Part shown: positions 1 to 64,000 of the stretch, piece by piece | Position numbering within the stretch: position 1 is the stretch's first letter | Layout of the letters: each line of letters opens with the position of its first letter | From: Oikopleura dioica | Taxonomy: Eukaryota; Animalia; Chordata | Direction: 5' to 3' | DNA: 64,000 nucleotides | NCBI GenBank assembly: GCA_907165135.1 | Contig: OU015566.1 | Location: 2,356,001 to 2,420,000 of the forward strand | Position numbers and translations under genes: made by a program | Notes under the pieces: model-generated | What the model was told of the DNA's origin: nothing | Seen by the model: only the letters and a program-made list of their open reading frames with translations | Databases searched by the model: none

Positions 1-107
1 TTTTGAACTTCATTTTCTTATTTTCTTTTTATTTTTCTAAGATTCACGATTTCGCCGTATTTTTGGGGACCCCCTCTAGTATAACAAAATCTTCAAACTC
101 CGACAAG

Positions 108-575
108 TTCAGACATCTGGATGCTCGGCGTCACCATTTGGCAGATCATGAATTCAGGTAAGCGGCAAAGCCGACCCGCATAAAATCGGGGTCAACTTAT
201 CTCCCCGATACCTAGGCGCCACGCCATATGGACACTTGTCCGGCCCGTCGCTCAAAGAAGAACTCTTCAGTTTACTCAAAGTTGACAGGCTCTCCATGAC
301 TCGATCCATTCCAGAGGTACTCATTCCATTGCCAAAAAACGCCCATAACCAAATTGTCTATTTAGCCACTTTACGGAGTCCTGAGTAACACATGGAAGCG
401 CGACGCGGAATTACGACCGGATATCGCGCAGATTAAAATTGACACCGACGACATCTTCTCGAAAGGTGCCCTTTTGATGATGACTAATTTCAAGCGTGTG
501 ACTTTTCTCTTTCTAGGTCCTTTGAAACCCGTCACCAAAAGAAAATTGACTCCCATCGTTACTGAGAAGTTTTGA
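108..575 (+). CDS. Protein tyrosine kinase, 3' exons only (gene starts before the window)
   Basis: Spliced reading SDIWMLGVTIWQIMNSG|ATPYGHLSG...IPE|PLYGVLSNTWKRDAELRPDIAQI...K|GPLKPVTKRKLTPIVTEKF*; kinase subdomains IX-XI; three short GT-AG introns. Confidence 0.8.
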
Positions 576-1603
576 CTGCTTTGACTGCTCAAGAAATATT
601 TTCATGAGATTTCATGAAAAATCGCAAAATCGATGTTGACACCCTTAAAACCCATTTTTTGATCAGAAATTAAATAAAAAAGCGTAGTAATTCTAATTTA
701 AAATTTGTAAAGGCATTACTACGGCGCATGAAAATGAGCATTTTCTAGAGTAGTAGAAGCGTCTGGCTAATCCAACGCGGCGGATCGTCTAAGCGCCAAA
801 TTTCTCTCCAGTTCTAAAAACATTCTTTTTGCCCGGTTTGGTATGCAAGCTGGCGATAAGACATTACCGCATGTTTCGTGTTTCAACAAACGATCTATAA
901 AAAATGTCCAAACCGCTGCCTGAAATAACTTTTCCAAATATATTTTTTTTCGCCAAAAATAACGGATTAAATAATCGGATTAGTTTTGAAGTTATTAAAG
1001 CCGATGAGATACTAATTGAGCAAGAAAATGATTGAAGTTTACGATTAAAACCCACTGAACGACCAATTTCCCGTGGTTAATTGCTCAAGTTTAAAATGAT
1101 CACTTCCTTTTTTCATGACAACTCATTCTTAAAAAATGACAATTTTTTGTCTTTTTTTTTGGATCAATTTTTCTCCAAAAGGAAAAAAATTCGTCGATTT
1201 TAAAAATTCAAAAACGGTGAAAAATATGTAAAACAAAATGTTTATGACCACTCTTCCCGCGTTTGAAATTGTGTCGGTTAGAGAACGGTACTTGGCAGAT
1301 TCGCATGTTGGCGTTCCAGGCTGTTGACCCACGTGACTTGGCGGGTTACAAAGATTTATGGCGAATGCACAAATACCGATCTATCGAATTTTTTGTCATT
1401 TATGTCGGACCACTTGTCGCGTTTCCGCTCTCGCTGCCCCGTAATGGGAAAGCGAGTTTTGGAATCGCCTCAAAAATGCACAGAAAAATGAATAAGGATG
1501 AATTTTTCTTGATCGAAAAATACAGAAAAAAGAATAAATTTAGTTCCTTTGAAGCTTTCAATTAAAAAATAAACCTCAGGAAGAAGTCAAAAAGGGTCTT
1601 GGA

Positions 1604-1932
1604 AGCAAATCAAAGAACCTGCCCTTATTTCTCAAATCTTGAGCCAAGGAAGAAGCGCTGGGAACGGCGATATTGACTGTAAACTGCGTGATACAATCTG
1701 GCGGAAGGGTTTAACTCGCCTGGGAAGGTGTAATCTGTTTTTTTTGTCAATAAATGCAAATGATTTGAAAAAGACCAGGTTTAAAAATATTATTGAAAAA
1801 AAAATGCATTTCTCCGGAAGAATGAATTTCTAGAGCCGTGGAAACAGGTGTTGCCGTGGCAGGGAAAAGCGGATTAGGACGGAAATAGGGTTGAGGGTGA
1901 TTTTTGATAAGCGGAAAATCGCAAAGTCGCAA
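1604..1932 (-). CDS. Possible exons of an unidentified small gene
   Basis: Open frames PQPYFRPNPLFPATATPVSTAL and YTFPGELNPSARLYHAVYSQYRRSQRFFLGSRFEK* separated by an AT-rich intron-like gap; donor and start unresolved. Confidence 0.25.
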
Positions 1933-2367
1933 AAATAAAAATCGTTGAGCGCGCGCGGGGGAAGCCGTTACCGTCGCCGGATCAGGAGTCGATACGATTG
2001 ATGAGTTTTCGAGAGGCGAAACAGGAAACCCAAGAATTATAATTTTCGCGTTTCTGCGGTTATTATTATAATTAACGAGCTCTCCTGTTTCCGTATTGAT
2101 TTATAGTCAAAATCCATGCATGCTTTTTTGGCAATAAAATCAAAGATAAGTTTTTTTTTGACTCAGAAGATACACCCTTTAGCCCCCCTTTAGCCCAAAA
2201 TCCGTGATACTCCCCCTTGAGAAGTGCAATCGCTTGACTATACTTGTGTTGCCCTCGACTTACTATTTGGATACGCAACGAGCAAAGAAATTTTCGAAAA
2301 TTTTAAGGGGATCACCCCGAAATCACTGTTTAAAAATGTTATTCCCACTCGACGTTCGGGTCCTTAA

Positions 2368-2753
2368 GGGGGTAGAAACAGCTTTTTTCCGAAAAAGGCG
2401 ATTTTTGACCGGCGCTACAGACAAGATAATCTTACATTTTCAAATTTTCTCTTCAGGTTTAGATAGATACATCTTAGATCTAGGAACCTCTCTCTCGAAA
2501 TTTGTTTTAGCCATCAAATTTTTGAGTAAGCGGGTTCAGAAGCAACTCATCTCTCCGAAATTCTCGATTTTCGCAAATTTTTAAACACGTATATCTCGAG
2601 TCCCCTGATAGTTAAACAAGTTTCATTCACATTTTTGTGAAGCTCAACCCTTTTTCTAGGAACATTTGCGAGGAAATTCCGTGAACATAAATAAATCGTA
2701 TGCTTTCTTTTATGTAGCTGCAGTCCAAAATCGAGAAAGCTGTTTCTACCCCC
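2368..2753. mobile_element. Kolobok-type MITE family A, copy 1
   Basis: TTAA at 2364-2367 and 2754-2757; TIR GGGGGTAGAAACAGCTTT; interior similar to 50251-50728 and 62282-63917. Confidence 0.85.
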
Positions 2754-3723
2754 TTAAACACAGTTACCGAGCCCAGAAGACAGAAAAAATCTTGGGCGCT
2801 GATAAGAATCTCATATCCCCCTTCCGTAAAATCCGGCCCTGACCGCGTTAAGGATCTCACCTCTTTTCTTATCAACCTCAAGATTATTTGAAATTTTCCC
2901 ATGAAGACTTAGAAAAAGAAAGAATCTTAAAATCTTCAATCGGCCCATTTCCGAGCTCGATTCTAATCCTGGCGCCTTCTTGACCAGAACTTGCCGGAAA
3001 TTCGAACAAAAGAAGCTATTTTTTTATCTTATTTTCTACTGTAAAATTGAGCTTATGCCGGGTGAGAAGTTTTTGGAAGGAAAAAGGACTGGGAGACTTT
3101 GAAGTACTTGAGGAAGTTGATTTTGGATTAAACTGTCGCATTTTTCGATAATCACCTGGCAACAAACCAAGCGCTTCAAATTCGATTTAAAATTGGTACT
3201 TCTTAGTTAGGGTTAGCCCAGGTTAATTCGAAGCTGCGATGCAATTGTCATTTGACATGAACTTTTCTTCATTCATTTTACGAATCACAAATCGGGCATT
3301 TTTTTGAGATTTCTGACAGTTTTCTAAAGATTTTGACGAAAAAAACTTGATCCTAACGCAAAATCTTGCTCCTGAACGTAGATTTTTTTCAGAATTATTC
3401 AAGAAATCAAACGGATAAGTGGTTACTGCTATTTTAGGAGCAAAATTTGATTCAGCGTTAAAAATTATCTTCATCTGTAGATTAACAATGAGATACCCTT
3501 AAATCATTTTCCCGAAAACCGTCCTTTATTATGGAAGAATTATAAACCAACTCATTTTTTCAAAAAATTCCAGCGCCGTCAGTCGCAAACGCGTTTTCAA
3601 CGGCAGAGCCCGCAATTTTTTGCGCGCCAAGCCGTTGAGAATCAAAAGCTGTTTGAGCTGGGCTTGATCCGGTGGTGGCGCTGAGCTAGTCACGTACTAG
3701 CGCTCTTCCCCTCTTTTCGCCGC

Positions 3724-3730
3724 TATAAAA
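3724..3730 (+). promoter_or_regulatory. TATA box in a GC-rich promoter
   Basis: TATAAAA flanked by TTCGCCGC and GCGCCGCGAA; E2F-like TTGGCGCGCAAA on the minus strand at about 3630-3641. Confidence 0.55.
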
Positions 3731-3754
3731 GCGCCGCGAAAAAGGTGAATTTCG

Positions 3755-4930
3755 TCGTCAACAAAAAATGTTTTCAAAAACGTAAAAAAAAATAAATTTT
3801 TCCACCAAAAAAAAAATAATTTTTCTCGAAAAATTTTCAAATTCTTTCGAGTTTTTTCAAAAATCCAAAAAAAAATCAATTTTTTTCAACCCGAGACGGC
3901 CGTGCCACTGCCGAAATGTTCACTGCCCTGAAAATAGAAAAAAATGCCGAGACAGAAAATCCCGAGCTCCAAAAACGCCAAAAAACGACGAAAAAAAAAC
4001 CAAAAAACAACCAAAAAAATGCAACAACTCCAACAAAAAAAAATTGCTGCCGATTCCTTCGACTGACGATTCGGACGATTTAGATTCGGTGCACTGCCAA
4101 AACCAACTTTTTTTTTTGCTTTTTTGAGGCGAATGATGGATTAAGGTGACCAAGAGAGATATTTTCGAAAGAGAGTTTTTTTCGAAGTGAACCCCCTTAA
4201 GTCAAAAACAAGAAACAAAAGGAAAGCGCTTTTTATGGCTAGATCCTTAAGTTTTCTAACTTTTGTAAATTGATCCCCTTAAGACTTAAGGGTACCCTCT
4301 CACTTTTATTCAAAAACTCATTCATCAAAATTCTCTCCATCCCCTTAATCCCTCTTTCGCCTGAAAAAAGCAAAATCCGAGAAATCGTCTTTTTCGAAAA
4401 TTCACGTGTATCCCCTTAATTTATAGCGGGCTAAGGGGATATTCTTACCTGAATTTTCAAAAGACCTATTTTCTCGCCTAGACCAATTTTAGAGCCTGAC
4501 AAAAACATGTTCACACTGCCACTTTTATGATTTAAAATTTTTTTTAACTCGCTACCGATCACTGCCAAATTTTCGGTCTTTTTTATGCCAAGAAATTGTT
4601 TCTCGAAACGATTCGCGAATTTTTTCGAGAAAACTTTTTCTTACCTACTTCGCCAAACATTCCAAACTTTTTCTTTTCGCCCTTTTTCGTGTTAATTTGC
4701 CCACTGCCAAAATTTAAAAAGAATTTCGCCTTTTTGTAATTTTGAAATTTCCAAAAACCAATTGTATTGTGACTGTATTACTTCTTGACTGTATGAAATT
4801 AAAATAGTTTTTTTTGATGAAATAAATTCTTTAATTTTAAATCTACTCGACTTTGTTCATTACGCAGGATAATTTTGTTTATCAAAAGCAAAAAAAAAAT
4901 GAAAAATTTAATAAAGCAGCATTTTACGAA
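3755..4930 (+). ncRNA. Candidate lncRNA or micro-ORF transcript with clustered seed-match sites
   Basis: Upstream TATA; only a 55-aa low-complexity ORF from ATG 3916; 6 CACTGCC and 4 CCCCTTAA on the plus strand; TGTA motifs and AATAAA near 4820 and 4910. Confidence 0.4.
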
Positions 4931-6433
4931 AAAAAACAGCGCAAAACTCAATCTTTTCCTATATTTCCTAAAACATATTTTTCATGAGAAAATAGCTCTT
5001 TTATGAGCCGTTTAAACGACTCATAAACCCAGTTTTTTAAACACGCGCGTAAAATTAGTTTTCACTCGCGCATAATTTTTAAAACTCGCCGGAGACAGGA
5101 GTAATAGAATTGAAAAAAACTGATTCAAATAGATTTGGAAAATGAATGTTGAAACTGAAAAATTTGGACGTGACTTTTTTTCGCGCGCCTTTTTTTTTCT
5201 GGGGCAAGCAGGAGGGTCAGCCAAGTTCGAGAATGAACGGAGTGGCTTTCCGGCATTTCGGAGAAGATTATGGTTTGATCGAATATTTTCATTGCGTTAT
5301 TCTTACGGGGGGATTTATTAATTTTATAAGAAAAAATTAAATTCGAGAAATAATTTTATTTATCATAAGAAATTTATGATTTTTACCATATTTTTATAGT
5401 AAGAAAAAATTGGTTTGGTCAAAAAAATTAAGGGTATCATGTCATTTCTGACACCTTTATTTGGAAATTTCGAGCAATAAGTTGTTCGAAAAAAATAATT
5501 GTCGGAATTCATGACACAATATCTTTCTTTCCAGAAAAAGCACTTGACTCCGTGATTAAAAGATTAGATTGCCAATTCAGACGATTCTCAATAACGTTCT
5601 CGAACTGAACTTTTGACCCTGTTTGAGTTCATCTAACGAATAGAATGTTCGAAAAGGTTCGCTTGATTATTGATTTTTTGAAGAGTCTATTTTTTCCAAG
5701 AAGGTCGTTTCCGGTTCGAAAATGAGTTTTCATTTTGAATCTTCAATTTCCGCTCGCTAGAACGCTTTTCTAAAGAGGCCAGAAGTTGATCTCTTGAAAA
5801 TCTGTTTTGATAAGCTGCTGCTTATCTCACTCATCGTGATTGGCGGCTTTTTCGAGATGGAAAGAGCTTCCGACTTTTTAGCGGTTTTTGCGCTTTTCGG
5901 CGACTTGCGAAATTGCAAATCGACGATTCCGAGATTTTTTCTTTTTCAAGTGCGAAAATTCAAAAGATTGACCTTGAAAAGATGGTCCAAGCCCGCGAAA
6001 TTCCGCAAAATGAGTCGCCTCTGAATAGTTCTGTTCAAATATTTCAGCACTGTGAGACCCGGAAGAACATCTTGCGATAAAACAACCAAAATTTCGCGCA
6101 AAAATGTCAAAAAATGACGAAAAAAATTAAAATTTAACCAACTCGCGTATCTTTTTTTAGGTCTTACAAAAGACTGATTTAATTCACTTAACATTTCTTA
6201 GAATCTTCTTTTGCAACATTGACGCCAAATCTTTATTTATTGAAACAAGACAGCTTTTAACTGATGTTGCTTCAAGCATTAATTAATTCCAAAGCAAGGG
6301 TATTTAATGACATCCTCCTGTCTCAAATCTCGACATAAAAATCCGCTGAGAGGAATCAGCTGCGATTTACCCCTTCCAACTCGAAATAAAAAAGAGGGAC
6401 ACGAGCGATTTTATCTTCGAAAAAAAAATTGAG

Positions 6434-6683
6434 ATGAGAGTTTTTCTGATAATAGCGAGCTTGGTTTCTCTCCTTGAAGGTACTGTAAAAACTGTGAAGA
6501 TTGAAAATTTTGAAATTTTAAGGCGCCGTTTTCTCGAAAAATGACGATGGAAGTATGAATTTTAAATCAGAAGGGACCGAAGACGTTTACAAACGAGAGT
6601 CGATGAGGATTCCTCAACAAGATCTGATGCGATTCTTCATCGATTATTTCGACGGAAATTCACCATCCTATGCATTTATCTGA
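6434..6683 (+). CDS. 68-aa secreted peptide precursor
   Basis: MRVFLIIASLVSLLEG|AVFSKNDDGSMNFKSEGTEDVYKRESMRIPQQDLMRFFIDYFDGNSPSYAFI*; 43-nt GT-AG intron 6480-6522; signal peptide and KR site. Confidence 0.7.
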
Positions 6684-7357
6684 GCTGCTCTGACAAAGCT
6701 TCGAATAAAATTTTGCCAAGTGATAGCAAGGAAGAAATTATTTCTTATGATTTTTCTTTATTCTTTAGCATTATTTTTAATCAAAGAGAATCCGAATTCA
6801 TCCAGGCTGAAACCATACTGTATAAATTTTCTGTAGATTCCTTCAAATTCTGCATTGGATAGTTATCATCTTTTATAAGGTCGGAAAATGCGTTTTTGCA
6901 AGCGATTCTTTCAAAGTAAATTTCATAGCCCGGTCGAAAGTCTTTCTTTACTTCAAACTATCAAAAAAAGAGAATTTTTTTTTCTGATGAGAGGAGTGAA
7001 GTTTTTCCCTGGCTTCGGCTTTTCCAGCGGGGGCTGCTGTAAGAAACTTGGGATCATTATTTTTTGGTTTTTCTATCTTCTATCTTTGCCATTTGTTTTT
7101 GTTAACTTGATTTTCTGGTAATCATATGAACTCTTTTATTAAACAAGAATTAGGCCTATCGCATTTTGTTTTCGGAAATGCTGCTGTCGAAGTTGTTGCT
7201 GCAGGCATTTCAAATATCGAGATGAGCTTATCATGGCCATCTGCGGATTCTTGGTCTATGGAGCCTTCCTGTATCCATTTTCAGTTCTTACTTTTTGCAT
7301 CGGAATAGCTGGATGTTGTGCCTCATTGTTCATTTTTATCAAACTTGCGATTTTAGG

Positions 7358-7880
7358 ATGCCAAGGTTTGCTAACTGACTGATTTTTTACATTTCTTCAA
7401 TGATTTTTATTTCTTGCTTTCAGAAAAGAAACGACGGAAACGAAGATATCGTCAACAAGAACAAAATCGCCATAATTGGTTGAGACTCCAAAGGAACCGC
7501 GAAGAACAAGAAAGAAGAGAACGGGAACGAGAACAAGAAAGGCGAAATCAAGCATATTATAGTGAAGAAAGTGATGACTCATCAGGGAGTGTTTTATTTC
7601 GAAAAAATGCAATCATTCTTCGGTACGGGGGCTCTTCGCCCTATTTTTCGTTAAAAGTTCCGCGTAAAACAAACTCAAAGTTGACTATGGCAGAGCTATT
7701 GCCGGTCTCGCTGCGGGTGCTGTTCTTTATCAAGCGGCAAGAGAAGCTGCTGAAGAGCGGGCAAGAAGAGAGTACGTTCCAACCATCAGTCAGCAATTGA
7801 CATTTGCGAGACTTCAAGAAACTGATGATGGTTTACGATTACAAGGTTTTCGAATCAATCGTGAATTTAGCTTGACATAA
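7358..7880 (+). CDS. Small basic, charged protein of unknown function
   Basis: MPR|KKRRKRRYRQQEQ...SDDSSG|DYGRAIAGLAAGAVLYQAAREAAEERARREYVPTISQQLTFARLQ...FSLT*; TTTTAG acceptor directly before the ATG. Confidence 0.55.
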
Positions 7881-9472
7881 TTTTTCTGCATTTATATCCC
7901 ATCAATAGAATAAAATAAATCCAATTTCAACGACCAAGTCTCCGAATTCTATTAAAAATTATATTTTGAATTATCTTTGAATAAAAAAGCGAAGAAATTC
8001 GTTCCTGAAAAGAAACAGTAATTAGGCGCGCACTTGTGATCATCTCGAAGTAGCCACTACTATTTACCGCAATCGCCTGTTCCCGATCGATCAGTTTGTT
8101 CTCCTTTATTTTCTCCTTATTCCTTTCATTAAAAAAAAACTTCGCCTCATCAAAACACCGTCAGAGACAAATTCACTAATGGATCCGTGCGCAGAAGACG
8201 AAATAACAAAAGCATTCCACCAGGTTTTAAGAGATTCTCTTCCTTGATTTTTTAAATGATTTCTTTGAAAAAGTTTATTCCCTTGGCAATTACGCTTACT
8301 TTAATCCTCTGTCCGCTGATTCTTTGGCAACTGTTGATCCTTTTATCCCCTCCAAGATCTTCTGACCAATTTGGTAGACCGATTATTCCGGTCAAGAAAG
8401 ATAAGATATTCTCTGCACTTTATGAGAACCCGGCTGGGGTCAGAAACGGAACGTTAGTTTTTTGAGTCAAAAACATTCCTTGAAGCTATTTCAGAAATCA
8501 CTCAACATCGGAAAAATACATCCCGAAAAATTCTTATCGAAGTCCGAAATACGACCGCAGCAAAATCGACGCCATCTACGGCACGCGAATTTAAAATGGC
8601 AATATATAGTATGTTCTTTATTCATTTCTAAATATACAGTAGCAAAGAGTACAATATACAGAAAATCGTTTGTCATGCTTTTCGTTTTTTGAATTGTCAT
8701 CTCTTCCAATTTTCTCGTGAAAGAGACCCGTCAAAAATGTTGTCTGAGCGGGAAAAATGATGTCCCCCGCTGAGTTTTGCTGATAAGGCTTCCGAGCTAG
8801 AGCCAGTCGATAAGTAGGTAAGGGCAACCGTCTTTGGCCAAGAAAAACTTAGTGCCTTACCAAAATTAAGGGGGAAAGAGGGAAGAAAAAATAAGGGTGT
8901 CAATGTGAATTGGAAAAATTCAGGTTAGGCCCTAATCAAAAAGCTCAAAAAGTTTTTGCCCTTTTGAATCGCCAAAAAAGCTTTCAAAATGTTTGGGTTC
9001 GTACTGAGTTTGAGTTGAACTTTTTTATTATGTTTTTTTATCATTTTTAGAGCTCATGATTATGTCATTTTCAAACGAATTATAAATATGATTGTCTCGT
9101 TGCTCGTCAAAATTGTTTCAAATGATGAATTTCGTGGCAACTTATTTACAAAAGATAAACTTTGTTACATATGTAAAACACTTGTTAAAATCCAAAGTGG
9201 ATCGACTTAAAAAATATTGTGATTAGGTACTTTTGATAAGGGTGTCTAGAAGCTACTCGACGGTGCCTTCTTACCAAGTTGAGCTTGTTGAGTTTCCATA
9301 TTCTGAAATAAGAAGATTAAGGGTGTCAATAGGAAAAATATTTTTTTGTTGGGTTAGGGTTAGGAATCGGGCCAAAAAAGAGAAATAGGCAAAATAATCT
9401 CCTCTGATTGGATAAAATTTTTTGGCTCGAAAACTAACCCTAACCCTTTCACGACTTTTTGAGCCAAAAAAT

Positions 9473-9631
9473 GGGGATGGTGTCTGGAACCGACAAAAAA
9501 ATTCGACAAATTTTGCGGGGGCGGCTACTCGGCTGCTGATTGGCCGGTTTGCCGGATACAGGCTTCTGATTGGTTGAAAATTTCCACGCAAAATTTGTCG
9601 AAATTTTTTTGTCGGTTCCAGACACCTCCCC
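9473..9631. mobile_element. CCAAT-bearing MITE, copy 1
   Basis: TIR GGGGA(T/G)GTGTCTGGAACCGACAAAAAA...TTCGACAAATTTTGCG; two internal ATTGG. Confidence 0.85.
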
Positions 9632-9643
9632 AAAAATGCCTTT

Positions 9644-11340
9644 TTAAAATTGTTTAGTAAAAAGTAAATATTTGTTCAACATGACAAGCTCGTAATAAGC
9701 TGCCCTCAGTGTCCTGTAATCCCTTTTTTTCATACCTGCTTGACAGAAGCCATTGGGTTTAATTTCATCCTGGCAGCACTCGAGATACGAAGTGTCATAC
9801 GTTTTGTCCAGGCAGCAGGATCGCTGCCCATTCCGCGAGTTGTAAGGCTGTCTGAAACAACGTTTTCATTAACCTTTTCAAAATTGTACGCTTATAATTT
9901 GTGCGCTTGAAAATTGCGAATTTTTCAATTTTCTAAGTGAGCGAAAAACTTGAAAACTTATAAGCAGCACGAAAGCGCTTTTTTTTCTAATGAATTCAAA
10001 ACGTGTTGTAAAACGAGCTTTTTTAATAAAAAAGAGCTGTCTGAAATTTTGTGTCAAAAAAGTCTGCTCTAGAATTTAATGATCGACCTAGTTTTTTCGA
10101 ATAATAATTTGATTTTCACAGTTAAAATCACGAGTGAGTAAAATTTAAAATCAACAATCTGATTGGTCGACAAATTTTTTTAAGCATTTTGATTGGTTTA
10201 CGATTAAAATTTGATAAAAATTCCTATTCTTGTTACCTGTAAGGGTATTCGCCACAGCATTGATCTGCTGGTGGTCCTCCTATGGCTGGACAATTGCCTT
10301 TCGAGTCGAAACCGCTGTTCTCAATATGCAAGGAAGAATCATATTGAGTAAACGTAGCTCGAAGTCCTTCGATCAGCATCTTATCACACTAAAATCGACA
10401 AGATATTGTCATGAAGCGACTAAGGGTATCACCTCGCAAAGGGCAGATCCACAGAGATCGTTTTCCGCGTCGCAGACAAGAGTTCTATCGCCGTTGATCA
10501 AGTCCTTCTGTCCAAAGATGCCGTAGCCGTGGGATGCATCGCAGGAAGCACCGTAGTCCATTTGGGCGCACTGGACGCATTGAGCGTGCATTTTGCAGAC
10601 ACTAAAGGAAAAATCAATTTAAGATTTTCACATAAAATTTTCGACGAAGAAACTTCCACTTACGAGTCAACCTCATCCATTGGCATTCCTCTCATCGCCA
10701 GATCATAGTTTTCGCCATGCGCCAAGCACCAGCATCCGTATCCCCACCAATCCAGAACATGTGGCTTTTCAATGCCTTCTTCGAGGTCGTTGAAGATGAA
10801 GCCCACCATTCTCTATCACGAAAATCAGCGGCAATCGAAAAAGACAGGAGGTACCTTGAGATGAATGTATCGCTCCCCGGCGTCGGTGGAAATTGACTCG
10901 AGTAGCCTAAAATCCTCGTCGCCTAAATCGCTTATGGTCCGGATGTTGGTGATTCCTGCCTCTTCAGCGAGATCGTCATTTATCTAAAAGTGCGATCGTC
11001 AGATAAGAGATTCCAGAGAGCGTTTTTTCTCACCTTGAATCGATAAATTTGAGCCTCTTGAATAGCATGAAGTTCGCGTCGTCGACGATGTCGGATTGCT
11101 GATCGACGAGATCTTAAAAAAATCAGGAAATATCAGTTTTCAATTTTGAAAAAAAAAAACCATAAAAAATTTTCAAAGGGTGAAATATGGTATTAACAGA
11201 TTGGTTTAAAATTTTGAGTTATCCTTGAAAATATAGACAGAAAATAACAAATTGATGACGCTTGATAGCTTTTTTTCCTACCTTTTATGATGTCTGCTTG
11301 CAAATATTTCGCTGGTGAGGAGGATCGTGGCGATTTTCAT
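9644..11340 (-). CDS. Secreted phospholipase A2-like protein with Cys-rich tail
   Basis: Signal MKIATILLTSEIFA; GYGCWC...PMDEVDS|VCKMHAQCVQC; CDAENDLCGSALCE|CD; CCGEYPYR|QPYN...CC...CC; 3' end uncertain. Confidence 0.75.
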
Positions 11341-11941
11341 TGCGGATTCTGAAAAACAATAGAATTTGGCCAGTCAAAAAATTTATAAAATGATCTTTTT
11401 CGAAATATTGATTTTTTTTTGAATTTTTTTGATAAAAGTTTTGTAAAAAATAAATTTCATCTCTTTTTTTCTGTACCAATGAGATTTTTTCTCACCTTGA
11501 TCGAATCTCTTGTCGTTTATTCTTGAAACCGTTCTTTACGAAATCTGAAAAACTCTCGAATGACGAGCTCGAGTACGTCAACATCCCCATATTCTTTCTC
11601 ATGATCGCTCAGGTGGCGCGCGCGAGCGAATCGCGCAAGCCAGTACTTTTGTGCTTATCCACGACAGCGTTGCGCCTGGCCGCGCACGTATTGTGATTAT
11701 TTTGCATCAAGCGATGCTCCCCAAATTATTCAATTAATCCGGGATCCGTGTTAAACAAATTCAACGTTCCGCGAAAACACGAAATGACCTTGCGCGATGA
11801 AAATAGACAATTCGTAAAGCTATTTTAGATGAAAGCAAATGAAACGTTTCTGATTCAAAAACATGCACTTTCTGAATAACTATCGATTGAAATAAGGGTA
11901 TCCCTACTCTTAATTTCAAAAATAAAGATAAAATTAATTTC

Positions 11942-12093
11942 TCGGCGTCAGAAACCGAAAAATATTCGACAAATTTTGCGTTGGAGGCTACTCGGCTGGT
12001 GATTGGCCAGTTAACCAAATTCAGGCTTCTGATTGGCCGAAAATGTCCGCGTTAAATTTTTCGAAATTTTTTCTCGGTCCCTGACACCTACCC
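11942..12093. mobile_element. CCAAT-bearing MITE, copy 2 (degenerate left TIR)
   Basis: Same interior TTCGACAAATTTTGCG...GGCTACTCGGCTG.TGATTGGCC...GGCTTCTGATTGG and right end GACACCTACCC. Confidence 0.75.
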
Positions 12094-13043
12094 AATTTCG
12101 AGCCGGAAAACATGCTAAAGTGTGAGTAAAAATGATAAAAATTCTTGATGAAATGGTGGCCTAATGAGAGAAGAATTCAGAAAAGATTTTGACAACGTGC
12201 GCTGGAAATGTTTTCTAGTTGCAGCAAAGAGCACTCGACAGCACGATTTCGCCCCTCTTTGAATAACTGCGGCGGAACAAGGAAGCGGATTTCTCATACA
12301 GCTAGACTCAATCCTTTGTTCGCAATTCACCACAACCTGCTTTGTTTTTTGCATTTTCGGGCGAATTTTATTTTTTCAAATTTTCAATTTTTTTGCTGAA
12401 AACTTCGAAAACCGACCGTATTTTTGAGTAATTTAAAAATTAATCGAAAAACGCATATTTCGATCACGCAGATACTCAAAATCAAAAAAACAATACAGTA
12501 TCGAATCTCTTTATTTTTCTAAGAAGCATCAAGTCTCGTATTGAATAATCTTTCAATACAGTATCGACAGAATACTGTAGATTGACAGATCGCCCGGATA
12601 GCATCATTTGACCGTTGGCTTTTCAGACGATAAGAGATGAATTTAGTAACTATATTTTCGATTTCCTCCATTTTTGCGGTCAACCCGTTGCGGATCGAGA
12701 AACGCAATCTTCCATTTTTCCCGAACATGGTCGAACTTATCAGTCAAGATCTTGGAGAGATTCTTCTTCAATTAGCCGAGCTCTAGAATCAATTAATCAC
12801 TTATCTATTATGAATAAAATATGATTCTTACCTATTTCAAGCCCTTTTGGAGAGAATTCCGCAAAAAAGTTTTCATATTCAATCGAATCAGCATTTTTGA
12901 GCTGGATGCTTGATTAAATTTTCAAGAAGTACAGTAATAAGCGCTGATGAAAAATGACTTTAAGGTCAATCGGCGCACTTTTTATTGACGAATACTCCAT
13001 TAATACCAGCTACTGCGGTGAATAAATCTCACATCATCAAATA

Positions 13044-13260
13044 CCGCGATTGGCAGTCCTGACTGACTGATTTTTGAAAGATGCACATTGACGTTACAAT
13101 TCTCCATGCTAAAAACATAGGAGATTTGTAACGTAGATTGCGTAGGCGTCACTGGTTTGACGGAACTCTAAAAGAAGAGACACTAGAGTCAAATTTTAAT
13201 TGGTTGATTAGCTATTTCACTCGAAAATCAGAATCAGTCAGTCAGAAATGCCAATCGCGG
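13044..13260. mobile_element. TA-flanked MITE
   Basis: TIR CCGCGATTGGCA...CTGACTGACTGATT at both ends; TA on each side. Confidence 0.7.
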
Positions 13261-13298
13261 TAGTTCATTTTTACCGCTCATTTTGAATTTAGAAGGAG

Positions 13299-13451
13299 AT
13301 GAACTTCTTTATAATATTTTTGTTCTTTTCTACACTTGCGACTTCTCCTGCCCGAAAATTGGAGAAGCGATACGTTCATTTTTTCCCAAATCTGGTCGAG
13401 TTGGTTAGTGAAGATTTCGGCAAAATTCAAGAGATTTTATCTGATATTTAG
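13299..13451 (+). CDS. 50-aa secreted peptide precursor
   Basis: MNFFIIFLFFSTLATSPARKLEKRYVHFFPNLVELVSEDFGKIQEILSDI*; below the ORF-track cutoff; TTTAG acceptor just upstream. Confidence 0.55.
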   Translation: MNFFIIFLFFSTLATSPARKLEKRYVHFFPNLVELVSEDFGKIQEILSDI

Positions 13452-13668
13452 TCTTTCTTATTCAGAACAAATACAATATCCAAACCCTTTTTTCTGAAAA
13501 TATGTGACTTTTGACCTGAGAGAAGGGGTAAAACATATGTAATGGAATTGACAATATGAGCCAATATTTTGTGGTCATTTTAATCGTTAAAAATGCCATT
13601 TGTTCCGATCACCGAAGATATATTTCAACCCTGTCCCTCGCAGACCGAAAAAGAAGAGATCTAAGAGC

Positions 13669-13898
13669 ATGCGGATTTTGACTTTTTTGTTTCTTTTGCT
13701 TTCTCCCTCCTCTGGCGGTTTTGTGAACGACTGGGATCAGTATTTCAACGTGCCGCCTCTGCACCAAGTCACGAATCCCAAAGGTTTGTTGTTTTAGTAT
13801 TTCCGCAAGAGCAAACGTCTTAAGGGCTGCAATTCAAAAAACACGCTGGTGGAAAACTCGGCGATTTGTTAATGGAAAATGGACTAAATTTTTACTGA
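13669..13898 (+). CDS. About 62-aa secreted peptide
   Basis: MRILTFLFLLLSPSSGGFVNDWDQYFNVPPLHQVTNPK|GLQFKKHAGGKLGDLLMENGLNFY*; 41-nt GT-AG intron 13784-13824. Confidence 0.55.
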
Positions 13899-13964
13899 CT
13901 TTGCTTCTGCAAAAAAAAACTCTCAAATAAAAATATCAAAAATGCTTTTTGAAATTTTGAAAAT

Positions 13965-14525
13965 TGGATGAGTCATAATTATGAAAAATTTGATGATTCA
14001 TAATTATGAAAGACTTGATGAGTCATTATAATGAAAAATTCAATGACTCATTATTATTACAGTTTTTTATGGAATTTCTGGACATCAAATTTCTGGACAT
14101 TTTTCGGATTTTAAGGGGTTTTCTTGGGACAAATTCAAAGAGAGGGGGTATCAAATTTCTGGACATTTTTTCTCAACAGATGTCTTCGACATCTAAATTT
14201 TTAGTCAAACTTGAGTTATTTATGCCAATTTCATCTATAAAGAGCTATTATTCTTCGAAAATCTTATAATATAACAAGAAAGACGGCTACAGCGCGTTTC
14301 TTTTATTGTTCTTTAGTAATTTTTTTGAAAAAAATCGTCAATTTTTCCGTCTCGAAAAATTTTTTAGCAATTTTGTTGGGACATTTTTCTGAAGGCTCTG
14401 TATCGAATTTCTGGACATTTTCGGGAAAAATGGGGGACAAAAAATGTCCAGAAATTCCATTATTAACTGTATTAGTTTAATGAGTCATAGTTATGGAAAA
14501 TTTAATGAGTCATAATTATGAAAAT
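13965..14525. repeat. 25-bp minisatellite containing TGA(G/C)TCA, split by a MITE
   Basis: Units at 13969, 13994, 14019, 14044 and 14481, 14506. Confidence 0.75.
14060..14469. mobile_element. Tc1/mariner-type MITE
   Basis: TA TSD; TIR CAGTT...ATGGAATTTCTGGACAT; related copy at 53851-54186. Confidence 0.8.
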
Positions 14526-15049
14526 CATAATTGTCCCAAGCTCAATCAAGTTCGCGATAAGTACATCCTCATTTAATTAGTAGTAGTTGCTTCCAGAAAC
14601 AAGCAAATGCGATGATCAGGGCTGGACCAACTCCTATTCCTGGAGATAACTAATCGTCGATTGTGATCAAAACTCTGGACGGCCCCACAATGCACGTGTG
14701 TCAAAATATTTTGCTTTACTCAATCAAAACTAAGAAAAACGAAAGTCCGGAAACGTGACGTTTTCCTTTTATTCTTGCTCATCAATAATTTAATAATTGC
14801 CCCAAAACAAGAATTCTAACACCTGCGCGAAGTTGTGATCTAACTAAAAATTGTGACATAAATATTGGTCGCTTATGAAAAAAATAAAAACTAGGGCTAA
14901 ACTTTTAGCAGATGTTTTTATTAAAAAATGAGGTCGATTGGGCTAGAAACGTGGCTCTAAAAAATTTATTCTTTGAATTTTAAAATTTATTTTTTTTATA
15001 ATTCTTCTTTCTTTCTTTTCTTTTCCAATTCATCAACCATCTTATGAAT

Positions 15050-15955
15050 CCTTCTGTCATCGTCCGCAATATCTTCTTCCGAGTAAAAACCGCAAGGGCT
15101 ATCCGTATCCAAACAAGAAATTCCGTTTGCGTAAGTTTTAAAAACACAAAATTAGGTCATACTCTTCCTAAAGTCCAAGGCGTCCTTCCAGTCCCCGTCA
15201 CCGGATCCCAGCGGGTCGCGAATCGGAAATAATTGAAAACGCGCCCTTTATCAGCCGAATCGCAGCTTTTGGAGAAGTTCTTTTATGAAACGAAAAATAA
15301 CGTTATTGGACGATTTCAATTAATTATCAACGTAAAAACGAAGGGAAATAGTATGTATCTAATGTGGAAAACAATGCCTCAAGAATTTTATCTTCATTTT
15401 TTAGAACTTTTTCTTTGGCCGGGAAGAAACTCGTCCGGCAAATGGCGTAAGTAGCAAAGCGTCTAGAAATAAATATAGAATAAATGTGAGGTAAAACAAG
15501 TTTGTTGTAAGTACCATAATTGCTCATTATCGATAACATAAAATCGGAAATATTGGCAAAACAGGTTGCCTAGCCCCGTATTGGGCCTTCAAGTTTCTTT
15601 CGGGATCCGAAAATTAGGGTGTCACTTTGCTAATTTAAGTTTTTACCTGGCAAAAACAGGCCCCATCTTCTTTCGCATAAAGCGCGTAGTTAAACGGTCC
15701 TGCAGGTCTGAAGTCATCCTCTAGAAAGAAGAGAAAAGGCTCGTTTGACCATTATGATGAAAAAGTTATCATTAAAAAACCTGGATCATAAACACTCGCG
15801 CAGAATTCTAAACAATCTGCCTGGGAACGCTCTAAGCTCGTCTGCATTAAAAAGTCATCGTAGCAAAAGTAGGACACATTTTCTCTCATCAAAGTGTAGC
15901 CAGAGCCATTTTCCGCGAAAGATAAATGCAAAAATAGCAGATTCAGAAATTTCAT
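15050..15955 (-). CDS. Secreted Cys-containing protein, PAN/apple-like motif; 3' exons uncertain
   Basis: MKFLNLLFLHLSFA signal; SQADCLEFCASVYDPG; EDDFRPAGPFNYALYAKEDGACFCQ exon. Confidence 0.4.
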
Positions 15956-16311
15956 TTTTTCTGAAAAAAAAATTTTTCGAAAAAAATGACCATTTTTCGA
16001 GCATTTGTGTATTTCCCACGAGCGAATTTCAAATAAAATTTTTGATTTTTTATTTCAAAATACGGTGTATTGAAAAAAAAATCGTGAGTTGCTTTTTTTT
16101 ATCGAATTTGAAAATTCAGCTGCGGAGTTGCCACATCAACCCTCCTGTTGTCTAAATTGCGACCAAAGACTGAAATCGACCGCAATTCGCGGTCACCTTC
16201 ATTTACCCGTAATTTGTTGATATTTTTACATCAGTTTTTGGTTTGTGTTTTATTTCAAAATCAAAATAAAAAAAAGATTTATCAATAATTTCGAATGCAT
16301 CTGGTATTTTT

Positions 16312-17574
16312 TTATTCTGCAGAAAAAGTAAATTTTGCAAGATGTTCATATTTCTCTCCAGCTTTCAGAACAGCGTTTGGAAATTCAGGCCGATTTGGCG
16401 AGTCAGGAAAGTGCTGAAGAAAAAATTTTTTCCTCCTTGATTTCAAATCTTTTTCAAACCTGAGTTTCAACGCAAAAAGCAGTTTGCTTGGCATAGTTGA
16501 CTCCTCCTTTTCCTTCTTTTCCAGGGAGAAAATTGCCGGTGTAAAATTGAACACCTGGTTGAGTTCCTTCGAGAAGCATTTTTCGACCAGTTTTCTCCGA
16601 AACCGCCTCGGCGATTTTCACAAAAGAGGAGCAGTTGAAAGTTTTGATGCACAAGTTGTGATCGATACCGTTTCCGCCTTAATTTTCTGTCAAAAAAGTC
16701 ATCATTTATTAATCTACCTGGAACAGAGGCGAGAAAATCCTGAGTCAGCAGTTGTCCCTTTCTCAAGTCGAATTTCGTGCCAGTAACATCCGTTAGTCCT
16801 CCTTTAGGGATCGCGAATTCATCGACATCGACAAAGTTATCAGCATGAATGGTCATAGAATGATTATCTAAAGTCGACCAATTTATGTGGCCATCGAGGT
16901 TGAAGTAAGTGTGATTCGTCAAATTAACCACCGTATCCGCATCTAAAAATTTTTAAGAAAATTCAATCAAAAATGCAAAATTAACCTGCTGTTGCTTCAT
17001 ATTTGATCGAAAAAGCGCCACCAACAAGTGAATAAGTAACCGTTACATCAAGTTTTCCCGGATATCCTTCATCTCCGTCTTCAGAAATCAGCTTCAGCTC
17101 GAGCCCATTTTCGACGATCTTGGCATTCCAAAACTTCTTATCGAATCCGACTTTTCCTCCATGAAGGGCATTTCGTGGTGGGTTTCCTTGATTTCAGAAG
17201 ATAAAGGAAAGCTCCTGAAAGAAAAGAGAGTACCTCCGTTGTTTTTGAAAAGCTCGTAGCTTCTGCCATTGAGAGAAAATTTTCCGTGGCCGATTCGATT
17301 AGCATATCGGCCGACAAGGCAACCGAAAAAGTTCGATTTCTCTGGGTATTCTTCTATCGTATCAAAACCAGTGACAATGTCGTCCCAGTCCCCGTTTTTG
17401 TCTTTTGTCCGAAGCGACTATCATTTTTAGTAAAAAATTTTCAAACCGAAAATTTACCTGAATAATTCCACCATAATTCAAAATGACGAGTTTTACATCT
17501 TCCGACTCGATTTCAAACGCCCTAACTGGAGTCCCATTTAGGCTACCGAATTCCTTCTCTTTCACGGAGGTCAT
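16312..17574 (-). CDS. GALM: Aldose 1-epimerase (galactose mutarotase)
   Basis: ILNYGGIIQ, VGRYANRI, NALHGG, VNLTNHTYFNL, GVQFYTGNFL, AFCVETQ, HFPDSPNRPEFP motifs across short introns. Confidence 0.95.
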
Positions 17575-18075
17575 GGTTTTGCGACAGATTCTCTGCCGGC
17601 AATTTTTATGTGCGATTGAGGAAAGCAAATTTTGCCCTCAAGTGTAGTGGGCGTAAAATGTAAACAATTCATAATTTCAGAATTTCATTTATTTCTGGAG
17701 AAAAAAATCTTTATTAACAAGAATTGCCTCAAAAAATTAGAATGATAGTTTTTAAATTGATCTTTGACTGATTAAAATCGAATAATGAAAGTAATCTTCT
17801 CGATTTTCGATCATAATTTGAGACTCGAATCGATATTGAGCGTTCTCGATCGATTCCTACCGCGTTAGCTTTCCGACGAGGTCCGTAAATATCATCATTC
17901 GTAAATTTGAAAAAGGAAAAAAAAATTACTGAAAATGATAGTTTTTCGAAGACAAAATTTCCCAAAATAAGAAGCTTTATGAATAAGCGCTTGAAACGGC
18001 GCGCTGGGATTTTTCTGACGAGACATTAGTTCTGTTATTAAAGATTTATTGCAAGTATTGAAATAAAGAGAAAAA

Positions 18076-18820
18076 TCAGCAGACAATTCGTTTTCTTGCT
18101 TTGAAGAATTCAGCTTCGCCATCATCCAGGTTTCCCTCGAAATTGCTCAATTTGAAGCCGCAGTAGCTAAGTTTTTCCCATTTTAGTTGAAACCCGCGGT
18201 AGTTGAACATCGCATCAGATCTGAATTGAAGCCTTGTGTCTTTGAAAGTATATTCCACGTGGCCGACGTAGCTGCTGACGTAATCATTTTCCTCGTTGAA
18301 GGAATTGGCCATCGATGTCGTTGACCAGCCGGTAGTGGTTGATGTCCCGGTGGTGGTTGTTTCGGAGAACGCGTCGGACGGTTGATCGTTGCAGAATTTT
18401 TCGTCGTTAATTGTCAGGAAATCAAAATGGCATCCATCGTCGTTTTCAATGTCGAAATCGAGGAAGGTGAATCGGAGAAATTCGTCAGGGCGGATGTCGA
18501 TTGTCCAGTATTCTCTAGAAAATTTGATTCATGAGAATACGCCATAAATTATGGCCCATAATAAAGTGGGCTTCTCTTACAAAATAAATTAAAATAGTGA
18601 CACCCTTAATTCGAGAAAATTAATTTTGTGATCTTTTTTCTTCAATTTCAGCAAATAATCTTTCTTACCTTTGACTTGAAGAATATCCCGGGTATCCGGG
18701 AGACTCGATTATTCCTAGATCTCCGCTTAGATGATTATTTTTGAATGAAAATTTCAGCTGGATTTCGTCTAAACTTGAAGAACCTGCAGCAGCGCAAAAG
18801 AGAGAAAAAATAGTTTTCAT
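18076..18820 (-). CDS. Secreted CUB-domain protein
   Basis: MKTIFSLFCAAAG signal; GIIESPGYPGY; FTFLDFDIENDDGCHFDFLTI; LQFRSDAMFNYRGFQLKW. Confidence 0.8.
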
Positions 18821-18899
18821 TATTTTTGTGAGAAAACGAGTCCGACGTTGGTTTAAATACGTCCGAATTCGAGGCCCAGGGCAGTTTGTCTGAGAAAAA

Positions 18900-20400
18900 T
18901 GCATGAGAGTGAAACAAGAAACGGGTTGAGCTTGAGCTGACCACGTTGAACCGGACGATACCGGATCGCCGGGATCGGAAGCATGCTTATTTTGCATAAT
19001 TTGAGCTCGCACGGAGGAAAAATGGCTGAGCAGAGCATTAGCGATGCCTGTTTTGCTTTTTAGAAAATCTTTTCTGACGTCAATTCTGATTTTTTTTATT
19101 GATTCAAGAAAAATAGAGGATGATTCTTTCGATAATTGAGCATCAAACAAGGGCATGAGGATGGGAATGTTCCGTGATGGTCTTTCTCCGTTCTTTTCCG
19201 TAGTCGGGGTCTCCATGTGTCTTTCCAAGGGTTTCTAGAGCAGCAAAGGAAAAGAGCCTAAATTATCGGTCAAGTCCTTTTGCTGACTATAGTTCATTTT
19301 CAGCCCTTTTCCTGTTTGTATTTCATGTAAAAGCACGAAAAAAGCAAGCCGATGAAGATCAAACCCGAAGTTGTGCACATCGCTATAGTCAAATTCTCCC
19401 TCTTTTTCTCGCTTTCTCTTAGCGCTAGAATTTTATTGACTCTCTTGAATTTCTATTGAATTAAATAGTAACTAACACTTATGCTGGTAATTGTCGCTGA
19501 ACATCGCCGAAGCGCACTAAAATAAGCTTTGAAAACTCGTTCTAGATTCATTCAAACCTGCGCTAGAAAAAAGAACACGAAGAAATTCATCGTCTCTAAG
19601 ATTCCTTTAAAAGTCGCTTTTTCTCCTCCCTCTCAGCTATTTTATCTTTTGCGAAAGGTCGGCTGGATTACCAGAATTTTAACAACGCGAGTTTTGGTTC
19701 GAAAAAATGGATTTTATTGAATTAAAAGAAATGACCTCCGTAATCAGAATAAAGCGCACAGCAGGAGGTGATTTCAGCAATGCTGACATGCACAAGATGC
19801 AGCTCGTCCTTCTCGTCCAAAATTTCCCTGAAATCAGTTTTGCTAGAAATTCGGTAGTTGGAGATTTTGACTTACAGTGTATAAGTTTTGTATCCACCCA
19901 TATTTGCCATACACTTCAAATGATCGGCCGACTCCAGCGAATCCAAACAGCAATTGAAGATTCCCTTTTCATCCGCGCCTAAAGAAGGATAGTCTCCCCC
20001 TTGAAAAACCTGGCTTACCCGAAGTCTGACAGGTTGACGAGAGGAAGCGCTCCGGCGAGGCGCAGAATCCCCAGCTCAGTGAGTTTGTGAAGCACATGGC
20101 TTTTCGAACTGCCACGTCTTTTATCCCCGCTGGAATGGCGCAACTTTTCTTCGAGAAATTCCCATCTTAAAAGACTTTGTCTGGCCGTGTTTTCTTTTTT
20201 AAAATTACCATGGTTGAGGACTTTGATGAAACTGTGGTGACAGTTCCACTCCGTATTGCTTGGGATTTGAAAGTTGATCAGTCTCTTGGCATAGCGATTT
20301 CCGCAGATTTCTTCTTCGATGAATTCCTGTTCAGTCAATTTTTGATCATCGAGAAGACAAATCGCATTTACTGAAAATATAGCCTTTATTATATAGGTCA
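18900..20400 (-). CDS. Multi-exon single-pass membrane protein, unidentified; ends approximate
   Basis: Spliceable exons GADEKGIFNCCLDSLESADHLKC...|EILDEKDELHLVHVSIAEITSCC; TM segment GLIFIGLLFSCFYMKYK. Confidence 0.35.
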
Positions 20401-20406
20401 TTCAAC

Positions 20407-20541
20407 GGGGTGGCGATAGGAGCCGACAAAAAAATTTCGACAAATTTTGCGTGGGCGGCTACTCGACTGATGATAAGCCAATGAGCCGAATCTGGGCTTC
20501 TGATTGGTTGAAAATTTTTTGTCGGTCCCAGACACCTCCCC
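20407..20541. mobile_element. CCAAT-bearing MITE, copy 3, 8-bp TSD
   Basis: TSD CATTCAAC at 20399-20406 and 20542-20549; termini GGGG...CCCC. Confidence 0.85.
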
Positions 20542-20851
20542 CATTCAACTATCAGGGTCTCTAGTTGAGACTCTTAACCCTAACCCTATCCTTATTAATA
20601 TCTTTTGTCTAACCTCTCAAATAAGCAATACAAAAAAGAGTTATTATTCTCATTATGCTCAACATTGCGATTTTCTGGCGTAACTATTTATACTCCTTCC
20701 TCCGTTGCTCTTTAATTCTCCAAATGCCTGGGAAATCCTACCACCCATATGCCCCGTTCTTGGTTGTTATGCATATAAGATGTATCAACGTACTTCTGGA
20801 ATAATTAATTTGCTTTGACGGATGAGACAGAAAAAGACAAGAGAATACGAG

Positions 20852-21746
20852 TTAACAATTTATTCCAGTGCAGAAAGCGGCGATATCCCAGCGGCGCGAT
20901 CGATACTGCAAGAAATACTGAGTTCCGAATGTTGAGCTGCCTCGTCTCATTATCAGCGCTAGAATAAAGGAATGGGGAAGGAAAAGGGTTAAGGATCTAA
21001 CCGGCAGTATTGCCGCAAGAACAAGCTTGTTCCAGTCCTTTTTCCATGTGTTTTTTGCATGTTGAAGCTGAATATAATAAAATAAAAATGAAAGATTTTT
21101 CGTAAGAATTTATCATAGTGACACCCTTATCTCATTTTTTGTCAAAATCTTTACCATTTTCTCTAAACTGGCAAAGATCGAAATTCGGCATCAGCGTCCA
21201 TCTCGTAGCTTTATAAATGCTTGAATTCGACTCCTTGGCGATCTTGACGCAAGCAGCAGCTCTTGGTCGACCATTAATGTCCGGAGTGATGGGAACTTTC
21301 CATCCTTCGCCGATGATTTCGAACTCGTCCGGGTCGTTAAAAACAGCGCAAGTGAATGAATACGAAAGAAGGCCGCTTTTGACGAATTGATCGTGGAGTC
21401 CTTTTTGAACCGATCGAGCCATCATGTAGTTGCTGAAAATATGAAGTGAAATACAGGCACTAGAATTTAGACAGCGACGCGGTTTCGCCTCAGGGTATCC
21501 TTATGTAAGGCTTCAATGTCAACACAATTTAATCTCTGAACTTTCGCTACGTTTAACTTACTTTTGAGTTGGATTAATCGTCGAAAAAATCAAAACTGCA
21601 TCATTTATGCAATTTTGACTCCATCGGTTAAAACTCTGCTCGTTCACAAAGCATGCAGATGGATCTTAATTTTTACCATTTTCTCGATTTCTAGCAAACT
21701 TACCAAAAGCAAAACTGATCGAAAGTATCAGCGGGAGAATCTTCAT
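20852..21746 (-). CDS. Secreted or GPI-type protein of unknown function
   Basis: MKILPLILSISFAF|DPSACFVNEQSFNRWSQNC; exon ARSVQKGLHDQFVK...FDLCQFRENG; hydrophobic C-terminal exon; 3' end uncertain. Confidence 0.5.
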
Positions 21747-22072
21747 TTTGGAAATTTCGAAGAGACTCTTTCTTTCGTTTCTTCAGAAAATCATGAACTC
21801 GCGAATTCTTCTTTTTCTCCTCGGCGAGGTGATAAGCTTGCTTTGTTCAAGAAGAGCCAAAAATGAAAATGTGATGAAAGCAAATATATTTTTAGGCATT
21901 TGTTTTCTCCGTCAAATTCAGCCTTTTATGACCTTTAAAACTAGGCTAGCGATTTTTCTAGCGCCGTCACTTCTAGTTACTCAGCAGCAAGAACCCCCGG
22001 AGAATAGCTTGAGGCCATTTCGGTTAAGCCATCCCTTTTAAAGTGAAGATTGTGCAACTTAAAATTTCGAAA

Positions 22073-24350
22073 ATGAATCGGTATTTGAGTTCTTTTATTT
22101 TTGGAGCTTTGACTTATCAAATATTCCTTTTGTTTTTCAAAACAATCATTTTCGGTGATCAAAATTTGACGAGAAAGCAGGTCAGAGAGTCGATTTCTTG
22201 CAACAAGAGGGTGAGAAGAGAAGGAAGAAATGAAGATGATGATAAAAATAAGTACACGAAGATTTCAGACTCATTTGTTTATTATGAAGAAAAAGACTTC
22301 AGGAAAGATAGATATATTTATGTTTTCCCCTTCAAAAAAAGGGCACCCTTATTTGTTCTCTTCTTTTCTGCATGTTTCCCCTTGTTCGTCCGTGGGCCAC
22401 GTAGCCTTAGCCACGAGAAAAGACTATTCGACATAGAACGAACAAGGGTACACATTAAGAAAACTAGAGGATCAATAAGGGGACCCCCTTCTTTATGTTA
22501 ATTGAATAGAAATTGAATATCTATCCATTCCAAGCGAAAGAGCCCTAAAACGAACTCGAGTCACTCAATTTTTCACATCTTTGAGTCAAGGACACGATTA
22601 TGTTGAAAAGTCGTACCTGCCGAATCCTCTTTACGCTTCTCAAAACTCCTGCAAGTGCGACAAATTCAAAGAACTCTTCGGCGAGCCGTTCGACTTCAAC
22701 GAAATTTTCAAAAACGAATCGTTTGTTGAAGAAAATGAAATTCGAAAACAGCAGTTTGAGCAATACAAAAATTTCAATCTTCACGAGCAAATGGCGTATC
22801 CTCTTCTCAAACGAGGCCCGTTCAATCCGATCGAAATTCCGAGCTTTGGAATTCATATGGAGCATTTAGAAGCGCTGAACCTTCCGATTCAAATCCATTT
22901 GCCGAAGGATGAAAAGATAAAAATCGATCTTCAGTGCAGTTATTGTCAATTTGGGATAGTGAAGAACAATTTTTTTAAAGGAAAGTTCCGAATATACTCA
23001 TTTTCAAAAGCCCAAGTACGGATCTTCTTTACCAAAAAGGACCATTCGGAACTTTAAATCTCAGATTTTACTGAAAAGAATTTCAACTTCCTTTCCCGCA
23101 ACTTTCTCAAAATGCAATTCTGGGACAAAATGCAGTATCAACCACGATCTTACCCAAGGGATATCGTCCGAACTGTAGAAGAAACAAACGAGTTACTTAA
23201 AATAATCAACTACTACGTCACTCTTTTTGATGCCAGAAGATTGCGAGACATCGTTACTGTCAAAATAACCAGAACAGCGTCGGGAGAAGAATTTGAAGCA
23301 AAATTTCCAGTTGATATTCATCGACCAGAGATGCCAATTTTGAGCGTTAGGGATGGCGATTCGTTTGCAGAGAGAGTCACGATTGTCACGAAAACTTTCA
23401 TGAGATATGATTGTCTCAGGCAGGGCTAAGAAAAAACATAAAAAAATTCCGAATTTCACATTCTCAGCCCCTTTTCAAAGGCGTTTATTAGACTCGATCG
23501 CGAAATTTTACCCGGGAGTTGAAGTCATTGTCGCTGATGATACTCATCCCGAGAACTACGAGCGCATTTCCCAAGAAAAATATCCATTTGTCAAGCAACA
23601 TCGAATGCCAGCTGAATCTGGCTTCTTCGCTGGTCGAGCTTTAGCGATTTCTCAAGTTACTACTGAATTCTTCATAACAGTCGACGATGATTTCGTTCTG
23701 ACGGAAAAGACGAGGCTTGAGGACTTGCTGGAAACAATCGAGGAGAGTGGATACGACATCGTCGGGGGAGAGGTTTACAATGATTCGGGCGAGATTTCCG
23801 ATATCCCTTTCTGGAGCAAATACGGACGATTTGACATTTCTAGCTCTGACGATGGGTTTTGCTACTATCGAGGGGATTATGGAAGTGAAGAAGGAAAGTT
23901 TCAAATTTTTTTACATATTTTTTGAAAATGACGATTTTGAAACAATTTCAAGGAATCAAAATGCCTGGCTTTCCAAATTGTCGAGCTCGAGATATCATTA
24001 AGAATTACTTCATCGCCCGAACTTCAACTGCTGGAACGATCAGAATGGATCCTCACTTTGCTCGAACTGGCCACAAAGAATTCTTCTTGGATGCATTTGG
24101 ACATCTTCGAATCGCCGCGTAAGGATTTTTATTTAATTGAAGAGTCCTTAAGTTGTTTTTCAGTTGCGAACTAGCTCCTGTTCTACATGATCCAAACGGC
24201 TGTCAAGGAAGATCTGACGAATACAAGGCCTTCCGATTTCAACATAAACGAAACGAAACAAAAGAAGAATTCGAACTAGAATCAAATCGCTTGTGGTACC
24301 ACCGGAATTACTTCAAATGTTATCAAGAACATTTTCCAACAACCTTTTAA
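22073..24350 (+). CDS. Beta-1,4-N-acetylgalactosaminyltransferase (B4GALNT1/2-like, GT12)
   Basis: Type II anchor; VTIVTKTFMRYDCLR|RLLDSI..FYP...IVADD; GFFAGRALAISQVTTEFFITVDDDF; GHKEFFLDAFGHLRIAA. Confidence 0.88.
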
Positions 24351-24511
24351 ATAATGCAAATAAATTTCATAAACAACCTCTTGACGACCCTGAGTTAGCC
24401 ACTGAATTCAACCTTCAAACGACCTTATTTAATCAGCAGCGGTCGCAATTTTCAAACGCATATCAAAATCAGCAAAAAAAGCAGTCCGTATTTGCAATTT
24501 CAGCAAGAGAA

Positions 24512-27486
24512 ATGAGGCTTTTGGTAAGTTCGACTTACAAGAGAAAATTCGAAAGCTTCTTATTATAGCTGTCTTTCGCCTTGCTGTTTGCAAATGTCCT
24601 CGCCAATCAAAAGTACATCGACCTGGTCATGGACTACCTTAGCACTCTTCCACCAGAGGTTGAAGGTCCCTACGGTCCACTTGTTTTCGACTCGACCACC
24701 CTTCAATGCGCAGAAGACTCGCTGCAGGATCTGCCAGACCTGCCGATCGGAAGTTCTAGAGAAAATGTCTACCAGCACATGATGACGTCATTGTTCTTGA
24801 AGGGCGATGAAAATGCTCTGGATGCGATCAAGTAAGCTTTTCTTCAAATAAATTTATAATCTTCAATTTCTAGAGCCGCAATGACCGCAGACACTTGGAT
24901 CTACAACGGTGTATTCGTCATGGAAACCATGCTCAATTTTGACATGCATTACGATGCCGCCGGTTTTGTGTCGCCAAATCCTGACTCTTGGGATTTCTCA
25001 GCTGTCAATTGGACTATTACGGGCAGTACCGAGGCGGAGCTCTCGGAAGACTACATGGGTGAGATTCTCGCTGGTCATCCAATGAGCTCGGATGTGACAG
25101 TCTTGGCAGAAGTTATTGCGCCGGTTTTGGAAGGATATGAAGATACTTTCCAGTAAGTCGAAATTCTTTCCGAAAATAAATTATTCTTTTCAAGGTATTC
25201 GTCCGCTCGAACAGTCTGCCTCAACCCTTCGCTCATCCAAAACAATCACTGGGTATGCCCTCTGGGTTTCGACCCTGCTACGGCAATCTGCCCAACTGGC
25301 TGTGCCGAGGAAAACTGCATTCTCGAAACAACTCTTGAAGAGGTTTGCGGCTCCTACGCCCAAGCGAGCTTTGATTGGGGAGTTTCGCCGCTCGTCGGTT
25401 CCTGGGGAATGGACTGGTTCGAGGATCAGGTCAACAACTACTGCTGCCCAGCGCTAAGTGGATTTCAACAATGGGAGATTCTTGATGGAGCGGCTCAAGC
25501 AATTGCTTCGATGGGCGGGTTTAGTGGAGCGCCATTTGCTGGTGATCAATTCGCATCTGGGGTTCAGGGATGGTTCGATGCTAACAACGGCAATTACTCA
25601 GGAATTGTCTCCGAAATTCTCAACTCCGGTGCATTCGAAGGTCTGGATTGGCTCCTGACAGCTGGTGAGTTTATGTCCACTGACTTTGGTGGCAACAACC
25701 GAAACGGCTCCGGTGGCGCCAACTACGCCACTCAATCTAACGGCTACTGGCAGATTTACGATATGATCGACCTCGTCAGCGTCAACGGATCTTGGGGCGT
25801 GTTCGGAAACGAGTGGAATGAGGGAAATGCTTCTTATGTGAATTTCACCTTTGGCGACTGGCAACAATGGGTTGAGGGCCATGCCGACGAGTGGGGAGAA
25901 AATTCGCAACAATTGATCGAATTCTGGAGCACTCAACAATGGTTCAATAACATTCGAAACGGAACGATGAATATCTACGGTCCAGGCGGCGAAGGTGGCG
26001 GTGGAGGAACCCCCGGTGAAATCCCAATCATCATTATGGAAACTGTCGAGTGGCCCTTCCCAACCGGCTGCATTACCAAAACCTACCAACAATCCATCAA
26101 CGACTATCTCACCACTCATGGCAAGAACCAGAGCCTTTTGACGGACATGAACTCGTTCTGGATCCAAATGAGCGCTGACCAAGGACTTGATTGGACTCTC
26201 GCCCCGGGCAGTGTCGCTGAGGTCTTGACTGGCACTGCTTATGGGTCGATTTCTCTGCAGAATTTCTTGAATTCGATCGATCCAACTGGTGCGAAATGGG
26301 CTGCTTTCCAGCCTTGCTGGCTCCTCCCCGAATTCAACTCCTTGATCGCCCGAGTCGAAAGTCAACTTCTCATCGGAACATTCTGGAACCCGCCCCAAGC
26401 AGCCAACGACGTCGAAGCTGGAGAACTGTTTGAAAACGCCAACTGGAACGAAATGCGACTCGATGAAGATTGCTGCAGCGTTGATGCGCTTTCGATCGCG
26501 GAGGATTACGATGCAATGCCGAATTTGGACTGGATTTGGGCTTCAAACTCAAGCTTGCAAATTGCCGATCAGATTGTGCCCTACTTGGATGCTGCTTGTT
26601 GCAATTTGAATGATACGCTTTTGGGCTTCTTGAACACGACGAATATGACTGATGGATATGGATCGCTTCATGGTGATCCCCATGTTATTGTTCAAACTCC
26701 TGGACAAGAAACGGTTACTTATTCTTCCTTGATAGGCAAAATTTTAGTTTTCATTGGCTGATCGCGTTCTTAATAAGATAACCAATTAAAAGAGGCAATC
26801 TGTTTCAAACTCGATGCCCAAAACGACGGGGTCTACACACTTCTTTCCGACCCATCTCTCAATTTGGATGTCACTGGTGAAATGACACATGAAGGCAGCA
26901 AGAAATTCGTCATGGACAAGGTCTTCATCACATCTCCAAAAGGTCTTCAGATCGAAATCGACTCGTATTTCGTCAAAATCGCCCGAGACGAAGTCGTTGC
27001 TCTCGAAACCTTGATGGGCTCTTTCGATGAATTTGGAATGGACGATGTTCATTTCTCCCTCTCCGGAGTCGCCAATGGAGAGCACAATAATGCGGTGAAA
27101 ATGACTATGGTTGGAAACAACGATGAGCGAATCGAGCTTTTGGTGAGCACGAAGCAGACAAAGAGCTCGCTCAGATTTTCGGTGTTGAATTCTGATGGAC
27201 TTTCAACGAGCGGATTGAAAGGAATTATCGGCGAAAGCATCATGGTAAGTCTAAATGTAGCTTTTTCTTCTAATTTTTTCTTTAGCCAAATGACTACAAA
27301 ATCGATGAAAACGGCTTCGTCCACATCGGCAACCGCGTCATTCTCGGTGGAGAGCAATCACATGATTCCAACAACGACTGCCTCCTCCTCAGCGACGATG
27401 ATGTCTCTCTTTTCATTGGTCATCCAGTTTCGGACTTCCAAACTATCAAGACCTTCGAACTCATTGAAGATCTTTCGCCCAAGTAA
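24512..27486 (+). CDS. Large secreted W/N/G-rich protein with ITIH C-terminal-like domain
   Basis: MRLL|LSFALLFANVLA signal; 450-codon central exon; HGDPHVIVQTPGQET|AICFKL...LLSDPSLNLDVTG...GLKGIIG. Confidence 0.8.
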
Positions 27487-27789
27487 AATATTCATACGAT
27501 AACTGCTGCTTTTTTCTGTAAATATTATCAATTTGAAAAACCCGGGAAATCGAAATCTTTTAATTTTTTTTCTTGGTCTGTGAAAATTTCAAAATGATTT
27601 TGATTTCTCCCGTTTTGGCTGAAAATTGAGACAAACTGGCCTGTGTCGACAATTCTTCTGCTCTTAGAAAAAAAATAAATTCAAAACGAAAATCCTTTCC
27701 GCGAAATTAAATAACGCGCAAATCAATCTGATGGTTTTTGATTACCCCTGTCCCAAGTCCATTAGCTAGCTCCTTAATTGATCGGCTGC

Positions 27790-28603
27790 GTTTTCCATGA
27801 GCCGCTGGCGACACTTTTCAATTTGAGCTTTCGAGCAATTTGCCCCGTTTTCTTTGACACTTGCAGTGAATATTTGATACTCAGAGGAGAGGCAGAACGT
27901 ATAAAACTATATCGGAAAAATAAAAAAACGAGAATAATTCGATATTGAGTTAAAAGAGGGAATTGATAAATGGAAATTGTGGAAGAAAACTGTCTCATAC
28001 CAAATTTGACAATAATTACCCATGGTTTGATTTTTCTCTCAAAAATAATTAACAAGTTTTTAGGAAAATGGTCAAAGTGGACGACTTGGAGCGACTGTCA
28101 ATTCGTTACTTTTCCACGTGAGAGATTTTTTTCTTTCCAAAAAGCAAATTTTTATTAAAGATTGTATTGGGAAGAAATTTCGATATCGCGATTGTTTTAC
28201 TCGGCCGCACTACAATTATGGTTAGAAAAGGCTTTTTTTGTTGAAGAAAAAAAAAATTCAGAAAATATCGAGTTCATTTGTAATGGAAGAAAGGTTCAAG
28301 AAGATCATTGTCATATTCATCTGTTTCGGGCTTGTGATATAATATTTCTTATCTAGATTTTTGGTGGTTACAAAGCCCCTCTGAAAGTGTCTCGTTGCCT
28401 GGACCCAAATCCCCCTTTGTACCATCATCTTCGTCGCTTTCTTCCTCGGCGCAACTTGGGAGTGCTACGACTATATCAAACGATCAAGAAGACCAAAGAC
28501 CGCAGCAACCCTGAAAGTCGAAAAAGTGTGCATCAAAAACAATCTGATTCTACCTCAAGATGACGAAGTTATTCAAACATCTTTTCCTCCCCATGATCAT
28601 TGA
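27790..28603 (+). CDS. Single-pass membrane protein with a TSP1-like motif; start uncertain
   Basis: GKWSKWTTWSDC exon; TM segment IPLCTIIFVAFFLGATW followed by a basic tail ending PPHDH*. Confidence 0.4.
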
Positions 28604-29120
28604 ACAATAAATCCAGACGAACTTTATCTTGCGAGATGGCTTGATATCAAAATACTCGACTGATCCAAACAAGCGTTATCGAATCAAACATAGCGTAAAT
28701 TTGTCGTATCAATGATACGGTATCTTGATTCATGACGATTGATAATAAAATAAAATATACTCTAATTACACATTAGCGATGAGCCCGACCAACTTCAATT
28801 TTTGATCTCTTCAAACTTTTTTTGAAAAAAATCTTTGTCCGTCAAATACGAGCCGCGATGATCGTAAATATTAAAAATGCAACTAGCATTCAAATTATCG
28901 ACGAAAGTCGAAACACCAAGGTTTTCTGATGGAAAAAAACTTTGGAAAGATAATTAAATCAGATCGTTTATTTCAAATAGAATCAGGAGCAAGTTTTGAC
29001 ATACTATTAATAAATTTAACATTTTAATAATAATGATAGGGGAATTTGATAATTTGGTAATATTAAAGACAAGAGAGAGAAACTCTTTTCAGTGAATTTC
29101 ATTTGCCATGGTTTTCCATC

Positions 29121-30300
29121 TTAAGAGTACCATTTCTGGTAGAAGAAATTCTTGACCTTGTAGGACAGCGCAGGATAGGCGAATGGGTCAGAAGCGTAAG
29201 CTCGGAAACTGCCGGAGACTTGTGCGTACATTGATTCGTATGTTCCTGAAAGAACCTCAACGCCGTCAATTTTCACGGAGTAGCTGACGAAACCGTCCAT
29301 GTTATCGGTCTGAACAGCTTCGAATGAGTTCCATTCGCCCTCGATGCAGTCGAATGTGACCGAGTTAAAATAGTGGCCGCTTCCGTTATGATCTTTGTGG
29401 GAGATCTCGTAAGTGTTCTTGTCCGGTTGGCGCGAGATCACGAATTGCCCCATCTGCACGATATTGCGCAATTTATCGTCAAGTCCAGTTGTCGATGAGT
29501 CGCAGAGTACGTCGACTCCGATTCGGTAGCTGAGAGTAGCGTCAAGAGCGCCGAGATAGTTGTTCCGGAAAGGATTGATAGCGCAGCCGTCCACGAGTGT
29601 GGTGCAGTAGTTGAGTCCGTCGCAAGGATTGGTGCACGATGGGGCAGCCTCCGTCGTGGTCGTTGTTGTAGAAGTCGTTGTTGTAGTAGTCGTTGTTGTT
29701 GTTGTCTTCCCGACGCAGGAGGTTTCCCAGCTGGTCTTATTCCAAAATGGCGCTTTGAACTCTCCTTCGACGCAGCGGACTCGACCGTTTACCGTTCCAT
29801 CTTCACAGACGAGAGAATAATCGGCTCGTTTCTGGTTGATGGTCTCGTAGAGCTTCAGCTGACCGTCCTCGATGTTGGTCGCGGCAGCTAATGCCTTGCA
29901 GGGATGAATGTCAACTGGAGAGCATGACAGCTGGGTACCAGTAGGTAGATTTCTTAAGAAATAAATAAGCTTGAAAATGAACGAGGAAAATTTACTTTCT
30001 TGCGACAGTAGCAGGGTCACCGCAGCGGGTGAGGAATCTGGGTCCGTCCTTCTTAGGCTTTGTGGTCCAATCGGGCTTGAATCCGCTTTCGCAAGTTGGG
30101 TGGCACTTGACCTTGGACCTCGTCAATCCGAGGCCGGGGCAGTTCCAGGACCCATTGGCGATTGGGAACGCTGCTTTCGTCTCTTCAATCTTGGCATCGC
30201 AGATGACTCGGCGATCCTCTCGTTCTTCCGACGTCAGCGAGTTGTACTGTTGGTAGTAACCGGCGTAAACACTGGCAAAAATGGCACTTGAAAGTCTCAT
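29121..30300 (-). CDS. Secreted protein with sushi-like Cys modules, Thr-rich linker and C-terminal beta-sandwich-like domain
   Basis: MRLSSAIFASVYA; CHPTCESGF; poly-Thr from GTT/GTA repeats at 29655-29706; RAYASDPFAYPA..KVKNFFY. Confidence 0.75.
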
Positions 30301-30819
30301 TTTTTCTAATTTTCGATTTTCGCTGAGCTTGAAAATGAAAATGATGAATTTCATGATTAAGGCGCTCGTTTATAAAGCTCCCGGTGTTGTTTTTCATTAT
30401 AAAGAAAAATTAAGCTGAACTCTTGTTATGGCCACTCAACTTTGTTCTGAGAGAAATCATTTTCAATAACCAAGTTGGTTGTTCTCCGAGAGAAGCTCAA
30501 AGCCCTTTTAAAAATGGTTAAAGAATAAATAAAAAAATAAAGAAAGTAAAACGTTCTGAACCTAGCCGACCCAATATAGCGTAATTAACGAATAAGTTAT
30601 TCGGAATAACAAGGAAAAGGAATTGCGAAGAGTTATTAAGATTATCTGGGAACTATTTTGGGAGATGATTTTTTAAATGGTAAGATTGAAGTAATTTTTC
30701 GACAAAAAATTCAGGAAAAATAAATCCTGCTCAAATTATCACTGAAAACGAATCAGGGCTCGAATAAATGATACGAATGAAATTTAAGAAATCCAACAGA
30801 TAATTTCTACATTTTAGTA

Positions 30820-30913
30820 CAGTGGTGTGAGAAGTTTCCGCACCCCTAAAGAGCGGGTAAAGTATGCTGCAACGCAGCACTCACAAAGGGTGCGTAAACC
30901 CCTCACACCACTG
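30820..30913. mobile_element. 94-bp Tc1/mariner-type MITE
   Basis: TA|CAGTGGTGTGAG ... CTCACACCACTG|TA. Confidence 0.8.
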
Positions 30914-31314
30914 TAAGGATAAATTTTGTCCTTTGGGAGTCCCAAATTCGGACCCAAACTTTTCGTGGGAAAATAAGAGGGGTCATAGGAGTAGAAGCGA
31001 TTTGTTCTCACATTTAATTTGGATTGAATAAAAGTCATAGTCAAGTATTGTCTAATGGACTTATAGTTCCGCATCCGGCACAGTCTTGTCTATCTACGAA
31101 TGGTAGTTGCCTTGAACGAATTCCTTTTTTTTCAAGAAGGAAACGTTACTCACGTGAAAAATTGCATTAGTGAATCTCCTGAATTCCAACAAGCGGCGCC
31201 CACTTTGTTATTTGAATAAATATATGGACACAATTTGGCCCTTCTTTCAGAAAGAACTCTGGCGAACCTTTACACCGCGGAAAATTATTATTAACGAAGT
31301 GAAAGGATAAAATA

Positions 31315-31747
31315 GGTGGTGGTCTAAACTTTGAAGTTCTTACGTGCGATAAGAACTTCGTGTGGCCTAAACTTTGATCGTTCCCATGTGCGATTCATTG
31401 AGAAAGTGGCCTAAACTTTGATCGTTCCCATGTGCGATTCATTGAGAAAGTGGCCTAAACTTTGATTCTTCCTATGTGTGAAAGTGGTCTAAACTTTGAA
31501 TTTCCCCTGAGGCGCTCTGACTAGTTCTATGTGTGTCATCACCTTGAATGAAAACGTAAACCTTATTGGTCTGCATAAAGCGTAGTGGCCTTAGCGGGCG
31601 GTGCTCTAGTCACCGATGGCAGAACCGCCTCCGGGGAAATTCAAAGTTTAGGCCACTTTCTCAAAGAATCGCACATGGGAACGATCAAAGTTTAGGCCAC
31701 ACGAAGTTCTTATCGCACGTAAGAACTTCAAAGTTTAGACCACCACC
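31315..31747. mobile_element. TA-flanked MITE with long TIRs built from a 16-bp subterminal repeat
   Basis: GTGG(C/T)CTAAACTTTGA five times on the left and inverted three times on the right; termini GGTGGTGGTC...GACCACCACC. Confidence 0.85.
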
Positions 31748-31950
31748 TATTTTAAAACAAATGATGCCAACGTGTTTTCGGGAAATCAACGTATCTGACT
31801 ACTATTTCTGGAGAAAATGATTATAAAAAAGCGTTTTTCCTTCTGATAAAAAATTGAAAGAAATAGATTTTTAACGAAAATGAACGAAAAATTTCAAAGC
31901 GGAAATAAAATCACTCATGTGTACGTCAACTCTTTATTTTCTTTTAAAAA

Positions 31951-34018
31951 ATGACAGATTTTGAAGAGGCAAAGAATCAATACTGCACGAAAACTTCTTT
32001 GAAAGAAATTTTCCATCGCGAAATCGGATTCAGAGATCTTTACAAAGCAAATGTCTGCCGTGGTATCGGATATTTAGCCAAACCTTATGTCGTCTTCAAA
32101 ATTATTCTCACAAGTAGGTTTCCTTCTTTCATCGAAAAATTCATGATCATTCAAGTTTACTGGATTCCCGGGCTAATTTACAGAATTTGGAGTTTCTACA
32201 ACGAGAAAGGATATCAGTTTGGCCTCAAGGATCGCCAGTTCACGGATTGGGCGTCAAACTGGAATGATATTATTATTTGCGTCTATTTGCTTATTACTAG
32301 GGAAATCACTAATAATTAAGCTTTTTCTAGCTTAGAAGGGTGAGGTTATAATACAGATTTAGAATCCCAGAAGCTGGGGATCATTTTGACTATTGATAGG
32401 TGGGGGTCAACTCGTACCCTGAGGGCATTTAGGCACCTCTGAAGTCCCAAAATCCAGCCAACTTCGGAAATTGGAATTTTGAACGCCCAGACCGCCCCTT
32501 TAGAGCCAGCGACTGTGCTAGAATTGTAGCCCAGGCTCTGACGGTCATTTGAGATATAGAAAAGTACTGAGACCCGGGGTTCCTGAGGAGCTAGAGGCTC
32601 TTGAAGTTCGGGAACTCGACAAAAATTGAGTACTTTTTCACAAAGTACACCATTTGTGTCACAAATGCCTCCAAAGACTCTTTATCTATGTTTATTCATT
32701 AAAAAATGTTTAAGAAATCATTTGGGGTCATCCGAGGTCACTCTAGGTCAGAAATTATGAAAAATTTAGAAAACTGTCATGAGTGACCCGATCTGACCTC
32801 GGATGACCCCAAACATTTTTAATGAAGAAACTTAGATAAAGAGTCTTTGAAGCATTTGTGACACAAATGGTGTACTTTTGTGAAAAAGTACTCAATTTTT
32901 GTCGAGTTCCCGAACTTCAAGAGCCTCTAGCTCCTCAGGAACCCCGGGTCTCAGTACTTTTCTATATCTCAAAATGACCGTCAGAGCCTGGGCTACAATT
33001 CTAGCACAGTCGCTGGCTCTAAAGGGGCGGTCTGGGCGTTCAAAATTCCAATTTCCGAAGTTGGCTGGATTTTGGGACTTCAGAGGTGCCTAAATGCCCT
33101 CAGGGTACGAGTTGACCCCCCACTATCAATAGTCAAAATGATCCCCAGCTTCTGGGGATTCTAAATCTGTATGATAACCTCACCCTTCTAAGCTAGAAAA
33201 AAAGCTTAATTATTAGTGATTTCCCCTACTTATTACAACCTTTCTCGCGATTCAGAACTGTGATGAGTATCAGTTTAAGAAAAAAGACAAGCAGAGGTAA
33301 AATGCCGATAATGGTTGAGTAGAAATGAGTTCAGTCGTATTCCGGCTACTAAAACGATGTACTTCTGCCAGGTTCTTTTCGAAGTTGTTTTGGCACGGGA
33401 TGAGTTATAACATGAGATTTCACGAAAATGAAAAAAAACTCTTATAAATTACCCGATTGTAAGACCCAGGCCGTAGCTGTTACAGCGATGTTTATGGCTC
33501 ATCACAACGGAACGCCAGTTGCTAAAGCATTGGCACCCGATGATCCTACTTCAGAAAAGCTTCTTTATGGCGATATTCATGTTCACATCATCAACGGTAT
33601 AAATAATATTGCCGAAGGATTCGGGCCTTTCGATTGATAATTCCAGTTAAAAAATAAATTAAGCGGTGGTGATGCTCATTGAGCTCTGCACAACAGCGAT
33701 TCCGGTCCGAGTCTTTCACTTTATCTTCATTTACGTATCAACAACCCGCGCTTTCGGAATATGATTTTGTTTTAGATATATTTATTCGTTTACACGCTCA
33801 ATAGCTACATCGCCTTTGTCATTTCTCCAGTCCGAAATAGACCCTACGAATTCCTTGATTGGGAAGAGCTCACCAAAGAGAAAGGCTTGGGGACGTTTGA
33901 AGCGATTGGACTCGTTTTTGCTGTCACAACAATTATTCATATCATTGTTTATTTCGTTTCAATGCTGAAATTTTGGATTGCTGATCTCTTTGAAAAGAAA
34001 TTTGGAATTTTAGCTTGA
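31951..34018 (+). CDS. Rolling stone-like multi-pass membrane protein; interrupted by a foldback element, possibly disrupted
   Basis: WASNWNDIIICVY; DIHVHIIN-AVVMLIELCTTAIPVRVFHF; PYEFLDW; ends KKFGILA*. Confidence 0.6.
32298..33227. mobile_element. 930-bp hAT-type foldback element
   Basis: 8-bp TSD CTTATTAC (32290-32297, 33228-33235); TAGGG termini; near-perfect inverted arms of about 400 bp. Confidence 0.92.
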
Positions 34019-34260
34019 TCGAATTGAATACATTTTTAAATAGAAACGATGGTCTTCAAAAGATCAATCATCAAAAACCGCTTTGTGCGCATTTGAGTTC
34101 TCATTTTTCTAAAATAGAGAATTTTATTTACAAAATCAGAGTTACAGAAAATCATGAGTAATTGAAAAGAGCATCGTCAGTGGAACAAGTACGAGCACCC
34201 AAGGTCGGAAGGCAGCATATTTGACATTTTTCGGAAAGACGCGGTTGAAAGACTAAAACG

Positions 34261-34792
34261 TCAGTGACCTCTCTTCATGAATTTCTTTACCTTTGATTCA
34301 TAAATATGATAAGCAAGAACCAAGTTGCCCATTCTATAAACTTGTTTGAGACCGATCATGATTGCTGCTGCTATCAAATAATCGAGTGTCTTTTTGGGAA
34401 GCATCTTTCTCGCCCGCTCCATGAACGGATCGATGTATTTTGAGTTGAATTCTTCTTTCGTCAGGCACTCTTCGGTGTCGTTTTCGGACAGAAGATTTGC
34501 GACCACTTGAGCTGGCTTTGTAATGATTTTATAACATCTAAAACCGTCGATTTTAGCCGCGTAGCGCAGGAAAGTACCCTTACGTGTATGCATCGGCATA
34601 ATCTTTCAACATCATCATTCCGCTCAGAAACACAACTCCATCGCAAAAGCCATAAACTGCCATGAAGCGCATAAACGGCACTCCTCCTTGCTTCCTCAAG
34701 TCGGCGAATTTCAGCTCTTTCAAACTCTTTCCACTTGAGGCGCTTCTGACACTTGCCAATCGAAATCGAACTAACGGAATTCGTGGAAACAT
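34261..34792 (-). CDS. Predicted mitochondrial membrane protein, unidentified
   Basis: R/S-rich presequence MFPRIPLVRFRLASVRSASS; two hydrophobic segments; one intron. Confidence 0.6.
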
Positions 34793-34876
34793 TCTAGTTG
34801 TTCACCATTAAATTGAGTGGTGAGATTGATAAGTGAACTATTTACGATTGAACAGAAATGTGAAAAAACAATTGAA

Positions 34877-36709
34877 CTAGTAGCTACCCCGGCCTCTGGA
34901 GCCTCCTCTATTACCGCTTCCTCGTCCACCTCGATGACCGCCTCCTCGTCCGCGTGATTGCCCTCTTGAGCTTCCTCGACCTCTTCCACTGGAATGATCA
35001 GCGTTTCTGTCGCCATGATAACTCTGAGAGCCTCTTCCACGTCCGCGAGGAGGACCACCTCGGTCATTTCTCGATCCTTGTCGATCATGATTGCCTCGAG
35101 AGCTTGTTTCGTTTCGTCTGTGATCATTCTCGCCGTGACCGCCTCGATCCGCTCGATGATGATGATCCCGATTTCCTCCTCGTCGATTACCTTGATGATT
35201 TCCTCGGTGATGACCGCCTCGGTCATTTCGCGAGCCTTGACGATCGTTATTTCTCGAGTAGCTTTGTCGATTTTCTTGCGATTCCGAAACTCTTGGAGAG
35301 GGAGCGGAAACAGTCGAGCTCTGAGGAAGATCGCCTCCAATGAAATCCATCAACGATCCTTGTGGACGAGCTTTTTCCTCTTCTTCGTAGTTATTTCTTC
35401 CGCGTCTGCCTCGTTTTCCGCCTTTTCCCCTTCAAAAAGAGTAGATATAATAATTTGCGAATGGGTCTACCTGGTCGATCTTTCATCTCTAGAATGGCTC
35501 TTGGCTGATAAGCTCAAGCTTTGAAGCCCATCAAGCGCCAGTTCCAAATCGTTGTCCGCCTCTTGCATTGCTTGAATACAATCTGCTTGCTTAAAACATT
35601 TCGAGACAGCCCTCCTTAATTCTTATTACCTGAAATCCCATTTCAACAAGAAGCTTCACTTTAGCCTTATCTAGTTCGAGTCCACTGGCGGTAGGTAAGG
35701 CCTTGTAATAGGAGCTTTTAGGAGCGTCGGGTTTCTTTGAAGCAGTTGGTGCTGGAGTTGGAGCTGGTGAATCGGTGTTGGATGAATGATGAGAGGAGGA
35801 ATTGCGATTGTATCTGCTTCTGAATATAGAGTGGTTATTCATGAAAAACTCTAAAGTACCTTACTCTCGATCTCTCCGCTGATTATTGGGCAAAACTCCT
35901 AGGCTCCTGCTGGTGGCAAATTTCAATCGCGCGGTTTCAATTTTTGCCAAATCTTTGGCCCTCTGTTCTTCGAATTCTCCCTCTGAATCTGACTCTTCTT
36001 CTTTGTTGAAGACTTTCTTTCCGCTGAGATCTTCAGTTCCAATTTTGTTTCTATTCTGCTTAGCGTTTCGTTTTTCGAAGGGGATGAAGACAGGAGGTCC
36101 GCCTTGTTCGAAGGTCTTGACGCGGAATTCGGAGTTTTGAGAGTCTTTATCTACAAGCCATTTTTCGATTAGGGCATCGACTTCGCCACCGAGGATTTCG
36201 ATCTTGGAGTCGTCGATTTCGAGATAGCTTCCTGATTGAGCAAGTTTTCCGGTCAAGCGGACTTTTGTTCCAGGCCACGTTTCGACTGTAAATTTGGATG
36301 TTTTTCTAGGAAAATTTTACACCCTAGCATAATTCGAAATACGAACCTGAGTTCGACCAGTTGGAATGATGATCTTCCATCCGTCAAGATAACTTGTAAA
36401 AAGCGCGGGTTTGAGTTGTTATGCTGGCTGATTGAAGGAGCGCCAACATTTTTGACCGCCTTGACTTGAAGAATAAGCGGCGTTGGATGTTGAAGATTCT
36501 TTTTCATTTCGTCGGTGATTGGCGCGGACGTGATTTTTGACAAATCTTTTTTGCAAATGGTTATTTTGGTGAGAATCACACAACGAGAAACCTGTATCAA
36601 GAGCAAGATCATAAAGTGGAATATTTTCTTCCTCATCGTCCTGAACCGATTTCAAATACTCAAAACCATCGTTTGATATCCCCCATCCTTGTTTCGACAG
36701 CACTTCCAT
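34877..36709 (-). CDS. TDRD3: TDRD3-like protein (OB-fold, UBA, RGG tail; no Tudor domain seen)
   Basis: LILQVKAVKNVGAP, LTDG, PGTKVRL, LGGEVDALIEKW, GGPPVFIPF, UBA LVEMGF, RPQGSLMDF, RGG-rich end. Confidence 0.8.
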
Positions 36710-36920
36710 CGTCTTAATTATACAACGGTAAGCACATGTATTCAACACTGTGTAATGACTAGGAAAATCACTCGAGAAAAATTGAAGTCAGTCAAATAAA
36801 ACCCAAAAAGTCCTGAGAAAAATGACGTTTATTTTTCAAAAATGGCGCAGTCGCTTGATTTTTCTAACAATCAAGAGAGTGAACATGTAAGCAGGGTAAT
36901 GATACGCAGGTTTCTTCTGT

Positions 36921-37279
36921 TTAGCGGCCGAACTTCTGGAATTCCCATTCTCGGTTGCAGAGAGGGCACACTTGGCGAGTCTATAATCAATTTTTTTACT
37001 TTTTTTCTATGTTGAATCGAGAAGAAAAGAGTTTTTCACCTTGAGCCATCGACTAATGCAGTGAAAGTGGAAGGCGTGGTTGCAGACGCCCCACGCGACG
37101 TTGCACTCCTCCGAGGTGGAGGAAGACTGCTGTGCCTGGCATTCGATGCACAAGTCCATGATGTGGTTTCGGCAGATGGCGCAGTTGTCGACGACAATGT
37201 CCCAAGCCCAGAGCGCTACAGCGTTCCATTTTTTCACTTCGAAGCGCTTCTTTGTTTCCGCCGCTGTGTCGACTTCCAT
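36921..37279 (-). CDS. RBX1: RING-box protein 1
   Basis: [37 protein letters not shown]...[13 protein letters not shown]|[19 protein letters not shown]. Confidence 0.95.
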
Positions 37280-37615
37280 CCTCCTTTTATCCGTGTCTCA
37301 CAATATCTGAAAAGGTGGACAGTTATTTTCTTTATCATCAATAAAACTCAAGAAGAGGGCACCATATGTCGGACTTTTAATGAAACAAAATAAATCATTT
37401 CCAGGGTATTCTCTTAAAAGCACTTCCCTGACGAAAACCAGTTCACAGTGACGCGAGACCCGTCAATTTCTCGAATTCAGGAAAGATTGACGGCTAGCGC
37501 AACTGTGCCCTGGTAATCTGTCCCCTCGACGGTTTTTAAAGTCTATATTTTGGCCCAGAATCAGATGGGTTTTGAACAGAAATCAGCAAAATAAAATTGA
37601 ACAGGAAAATCTAAT

Positions 37616-38390
37616 CTAGAAAGGTGGAAGACCGAATTCTTCCGGCTTGAATTCGAGCATACTTCCAAGAACAACCGTTGCTCCTTTTCTTCCTTCTTCG
37701 GAAAGACGACTGAATTTAATAATGAAAAACCAAGGAACAACCATTTATTACCTATCAGGGACCATGACGACTTGCATGCCAGCAGCCAGGGCTGATTTTA
37801 CCCCATTCGGCGCATCTTCGAAAGCGAGACATTTGCTCGCCTCTGGAACTGGCGAAAATCTCTGGCGGCAAATTTCGAAAGCGTCTGGCGCCGGCTTTCC
37901 GTTTTTTACTTCTGGATCGCTGCCGCACTTGACGATGTGAAGGAAGTTTTTCATGAATTCCGTGTGATTCTTTCCGGTCTTCAAATCGAAGGCTTCTTTA
38001 CTTGAACCAGTCGTAATTGCTGAATTTGGAATAGTCTGGGATAGAAATGGGTGCCTTACCGATCGGAATATTGTGCTTTTTGAGATGGTCGATGAGTCGC
38101 TGAACTCCAGGAAGAAGAACGCAGTTTGGGAACACTTTTGGGTACTCTTGAGAAACGTTTTCAATCCAACTCTCGGGTGTGAATTGGTCTTCCAAGTCCA
38201 GTTCTTTCAACAAGATCGCTGCGGCTTCAAGGGGCTTTCTTCCCATCAATTTCGCTTTCGTTTCAAAAGTGTACTCTCTATCGACGCGTTTCAAGCAGTT
38301 GACGTACGCTTCTGTGTACAGATCTTCTGTATTCAGCAGCAAACCATCCATATCGAAGAGGCAGTGCGTCACAGGGTTAAACTTTGTCAT
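37616..38390 (-). CDS. PUDP: Pseudouridine-5'-phosphatase (HDHD1), HAD family
   Basis: THCLFDMDGLLLNTE, GKPAPDAF, CLAFEDAPNGVKSALAAGM, FKPEEFGLPPF*. Confidence 0.92.
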
Positions 38391-38569
38391 GGCTTATTTC
38401 GAAACAGACTATCAAACATGCAATTAATTTTCCGGTCATCAAGAAAACGCATCGATCGGTTTGTTATCAAAAATATTAATTTATTCAACATAGAAAAAAG
38501 TAAAAAAAAATAACTATCGAGGCAGGAATGGGTCAAGTAAGGAATGGTTTCTGTAACAGCTGATAATTA

Positions 38570-41500
38570 TCAATATGCTTCTCCTGCCGATGAACTCAGT
38601 TGGTCTCGAATACGGAAAAGCTCATTCCGCAAGCTGTTGATTTCCATTTGCGCTCTGAAATGACGAATGAAGAAAATGAAAGAATTTTCGTTATTTTACT
38701 TGTTGAACTGGTTGTTTTTCGCATTGAGCGTCGTCTTGAGATTGATGATCGTGTCTGTTTGGTCGACCATCGCTTCTTTTCGCATTAATGGCGAATCCTC
38801 GCCTTGCATGATTTTTCTCAAGCGCACTTCTTTCTGCGCGTTTGCAGCTTCCATTTCTGACAGTTTCTTGAAAAGAAATAAAATTTTGGTACAGGGCAGA
38901 TATAACTTACTTTTGCGAAATGTGACAAGTTTTCTGGTAAGCTATTTTGACGGACGAGCTCTAGTTCTATTCGCATGTTCTCCAACTCCACTTGCGCAGC
39001 TGAAACATTATTTGTTTTTCTTCAATACTCTACTTTATACCTGTTCTTTCTTTCAGAATATTATTCGCCGCTCGCTGGAAATTCTGGCACTGTTTATGCA
39101 TATCCACAACCAGCTGCTGTCGGGCATCAATTTCAGCTTGCGCTTGTTTCACCGATTCGACGCTCTTCAAGTATCGCTCCTCAAACACGTTTCTATCTTC
39201 GATTGACGCTTGAAGTCGGTTTTCAAGTTCCACCGAATTTTGACAATTTTCTTCCGCTCGAGCAAGCTTTGATTCTAGCAGCGGAACGCGCTCTGCAATC
39301 AACCGGATTCTAGCGTTTTCTTGAGTCAGCTTTTCCATTTCGAACTCGTGGCTTTCTACTGCTATGTCCAATCGACCGGCTTTTTCGCGGAGTTCGTGCA
39401 GTTGACTGTATAAATCGCGCTTCTCTCGCTTCAGGGTGCCCGCTTCATCTTGAAGAACATGGTCAAGGGTGTTTCCTAAGTCTCTGACAAACCTTTGAGC
39501 TGCCGAATTTTCTTCTCGTCCAGAATACTGGAAGCGCTGCTCGAGGAATCATTATCGAATTGACAAGCAAAGGAGTTCATCTTCGACTTTGATTTGTTCT
39601 GATTTTTCGACAGAAAATCAAGCTCTGCTTTGCACTTGCCCAACTCGATGGTGAGCTTTTTGATCTCATCATTTTTCGTCATGCTCAGTTGCTCGATCTT
39701 TTCTGAGACGTTGTTTGCCGATGAAGAAGTGACGGAGAGCTGCTTCATCAGGTCCGTTACTTCTTTTTCTAATGAGACAAGTCAAATCAAAGAAAAAGAC
39801 ATCGAAGAAAAAAATCTTTCGGGAAAAGATTTTTTAAAACGGAGGTCCCATGATTTGAAATAATTTTACCTTTCGAATTGAGCTGTTCTCTCAATCTCCG
39901 AGCAACTAAACTTTCACTTTCGACGCTGTTCCGAGAAATTCGCAGTTCATCCTCGAGCTGCGCAACTTTTCGTCGCTCCTCGTCTCGTTGTCGATTAGCT
40001 TCTCGGGCGGCGACTTCTGTGTTTCGGCGAAGAGTCTCTTCTTTTTTCAGTAAGTTTTCAAGTCGGTCAATTGTGTCGTTTTCTTGAGACAAGCCATGAG
40101 TTGTGCTTGTTCGTAACTCGGTTATTTTCAGCTCCAGTTCTGAAGAAAGGACTTAGAATGTGAAAAGTTACAGATGAAGTCTGAGCCAGGGTGTCTAAAT
40201 TGGACAAAATTTCCGGGTCTGGCCGGCCATTTTCCGGCCAATAATTTTTTCTCGGGTTTGATCCGGCCAAAATCCAATCCAATTCCAATTTAGCCCAATA
40301 ATCCAATAATTTGCCAATTATGAAATTCCCCAATTTAGCCATTTTTCCAATTATTGTCCGATTCCAATAAATATCCGGATCCGATAAAAATCCGACAAAG
40401 TTTACTCTCCAAAAATATTTCCGGTTTATATTATCTTATTTCTTCTCTAAAAAACTAAAAAAATGACTTTAAGAATTGCTTTTTGGACCCAAAAGTACAC
40501 TAATTCCACTAATTGTAGTCATTACTCGGGTTAATTTAGGAGTATTTTTGGTAAAAATTTGATCAAAACGGCTAATTCGGCTGGTTGCCCTACAATTTTC
40601 CAGTATTCCAATATATTTTGGCCGCCAATTTACCCTTTTTAGCCCCGGTTTCCAATTTATCCCTACTATCCAATAATGCCCAATAATCCGAAATATCCAA
40701 CAAAACCGGGGCCAGATCCAACCAATTTCCGGCTATTTTCCAAAATAGGCCAATCCAACTATCCAATCCAGTTTTGTCCGTCCAAATTAGACACCCTGGT
40801 CTGAGCTCAGCTACTTTGTGATCGACTCAGGCCTTGTTTTAACCACTCAGAACCTTAGTTCTTTTAAAATTTAAATAAGCGAGAAATGATTTTTCTGGCT
40901 GGGGGGACAAAAGTCCAGCACCAACTCCTGGGCGAGCTACCACACCGCGCTACTAGCCAAGATATGGGGGCGCAACGGAGCGCGCCCGCTGAAATCAAAA
41001 GCACTTGATGGAAAATGAAAGCTTACCATCTTCAGATTATGAACAAGAAGAAGTGATCTTAATTATAAATAATAGCTATAATTACTATTATTAGGTTGGG
41101 CACAATTAAAACAGGGTAAATATTCTCGCTTGGGCTCATTAAATTAATGGGTATCAGATTTTTTGGAAGAGTTTTTATCTAAATCATTAATTCCACGTTT
41201 CGAATCGACCCTCAAATGATGATATGAGCAGAAAATATTTAATCTAATTGCCCCTTACCACGGGGCTTCGCCCCTTAGGTCCTAAAATGCCGGGGTCTAG
41301 TCTAGGGTTACTTAGGGTTACCTTCGGTAACCCTAACTAACCCTAGCCTATCCCCCTCGTGTGAGACTGTTCTGTCATTTTGCGCGGTGCCCCCTAACCC
41401 TAACCTTTAAATTAAGCCAATCATTAATTAAAGCCATTCATAATATTAGTTAATTAATTCATTTAGTAGAGGGGAGAGAAGCGAGTTTGAATCGAGCGGC

Positions 41501-43979
41501 TCTTGCAGCGAGAGTGTTGCTCGCGAGCGCTACTCAGCGAGGGCCTGTATTGTGGTGTGGTAGCTCGGCCAGGAGTTGGTGCTGGACTTTTGTCCCGATT
41601 CCCGATTTTTCTTACCTTTATTTCTGAGATACAATTTTTCGTTCTCGAGCTGATAGGAAGACAATAGCTTCTCGTTTTCTTTGTTAATTTCTTGTTGCTG
41701 CTGATCGCCATTATCACTTGGAAAATACAACTTCTGGCTGAATTCGTTCGCTCTTTGGACTCGCTGAAGATGTTCTTGCTCTGCCAGATAGTAGTTTGAA
41801 AGCTCGACTGTTTTTGTTTGGGATAACTGATGGATGAGTTCGTCAAAATAGTGCTTGAGCGTGTCCTCTATCATTTACATACAAAAAACGCTGAATAAAG
41901 AAATTCGTTAAAAATAGAACCCAGCCCTGCTCGCGCTTCTTTTCTTGCTCCAATTGTTCGCGCAGACTTTCAACTTCACTTTTGTCATTTTGAAGCGAAG
42001 AAGCGAAGCCCTGCGATTGCGAGAGCCGCAACTGGCTCTTTTTTCGTTTCTCGACTTTTGCCGCTTCTACTTTTGCGGCTAAACGGGGCGAGATTCGAGG
42101 CCGTTGGCTGGATGAAGGCTTGTAAGTAGCGTTTCCGTAGCCGCTGCTTTTCACGTGGCTGAAGTCGGGCTTCTTGTGGCTAGATGTCTGTGAATTAGGG
42201 TAGGCGTAAGAATTCCAAAAACGAAATTCATCAGAATTTCTTCAAATAGAAAGATATCCAGCTTTCGGCGACCCTAACCTTAGATCCTTCTTTCGTGTCT
42301 ATTCTTTTTTCGATCTTTTCGACCTTTTGCGGCTTTTTCTGCGGCTCAAATGTGTGAGCTAGTTTCTTCTGGTTTGATGCTTCTTGAGTCAAATTGAGAA
42401 GTTCGGCGAGAGAACTATCCGCCAGCGAGATTTCGTGAGTTTTGCCAAAGTCTTCCGGTGGAATATCAGCTATCGAAACTGACAAAGAACGCAACGATTG
42501 AGACTTTTCATCGAGATCGTCGATGGCCTTTGTCGCTTCTGTCTTCTGCGGCTCCTCTGAAGCTTGTAATTTCCTAGTTGATTCTGATTTGACGATTTCG
42601 AAAGCATCGTTTTCTTCGTTTTCAGAAACAGACGCTGATTTTGGAGTTTCAAAGATTGATTCGTCTTTCTGTGGTTGTAGGCCCAAAAGATCATCGATGC
42701 TCAAAGATTTCTCTTCGTCCTCCTTTTCTAATTGAGACTGATTTTGACTGATTGCCTCTGAATCAGATTTCGCTTCGACATAAGGCTCAAGGAAGTCGAC
42801 GCCGATCCCTTGAGTTCCTGCAGCTTCTCCAATTTCTGTTGCTTCTGTGACTGAATCGTCAGAGCTTCAGAAGGGCTCGTTTCTGATTTATAATATTTTA
42901 TACAAACAGAACTTTATCCTCGTTTTTTGATAAATTATCTGTTTTTTTTTAATATTTTTTTTAAATAAATGAAACCCTTCACTTGACTCGTCGACATTTT
43001 GAACAGTCACCGGCTGAAGTGAGTCCATTTCCATTCCTCCGTTTTCACTCTTCTTCTCCGAATTCGTCAATTCACTATCTTCCTTGAGCGTATCGGACTC
43101 GATAGAATCGTTCTCAATCGAAGGGGAAACCGACAAATTCTCATTTTTCTCGGTCGATTCGGTGGCGTCGGAGAAGATGGAGCCAGTATTGCTCGATTCG
43201 TTTTCAGCTTTTTCGGAATTTTGAATTTCAAAATCGCTGCTTTCGCTTTTTTCGCTGTCGATAGATTTCTCGGTCGATTTCGATTTTTCGCTCTCGCTTT
43301 TTCGAATCTCCTCAACGACTTCTTTCAGCTCTTCCAGCCCTTCCAGCGTCCCTGTCTGCCCAAATCTGTTATTCCCTCCCGGACTGTCTGGTAAACAACC
43401 CAAGCTGTGCAACGCGGAGTTTTGCTGAGCCAGTCGATTGGCAAACTCCTGCCGCTCGAGACTTTCGGTATTCACTCCTTCTGTAGTGGTGCTGTCACCG
43501 ACAAGCATTTGCGACTCGATCGCTGCTAGGATTCCACCAGGTTCGTCAGGCAAAGAAGTGTCGACTCGACTAGGCGGAGCGGGAGGTTTTGAAGCTAGAG
43601 TTAAGGCTCGACAAAGGCTTTAAACATGAGCATTTTTATATGAAAAGTTCATTTTTCCTCTCCTGTGCCAAGGAAACACAGGACTTGACAGGAATAGGAA
43701 CCCTGACTCAGGTTTTCAGACTGGAAAATTTCAAGTTTGCCGAGCCGTCCCTAGAATATCGTCAAGTTCAGTGAGCGTCGCGGTTTTGATAAATCTTGAA
43801 GGCGCCTTCTCAAAATCTTCTGAGCTGGAAACATTCCAATCGAGCGATTTCGCCGCCCCTTTCGGAGTTCTTCCGGTGTCTTTTCCCGAAGTTAGATCGG
43901 AGCCGGAAATCGAAGCCATCAAAAACTTTTCAAACTCCTTGTCGCTGTCATTTTCCGATTTGTCGGAGTCGGAACTCAT
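38570..43979 (-). CDS. Long coiled-coil centrosomal protein, CEP162-like
   Basis: N-terminal DKEFEKFL; acidic S/E-rich region; EKLLSSYQLENEKLY; coiled coils; C-terminal MEINSLRNELFRI; many introns, model approximate. Confidence 0.55.
40187..40798. mobile_element. hAT-type MITE (intronic)
   Basis: 8-bp TSD GTCTGAGC; TIR CAGGGTGTCTAAATTGGAC; interior rich in CCAAT/ATCCG subterminal repeats. Confidence 0.9.
40897..41603. mobile_element. Mutator-like non-autonomous element (intronic)
   Basis: 9-bp direct repeat GATTTTTCT (40888-40896, 41604-41612); about 45-bp inverted repeats GGGACAAAAGTCCAGCACCAACTCCTGG.CGAGCTACCACACC. Confidence 0.7.
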
Positions 43980-44004
43980 TCTGAAAAGCGCGAAAATTAG
44001 ATTT

Positions 44005-44979
44005 TCAACATTTCTGCAAAATATTTTTCACTTTTTCAAGTGTGCCCAAATAAATAAAGCCGCCCAAAGTGATCCAGAAAGTTCGGGGATAAACTCCAGC
44101 GAAAAGGGCTCCAAAGCCTTCGTTTTTGTAAACAGACGAAAGAATTGCCGGAATATTATAAGATCCGTTCGTTTGGTCCAGCATTATTCGTGTTTTTGCC
44201 ACATCTGAACAGAATCTTCAAAAACAGGAAAAGTATTGTCCCTACCTAATGGTGTCGTAGTAGAAGCAGCAATAGCCCCTGAAATGGCACCGCAAAAGCC
44301 AGATTCAAAGAAACCCAGATCTCGTTCAATTTTCGCTTTTTTCTGATAAAAACTTTTCAGCGCTTCCCAAATCGGAAATTGAATAATCGAAAACGGCACT
44401 TCTCGGCAAATCGTCGCCGCAAAGCCTCTGTAAAATCCGGGAATTCCTAGAATTATGTTTTACTTGAGAATGACTGAATTGAATTTTTACCTTCTTTCGC
44501 GAAAATTAATTTAAAATTTTCGCTCGAAGAAGAAATCGTCGTCGCTTGGCATCGTTGCTTGACCACTTCTACCGGCACTCGGATCATGCAAGCGCCAATT
44601 TCGCCGATAGATGGCGCGAGAAAGTTATTCTTGAACTTCTCGAGTTTCTCGTTTTCGACTTTTTGTCTTCTGATTCCTTCGTAGATGCTGAAGAACAGGG
44701 CGGAGCCAGGTACTGAGCCGGCGGAAACGATTCCCAGTCCACGGTATAGACCCTTGAAACCGCCTGCTTTGAAGAATCCATCTTTTGATTGGAGACGGGT
44801 TTTTACTGTGTCGACTTTTCACAGGCTCAAAAATAATAGAGGATATTTTTTTAAATTTTGATTTTTTTTTGTATAAAAATATTTTTTATTGAAATTTTTG
44901 GGCCCGTTTTTGGAAAGAGTGAAATATCAACAACAAATCCAGCTGCTCCTCCTGCCGTCAAATCTTTCCAGGCTGCCAT
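44005..44979 (-). CDS. SLC25A26: Mitochondrial S-adenosylmethionine carrier
   Basis: LTAGGAAGFVVDISLFP, VDTVKTRLQS..GFFKAGGF, GSAPGSALFF, REVPFSIIQFPIWE, GLFAGVYPRTFWITLGGFIYLG. Confidence 0.92.
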
Positions 44980-45029
44980 TTCTAGCGCTTCTTTTTTCTC
45001 TTCCTTCGTCTTTGTGAAAAATTCTCCTT

Positions 45030-45565
45030 GAATTGGTTGCAGCCAATCAGCGCGCGCCTTTGCTTCAGCGCTCCACTGGCGGCGCCAAAGTTCCAAATTT
45101 AATTTTGACGATCAGAAATCGGTCCGTAGTCAAGATTAACTTCTCAATACACGGGCGCGCTACTAAGCGCTCAAAACACGGGGTCCAATTATTGGACCAC
45201 AATGCATTATCCAGTCCCGCGCGGCGCGCCAAATTCAGAGTGTGAAAAACAGCGCTCAGGACATTTGGCTCTTATTGACGTTTCCGTTGGGTAAAAAGCT
45301 CGTAAATATATTGCTAGAAAGCTTGAACCCTCTTCTATAAAAATAAACAATTGTAAATCGAAAAATCCGTTCCGATTTTTCACCATAGAGCGAAAGAGAA
45401 ATCTGGCGCAAAACGCCACCACTTTTGAGTTTTCATTCGAAACTACACAGAGTGGTTCGTTTTTGTCCTGTCAGCTCACATTACAAAATTCAGGTCAACC
45501 AGATAACTACAACGGGGATTACAGGGGGTCAAAGTCGCCGTGGTCCAATGATTGGACCACGTGCA
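45030..45565. promoter_or_regulatory. Bidirectional promoter region with CCAAT boxes and ERSE-II-like palindromes
   Basis: CCAAT at 45043; GGTCCAATTATTGGACC at 45182-45198; CGTGGTCCAATGATTGGACCACG at 45539-45561; lies between divergent ATGs at 44979 and 45773. Confidence 0.55.
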
Positions 45566-45772
45566 TTGAGAAGTTAAGGGACTCGTACTCCATTTGTAAT
45601 GATCGATACCGTATGCTAAAATTCATACCGTATATTGTTGAGCAAGCAGTGGTAAAAATGACGTTTTGATAAATTAAAATTTATTGCAAAGATGACGAGC
45701 CACAAGAGATGCCATGGTATTTGCTCAGGAGCTCGTCTCAATTCTGGCTAATTTTCTTCTCAAATTCAAAAT

Positions 45773-47322
45773 ATGCGTTTTTTGATTTTCGGCCTTTTTA
45801 TTTCCGTCGATTCAACTTCCCTTTCTCGCCATTCCAAAGAGAAATCAGAAAATTATTCTGATATAAAAGAAGATGTCTGCCCGTAAATGACAATTTCTTG
45901 AATCATCAGCTCGTAATTATGATTGTTTTTAGCGACGAGGATCTTTTCGATGAGTGCTCTGGCTTATGCAGACTTAACTATCAACAGTGTCTTGTAAATT
46001 GCGACTCTTCAGTCTGCCAGAACGAGTGCGCCAATTCCTTTTCTGGTAACAAAATCAAAAGAGCACATCGTATATTTTTGCTAAGGATGTGTTTCATATT
46101 GTCCGTGCGGCGTTAATTGTATCGATGGCTGCAGCAAATGTGAGCACCCACTTTGCTTGTCATCGTCTCCATCGTCAACGACGACAGATTCTCCCATCGA
46201 CCAAGTATGAAAATAGCAAGATTGATAATTCCGATGTAAAATTAAGTCGAATGTGCATATTCTGGTAATCCCACAAATACACGCCGCTTACATTGTCTCC
46301 GGCGACGGCTCGAAAACTTCAAAAGCAAAAATAGACGCCCCTGACTCCGATTTCTACACCGATCAGGCTCCTTCTGCAGTGATTCGCAATGAGTTGTATA
46401 TTTTTGGAGGAGATAGAGGAGACAAATATAAGGTAGTTACTCTTCAGCTAAAAATTTACCGAAATTTTTAGATCGCTAAATTTGTAACATGCGAGTTTGT
46501 TGAGCTTTCTATAAAGATGAATTATAAATATACTTACGTCTCGTCAGCACTTTCGATCGAAAAGGGCGAAAGAGGTGAGAGCTCGCGGATTTAGTTTGTC
46601 AAAAAAAATTTTAGCTTTGGTTTGCTTTCCAAATGAAAGGCGCGAAAGCATCGAAGAAAAAGGCTGCGAAATTTTCGACATTCATGGAGCGACGATAACG
46701 AGTTTCGCTCAATATACCCATCATCAAGGAAAACTTGGCGTTTATAAGGGAAAACCAACGACTGTTGGAAGTGAAATAGAAGATGGAAAGAAAAAAGTAG
46801 AGACTTGGAGTTCAACTGGTGGCTGGGAAGCATTGCCAGATTATCCGAGGTAAGGAAACACAGACTTTATACAGACTTTATAGTTGTTGATGCTGATTTT
46901 GAAGGGCTGTTTACGGTCATACTCTAACAAGTCTGGGAAACAGTGCAATGATTTTGGCCGGTGGTTATGTTGATGATGAGAGCGAAGGAATAACGAATGA
47001 AATTCGAATGCTCAAAGACGGATCCTGGTCGATTCTTGGGAATCTCAAACGCGTATGAGATTTTAAATTTGTCAAATTTATGATAAGAAAACTCACTAAG
47101 GCTCATCTTGTTGGCTCTTCCCTACGAAAAGGACAATTCATATATCTTGCATCAGGCGAGAATGAAAATTCTAAAGAAGCTCATTCACGTGCAGTTGAAA
47201 GGATTCAAATTTCAAACGATGAGTTGATCGAGACTGTTGTTATTGGAGGTCATGATGTCAATGGCAGAATTCCAGTCCTTTATGAAACCTCGCCAGACTC
47301 TTGTGCAGAGAATAATTTCTGA
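45773..47322 (+). CDS. Secreted protein with Cys-rich N-terminus and kelch-like beta-propeller
   Basis: MRFLIFGLFISVDS signal; C-x3-C repeats (CSGLC..CLVNC..CQNEC); LYIFGG; GWEALPDYPR; ILAGG...W..LGNL. Confidence 0.7.
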
Positions 47323-47611
47323 TTTTTTTATTCTAATGAGTGAAGAAAACCCATTTTTAAAACATCTTCATATAAAAAGTTTAGTTATTCAAAACAAATA
47401 ATTGTATTAATTGCTCAAATATTTGCCAAACTGCAAGCATGCGCGGTCACTCGCTTGTCTTTTTTTACAATTTTGCTGAGGTCACATATTTAACGCTCCG
47501 TGTAAAAAAATTTTTATTTTTGTTCTTTATAAAGTAGGGTCGGTCATTTGCGGAATAGGAGTCGAGACGGAACTCAAATTTTTTAGTCAAAGTTTTATTA
47601 TAAATTAAAAT

Positions 47612-50600
47612 CTATCCACCATCATAAAAATTTCTCCATTCAGGCCATTGTTTTTTGTAGATTTTTCTGCTCAAGCCAAGCTCTTGCATAGTCATGTGCT
47701 GGCATAGCAGACTCTTCTTGCCTTGCTCAGATAGCTAAAAAGTATTTCAAAATATTAAATCATATACATAAATACCTCATAACTCTTCATTGTTACCCCT
47801 CCAACAGGGTAAGCACAATCATTATCATCTGGTGGACATATTTTTTCTCCAGCAAGACAAAACTTATTGATTGCCTTGAGTTTGCCATCAAGAATCTTCA
47901 TGTCATTTTCGAAATTTGGCGTAGAAGCAATTTTGTTCCAAAAGGTTGAGTTAAAATGTTGATATATCGCATTGTCGAATGAATTCCAGTCTCGCATTTT
48001 TTGAGCTATATATCAAACGTTTATCATAAGGGTGCATAAATTATTAAATAAAAAAATCATTACCCAAATCATCGGAGATTGTCTCTTTCTCCGATCTAGA
48101 ATTCGTGACAAAAAATAGCACATCGTCCCACTCCCAGCAAAGCTCGTTTTTAAGCAAAACCATGCTCTCCTGGAAATAGTCGGACAGCAAGACCAGATCG
48201 AATGTATGGTCGAGATACTTAATGCTGGCTTCAAGCTTTGATGTGTCGAACGAATCAACCCCGAGGTCGAAGGCAACATGATTTCGGGCGCGAACTTCAC
48301 CATATTTGTTTAAATTTCTAAGCAATGTTTGAAATAAGATTGATTTAAATAACAGTGACAAGTTCTTTCAATTAACATAATATAAAAGAATGACTTTTGG
48401 AAATTGTCAATATCTGAATTCTCGGTCAGAAAGATTACATCTGCTTACGACGGTAAATATAAGTCTTTTATAAGTTTTTTTCAAACACTCAATTAATTGC
48501 AGTGATATTGTAATAAGCGGCTGGATTGGCATAAAAGGTCTTGATATCCCCAGCTGCTTTGTAAGCATCACATTCGTGTTTAAAATAACTAAAACAGTGC
48601 ATTTTCAAAATAATCGCTATGGGTAAAAATAAGATGCTAAAAAAAGCTGACTTACGCAAAGGAACTCTCATAAAGAGACGGAATATCTCTCAAAATCAGG
48701 GCTGGCAAAATCGTGTCCCACTTTACGCCATAATTTTAAATGGGATTCAACAGTAAGCGTTCCCTTGATATTTGAAGGAGTATCCGAGCATTTACCCGAT
48801 AAGAGATTCGTGGCAGTTTCACGGCCTCGCGGCCTGATAATCCGTCAATCAACGAGGGTCATTCAAAAGACGACGGGGTTTGCATGGATCCGAATAGTCA
48901 AGCACAATCTCGTTCTAACAATTTTTTGGGGTCCGAACAATTTTTTAAAGTGCAATCAGTTGGGCACCTTTTTGCCAGCCCCGATCAGAATCGTTATTCG
49001 TTTTGCACCCTTGAAAGTTTTGTATAATTTCGGCGATGCTCGGAGATGATTCGCGATAATCATTGGTTTTTCTCCATCAGGGAATTCCTTTATCATCGAT
49101 TCTTCGAATGGTTTTGGGTAATAAAACGCATTACCATTGCTTTTTGGCATGGCAATTTTTAAATCATGCTTCAATCTAGAAAATGAGAATTCACTTGTCC
49201 TGTCCAGAATTGTACATTTGAAATTATTTTCGGCTCATCCTGACTATGTCGTGAATGTCGTGAATTTCATCAATGTCGTGGCAAAAAAAGGAAAAAAAAT
49301 CCTGTTCTAGAAAAAACAACACATTAATCGGATTATTGAAAATAGCTTTTTTTTCTACCGATTAACTGATAATAAACAGAAAAAACATATAAACAAGAGA
49401 TTAAGAAGCGCTACGCACAGTTTCTGGTAGACAGTTTGCGACAGTCTTCGCAGTTTGGTAAAACTCCTTGATCAGAGTGGTAAAACATCTATTTCTTCGC
49501 CTCCTACTGTTCTGCACAATCACGATGATACTCATTTCTAGAGAAAATTCAATTTCAGATTTGCAATTTTCGCCACGACATTCACGACTTTCACAACAAA
49601 GTCAGGGAGTTCCTTATTTTCTCATAGCGAAGATAGCGGAGCTGACCTGATAATTAAGCGGAGCGTAGCGGAGCTGACCAAAAAAATTACCCCATTGCGG
49701 AGCGGAGCTGACTCAATTTTTCCCCGTAGCTAAGCGTAGCGTAGCGGACCTATTTTTCGTTCCTCCGTAGCGGAGCTAACCAGAAAAATTTTCCCGTAGC
49801 GGAGCGGGGCTCGCCGGAATTTTGCCGAAGATAGCTTAGATAAGCTGAAAAAGCTGAGAAAGGCTTAGGACGTTATTAACGCTGACTGAGGACTTATTTT
49901 ACAAAAAAAGCACTACTTTACACAGAAAAATGCCTTTTACTACACAGTGCCTTGTTTTTCACGAATGACAGCTTCATTTTACATAGTTATGATAAGAAAT
50001 TTATTAAGCTAAGCGTAGCGGAGCTAACTAAATTTTTTTTTCTCCCAAAGCTTAGCATAGCGGAGCTTGCCGTCGATGATTATTACCCATATCTAAATAT
50101 GATATTTTGAAGAGTCGAGGAGGCGGTTTTGTGTGTTTTCACGTAAACGACTTTCTTCATTGGGCAACATTTATTCCATTGTTCACTTTTTCCTACTTGA
50201 ATCTGTATTATATCTTTGTCGTCTTGATTACATTCGTAGAATACACTTAAGGGGGTAGAAACAGCTTTCTCGATTTTCGACTGTCGCTATAAAAAACAAA
50301 ATCCTAGATTTATTTATGATAACGAAATTTCCTTAAAAAATGCTTCTAGAATAGGGGTTAACTCGATATATTCGAGGTTGAAAATTAACTAAAATCGGGA
50401 GTTTTCAAGAGATGAGTTGCTTCTGAGCCAACTTACTCAAAAATCTGTTGACTTAAACCAATTTCGAGGGAGATGTTCTTAGACCTAAGATGGATCTGTC
50501 TATACGTGTAGAGAAAATTTGGTACAGTTGGTTGCGCAGGTAGTTGCCCCTTGGCAATTGCCGCTTTGGTTGCCCCTTCGCCCGCGCTTTTTCTATTGTT

Positions 50601-50873
50601 TCTTTCTAGACTTTTTTAGACGCTTTTTAGGGGGCAACTACCTGCGCAACCCACTGTAATCTAAAGTTCTCTTATCTGTAGCGCCAGTCAAAAACCGCCT
50701 TTTTTCGAAAAAAGCTGTTTCTACCACCTTAATATAGAATCATTACATGATTTTTGCCTCCGACTGCAGTTTTGATCATTTTAGCCCTATAATTTAGTTT
50801 GTTACCTCAGATTGTACATTGAAACCATTATCATTAAAATTGATATAAGAAGAAACGAGCTGTCGCGCAGCAT
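47612..50873 (-). CDS. Galactose-3-O-sulfotransferase family protein
   Basis: Type II anchor; VVYVKTHKTASSTLQNIIFRYG|LKHDLKIAMP; FYYPKPF; IIANHLR; FDLVLLSDYFQESMVLLKNELCW; RDWNSFDNAIYQHFNSTFW. Confidence 0.9.
49239..49606. mobile_element. Inverted-repeat element inside a Gal3ST intron; TSD not found
   Basis: CCTGACT.TGT.GTGAA.GTCGTGAAT...TGTCGTGGC at the left, inverted at the right. Confidence 0.5.
49630..50070. repeat. Cluster of (T)AGCGGAGC repeats, probably hAT-type subterminal repeats
   Basis: About ten AGCGGAGC/GTAGCG motifs; similar GAGCGGAGTGG motifs occur in the element at 62393-63299. Confidence 0.55.
50251..50728. mobile_element. Kolobok-type MITE family A, copy 2 (candidate TE-derived intron)
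   Basis: TTAA at 50247-50250 and 50729-50732; family A TIR; minus-strand 5' end reads AG|GTGGTAG. Confidence 0.9.
50525..50656. mobile_element. Tc1/mariner-type MITE nested in family A copy 2
   Basis: TA TSD; TIR CAGT.GGTTGCGCAGGTAGTTGCCCC. Confidence 0.88.
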
Positions 50874-50984
50874 GAGATTAAATTTAATTCGCTCTTCAGT
50901 CATTCTATAAGAAAACTAATCGCAAATGAGTCCCAAGTATTATGCCTTTGACTAGACGCCGAAAAATAAATCAGGATTTGTTAA

Positions 50985-51684
50985 CGGGGAGTATCACGGA
51001 TTTTGGGCTAAAGGGGGGTCGGAGATTTGCTCTCATTTCTACATCAGCTTAGCTAACGGTAAAATTCCGCCTGTGACAGATAGATATGACCAATTTCCAT
51101 TGCTGTTTTTTTGGAATTTTAATTTACTCAATCGAGTATTGCAGAAGAGAGCTAAGAGTCAAACTCGTTTTTGAAAAGTCGCGATTTCCGCCTCTCGCAG
51201 GATTAAAATTTTCTTAAGAAGAATAAGTCTGATCATTAAATTCCCAGTGGATTCATGAAGATCATTACCTTATCTAATGCTGTTTTCGAGGAAATGTTGT
51301 GAGCCAAAAAAATTCTTAAAAAATTTTTTTTTGAAAAATGTGTGTCGAAGATTCAAATTCGAAAATAAAGATAATGTGGAATATGAAGATTATTTTTTTT
51401 TGTTTAGAAAGAAAAATAAATTATTTTGAATTTTAAAGACATCTGTGACTTTTTTATGCATTATTAATAAGTATATAAAAAAAAAATTGCTAAGACTAAG
51501 AAAAACTTCCATTCTCGCTCATTCCTTTAAAGCGCAAGTATAACTTTCAATGCCATTTTTGACGGACTTTTGGAAAAATTAAAAAAAGTGATAAATATAT
51601 TTTTTGTTAGTCAAGACCTGAGCTTTGAAAATCCGAAGAGATTTAACCAAAATTCCGACTTTCCCAAATCCGTGATACTCCTCC
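50985..51684. mobile_element. Kolobok-type MITE family C
   Basis: TTAA at both ends; TIR GGGGAGTATCACGGATTT; a solo end of the same family at about 2190-2218. Confidence 0.8.
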
Positions 51685-52035
51685 TTAATTAGCATTTTTA
51701 ATATATCTTGTCGGTTTTTCTCTTATTTTATACAAAAATTTAAAAGCGGATCAAATTTCAAATAAAAATGATGTCTTGATTTGTATCGTCGAAATTCTTT
51801 CAACACGGATAATGGTTATCTGCTAGCTTTTGCAAAAGAAAAATGTGTTATTTTGCCCAACCGCACCCAACCGCTACCTACTGGTTTTTCCCTGCCGGCA
51901 GTTGTTATTTTCCCGCTAGGCCAAGGTTGGAGCAAGTCTCGGTCTGAGACCATAAGTAAACAGAATCAAAGGTCACATTTAGCTCGAGATCAGAATCAAG
52001 CTTAACCCCGGATCAGCCCTTAAAGTGTATATATA

Positions 52036-52777
52036 CAGTGTAAACCCATTTTTAGGCCCCTTTTTGGATGACAGCGAATTTCAAAAGTGGCCTAAAAATG
52101 GATATTTTTTGCCTTTCGTCTGATGACAACAAACTTTCCCATATTTTTGGGACAAAAATTAATCATAAGGGTTTAAAGGGAAAGGCCCGAGTCTACCGCA
52201 TGTTTCTGTCGCCCGAACAAAGTAGGATTTCAAATGTGTTCTTTAAATTGGACTCTTGATGATTCAAAGACCTCTCCTTTCAAAAATATTTTTCTGCCAA
52301 CATATCTGAGAAATGGATCAAAAATCTCCGTCGAAATCTTCATGCACTTGAACCCAGCCATCTTCAAGCGATCATGGATCAACACAGGACTACTTCAAGA
52401 AGATTATTTTCGAGAAGAAATCGAGCAGTTTGAAGATCTCGATATTGCAGAAAATGTTCTGGACAAACAAGAAGAAGAATTGGTCGAGCATTTTCTAGAG
52501 CTTCAAATTGATGAAACACGTTCTGTGACTCCGATAAAGATTGGAGAAAAGCCTCAAGTTCAAGTGACAGACATTGCCGACACTAAAAAACCATCGACTT
52601 CAATATGGCCGAAGACACAGTCGATGATCACTAGCTTTGACAAGCAAAACTGTTACTTTCGGATTTAAAAAAAATAAAAAAAAGTGGCCTTAAAGTGGAT
52701 TTTTTAGGATGACAGATTTCGACGACTTTCTAAAAAAGTGGCCTTAAAATGACGGGCCTAAAAATGGGTTTTCACTG
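52036..52777. mobile_element. Internally deleted pogo/Tigger-like element
   Basis: TA TSD; TIR CAGTG.AAACCCATTTTTAGGCCC; internal frame PAIFKRSWINTGL plus acidic tail resembles a pogo transposase C-terminus. Confidence 0.7.
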
Positions 52778-53850
52778 TAGTAAATATAGTCGACCAAAAA
52801 AAAAAGAATGGTGAAGCTTCGCCAAATATGGAAATCAAAGGCGTAGAATCCGAATCTATCGTCGAAAAAGACTTTTATTGTAAAAAAGCGGCCCGGTTCT
52901 GCAAATAACAGAACCTTATTTCGTTAATACAATTCACCAATTTCAATTTTTTGTTGGTCCATATGTTCACGGGCTGAACCGGGGATTATATTTGCTCAAG
53001 GTCTCACACGAAAACTTGCTTCCACCTTGGCCCAGAACCAGACTCTACAGGAGTTCGCACCGTCGGCGTGGTCCTTTGCATCGATTGACTCTCGGCTTGA
53101 CACCTCCCGTGCCTTGGCCTCGCGTGCGGAGCGGGTAAGCGCGCAATAAATCAGTCTATAATCTTTGAAGAAAATGTTTTTGGAAAATAATGTTTTTTGC
53201 AAAATGTTAAAAATTCGTTCTGAAAATTTCTTGGTCTCTCGACATAATCAAGGGATACGGGCCTTCGAAAATCTTTCTTTTGCTGATTTCACGCGCGCTG
53301 GTCCTATTTATTCACCTTTAGCCTATAGGCTAAACGCTATGGCCTGTGTATTTTGAGGAACACGATTATTTCTTTCGTACCCGTTCAATTTTAAAATCAT
53401 TGAAAAAATTGATGAAAAATGGTTCTATTCTCTCTACCGTCAGATTTTAATCTATTCTTATTTTCGATGAAGCTACCTAAAATATCATTGTGAAAGAACT
53501 TGAGCGCAAAATATCAATGTTATTCCGAGATAACCAGAACTCAATAAAAGAGCTCAGCTTAACCCATCTTTGCCCGTATGACTTCACTCAAGACGCGTAA
53601 GCTTAACGTTCATGCGTCATTTATGATAGTCAGTTGAGCAAAAAGCTCTTAGATCCGATGTATGGAAAATATATCGTTTACCTCGTTTGGGTCTTCGTAG
53701 GGAGAAGTTTGCAAGGGACAAAGCTCCCTAGGTAAGGCGTTAGGGTTAGGATTTAAGAACCTTTTTAGGGAGGTCACAGGGGGCAAATTTCACGAGTTAT
53801 TGTAAGATTCAAGGGAAGGACTAGAAGTCAATTCCTACTGTAGAAAAGAT

Positions 53851-54186
53851 CAGTTATTTATAGAATTTTCGGACATCAAATTTTTGGAGATATCCCGTAC
53901 CGAACGATTTATCTTTATATTTTCTATCAGTTGTGTCATGTTTGTGATCAAATATCTCAATTATTCTATGAAAAAGAGAAAAAAAGGGTCTTTTGCGTGC
54001 CATAAGCATTATTTTATTTCTTTTGAAGAATTTATGAAAATGGATTTTCGAATTCTTCCTAGATAAAAATTTTTTTAGCAATTTGGATGAGACATTCTAT
54101 TGAAAGCATGTTTTTAATTTTTGGACATTTTTGTGAAAATCGTGCGACAAAAAATATCCGGAAAATCCATCATTAACTAAAAACTG
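53851..54186. mobile_element. Tc1-type MITE related to 14060-14469
   Basis: CAGTTATTTATAGAATTTTCGGACATCAAATT ... AAACTG|TA. Confidence 0.65.
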
Positions 54187-54991
54187 TACCGAAATATTAT
54201 TCCCCACTTCCCTTCAATCTGGTAAAGATTAAGGTTATGTTAAGATTTTTGTATAAATTAAATACAATTTGTCAATAGCCCTTGTCGTTTTTTTAACCTT
54301 ATTACAACAAATGTGCGATATATGGCATAAAAACTTTCAAACGCCCATTTTCCTCTTTTCTATCACTTCAGTTTCTTCGATTTCATTCATTTTCGGTCAC
54401 TGGTTTGGGATTGAGACAAGGTTTATGCTCGAGTTTAAGTTTCGGGCTCTGTTTTGGTTCAGGTTTAGTTTTGGGCATTCTATTGGTCAAAAGATGGTGT
54501 TAAAGTCCATGTGCCATATATTGCACAATTGTCGTCGGCGGGTAAAATTCATGTTTGTCGTTGTAAGGTTAAGATAGAACAGTTTAACTAAAGAGTAGAG
54601 CCAAGTTAAAAATAACGAGTTTGATCTATCAGGTATTGACTATCACTAATAGGCTATCAGTTGGGACCAGATAGGAAAATGATATTGCGAGGAAAATATT
54701 GTCCGCGAAAAATTTTGATTATAAAAGAGATTTATTTAAAAAGATCGATCATAAATTTTTTGAAATATTAGAGATAAATTAATGGTCGAGATTTTCTCTT
54801 GAATAATTTAATCCAACATAATTATTTGTTTAAATTTTCGAATAATCGTCGATACGCTGAGCGCCATAGGCTTGTTGATTTTTAAGAATCAACGTTGCGA
54901 GAATGGGTTAAGATATTTTTGTTGAAGAACTTGAGCGCTAGTAAGCAAAATAGCGTCGACGATTCCAAAATCAAAACTTGAATTTCAAATA

Positions 54992-57835
54992 ATGTCTTAC
55001 TTTAGAAGCGTTCCATTTTTGAATATTTTTTTCTTGATTCTATTTATTCTGTCATATAATAACGTTTTTTTGAAAATTGAGCAAAATTATGATGTCCATA
55101 ATCATAGAGAGGATAGAATCAAGAATATCCATGATGAAAAGAAGCTTAAGTTTTTCGTCGATCACGGGACTTTTGATCCAGCATCTACAAATACGACACC
55201 CTATGAGATCCTCTCTTCACCGAATGGGAGTTTAAAGGACATCGACATTATGTTCGGTTTGAAAACTGTTTTACAGAATCGTAATATGAGAGACAAAATT
55301 CGAAAGTCCTTTGGCAATCCCGAATTATACCGAGAAAAATACAAAGTTAAATTTGTTTTTCTACTCGGAAAAAAGGATGAAACCGATGAAAATTTTATCC
55401 TCGACGAGCAATATCTCTTCGACGACATTCTTTATGGAAATTTCCAAGATTCCTACTGGAACTTGACGTACAAGGAGATTATGTTCTACACTTGGACGGA
55501 GCAAAAGGCGCCAAATGTCAAATTTGTCTATCGAGGCGACGATGATAATTTTTTGAACCCGCTTGGATTGATGAAATTTTTCGACGAGCATTGGAGCCAA
55601 GCCGACGCAGAACCAGCTTTGTGGGGTGGAATAATGAGAGAAAATGATTCGTTGCTTGGTCAAGGAATGACAGTGGAAGAAATAAGAAAAGACAGAAAAG
55701 CTGATATGTAAGTCAAAAGACATAAGATCTCATTCAAAAGTCTTTTTTCTTCTTATGTTGTTTTCCGCCATTTATCAATTCAAGTCAATTTCTTAGGTGG
55801 CCAGGATGGACGTTCCCCCCATATCCTGCTGGTTCGGGTCAAATCATTAACAGAAACGCTTTATTCGTCTTAGGAAGTCAGATGCAGCATACTCCAATAA
55901 CTTCGATTGATGATGCCTTTGTTGGAATCTGTATGCTGTACGCTGGCTTCGAACACAGGCTCTTCAATCACGACGGTTTCATCTACTGGGGAATTGGAGA
56001 CAATGATAACATTTGCTCTGTGGTTAAATCTATAAGCATCCATTATCCGAAGTTTGATTATGAGTGCATGATCAATAGAATAAATTTTTATGCTGATAGA
56101 TGTGACCGTCAAGACAAATTAGAAATTTCCGCTTCTTGCAATTGGTATGACATGAGTTTCTCCCCGCCGAATATCGACGGACCGATGTACCAACGGTGCG
56201 GCCTTCGATTCAATAACAGCAGATGTAGCACCAACAGGCTCCTGGATCGACATTTTAAAACGAATTATAATGAGTTAATTTTCTTTCTCTATCGAGAAAA
56301 AAAGACGAGCGTACTGATACAGACATTTTTGAACAGCTTTAATAACTTTTACTTTAATCTCTATCTAACAAAAATGAAATAAGATTTCTTAATTAAATAA
56401 GAGATAATATTCTTATTCCTAATGGAGAGCCAAAAACAGAGATGATTGGGCTATTCGAAAACCCGAAAATGGTCCATGTTGCAGCACGAATGGCTACTGT
56501 GTGTCAACAAAATGGGATTGCTCGTGCCCAGATTGCGTGGATTTTCTTGAACTTGAAAATTGTAAGAGAATTTACACTTTTTCTGAAAGCTCATTCGAGA
56601 ACACTTAAGGGTATGGTACGCGCGGAGGCCCAAAGCAGAGGCAATCTCCTCCGGCCCTTTCAATGCTGGGAAGGTGTACTACAGCTCAAAATAAAGTTCT
56701 ATCCTTGATTCTGATTTACACAAGATTTTTTAAATCCAAACAAAAAAGTCACGTGCAGATGGCTCAAAATTGTCGTCTCAGTCAAAAAGCGCGAAATAAG
56801 CCTATATTCATAGGAGATCTCCTCTGAAGTTACCTTAGGAAACCCCGCCGATTCTGTTTTATAGTGACGTTTAGACCCTCATCATTAATATGACACGAGC
56901 TTTTTTTGATTCGTCAATATTTCTTATGAAAAAATTTCAAGAGTAGAAAGATACTCATTTTTCGGCTCTTTGGCCCCGTGAATCGCCCCCAGGGCATTTC
57001 CCAAAAGGCGCTGTTTTCATTGCAAATAAATGCCGTAAGCATAAGCTTTCCAAAAAGGTATCATAACCAGATTCATAAGGCACCACAAGAAAACGACTCA
57101 AAGTTGTCAAAATTTTAGAATTTGTGCCTTTTACACATAATGCACTATTTTTCTCCACTTTCAATTGGAATTTAAGGGAAAATGGGCGAAGAAAGCGCAA
57201 AACTCCAAAAGAGTTTTTTGTCTCAAATTTTACGGAGAGTCCAAAAAACTTACCAAGAGAAAATTTGAAACTTGACCCTGTGCGAGTTCCATACCCTTTA
57301 TTTAAACTAAAATTTGTGGAGCAACGTTAATTTTCATTTGAAGATAAAAATGAAGTTGTCGATCATGAGAAGGATGTCACATGCTGTTCATTGGTTCGAG
57401 TTCATACGAAAATGCTTTTTAGGTTCAGAGTTATCAGTAAAATGAATAATATATCTAAGTTTGCTGAATTATCACTGCACATTTATTCAAGATTATTGCA
57501 GTTTGACCCCCAAAAAGATAATCCTAACTCCCTGTAGAGGTATTTACCGAAAAATCATAATCGATGGAGAAGAAGCTCAATACGTCTCTCAAGAGGTTTC
57601 GAAAGAAAAACCTATTTTCAAGCTCGTTTTTGGGAAATTCAGCTCGGGGGAATCGGGTTGGCATATTTTGACAGTTCAAAATGACGCATACATTCCATTC
57701 CATGCTTTTGGAGAATCAACTAGCAAGACAAACTGCCCAAAAAAGCTGATCGGTTATGGACCTTACGTTGGAGAAGAAGCGGACGTTTATTGTTATCACG
57801 ACAAATACGACTATTTGTCGATAGCGGGATTATGA
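54992..57835 (+). CDS. GT31 (B3GALT-like) glycosyltransferase with C-terminal hevein-like and unknown Cys domains
   Basis: VKFVFLLG, DDILYGNFQDSYWNLTYKE, YRGDDD, WPGWTFPPYPAGSG, IDDAFVGIC; then NGPCCSTNGYCVSTKWDCSCPDCVD and TCCSLVRVHTKMLFR|GIY; the link near 56200-56420 is inferred. Confidence 0.75.
56609..57296. mobile_element. Kolobok-type element G (intronic)
   Basis: TTAA|GGGTATGGTACGCGC ... GCGAGTTCCATACCC|TTTA. Confidence 0.6.
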
Positions 57836-58600
57836 TCAATTAAAAACCATCTTATTCTTTTAACACAGAATCTTTTTATCATATATATCTACTATATTCC
57901 GAAGTTAAAACCGAATCCTTTTTGTTTTAAATTTATGACCGCATTTTAAGAATAAATAAATATTCTTTTGTTGACTGAAAAACTTTTTTTCTGTGAACCT
58001 AGGCCAATGTAAAAAATGAGGTTGATCTTTTGTTTCGGCATCTTTCCGAACTTTAAAAATGTTTGCTATTAATGTTTCTAAATTCATGATAAGCGCAAAA
58101 AATGCTTTCGAATGATGTATATAACTCCCATGTGATTGCGTCCTCACCCTCATTTTCCTATAGAAAAGATATAGTCCGGACAAACAATTTGCACTATTTG
58201 GTGCATTTAAGGGCTTGCAATTACACGGATTAAAGAGGAAATCCCCGAAAACAAATCAGTATAATTGCGAGCCCTGACTGTATTATAGGCTATAATTTAT
58301 ACCAGATTTTTCCATGGGTTGTTCAAAGCTTCGACTTCCACCCCCCTGAGATATCTTCCAGGTGTTGCGCTCCATAAATTTCTGGTATCATGTGGCTAAT
58401 CGCAAATTAATCAGTCCACTTTGCTCTCACATTGAGCTTCCCTCCGCGAGTTCGTTCGAACTCTTTTCGGAGGACCTCTCTTTGCGCCTTCATGCGGTTA
58501 ATGCTGACTTAAAACTTGCTTGACCTCCGATCCTATATTATGCATTGATCATCGTTGTCTCTACCAAAAGATATATTTATTTTTTGTAGCAGGATAATTT

Positions 58601-61479
58601 TCAGTAAGGATTATTGAGTATTCCATGGAAACAGACGATTTCTCCTCCAGTTCCTTCTAATTTCGTCGGCGGAGGACATTTTTCGTTGCCGGAATCTCTC
58701 GCCCAAGCATACAAACCTCTTCCGTAGTAAGCAGCATAATTATCTCCAAAAAGGATCGATGCGTACCACATTTTCCCTGCCCCGAGATCACCAAATTGTA
58801 TTCGCGCTTTCGCAATTTTTTCTACTTTTCTTGCAGATTGATAGACAATCGATCCATTGATACTCGCCCGAAGATAAATACCCCTATGAAGCATGTCAGT
58901 GTTAATGACTTTGATCATCGGGCAGCAGGATTTTCCAGTCACGTGGTTTTCAAAATATCGTTGATTTCTCGCAACTTTTTTCGCGTCGGAGCATTTTCGA
59001 CAATCGCAGTCCCATCTTCGCGCGACACAGTACCCTGCAGGGCTACAACATGACCCGTTTGTCATCAATTCGATCGGCTCATCTAACTCGGGCTTGGCGA
59101 GTGTGGCATATTTCGGTCCTCTGAAAATTGGGACTTCCAGACTGCTTGTATACCAATTCTTAAGAGAGTAGATATCAAGATCGCCTTTTCAAGCTGATTT
59201 ATCTTATCAAGAGAAAAATTCTTTAAGGACCCCCGGTCAACAATTTACCTAAAAATCGAAAATTTCAAAATGCCATATTTTGGCTTCTTAGTGTGCCTGG
59301 AAGTTCAATTCATCATAAAAACTTGTTCGGACCACATTTTGACCAAGAAAAATTTTAGCAAAATTGGGACTCTTTCGTCATTTTTCGTCAAAAGTCCGAT
59401 TTTCAAACTCGATTTAGAGGTTGTTAGAGTCGAGATAGACCCCCAAAAAATGAAGCCTCAAAATCGTTTTTTGACCCGTATAATCAATTTCCGGGGTCAA
59501 AATTTTGAAATTCCGAAAATAGATTTTTCGTAAATTGTTGACGAAGGGGTCCTTAACTATAAATTTAGACTATAATCACTATATTATAAATTATAATTAG
59601 AATTCGATCAAAATTGTTTTTGGATGATTTTGAAAAGATCTGCCGCAAATTATCGCTTCTTTATGTCTACTCCCTTAAGGGGGTGGTGGTCGAGACTAAG
59701 ACTTTTTTCAACCTAAAAAACTCTAATTTTTTCAAAAATTTTTTTTTCTATTATTGAAAATAAGTTGAAAAGGGTTCAATTTATGTGGGCGGCTATGTTT
59801 GAAAAAAATATTTTTTCGAAAAAATTGTGAAAAATTCCTTCAAAGTAGAGCCATCTCTTGACCTAAAAAACTCTATCCCCTTATCATTTTTCTCAAAATA
59901 AAACTACACGGGAGGAAAGTTTGAACCCTTTAGCGTGTGGGCGGCTTAGTTTAACAAAGTTTACTTCGTTAGAAAAATAACTAGTAATTGAATGAAAACA
60001 TATTGTTTTCTGAAAAATCGTCATTTTCACTCATTTTTTCAATGAAATTTTGGAAAACATCACAATAATCATAATTTCTTGAATTTTAATAATTAAAATA
60101 TGGCTAATTAACATTAGTTAGCAATAAAATATCAATTTTGAGTTGGTTTAAGTGCGAAAAACGCGTTACAAAATTCCCGAAAATGGCGATTTTATAGCAT
60201 AAAATCGAAAATTTTCTTAAGGAAAGTTGGTCCAATCAAAAAAGCTAGGGACCAAAAATGCTCCTTTTTTATCAAGGAATCTAAAAATAATATCAAAATT
60301 TTAAAAAGTCGAAAAAAATTTTCTTGACCACCACCCCCTTAAAGAAGCAAGATGGTTGCGATCGAATGTTTGGGTTTTCTTTGCATTCGCTCGCGTATTT
60401 GAAAACAGTGTCAAGCATGCACTCGTAGTCGAACTTTGCATAATGCAAAGTGATGCCATTGACCAGTTTGCAAATCGGCGTATTATCTTCTATCGGAAAC
60501 GCGAGAAATCGATCATCGTGGAAAATTCGATGCTCTAAATCCATTTTCTTGAAGACGATTCCTTCAAAGACATCATCAATAATTATGAATGGGATAAGCT
60601 GCATTTGACTCTGGAGCATGAAGAGTGCTTTTCGGTTCAGAAATCCACCTGATCCAGAAACCCACGCTGGATACTTTGGATGCGGCCACCTTTTTAAGGG
60701 TGTCAACTGTCTTAATGAAAAATATTCTCAATAGTTAATTATTTTATAATTTATAAAGTAAAATAACCACTAAAAATTTTCAAAAGAGCCCTTTCTGACA
60801 AAAATTGATACCCTTAAATTTTGTCTCTGAACTCTTGTTTCGTAATCGTTGAGTCATATCCACTGCCAAATTTCATTCCCCACATTGCCGCCTCATCGTC
60901 AGCGAGGTCCCATTTTTCGTCGAAAAACTCCAATATTTTAAGCGGATTCAGAAAAGTGTCATCATCGCCGCGATAGACAAATTTGACATTTGGTGCGTTT
61001 TGCTTCGTCCAAGAGAAGAACATTTGCTCCTTGACTGTCAAGTTCCAGTAGTTTTCCTTGAACTCGCCATACAAAATATCATCGTGGAGTTGTAGCTCTT
61101 CAAGAATTTCCAGATTTTCATCCCTTTCTCTTTGACCGAGGAGAAAGACAAACTTGACTCTGTATTTATGCTTGTATAAATTCGCGTTTCCGAAAGATCT
61201 TCGTATGACATCTCGTCGTTGACGCTTCGTTGAAACTGTTTTTATGCCGAAAATAATGTCGATATCTTCGAGCTGTTTTTTCGGGGAGTAGAGAATTTTG
61301 TAGGGAAGAATGTTCGTTATTTGAGGGATGTAGGATCCGTTGTTGATAAAAAATTTCAGGTTCGTTTCATCTTTAGAGTCGTTTGTTCTTTTTTCTTGGA
61401 AAAAACCTCTCTGGCTTATCAGAACGAAAAAAGCTAATGAATAAATCAGAAGAAACAGAAATTTTTTTTGGGCAATCAT
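58601..61479 (-). CDS. Paralogous GT31 glycosyltransferase with the same hevein-like C-terminal extension
   Basis: Same GT31 motifs (YRGDDD, WPHPKYPAWVSGSG, IDDVFEGI, FDYECM); last exon NWY...GPKY...NGSCCSPAGYCVARRWDCDCRKCSD...SCCPMIKV...MLHRGIY. Confidence 0.8.
59164..59674. mobile_element. Kolobok-type element F
   Basis: TTAA|GAGAGTAGATAT ... ATGTCTACTCCC|TTAA. Confidence 0.8.
59227..59552. mobile_element. Kolobok-type MITE family B, nested in element F
   Basis: TTAA|GGACCCC ... GGGGTCC|TTAA; second copy at 63442-63776. Confidence 0.88.
59679..60338. mobile_element. Kolobok-type element E, inserted in the TTAA of element F
   Basis: TTAA|GGGGGTGGTGGTC.AGA TIR at both ends. Confidence 0.88.
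60698..60813. mobile_element. Kolobok-type mini element family D (intronic)
   Basis: TTAA|GGGTGTCAA ... TTGATACCC|TTAA. Confidence 0.75.
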
Positions 61480-61655
61480 TTTTTATTTCTATTTTTACCG
61501 GCGCACTCAAACGAGAATCGCCGGTTGTTTTTGCTGACTATTGCACTTGACACCGCATGTAAAATACTGCAAAAACGCAGCTAGCATCTTTTCAAAATAG
61601 CACCTCCAAGACCTAGAACTTCAACAAGAAAATATCGCTCAATACAAGAAATAAG

Positions 61656-64000
61656 ATGATAAGAGATAATTCTGTAAAATTGAGTCTCATTCTGATTATA
61701 AGTGTTCTTTTTTTCGCAATTTTGGGAAAACCATACTCGAAATTGTCTGTTTCGGAAATAAGTCCGAAGCTTGAAGAAAAGATAAATTATTTAAAAGGAA
61801 AAGAGAAAGCGACTCAATCACCACCAAACAAATTTTTTTTATCAAAAAATTGTTCTTCAAGAAATGTTCCAAATTATGAGAAGATCACTAAAGCAGGGTT
61901 CCTTTAACAAAAAACAAAAAACTAGAAATTCAAGAAATTTTGTACAAGTTTGTTTTTCGATTTTATTTCATGGGAACCCCCTATTAAAGGAAAAAGAATT
62001 CTGATACCATTCCTGGTCTGGGGTCCGAACAATCAGCTTCAAGGCTTACGAGAAGCAGTTTACATCGCCAAAGCACTAAACCGTTCACTCGCTGCGCCAA
62101 TATTCTACCCAAACTGGAATCAATGGGACAAATTGCCAACTATTCTGAACGCTTCTATGCGTCTCGACGTAGAAAGTCTTTCGAGAGTCGTCTCCTTAAT
62201 TGATCCGGCAGAAGTTTCAACTCTTTGCGATGGAAAAATCGATGCGGTTTTTTTCACAAGGAGGGTCCTGAAAACGTTTAAGGGGGTAGAAACAGCTTTC
62301 TTGATTTTGAACTCTAGCTACATAAAAGAAAACATCCGGTTTATTTATGTTAACAGAAGTTCCTCATAAATGACCTAAAAGAGGGGTCCAGCCAGGGTTC
62401 CAATTTTGCCAAAAAATTTTTGGAGTGGAGTGAAGCGATGAGTTGATAGCCCAAAAAATTTTTTGAGCGGAGTGGATGCCCAAAAATTGGTTGAGCGAGT
62501 GGAGAGGGTGAGCGGAGTGGATTCTGAGTGCATTTCGAGCGAAGTTTGAGCGATTAAAATTTTTTTTTTTGCATTACATGCACCCTACGCAGAATGCACA
62601 TAAAAAAGAGTCACGGTGCCGGATTCTCTTAGAACGATTTCATTCTCGTATTAATAGTGAATTCACAGTATTATTCTACTTATGATAGAGAAAAACCGAA
62701 AATTGGAAAAGAAAGCTGATGAATTGCAGATATGATTTGCAAAAAGAAACTTGTAAAAATCTTTATACCAAAAAATAACTGTGAGCGCGTGAAGTTGAGC
62801 TCGGCGCTGCTTCCAGGGGTCCCTTAAAGAAAAGAGGTTGAAAAAGGTCGGGCCCCCACGAGCAGATAGAAACCCAAGTCATCTTTGCACGCCGTGAGCA
62901 AGCCTTTCCTTGCTCTTTCTGAAGGATAAGGAAGGGTTTTAACGAAAAGCAGGGTTTTGATTTGAGGGTGTAGCTAATGATAAACTGCTAATCTGCCAGA
63001 AACGTGCTGTTGGAACTTCTTGGCAGCAATATTCTCTATAATAGATCAATTTGATGACTGCGTGAGCCTGAGATTTTCAATTCTAAAACTGACGAACATT
63101 CAGGTAGCCAATCAAAGCTTGATTAAAAAAGGCCCAAGATACAAAAATCCACTCCATCCACTCAAAATCCACTCCGGAGTGGATTTTAAACATTGTTGGA
63201 GTGGAGTGGAGCGAATGAAAGGATGCTAAAAATTAAGGCTGTGGAGTGGATCCACTCCGCTCAAAATCCACTCCATCGCTCAGCAAAATTGGAACCCTGG
63301 GTTCAGCTTCACAAAAATGTGAATGAAAATTGTTTTCTTATTATTTGACTCGAGATATCGAGGTTGAAAATGTGCGAAAATCGAGAATTTCGGAAAGATG
63401 GGTTGCTTCTGAGCCCCATTTCTCGAAAATTTGATTATTAAGGACCCCCCGTCAGCTTTTTTTGAAAAATCGAATTTCGGAATTTTTGAATTTTGCCCCC
63501 GGAAATGGATTCAACGGGCCAAAAAACGATTTTGACGCTTCATTTTTTGGGGGTCTATCTCGACTCTAACACCCTCAAAATCGCATTTGAAAATAAGCTT
63601 TTCACCGAAAATTGACGAATTTGCCCTTATTTTGGCAACAATATTGATTTTTCTTGGTCAAATCTTCGTCTTATCAAGTTTTTGAAGCAAGTTTAACTTA
63701 AGGACACATAAAAAACCAAAAATATGGTGTTTTTTAAAATTTCGATTTTTCGTAGGATAAAGCTGACGGGGGGTCCTTAAAACAAATTTCGAGGGAGATG
63801 TTCCTAGATCTAAGATGTTTCTATCTTAAAATGAAAAGAAAAATTGAAAATCTAAGATTTTTTTGTTTGTAGCGCCAGTTAAAAATCGCTTATTTTCGAA
63901 AAAGCTGTTTCTACCCCTGAAATAATTCAAAAGATAATTCGAGATATTTAAGAGATGGCAATTAAGAATTTCTCTAAGATTCTTGATTTTTGCCATTCAT
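61656..64000 (+). CDS. O-fucosyltransferase-like (POFUT/O-FucT) protein, 5' part; runs off the window
   Basis: Type II anchor; LVWGPNNQLQGLREAVYIAKALNRSLAAP; interrupted after IDAVFFTR by a TE-filled intron ending near 63950. Confidence 0.7.
62393..63299. mobile_element. hAT-type element nested in family A copy 3
   Basis: TIR CAGGGTTCCAATTTTGC; TSD GGT(C/T)CAGC; GGAGTGGA subterminal repeats. Confidence 0.85.
63442..63776. mobile_element. Kolobok-type MITE family B, copy 2, nested in family A copy 3
   Basis: TTAA|GGACCCCCCGTCAGC ... GCTGACGGGGGGTCC|TTAA. Confidence 0.9.

Follow-up and report, generated by a model that had tools for sequence, protein, structure and literature searches.

A conserved candidate non-coding RNA locus with seed sites for miR-1490 in Oikopleura dioica

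What is a tight cluster of six identical heptamers, all on one strand, doing in a gene-poor stretch beside a receptor-kinase-like gene of the tunicate Oikopleura dioica? The heptamer, CACTGCC, occurs on the plus strand at positions 3906, 3921, 4092, 4514, 4560 and 4702 of the window, by which is meant the whole 64-kb stretch of DNA that was analysed, and its last four copies (4092, 4514, 4560, 4702) extend to the 8-mer CACTGCCA. CACTGCC(A) is the seed match of the miR-34/449 family of microRNAs (miRNAs), whose seed is GGCAGUG, and a preliminary description of the locus had read the cluster as a set of miRNA sites in a TATA-driven, near non-coding transcript. On recounting, all six copies and the four extensions were present as described. 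The accompanying statement that the window holds one other copy, at about 60860, stands for the plus strand (60861); two more copies were found on the minus strand (26207 and 38360).

Dinucleotide shuffles give an expectation of 2.16 copies for the window with both strands counted, and about 0.02 copies are expected within 3750-4930 under Markov models and 20,000 dinucleotide shuffles, the maximum in any shuffle being 2. The genome-wide count of 4782 copies in 64.3 Mb corresponds to about 0.03 per 800 nt on one strand, against which six are observed at 3906-4708, a clear multi-site excess over chance. The copies are unlike a decayed repeat, since no one-mismatch variants were found in the cluster stretch and the flanks of the copies have at most about 11 nt in common. 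By itself, the cluster is nevertheless unremarkable, because three other places in the same window hold at least six copies of some 7-mer within 850 nt. What distinguishes it is the conservation of its sites and the existence of a matching miRNA.

The matching miRNA is not the canonical one. The Rfam mir-34 model found nothing in the whole genome, the mature miR-34 pattern with up to three mismatches gave fewer matches than the control, and the best-looking miR-34 match, at C1:8988883, has no hairpin fold (z = 0). When hairpins that set GGCAGTG opposite CACTGCC were sought, a strong one emerged at C1:16098580 (-46 kcal/mol, z = -6) that matches the Rfam family RF04237, mir-1490. This is presumably the O. 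dioica family of the 2008 miRNA survey by Fu and colleagues; in the literature that was searched, which did not cover Fu et al. 2008, neither a list of O. dioica miRNAs nor a mention of miR-1490 was found. The family model places six hairpins in the genome:

G000:C1:8280367-8280447, plus strand: mir-1490 hairpin by the family model
G000:C4:5537203-5537282, minus strand: mir-1490 hairpin by the family model
G000:C5:2647293-2647372, plus strand: mir-1490 hairpin by the family model, also matching the Rfam mir-449 model
G000:C5:2265755-2265839, plus strand: mir-1490 hairpin by the family model
G000:C1:16098580-16098662, minus strand: mir-1490 hairpin by the family model, nearly palindromic
G000:C5:10742283-10742369, plus strand: mir-1490 hairpin by the family model

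The 5' arm AGGCAGUGAGUUGAUAGCGCCC is identical in four of the six, and the 3' arms differ. It begins with AGGCAGUG in five hairpins and with CGGCAGUG in the sixth (compare AGGCAGUGAG), and because the A or C preceding GGCAGUG is where the paralogues start to be conserved, this seed would occupy positions 2-8 of the miRNA, the mature 5' end being placed on this basis. The nearly palindromic hairpin would give a 5' arm starting with GGCAGUG from either strand. These six hairpins amount to a multi-copy genomic miRNA family with exactly the seed GGCAGUG that is not filed as miR-34, so that the expectation of a miRNA with this seed in the species holds in the form of mir-1490, and not in that of miR-34 itself. 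On the mir-449 model, which belongs to the mir-34 clan CL00087, the hairpin at C5:2647293 scores 38.1 bits (E = 1e-5), short of the cut-off of 60.4; the best precursor score on the mir-34 model is 13.9 bits, with a cut-off of 53.4. The mir-449 match suggests that mir-1490 is a divergent O. dioica member of the miR-34/449 group.

For the conservation of the sites, two lineages of O. dioica were compared, Okinawa (OKI2018_I69, chr1:2356001-2420000) and Norway (GCA_000209535.1). The genome of this species is very compact and fast-evolving, and its miRNA repertoire is reduced and altered. The Norwegian locus (L017, on FN653026.1) was reached through a 645-aa exon open reading frame (ORF) of the neighbouring RET-like gene, which led to the Norwegian protein P0003, and was retrieved with 10 kb on either side; exon ORFs served as queries one at a time, and P0003 is only 48% identical to the Okinawa query. 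The alignment covers window 3559-4672 and L017 15189-16249. Over 3752-4830, the presumed unit, the alignment is interrupted by many indels and is 57.7% identical, and 12.5% of the 7-mer windows are perfectly conserved. The Norwegian plus strand carries CACTGCC at 15510, 15525, 15706, 16083 and 16123, in nearly the same order and spacing as in Okinawa, so that five of the six sites are exact and collinear (binomial P = 1.6e-4, from two lineages). Conservation of the motif in another O. dioica lineage, proposed earlier as a check on the miRNA reading, is therefore seen in Norway, and it extends to the TATA and AATAAA blocks described below. A third lineage and evidence of transcription were also sought through exact look-ups of local ORFs and metagenome scans with the conserved islands, and these came back blank. 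The predicted sites are as follows:

3893..3927, plus strand: conserved island of sites 1 and 2, GAGACGGCCGTGCCACTGCCGA..GTTCACTGCC
3906-3912 and 3921-3927, plus strand: sites 1 and 2, CACTGCC, exact at L017 15510 and 15525 with the same spacing
4092-4099, plus strand: site 3, CACTGCCA, in island GCACTGCCAAA (4091..4101), exact at L017 15706
4514-4521 (4504..4521), plus strand: site 4, CACTGCCA, exact at L017 16083
4549..4567, plus strand: site 5, extended, TCGCTACCGATCACTGCCA, with predicted pairing of the seed (nt 2-8) and of nt 10-19 of miR-1490 in both lineages
4657..4664, plus strand: miR-1 seed match ACATTCCA (8-mer) in the conserved island ACATTCCAAA, L017 16231
4702..4709, plus strand: site 6, CACTGCCA, Okinawa-specific and not conserved in the Norway alignment

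Coding constraint does not account for site 3, which would fall in different reading frames in Okinawa and Norway. Sites 4 and 5 have immediate neighbours that vary between Okinawa and Norway around an unchanged 8-mer; at site 4, these neighbours are A or C before it and C or G after it, from which it follows that the conserved unit is exactly the 8-mer. Site 5 is the most extensive. Read by hand, base by base, its duplex with miR-1490 has nt 9 bulged, nt 14 mismatched and nt 20-22 unpaired, and the predicted energies with the 5' arm, -23.5 kcal/mol for Okinawa and -25.5 kcal/mol for Norway, compare with a mean of about -18 for controls with shuffled flanks, of which 71 of 2000 (Okinawa) and 7 of 2000 (Norway) were as good. 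The site has a single substitution, T to C at 4559, by which a G-U pair becomes G-C. From start to start, sites 1 and 2 are separated by 15 nt, and sites 4 and 5 by 46 nt in Okinawa and by 40 nt in Norway; spacings of 15 nt and of 40-46 nt permit miRNA sites to act cooperatively. The accessibility of the sites, predicted by partition-function folding, is only average to good and does not discriminate. As for the possible second miRNA, the genome encodes a canonical miR-1 hairpin (G000:C1:5324630-5324712), and the extra 3' pairing of miR-1 at ACATTCCA is not significant.

The sites lie within what looks like a transcription unit. TATAAAA at 3724 with AATAAA downstream had been pointed out before the two lineages were compared, and both were located, at 3724-3730 and 4821-4826. 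The features that would delimit the unit are these:

3559..3732, plus strand: conserved promoter region with islands identical in Okinawa and Norway
Within 3559..3732, plus strand: promoter islands TTCAAAAAATTCCAGCGCC, GAGCCCGCA, TTTTTTGCGCGC (E2F-like by eye), TGATCCGGTGGTGGCGC and AGTCACGTA
3724-3730, plus strand: TATA box TATAAAA, conserved exactly, as is CGCTATAAAAGC
3751..3762, plus strand: block TTCGTCGTCAAC, 12 of 12 bases identical, likely the transcription start region (predicted start site)
4810..4832, plus strand: block TTTTTTGATGAAATAAATTCTTT with AATAAA at 4821-4826, 23 of 23 bases identical

Counted from the first base of the TATA box, the block TTCGTCGTCAAC begins 27 nt downstream. 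TTTTTTGATGAAATAAATTCTTT probably holds the polyadenylation signal, where a unit of about 1.1 kb would end. Because the TATA, start-site and AATAAA blocks are all conserved, a unit of this length is bracketed in both lineages. The Okinawa sequence holds an ORF of 55 aa (3916-4083), which terminates ahead of an acidic block, and the Norwegian sequence holds one of 81 aa; what they have in common is confined to a lysine-rich run and KNATTP..CC, their frames and stops differ, and their start codons are not homologous. No protein-coding frame is conserved in the two-lineage comparison, which agrees with the preliminary description of a near non-coding transcript with only a low-complexity micro-ORF. 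The unit is thus likely to be non-coding, with a small, fast-evolving ORF kept as a rival.

Folding of the two-lineage alignment adds a further conserved element, a set of three nested long-range helices, together with a separate small hairpin:

4128..4361, plus strand: three nested long-range helices in the RNAalifold consensus of the two-lineage alignment
4128-4146 with 4343-4361, plus strand: outer helix, RNAalifold consensus
4187-4190 with 4300-4303, plus strand: middle helix, RNAalifold consensus
4194-4203 with 4283-4292, plus strand: inner helix, RNAalifold consensus
4412..4437, plus strand: small hairpin, CCCCTTA, loop ATTTATAGCGGGC, TAAGGGG, a 25-nt island identical in both lineages

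All 28 pairs of the nested domain, of which a 44-nt inverted repeat forms part, can form in both lineages with no broken pair, and the outer helix shows five compensatory changes and two one-sided changes that leave a standard pair; when the partners were slid by 1-3 columns as a control, pairing fell to 36-52% with 0-1 compensatory change, a comparison whose power is limited by its resting on two sequences. Several helix pairs are G-U in one lineage, and since such pairs would be A-C mismatches on the minus strand, a plus-strand RNA is favoured over a DNA element. The loop ATTTATAGCGGGC of the small hairpin is perfectly conserved. Given that the surrounding sequence has diverged in a compact and fast-evolving genome, the exact conservation of five seed sites and of the helix is a strong sign of function, and contamination or recent introgression as a source of the Norwegian match is argued against by the 58% identity of the sequence around them.

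Long ORFs are missing from the stretch of roughly 16 kb that contains the cluster. This stretch follows a RET-like kinase gene of the plus strand (protein Oidioi.mRNA.OKI2018_I69.chr1.g574), whose final exons end at window position 575, and the next clear gene, judged aldose-epimerase-like from its translated ORFs, occupies about 16.3-17.6 kb of the minus strand. A homologue search with the nearest upstream minus-strand ORF was empty, and a search of window 1-12000 for known RNA families gave nothing relevant. The locus is linked to the RET-like gene in both lineages, beside which a run of collinear conserved non-coding blocks extends over window 2949-6054 and L017 14080-17196. Further non-coding blocks conserved with Norway at 77-88% were observed at 787-913, 1311-1391, 1871-1992, 2949-2999, 3097-3138, 5789-5831 and 5998-6054, of which 787-913 and 1871-1992 are inverted in Norway. 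They have no preferred reading frame and, on folding, no stable hairpins, and may be regulatory elements near the RET-like gene. The RET-like gene itself differs between the lineages. The Okinawa gene is interrupted at L016 6113-9106, a short way upstream of the window, by an intron of about 3 kb with a minus-strand ORF series that begins with a signal-peptide-like exon, and in Norway the exon sequences flanking that intron are contiguous (L017 12093/12094); the intron and its nested gene could either have been gained in one lineage or lost in the other.

In genome searches, the region 3700-4950 matches only itself, as does 4110-4480, and the locus is accordingly single-copy. That the region might prove to be a dispersed transposable element had been named as a finding that would overturn the miRNA reading, and this is not what was observed: only self-matches were returned, where such an element would show multiple copies, terminal inverted repeats and a target-site duplication, and sensitive blastn against the CACTGCCA-bearing repeats found elsewhere, a hAT-type miniature element (MITE) and a multi-copy C3 element, returned low-complexity noise and no sequence relation. 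An origin from a transposon or MITE was rejected on these grounds. MITE copies do occur elsewhere in the 16-kb stretch, at 2362-2758, from a family with dozens of copies at 90-95% identity, and at 14057-14472, from a family with about ten copies at 90-100% identity among the matches listed.

The two CACTGCC-rich repeats are of some interest in their own right. The hAT-type MITE is about 450 bp long (L014, about 1215-1660, in G000:C1:2898500-2901500), with copies in L013, L015 and contigs C1-C5. Terminal repeats CAGAGTTCGAAAT and an 8-bp duplication TTTCAAAC mark its ends, and in its subterminal parts ACTGCCA/TGGCAGT (TGGCAG/CTGCCA) is densely arrayed, with two to four exact copies of CACTGCCA. 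Most close CACTGCC pairs in the genome belong to this family, which could therefore scatter miR-1490 seed sites into transcripts. The other repeat is a multi-copy segment on the 2.9-Mb contig C3 (L010, L011 and L012, near 1.50 Mb, 1.66 Mb and 0.955 Mb), in which three 27-nt tandem units TTTTCACTGCCAATTG are followed, after about 125 nt, by a fourth, CACTGCCAAT. L011 also has a 216-aa ORF with a hydrophobic, membrane-span-like end, about 650 nt upstream of the first site, and the units may be miR-1490 sites in a 3' UTR.

The explanation favoured here, with a probability of roughly 0.55, is that the interval 3.75-4.85 kb is a conserved, structured, plus-strand non-coding RNA (ncRNA) gene whose product binds Argonaute-miR-1490 as a decoy, a decay trigger or a regulated target; what we infer from the sequence is that the gene is transcribed, that Argonaute binds its RNA and which of the two regulates the other. 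The RNA, of about 1.1 kb, would carry five positionally conserved miR-1490 sites and one Okinawa-specific site, and Argonaute loaded with miR-1490 would occupy them partly in close pairs, of which there are two (spaced by 15 nt and 46 nt), and partly singly, with site 5 (4549-4567) contributing extensive 3' pairing. Either the RNA would titrate or destabilise miR-1490, as a decoy or through target-directed decay, or the RNA itself would be switched off wherever miR-1490 is expressed. The extended site 5 lends some weight to a role as a decay trigger or high-affinity decoy, and its predicted pairing ends at nt 19, three bases short of the 3' end of an assumed 22-nt miRNA, which is atypical of known triggers. 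The locus is a good candidate for an RNA in a regulatory relationship with miR-1490, be it as regulator or as target.

The main rival is a cis-regulatory module acting at the level of DNA, such as an enhancer or extended promoter, for example for the RET-like gene, in which CACTGCC(A) would be the core site of a transcription factor. It is an unlikely explanation, if one to be taken seriously, for the locus does lie within the collinear conserved non-coding run and is linked to the RET-like gene in both lineages, other islands resemble factor sites (CACGTA and, E2F-like by eye, TTTTGCGCGC), and conservation by itself cannot separate a motif that works in RNA from one that works in DNA. Several observations nonetheless pull towards RNA: the six copies share one orientation, the conserved unit is exactly the 7-8 nt complementary to the seed of a genome-encoded miRNA, the covarying helix relies on G-U pairs possible only in RNA from the plus strand, conserved TATA and AATAAA blocks lie on either side of the unit, and no factor could be assigned to the CACTGCC motif. 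None of these arguments is decisive. A structured ncRNA whose CACUGCC repeats bind an RNA-binding protein, or make RNA-RNA contacts unrelated to miRNAs, would suit the defined RNA architecture suggested by the conserved helices and hairpin loop, yet it would leave both the match in miR-1490 seed register and the extended pairing of site 5 as coincidences; with about 40 miRNA families assumed, a rough guess, the chance of a 7-mer matching a seed is about 40/16384, and this reading is regarded as very unlikely.

Quite unlikely, too, is a short-ORF mRNA, encoding 55 aa in Okinawa and 81 aa in Norway, lysine-rich and then acidic, whose long 3' UTR would be heavily repressed by miR-1490. An ORF does lie over the A-rich segment in both lineages, with KNATTP..CC common to both and a conserved DDSDD-coding block, and against it stand the unconserved start codons, the stop of the Okinawa ORF ahead of the acidic block, the different frames in which the lineages would read the islands GACAGAAAA, GACGATTCGGACGATT and GCACTGCCAAA, and a shared similarity that consists mainly of low-complexity lysine codons; neither product occurs in the protein collection, which may omit this or very near genomes. 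That the cluster is a functionless product of chance, or the remains of a decayed repeat or transposon, is highly improbable. Clusters of 7-mers are common in the window and arrays of CACTGCCA also occur in the hAT-type MITE family and the multi-copy C3 element, but a single-copy locus without homology to those repeats or degenerate copies of the motif, with five sites exact across lineages whose intergenic DNA is otherwise mostly unalignable, is hard to reconcile with such an origin.

A more specific form of the miR-1490 reading may be offered as speculation, and a doubtful one as a whole. The locus could be a dedicated regulator, in a chordate whose miRNA set is drastically reduced, of the miRNA family with the miR-34 seed, a structured ncRNA that would capture miR-1490 on its five conserved sites and trigger its decay through site 5, with its linkage to the neighbouring gene kept through the extreme genome scrambling of O. 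dioica; the extended site might descend from the 3' arm of a miR-1490 hairpin, and the miR-1 site might tie the RNA to muscle.

Conserved ncRNAs with proven roles in regulating miRNAs are few, and are known mostly from vertebrates, flies and viruses. Among the decoys or sponges are linc-MD1 for miR-133/135, CDR1as for miR-7 and the plant IPS1 for miR399. The predicted transcript would resemble them in being non-coding, in offering one miRNA family a set of conserved seed sites, some of them near enough for cooperation, and in carrying a conserved site for a possible second miRNA, miR-1. It differs from them in having only five or six sites, in showing no sequence relationship to them, in being a prediction from sequence, and in belonging to a tunicate, with a partner miRNA that bears the miR-34 seed and is specific to the lineage. 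If confirmed, it would be, as far as could be found, the first miRNA-binding ncRNA described in a tunicate.

Triggers of target-directed miRNA degradation include Cyrano for miR-7, NREP/libra for miR-29 and the herpesvirus HSUR1 for miR-27, and known triggers usually engage the 3' end of the miRNA. Site 5 resembles them in its predicted combination of seed pairing, a one-base discontinuity at position 9 and long 3' pairing (10-19), conserved throughout, and differs from them in leaving the last three bases of the assumed 22-nt miRNA unpaired and in the mismatch at position 14. With its 1.1 kb and five sites, the locus would, if confirmed, provide a small and tractable system in which a decoy, a decay trigger and a regulated target could be told apart.

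Compared with the miR-34/449 family, miR-1490 has an identical seed, GGCAGUG, and identical site types, CACUGCC and CACUGCCA, and one of its hairpins scores on the Rfam mir-449 model, whereas the 3' two-thirds of the miRNA are unlike miR-34. The resemblance may reflect either homology or convergence on a common seed. A confirmed locus would thereby also bear on whether miR-1490 is the tunicate heir of miR-34/449.

Follow-up and report, generated by a model that had tools for sequence, protein, structure and literature searches.

The window analysed here is a stretch of 64,000 nucleotides from Oikopleura dioica (positions 2,356,001-2,420,000 of OU015566.1, a 14.53-Mb record of assembly GCA_907165135.1), and it carries a GT31 galactosyltransferase gene on its minus strand. 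Exon 1 (61479-60818) encodes GT31 (Galactosyl_T; PF01762, E 1.3e-20), and its open reading frame (ORF), as read from the sequence, ends with a TAA at 60816-60814. A donor matching that of the paralog would come after 60818, and an alternative GT donor is found after 60833. Intron 1 (60817-60690) is made up of TTAA, a 116-nt element with terminal inverted repeats (TIRs; 60813-60698, ends GGGTATCAA../..TTGACACCC), a second TTAA and AAAG. Exon 2 (60689-60338) encodes the end of the Galactosyl_T domain, contains a target-site TTAA at 60342-60339 and finishes with ..SCFFK. The last exon (59158-58601; coding 59158-58604, stop 58603-58601) starts with NWY.. and specifies a hevein-like Cys module at residues ~34-66 and, beyond it, an unnamed C-terminal domain. 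A preliminary description of the locus had given this exon as open for 185 codons, and reading of the ORF confirms it. Between exon 2 and the last exon lies a stack of transposable elements that splits the GT31 reading frame between ..SCFFK and NWY..; besides this stack, the coding sequence has no stops and no frameshifts over 1566 nt. Of this gene, the public annotation calls the exon 1 ORF alone. The GT31 family is redundant, and includes a paralog within the window, a sister copy at a second locus (L001), the protein P0004 and, a short way outside the window, another GT31 gene.

The stack (59159-60337, 1179 bp) consists solely of the TIR elements E and F, with element B nested in F. Read on the minus strand, the sequence passes from ..TGC TTC TTT AAG into GGGGTGGTGGTC.. 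at the start of the stack, and from ..CTACTCTCTTAAG into AAT TGG TAT at its end. The inverted repeats were detected with a tool (I4, 26 nt, 88%; I7, 22 nt, 86%; I10, 19 nt, 89%) and their ends were read by script. Element E (60338-59679, minus strand, 660 bp) has the TIR GGGGGTGGTGGTC(A/G)AGA, in which 16 of 17 positions match, and contains an internal duplicated unit of ~150 nt. Element F (59674-59164, minus strand; 511 bp with B and ~185 bp without it) is bounded by the TIRs GGGAGTAGACAT and GAGAGTAGATAT, and adjoins E across a single TTAA common to both (59678-59675). Element B (59552-59227, minus strand, 326 bp), a member of a high-copy family, has the TIRs GGACCCC..GTCAACAATTTAC and is flanked by TTAA at 59556-59553 and 59226-59223. 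The remaining TTAA flanks of the E/F pair lie at 60342-60339 and 59163-59160. The latter is the 3' duplication, and the empty site in L001 assigns the G at 59159 to the host; the limits 59159-60337 used previously are one G off the duplication-based limits, and both are equally valid as intron limits. TIRs and TTAA flanks delimit all three elements, which bears out the earlier view that the interval is made entirely of them and that B, with its own TIRs and TTAA flanks, is nested inside F. The stack represents non-autonomous TTAA-targeting DNA transposons inserted at one TTAA(G) site of a continuous coding exon. Read-through from exon 2 into E adds 18 residues before a stop at 60295-60293.

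The elements belong to multi-copy families. Contig depths summed in the DNA run X25 reach 30-190 over E and the 5' arm of F and as much as 2300 over B, whereas the exons have 5-8; for F, the multi-copy status is taken from the depth of its 5' arm. Compared with the majority state among its near relatives in X25, B departs at a minimum of 5 of 326 sites (at least 1.5%). A second B copy, 77% identical and with the same ends and TTAA flanks, lies at 63442-63776 on the plus strand, in a stack within the neighbouring gene. The termini of all three elements are purine-purine (E, GGGGG..; F, GGGAG../GAGAG..; B, GGACC..), the reverse of the piggyBac-style CCC...GGG. Kolobok elements and their miniature derivatives (MITEs) target TTAA and have purine-purine (RR) termini (PMC6004289). 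E, F and B show both of these structural features, TTAA duplication and RR-terminus TIRs, in common with Kolobok elements such as the Xenopus T2-MITEs (PMC6004289). By eye, the B end (A)GGAC...GTCAAC also resembles the XKol A3 TIR AGGACATGTCAACCCC. The label 'Kolobok-type' given to the elements beforehand therefore holds as far as target and termini go and stands on these two features only. No autonomous partner or transposase was found within the window, L001, L002 or L003.

L001 lies on the same record, 170-180 kb from the window. It duplicates a block, 3.9 kb or more in length, that comprises the GT31 gene and a portion of the neighbouring one, and the nucleotide sequences are 85-92% identical. 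The L001 GT31 copy is ~91% identical to the window copy. It retains intron 1, and the element in that intron, being common to both copies, is older than the gene duplication. Its exon 2 and last exon are uninterrupted (..SCFFKNWY..; ..QPSCFFKNWYASS..) with a single TTAA, and the 1179 bases of the stack are absent to the base. This exact empty site shows that the stack is an insertion into coding sequence and that the FFK codons are original. The three insertions would most simply be placed after the gene duplication. The last exon of L001 has a 1-nt deletion (window equivalent ~58983), which is either real or a polishing error.

More distant copies are also continuous at this position. The in-window paralog (plus strand, 56131-56150) has A S C N W Y running unbroken across the junction at 56139/56140 and later GPMY, as described before (SC/NWY..GPMY), and a metagenome paralog, P0006, reads ..EC-FGTK-YWF.. 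unbroken. Together with ..CFFK/NWY.. in L001, the unbroken P0006 upholds the claim that the site was not an intron before the insertion. Empty alleles of the window locus had been proposed as a check. A single X25 contig, joining 59158 to 60338, was considered as such an allele and rejected, as 24 of its 27 variant letters are those of L001; this sole candidate is the sister copy, and no empty allele was seen at the locus. A metagenome scan for orthologous loci returned no relatives.

The preliminary description held that F inserted first, that E then entered the target-site duplication of F, and that E supplied a new donor. The order cannot be read in this way, as insertion of E followed by F yields an identical sequence. 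The donor of E is likewise not required, because GG at +1 and, 3 nt in, a GT in frame (AAG GGA/GTAGAC) are available from F by itself. B entered F either at the GT31 locus or in the source copy of F. Nesting was considered as a sign of selection and rejected: TTAA occurs about once per exon, compared with seven times in E and twice in F, and with TTAA richer in the elements than in the exons nested insertions are expected under neutrality and carry no information on selection.

To judge from its substitutions, the last exon is genuinely coding and has been under constraint for most of the time since the duplication. Nei-Gojobori comparison of the window copy with L001 gives a dN/dS of 0.21 for exon 1 (dS 0.28), 0.08 for exon 2 (dS 0.38), 0.20 for the last exon (dS 0.26) and 0.17 for all exons (dS 0.29). 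The value of 0.20, obtained through the dN/dS check that had been suggested for the last exon, is that of a constrained coding exon, and compared with 0.155 for the upstream exons it reveals no apparent relaxation, with low power for a young event. Outgroup-polarised amino-acid changes in the window copy and L001 number 4:2 downstream and 6:9 upstream of the stack, again with very low power. Of the marks of a pseudogene, extra lesions and a relaxed dN/dS, the window copy has neither, a comparison of low power if the event is young. Using the divergence of B as age, a neutral exon of 555 nt would stay open with a chance of ~0.15-0.3 (rough estimate), so the intact ORF is compatible with a young disabling insertion as well as with a spliced one.

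Several candidate splice signals surround the stack. Removal of 60337-59159 as a GG..AG intron exactly recreates an exon of the L001 type. The GT donors at 60334, 60331 and 60328 are in frame with the AG at 59160-59159 and would add G, GV and GVV, respectively; the further in-frame GTs arise because the TIR of E has a (GGT)n period. The exact GG donor and the GT 3 nt on, which adds one Gly, had both been pointed out beforehand and are present, along with the GTs at 60331 and 60328. All four candidate donors starting with G within 10 nt are in frame, and the exon ends in AAG. The 3' end of F (CTACTCTC), the TTAA and the next G form the candidate acceptor ..CTCTCTTAAG, and the sequence leading to the exon (..CTACTCTCTTAAG) is pyrimidine-rich. 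The candidate donors are weak matches to the U1-type consensus and, in the predicted fold, would lie within a stem of ~25 bp formed with the other TIR of E, and five competing out-of-frame AGs occur in the last 100 nt of the stack. Polyadenylation signals in E (no AATAAA; one ATTAAA, at 60090) are uninformative. The intron turnover of O. dioica is among the highest known in animals, and GG-AG introns occur in this species. Its introns have a median length of 49 nt, and 11-12% of them are non-GT/AG (PMC8008620). GA-AG introns are common, with a conserved exonic AG preceding the donor (PMC7072748). The stack is 24 times as long as the median O. dioica intron.

The oligo-dT RNA runs X4-X6 (~4.8 Gb) contain no reads on any GT31 exon, and none on the L001 copy, which would be accepted at the 90% likeness used; the few RNA reads placed are partial matches to E from other loci. 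These zero counts are weak evidence, since the lineage or life stage sampled may have been a different one. A representative protein search with the last exon gave four matches only: P0003 (the L001 copy, 87% identical), P0004, P0005 and P0006. A 195-aa L001 ORF across the junction gave no matches as a query. No protein spanning the stack junction was found in the two large protein searches. An exact-protein look-up with two ORFs of the window returned no record.

Transposable elements also mark the rest of the duplicated block. The element in intron 1 predates the duplication, so the GT31 gene has tolerated a MITE-filled intron from a time preceding that event. The neighbouring gene, on the plus strand, has a 1792-nt MITE stack (62261-64052) in an exon whose L001 counterpart is uninterrupted. 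The ORFs flanking this stack are intact, with a dN/dS of 0.25, and the stack is removable in frame as GA..AG. The public model of the neighbouring gene is an 8-kb chimeric call and is therefore of no use for intron borders. The presence of two stacks in a single duplicated block is compatible with relaxed selection there and also with a genome that splices out such insertions.

We favour, with a probability of about 0.5, the interpretation that the GT31 gene of the window is a disrupted or truncated copy. The stack would interrupt the reading frame, and what is left would be a truncated enzyme that lacks the hevein-like module and the C-terminal portion, or else an incipient pseudogene, within a gene family that is redundant and lineage-specific. 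The last exon, we propose, would look intact because the insertions are young, and a degree of cryptic splicing in frame from the ends of the transposons is possible. Points in favour are the exact empty site in L001, the TTAA duplications, TIRs and multi-copy depth, the absence of RNA reads, the exon-1-only gene call and the absence of a junction-spanning protein from the searches. To these may be added the redundancy of the family, the stack in the neighbouring gene, which fits a block under relaxed selection, the length of 24 median introns, the weak and predicted-paired donors and the competing out-of-frame AGs. Against disruption, the window copy runs for 1566 nt without a stop or frameshift, whereas L001 has its 1-nt deletion; the dN/dS of the last exon is level with that upstream and there is no excess of derived changes, both with low power; the in-frame donors, pyrimidine-rich acceptor and exon-end AAG are present, the last being a context reported for non-canonical donors of O. 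dioica (PMC7072748); and the zero reads are weak, as the RNA runs are possibly of another lineage or stage. It is quite conceivable, instead, that the stack is a newborn spliceosomal intron, removed in frame so that full-length GT31 protein is still made. Its splice signals would then come from the elements, whose 5' ends are rich in purines and 3' ends rich in pyrimidines, together with TTAA followed by G. The 185 open codons, the dN/dS of 0.20 and the derived changes that are not in excess agree with such an intron, although an open ORF and a low pairwise dN/dS are equally expected of a young disabling insertion. Each nearby donor starting with G is in frame and meets the acceptor ..CTCTCTTAAG, but excision of a transposon together with one duplication always restores the frame, and the donors are weak and predicted to be base-paired in a stack far longer than the median intron. 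In O. dioica 11-12% of introns are non-GT/AG, and GA-AG is frequent where the exon ends in AG (PMC8008620, PMC7072748); MITEs are reported as the source of non-canonical introns in Fritillaria (Henriet 2019, as cited in PMC11282704). Within the locus, intron 1 is nearly all TTAA element, predates the duplication and is flanked by exons that are still constrained, and the 1792-nt stack of the neighbouring gene is also removable in frame (GA..AG) between intact ORFs. Against a newborn intron, no junction read, transcript or gene model was found in X4-X6, the protein searches or the public call. A narrower version, in which the stack is an exact GG-AG newborn intron and one case of RR-terminus MITEs, genome-wide, creating at TTAAG the hitherto unexplained non-canonical G*-AG introns of O. 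dioica, is less likely.

The remaining explanations concern the age and reality of the stack. If it were older than the duplication, L001 would have lost it precisely, for example through recombination with a spliced cDNA, and the stack would be an old, constitutively spliced intron. Precise loss does leave empty-site sequence, and L001 reads exactly ..TTTAAGAAT.., but this account takes one event more than insertion after the duplication, L001 still has intron 1, and both the distant paralog and P0006 are likewise without the stack. With each lineage having gained ~0.145 substitutions per site after the duplication (dS 0.29), ~3 changes would be expected in the five TTAA and ~5 in the TIRs of E (rough estimate), whereas the TTAA are perfect and the TIRs match at 16 of 17 positions; such an old intron is very improbable. 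That repeats were misplaced into the exon in a Nanopore-based assembly is more improbable still. The region is repeat-rich and the gene is present in two similar copies, but an Illumina-derived contig of X25 crosses the junction between the exon and F (59002-59217) with no differences, and the boundaries of the stack fall exactly at TTAA duplications.

Partial removal of exonic transposons through cryptic splice sites at their ends is known from the maize Ds/dSpm and C. elegans Tc1 alleles. Here, as in those alleles, donor-like and acceptor-like termini lie in a coding exon and leaky restoration of the frame is possible; those are mutant alleles with measured transcripts, whereas the present stack is known from DNA alone. 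Closer in taxonomy is Fritillaria borealis, in which MITE-derived non-canonical introns have been demonstrated from transcriptomes (Henriet et al. 2019, as cited in PMC11282704 and PMC13326754). As the citing papers describe it, this case and ours share TIR elements at species-specific coding positions of a larvacean, and non-GT donors handled by the major spliceosome, which removal of the stack would also need. The same sources give the F. borealis ends as mostly AG-AC or AG-AT around a single MITE, whereas the candidate ends here are GG-AG or GT-AG around a nested stack of three elements. Introners are introns generated by DNA transposons (Huff et al. 2016; Gozashti et al. 2022, PMC9860276). 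In the published outline of introners, as at this locus, a non-autonomous TIR transposon lies in an exon with a target-site duplication, and one splice site can be built from duplication and flank (here TTAA then G, giving AG). Introners are defined there as families that recur many times as spliced introns, for which E, F and B would at most be candidates. The main text of PMC9860276 makes no mention of 'tunicate' or 'Oikopleura', and in the literature examined we found no report tying new introns of O. dioica to transposons.

Both leading readings are within known kinds of event, namely a transposon in a duplicate gene or, as in Fritillaria and introners, a transposon-derived intron. If the stack is unspliced, it is an ordinary transposon insertion in a redundant duplicate. 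The filled site and its exact empty counterpart occur in one genome and can be dated by a dS of 0.29, which makes the locus a clean, well-defined case in which to test if TTAA MITEs turn into introns in O. dioica.

The GT31 gene and part of its plus-strand neighbour have a segmental duplicate on the same chromosome at L001:3480-6344 (OU015566.1, ~2.59 Mb), which is 85-92% identical to window 58572-62260. The neighbour gene, whose ORF begins at 61950 on the plus strand, has an exon that is uninterrupted in L001 where the window copy carries a stack of TTAA elements of 1792 nt. The stack occupies window 62261-64000 and continues to ~64052 in the overlapping locus L002 (L002:16976-18767). Its outer family has the terminus GGGGGTAGAAACAGCTTTC, and the second copy of the high-copy element B is nested inside. 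Joining 62260 to 64053 gives ..DAVFFTR/NEGDNKETIAMEYYG.., with GA..AG borders located at a CAAG repeat. Compared with L001, the neighbour gene has a dN/dS of 0.25 at a dS of 0.29. A further copy of the outer family, assigned from its element ends and TTAA flanks, is found at window 50246-50727 (TTAA/GGGGGTAGAAACAGCTTTC ... GAAAAAAGCTGTTTCTACCACC/TTAA).

Past the window end, L002:19152-19610 (window-equivalent 64437-64895) contains a 459-nt insertion that is not in L001. It is bounded on its two sides by tandem repeats of a 10-nt unit in inverted orientation, (GTCGCCGAAT)n and (ATTCGGCGAC)n, and directly follows a GT donor site in the neighbour gene.

Intron 1 of the GT31 gene (window 60690-60817; L001:4872-5409) is composed of TTAA, a 116-nt TIR element, TTAA and AAAG. 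Its donor site is AT/TTAAGG, which is not G-initial, while the homologous site in the in-window paralog is AT/GTAAGT. A GT 15 nt upstream (GA/GTTCAG) could serve as an alternative donor and would likewise be in frame. Intron 1 is not a simple exon insertion, because removal of the 116-nt element would leave an in-frame TAA at the site. The counterpart of this element in L001 holds an additional nested element of ~390 nt (GGGGGGGGGGTCGACGAG..).

The L001 copy of the last exon lacks 1 nt at the equivalent of window ~58983, splitting its ORF into L001:5393..5980 and 5977..6318. This deletion may reflect a genuine frameshift, or else an error of polishing within a duplicated region. At residues ~34-66 of the protein, the GT31 last exon (window 58604-59158) encodes a CCSPAGYC..C.C..C module related to the seven repeats of the database protein P0005 (42% identity, E 1.2e-7), and these repeats match Pfam Chitin_bind_1 (hevein; E 1e-24). 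The ~120 C-terminal residues matched no Pfam family, and their matches are limited to P0003, the protein of the L001 copy, and P0004, another database protein.

A public gene call of 8.1 kb and 496 aa at L003:1204-9323 (window-equivalent 62157-70276) appears to join the neighbour gene to an additional GT31 gene located downstream; this model is probably chimeric.
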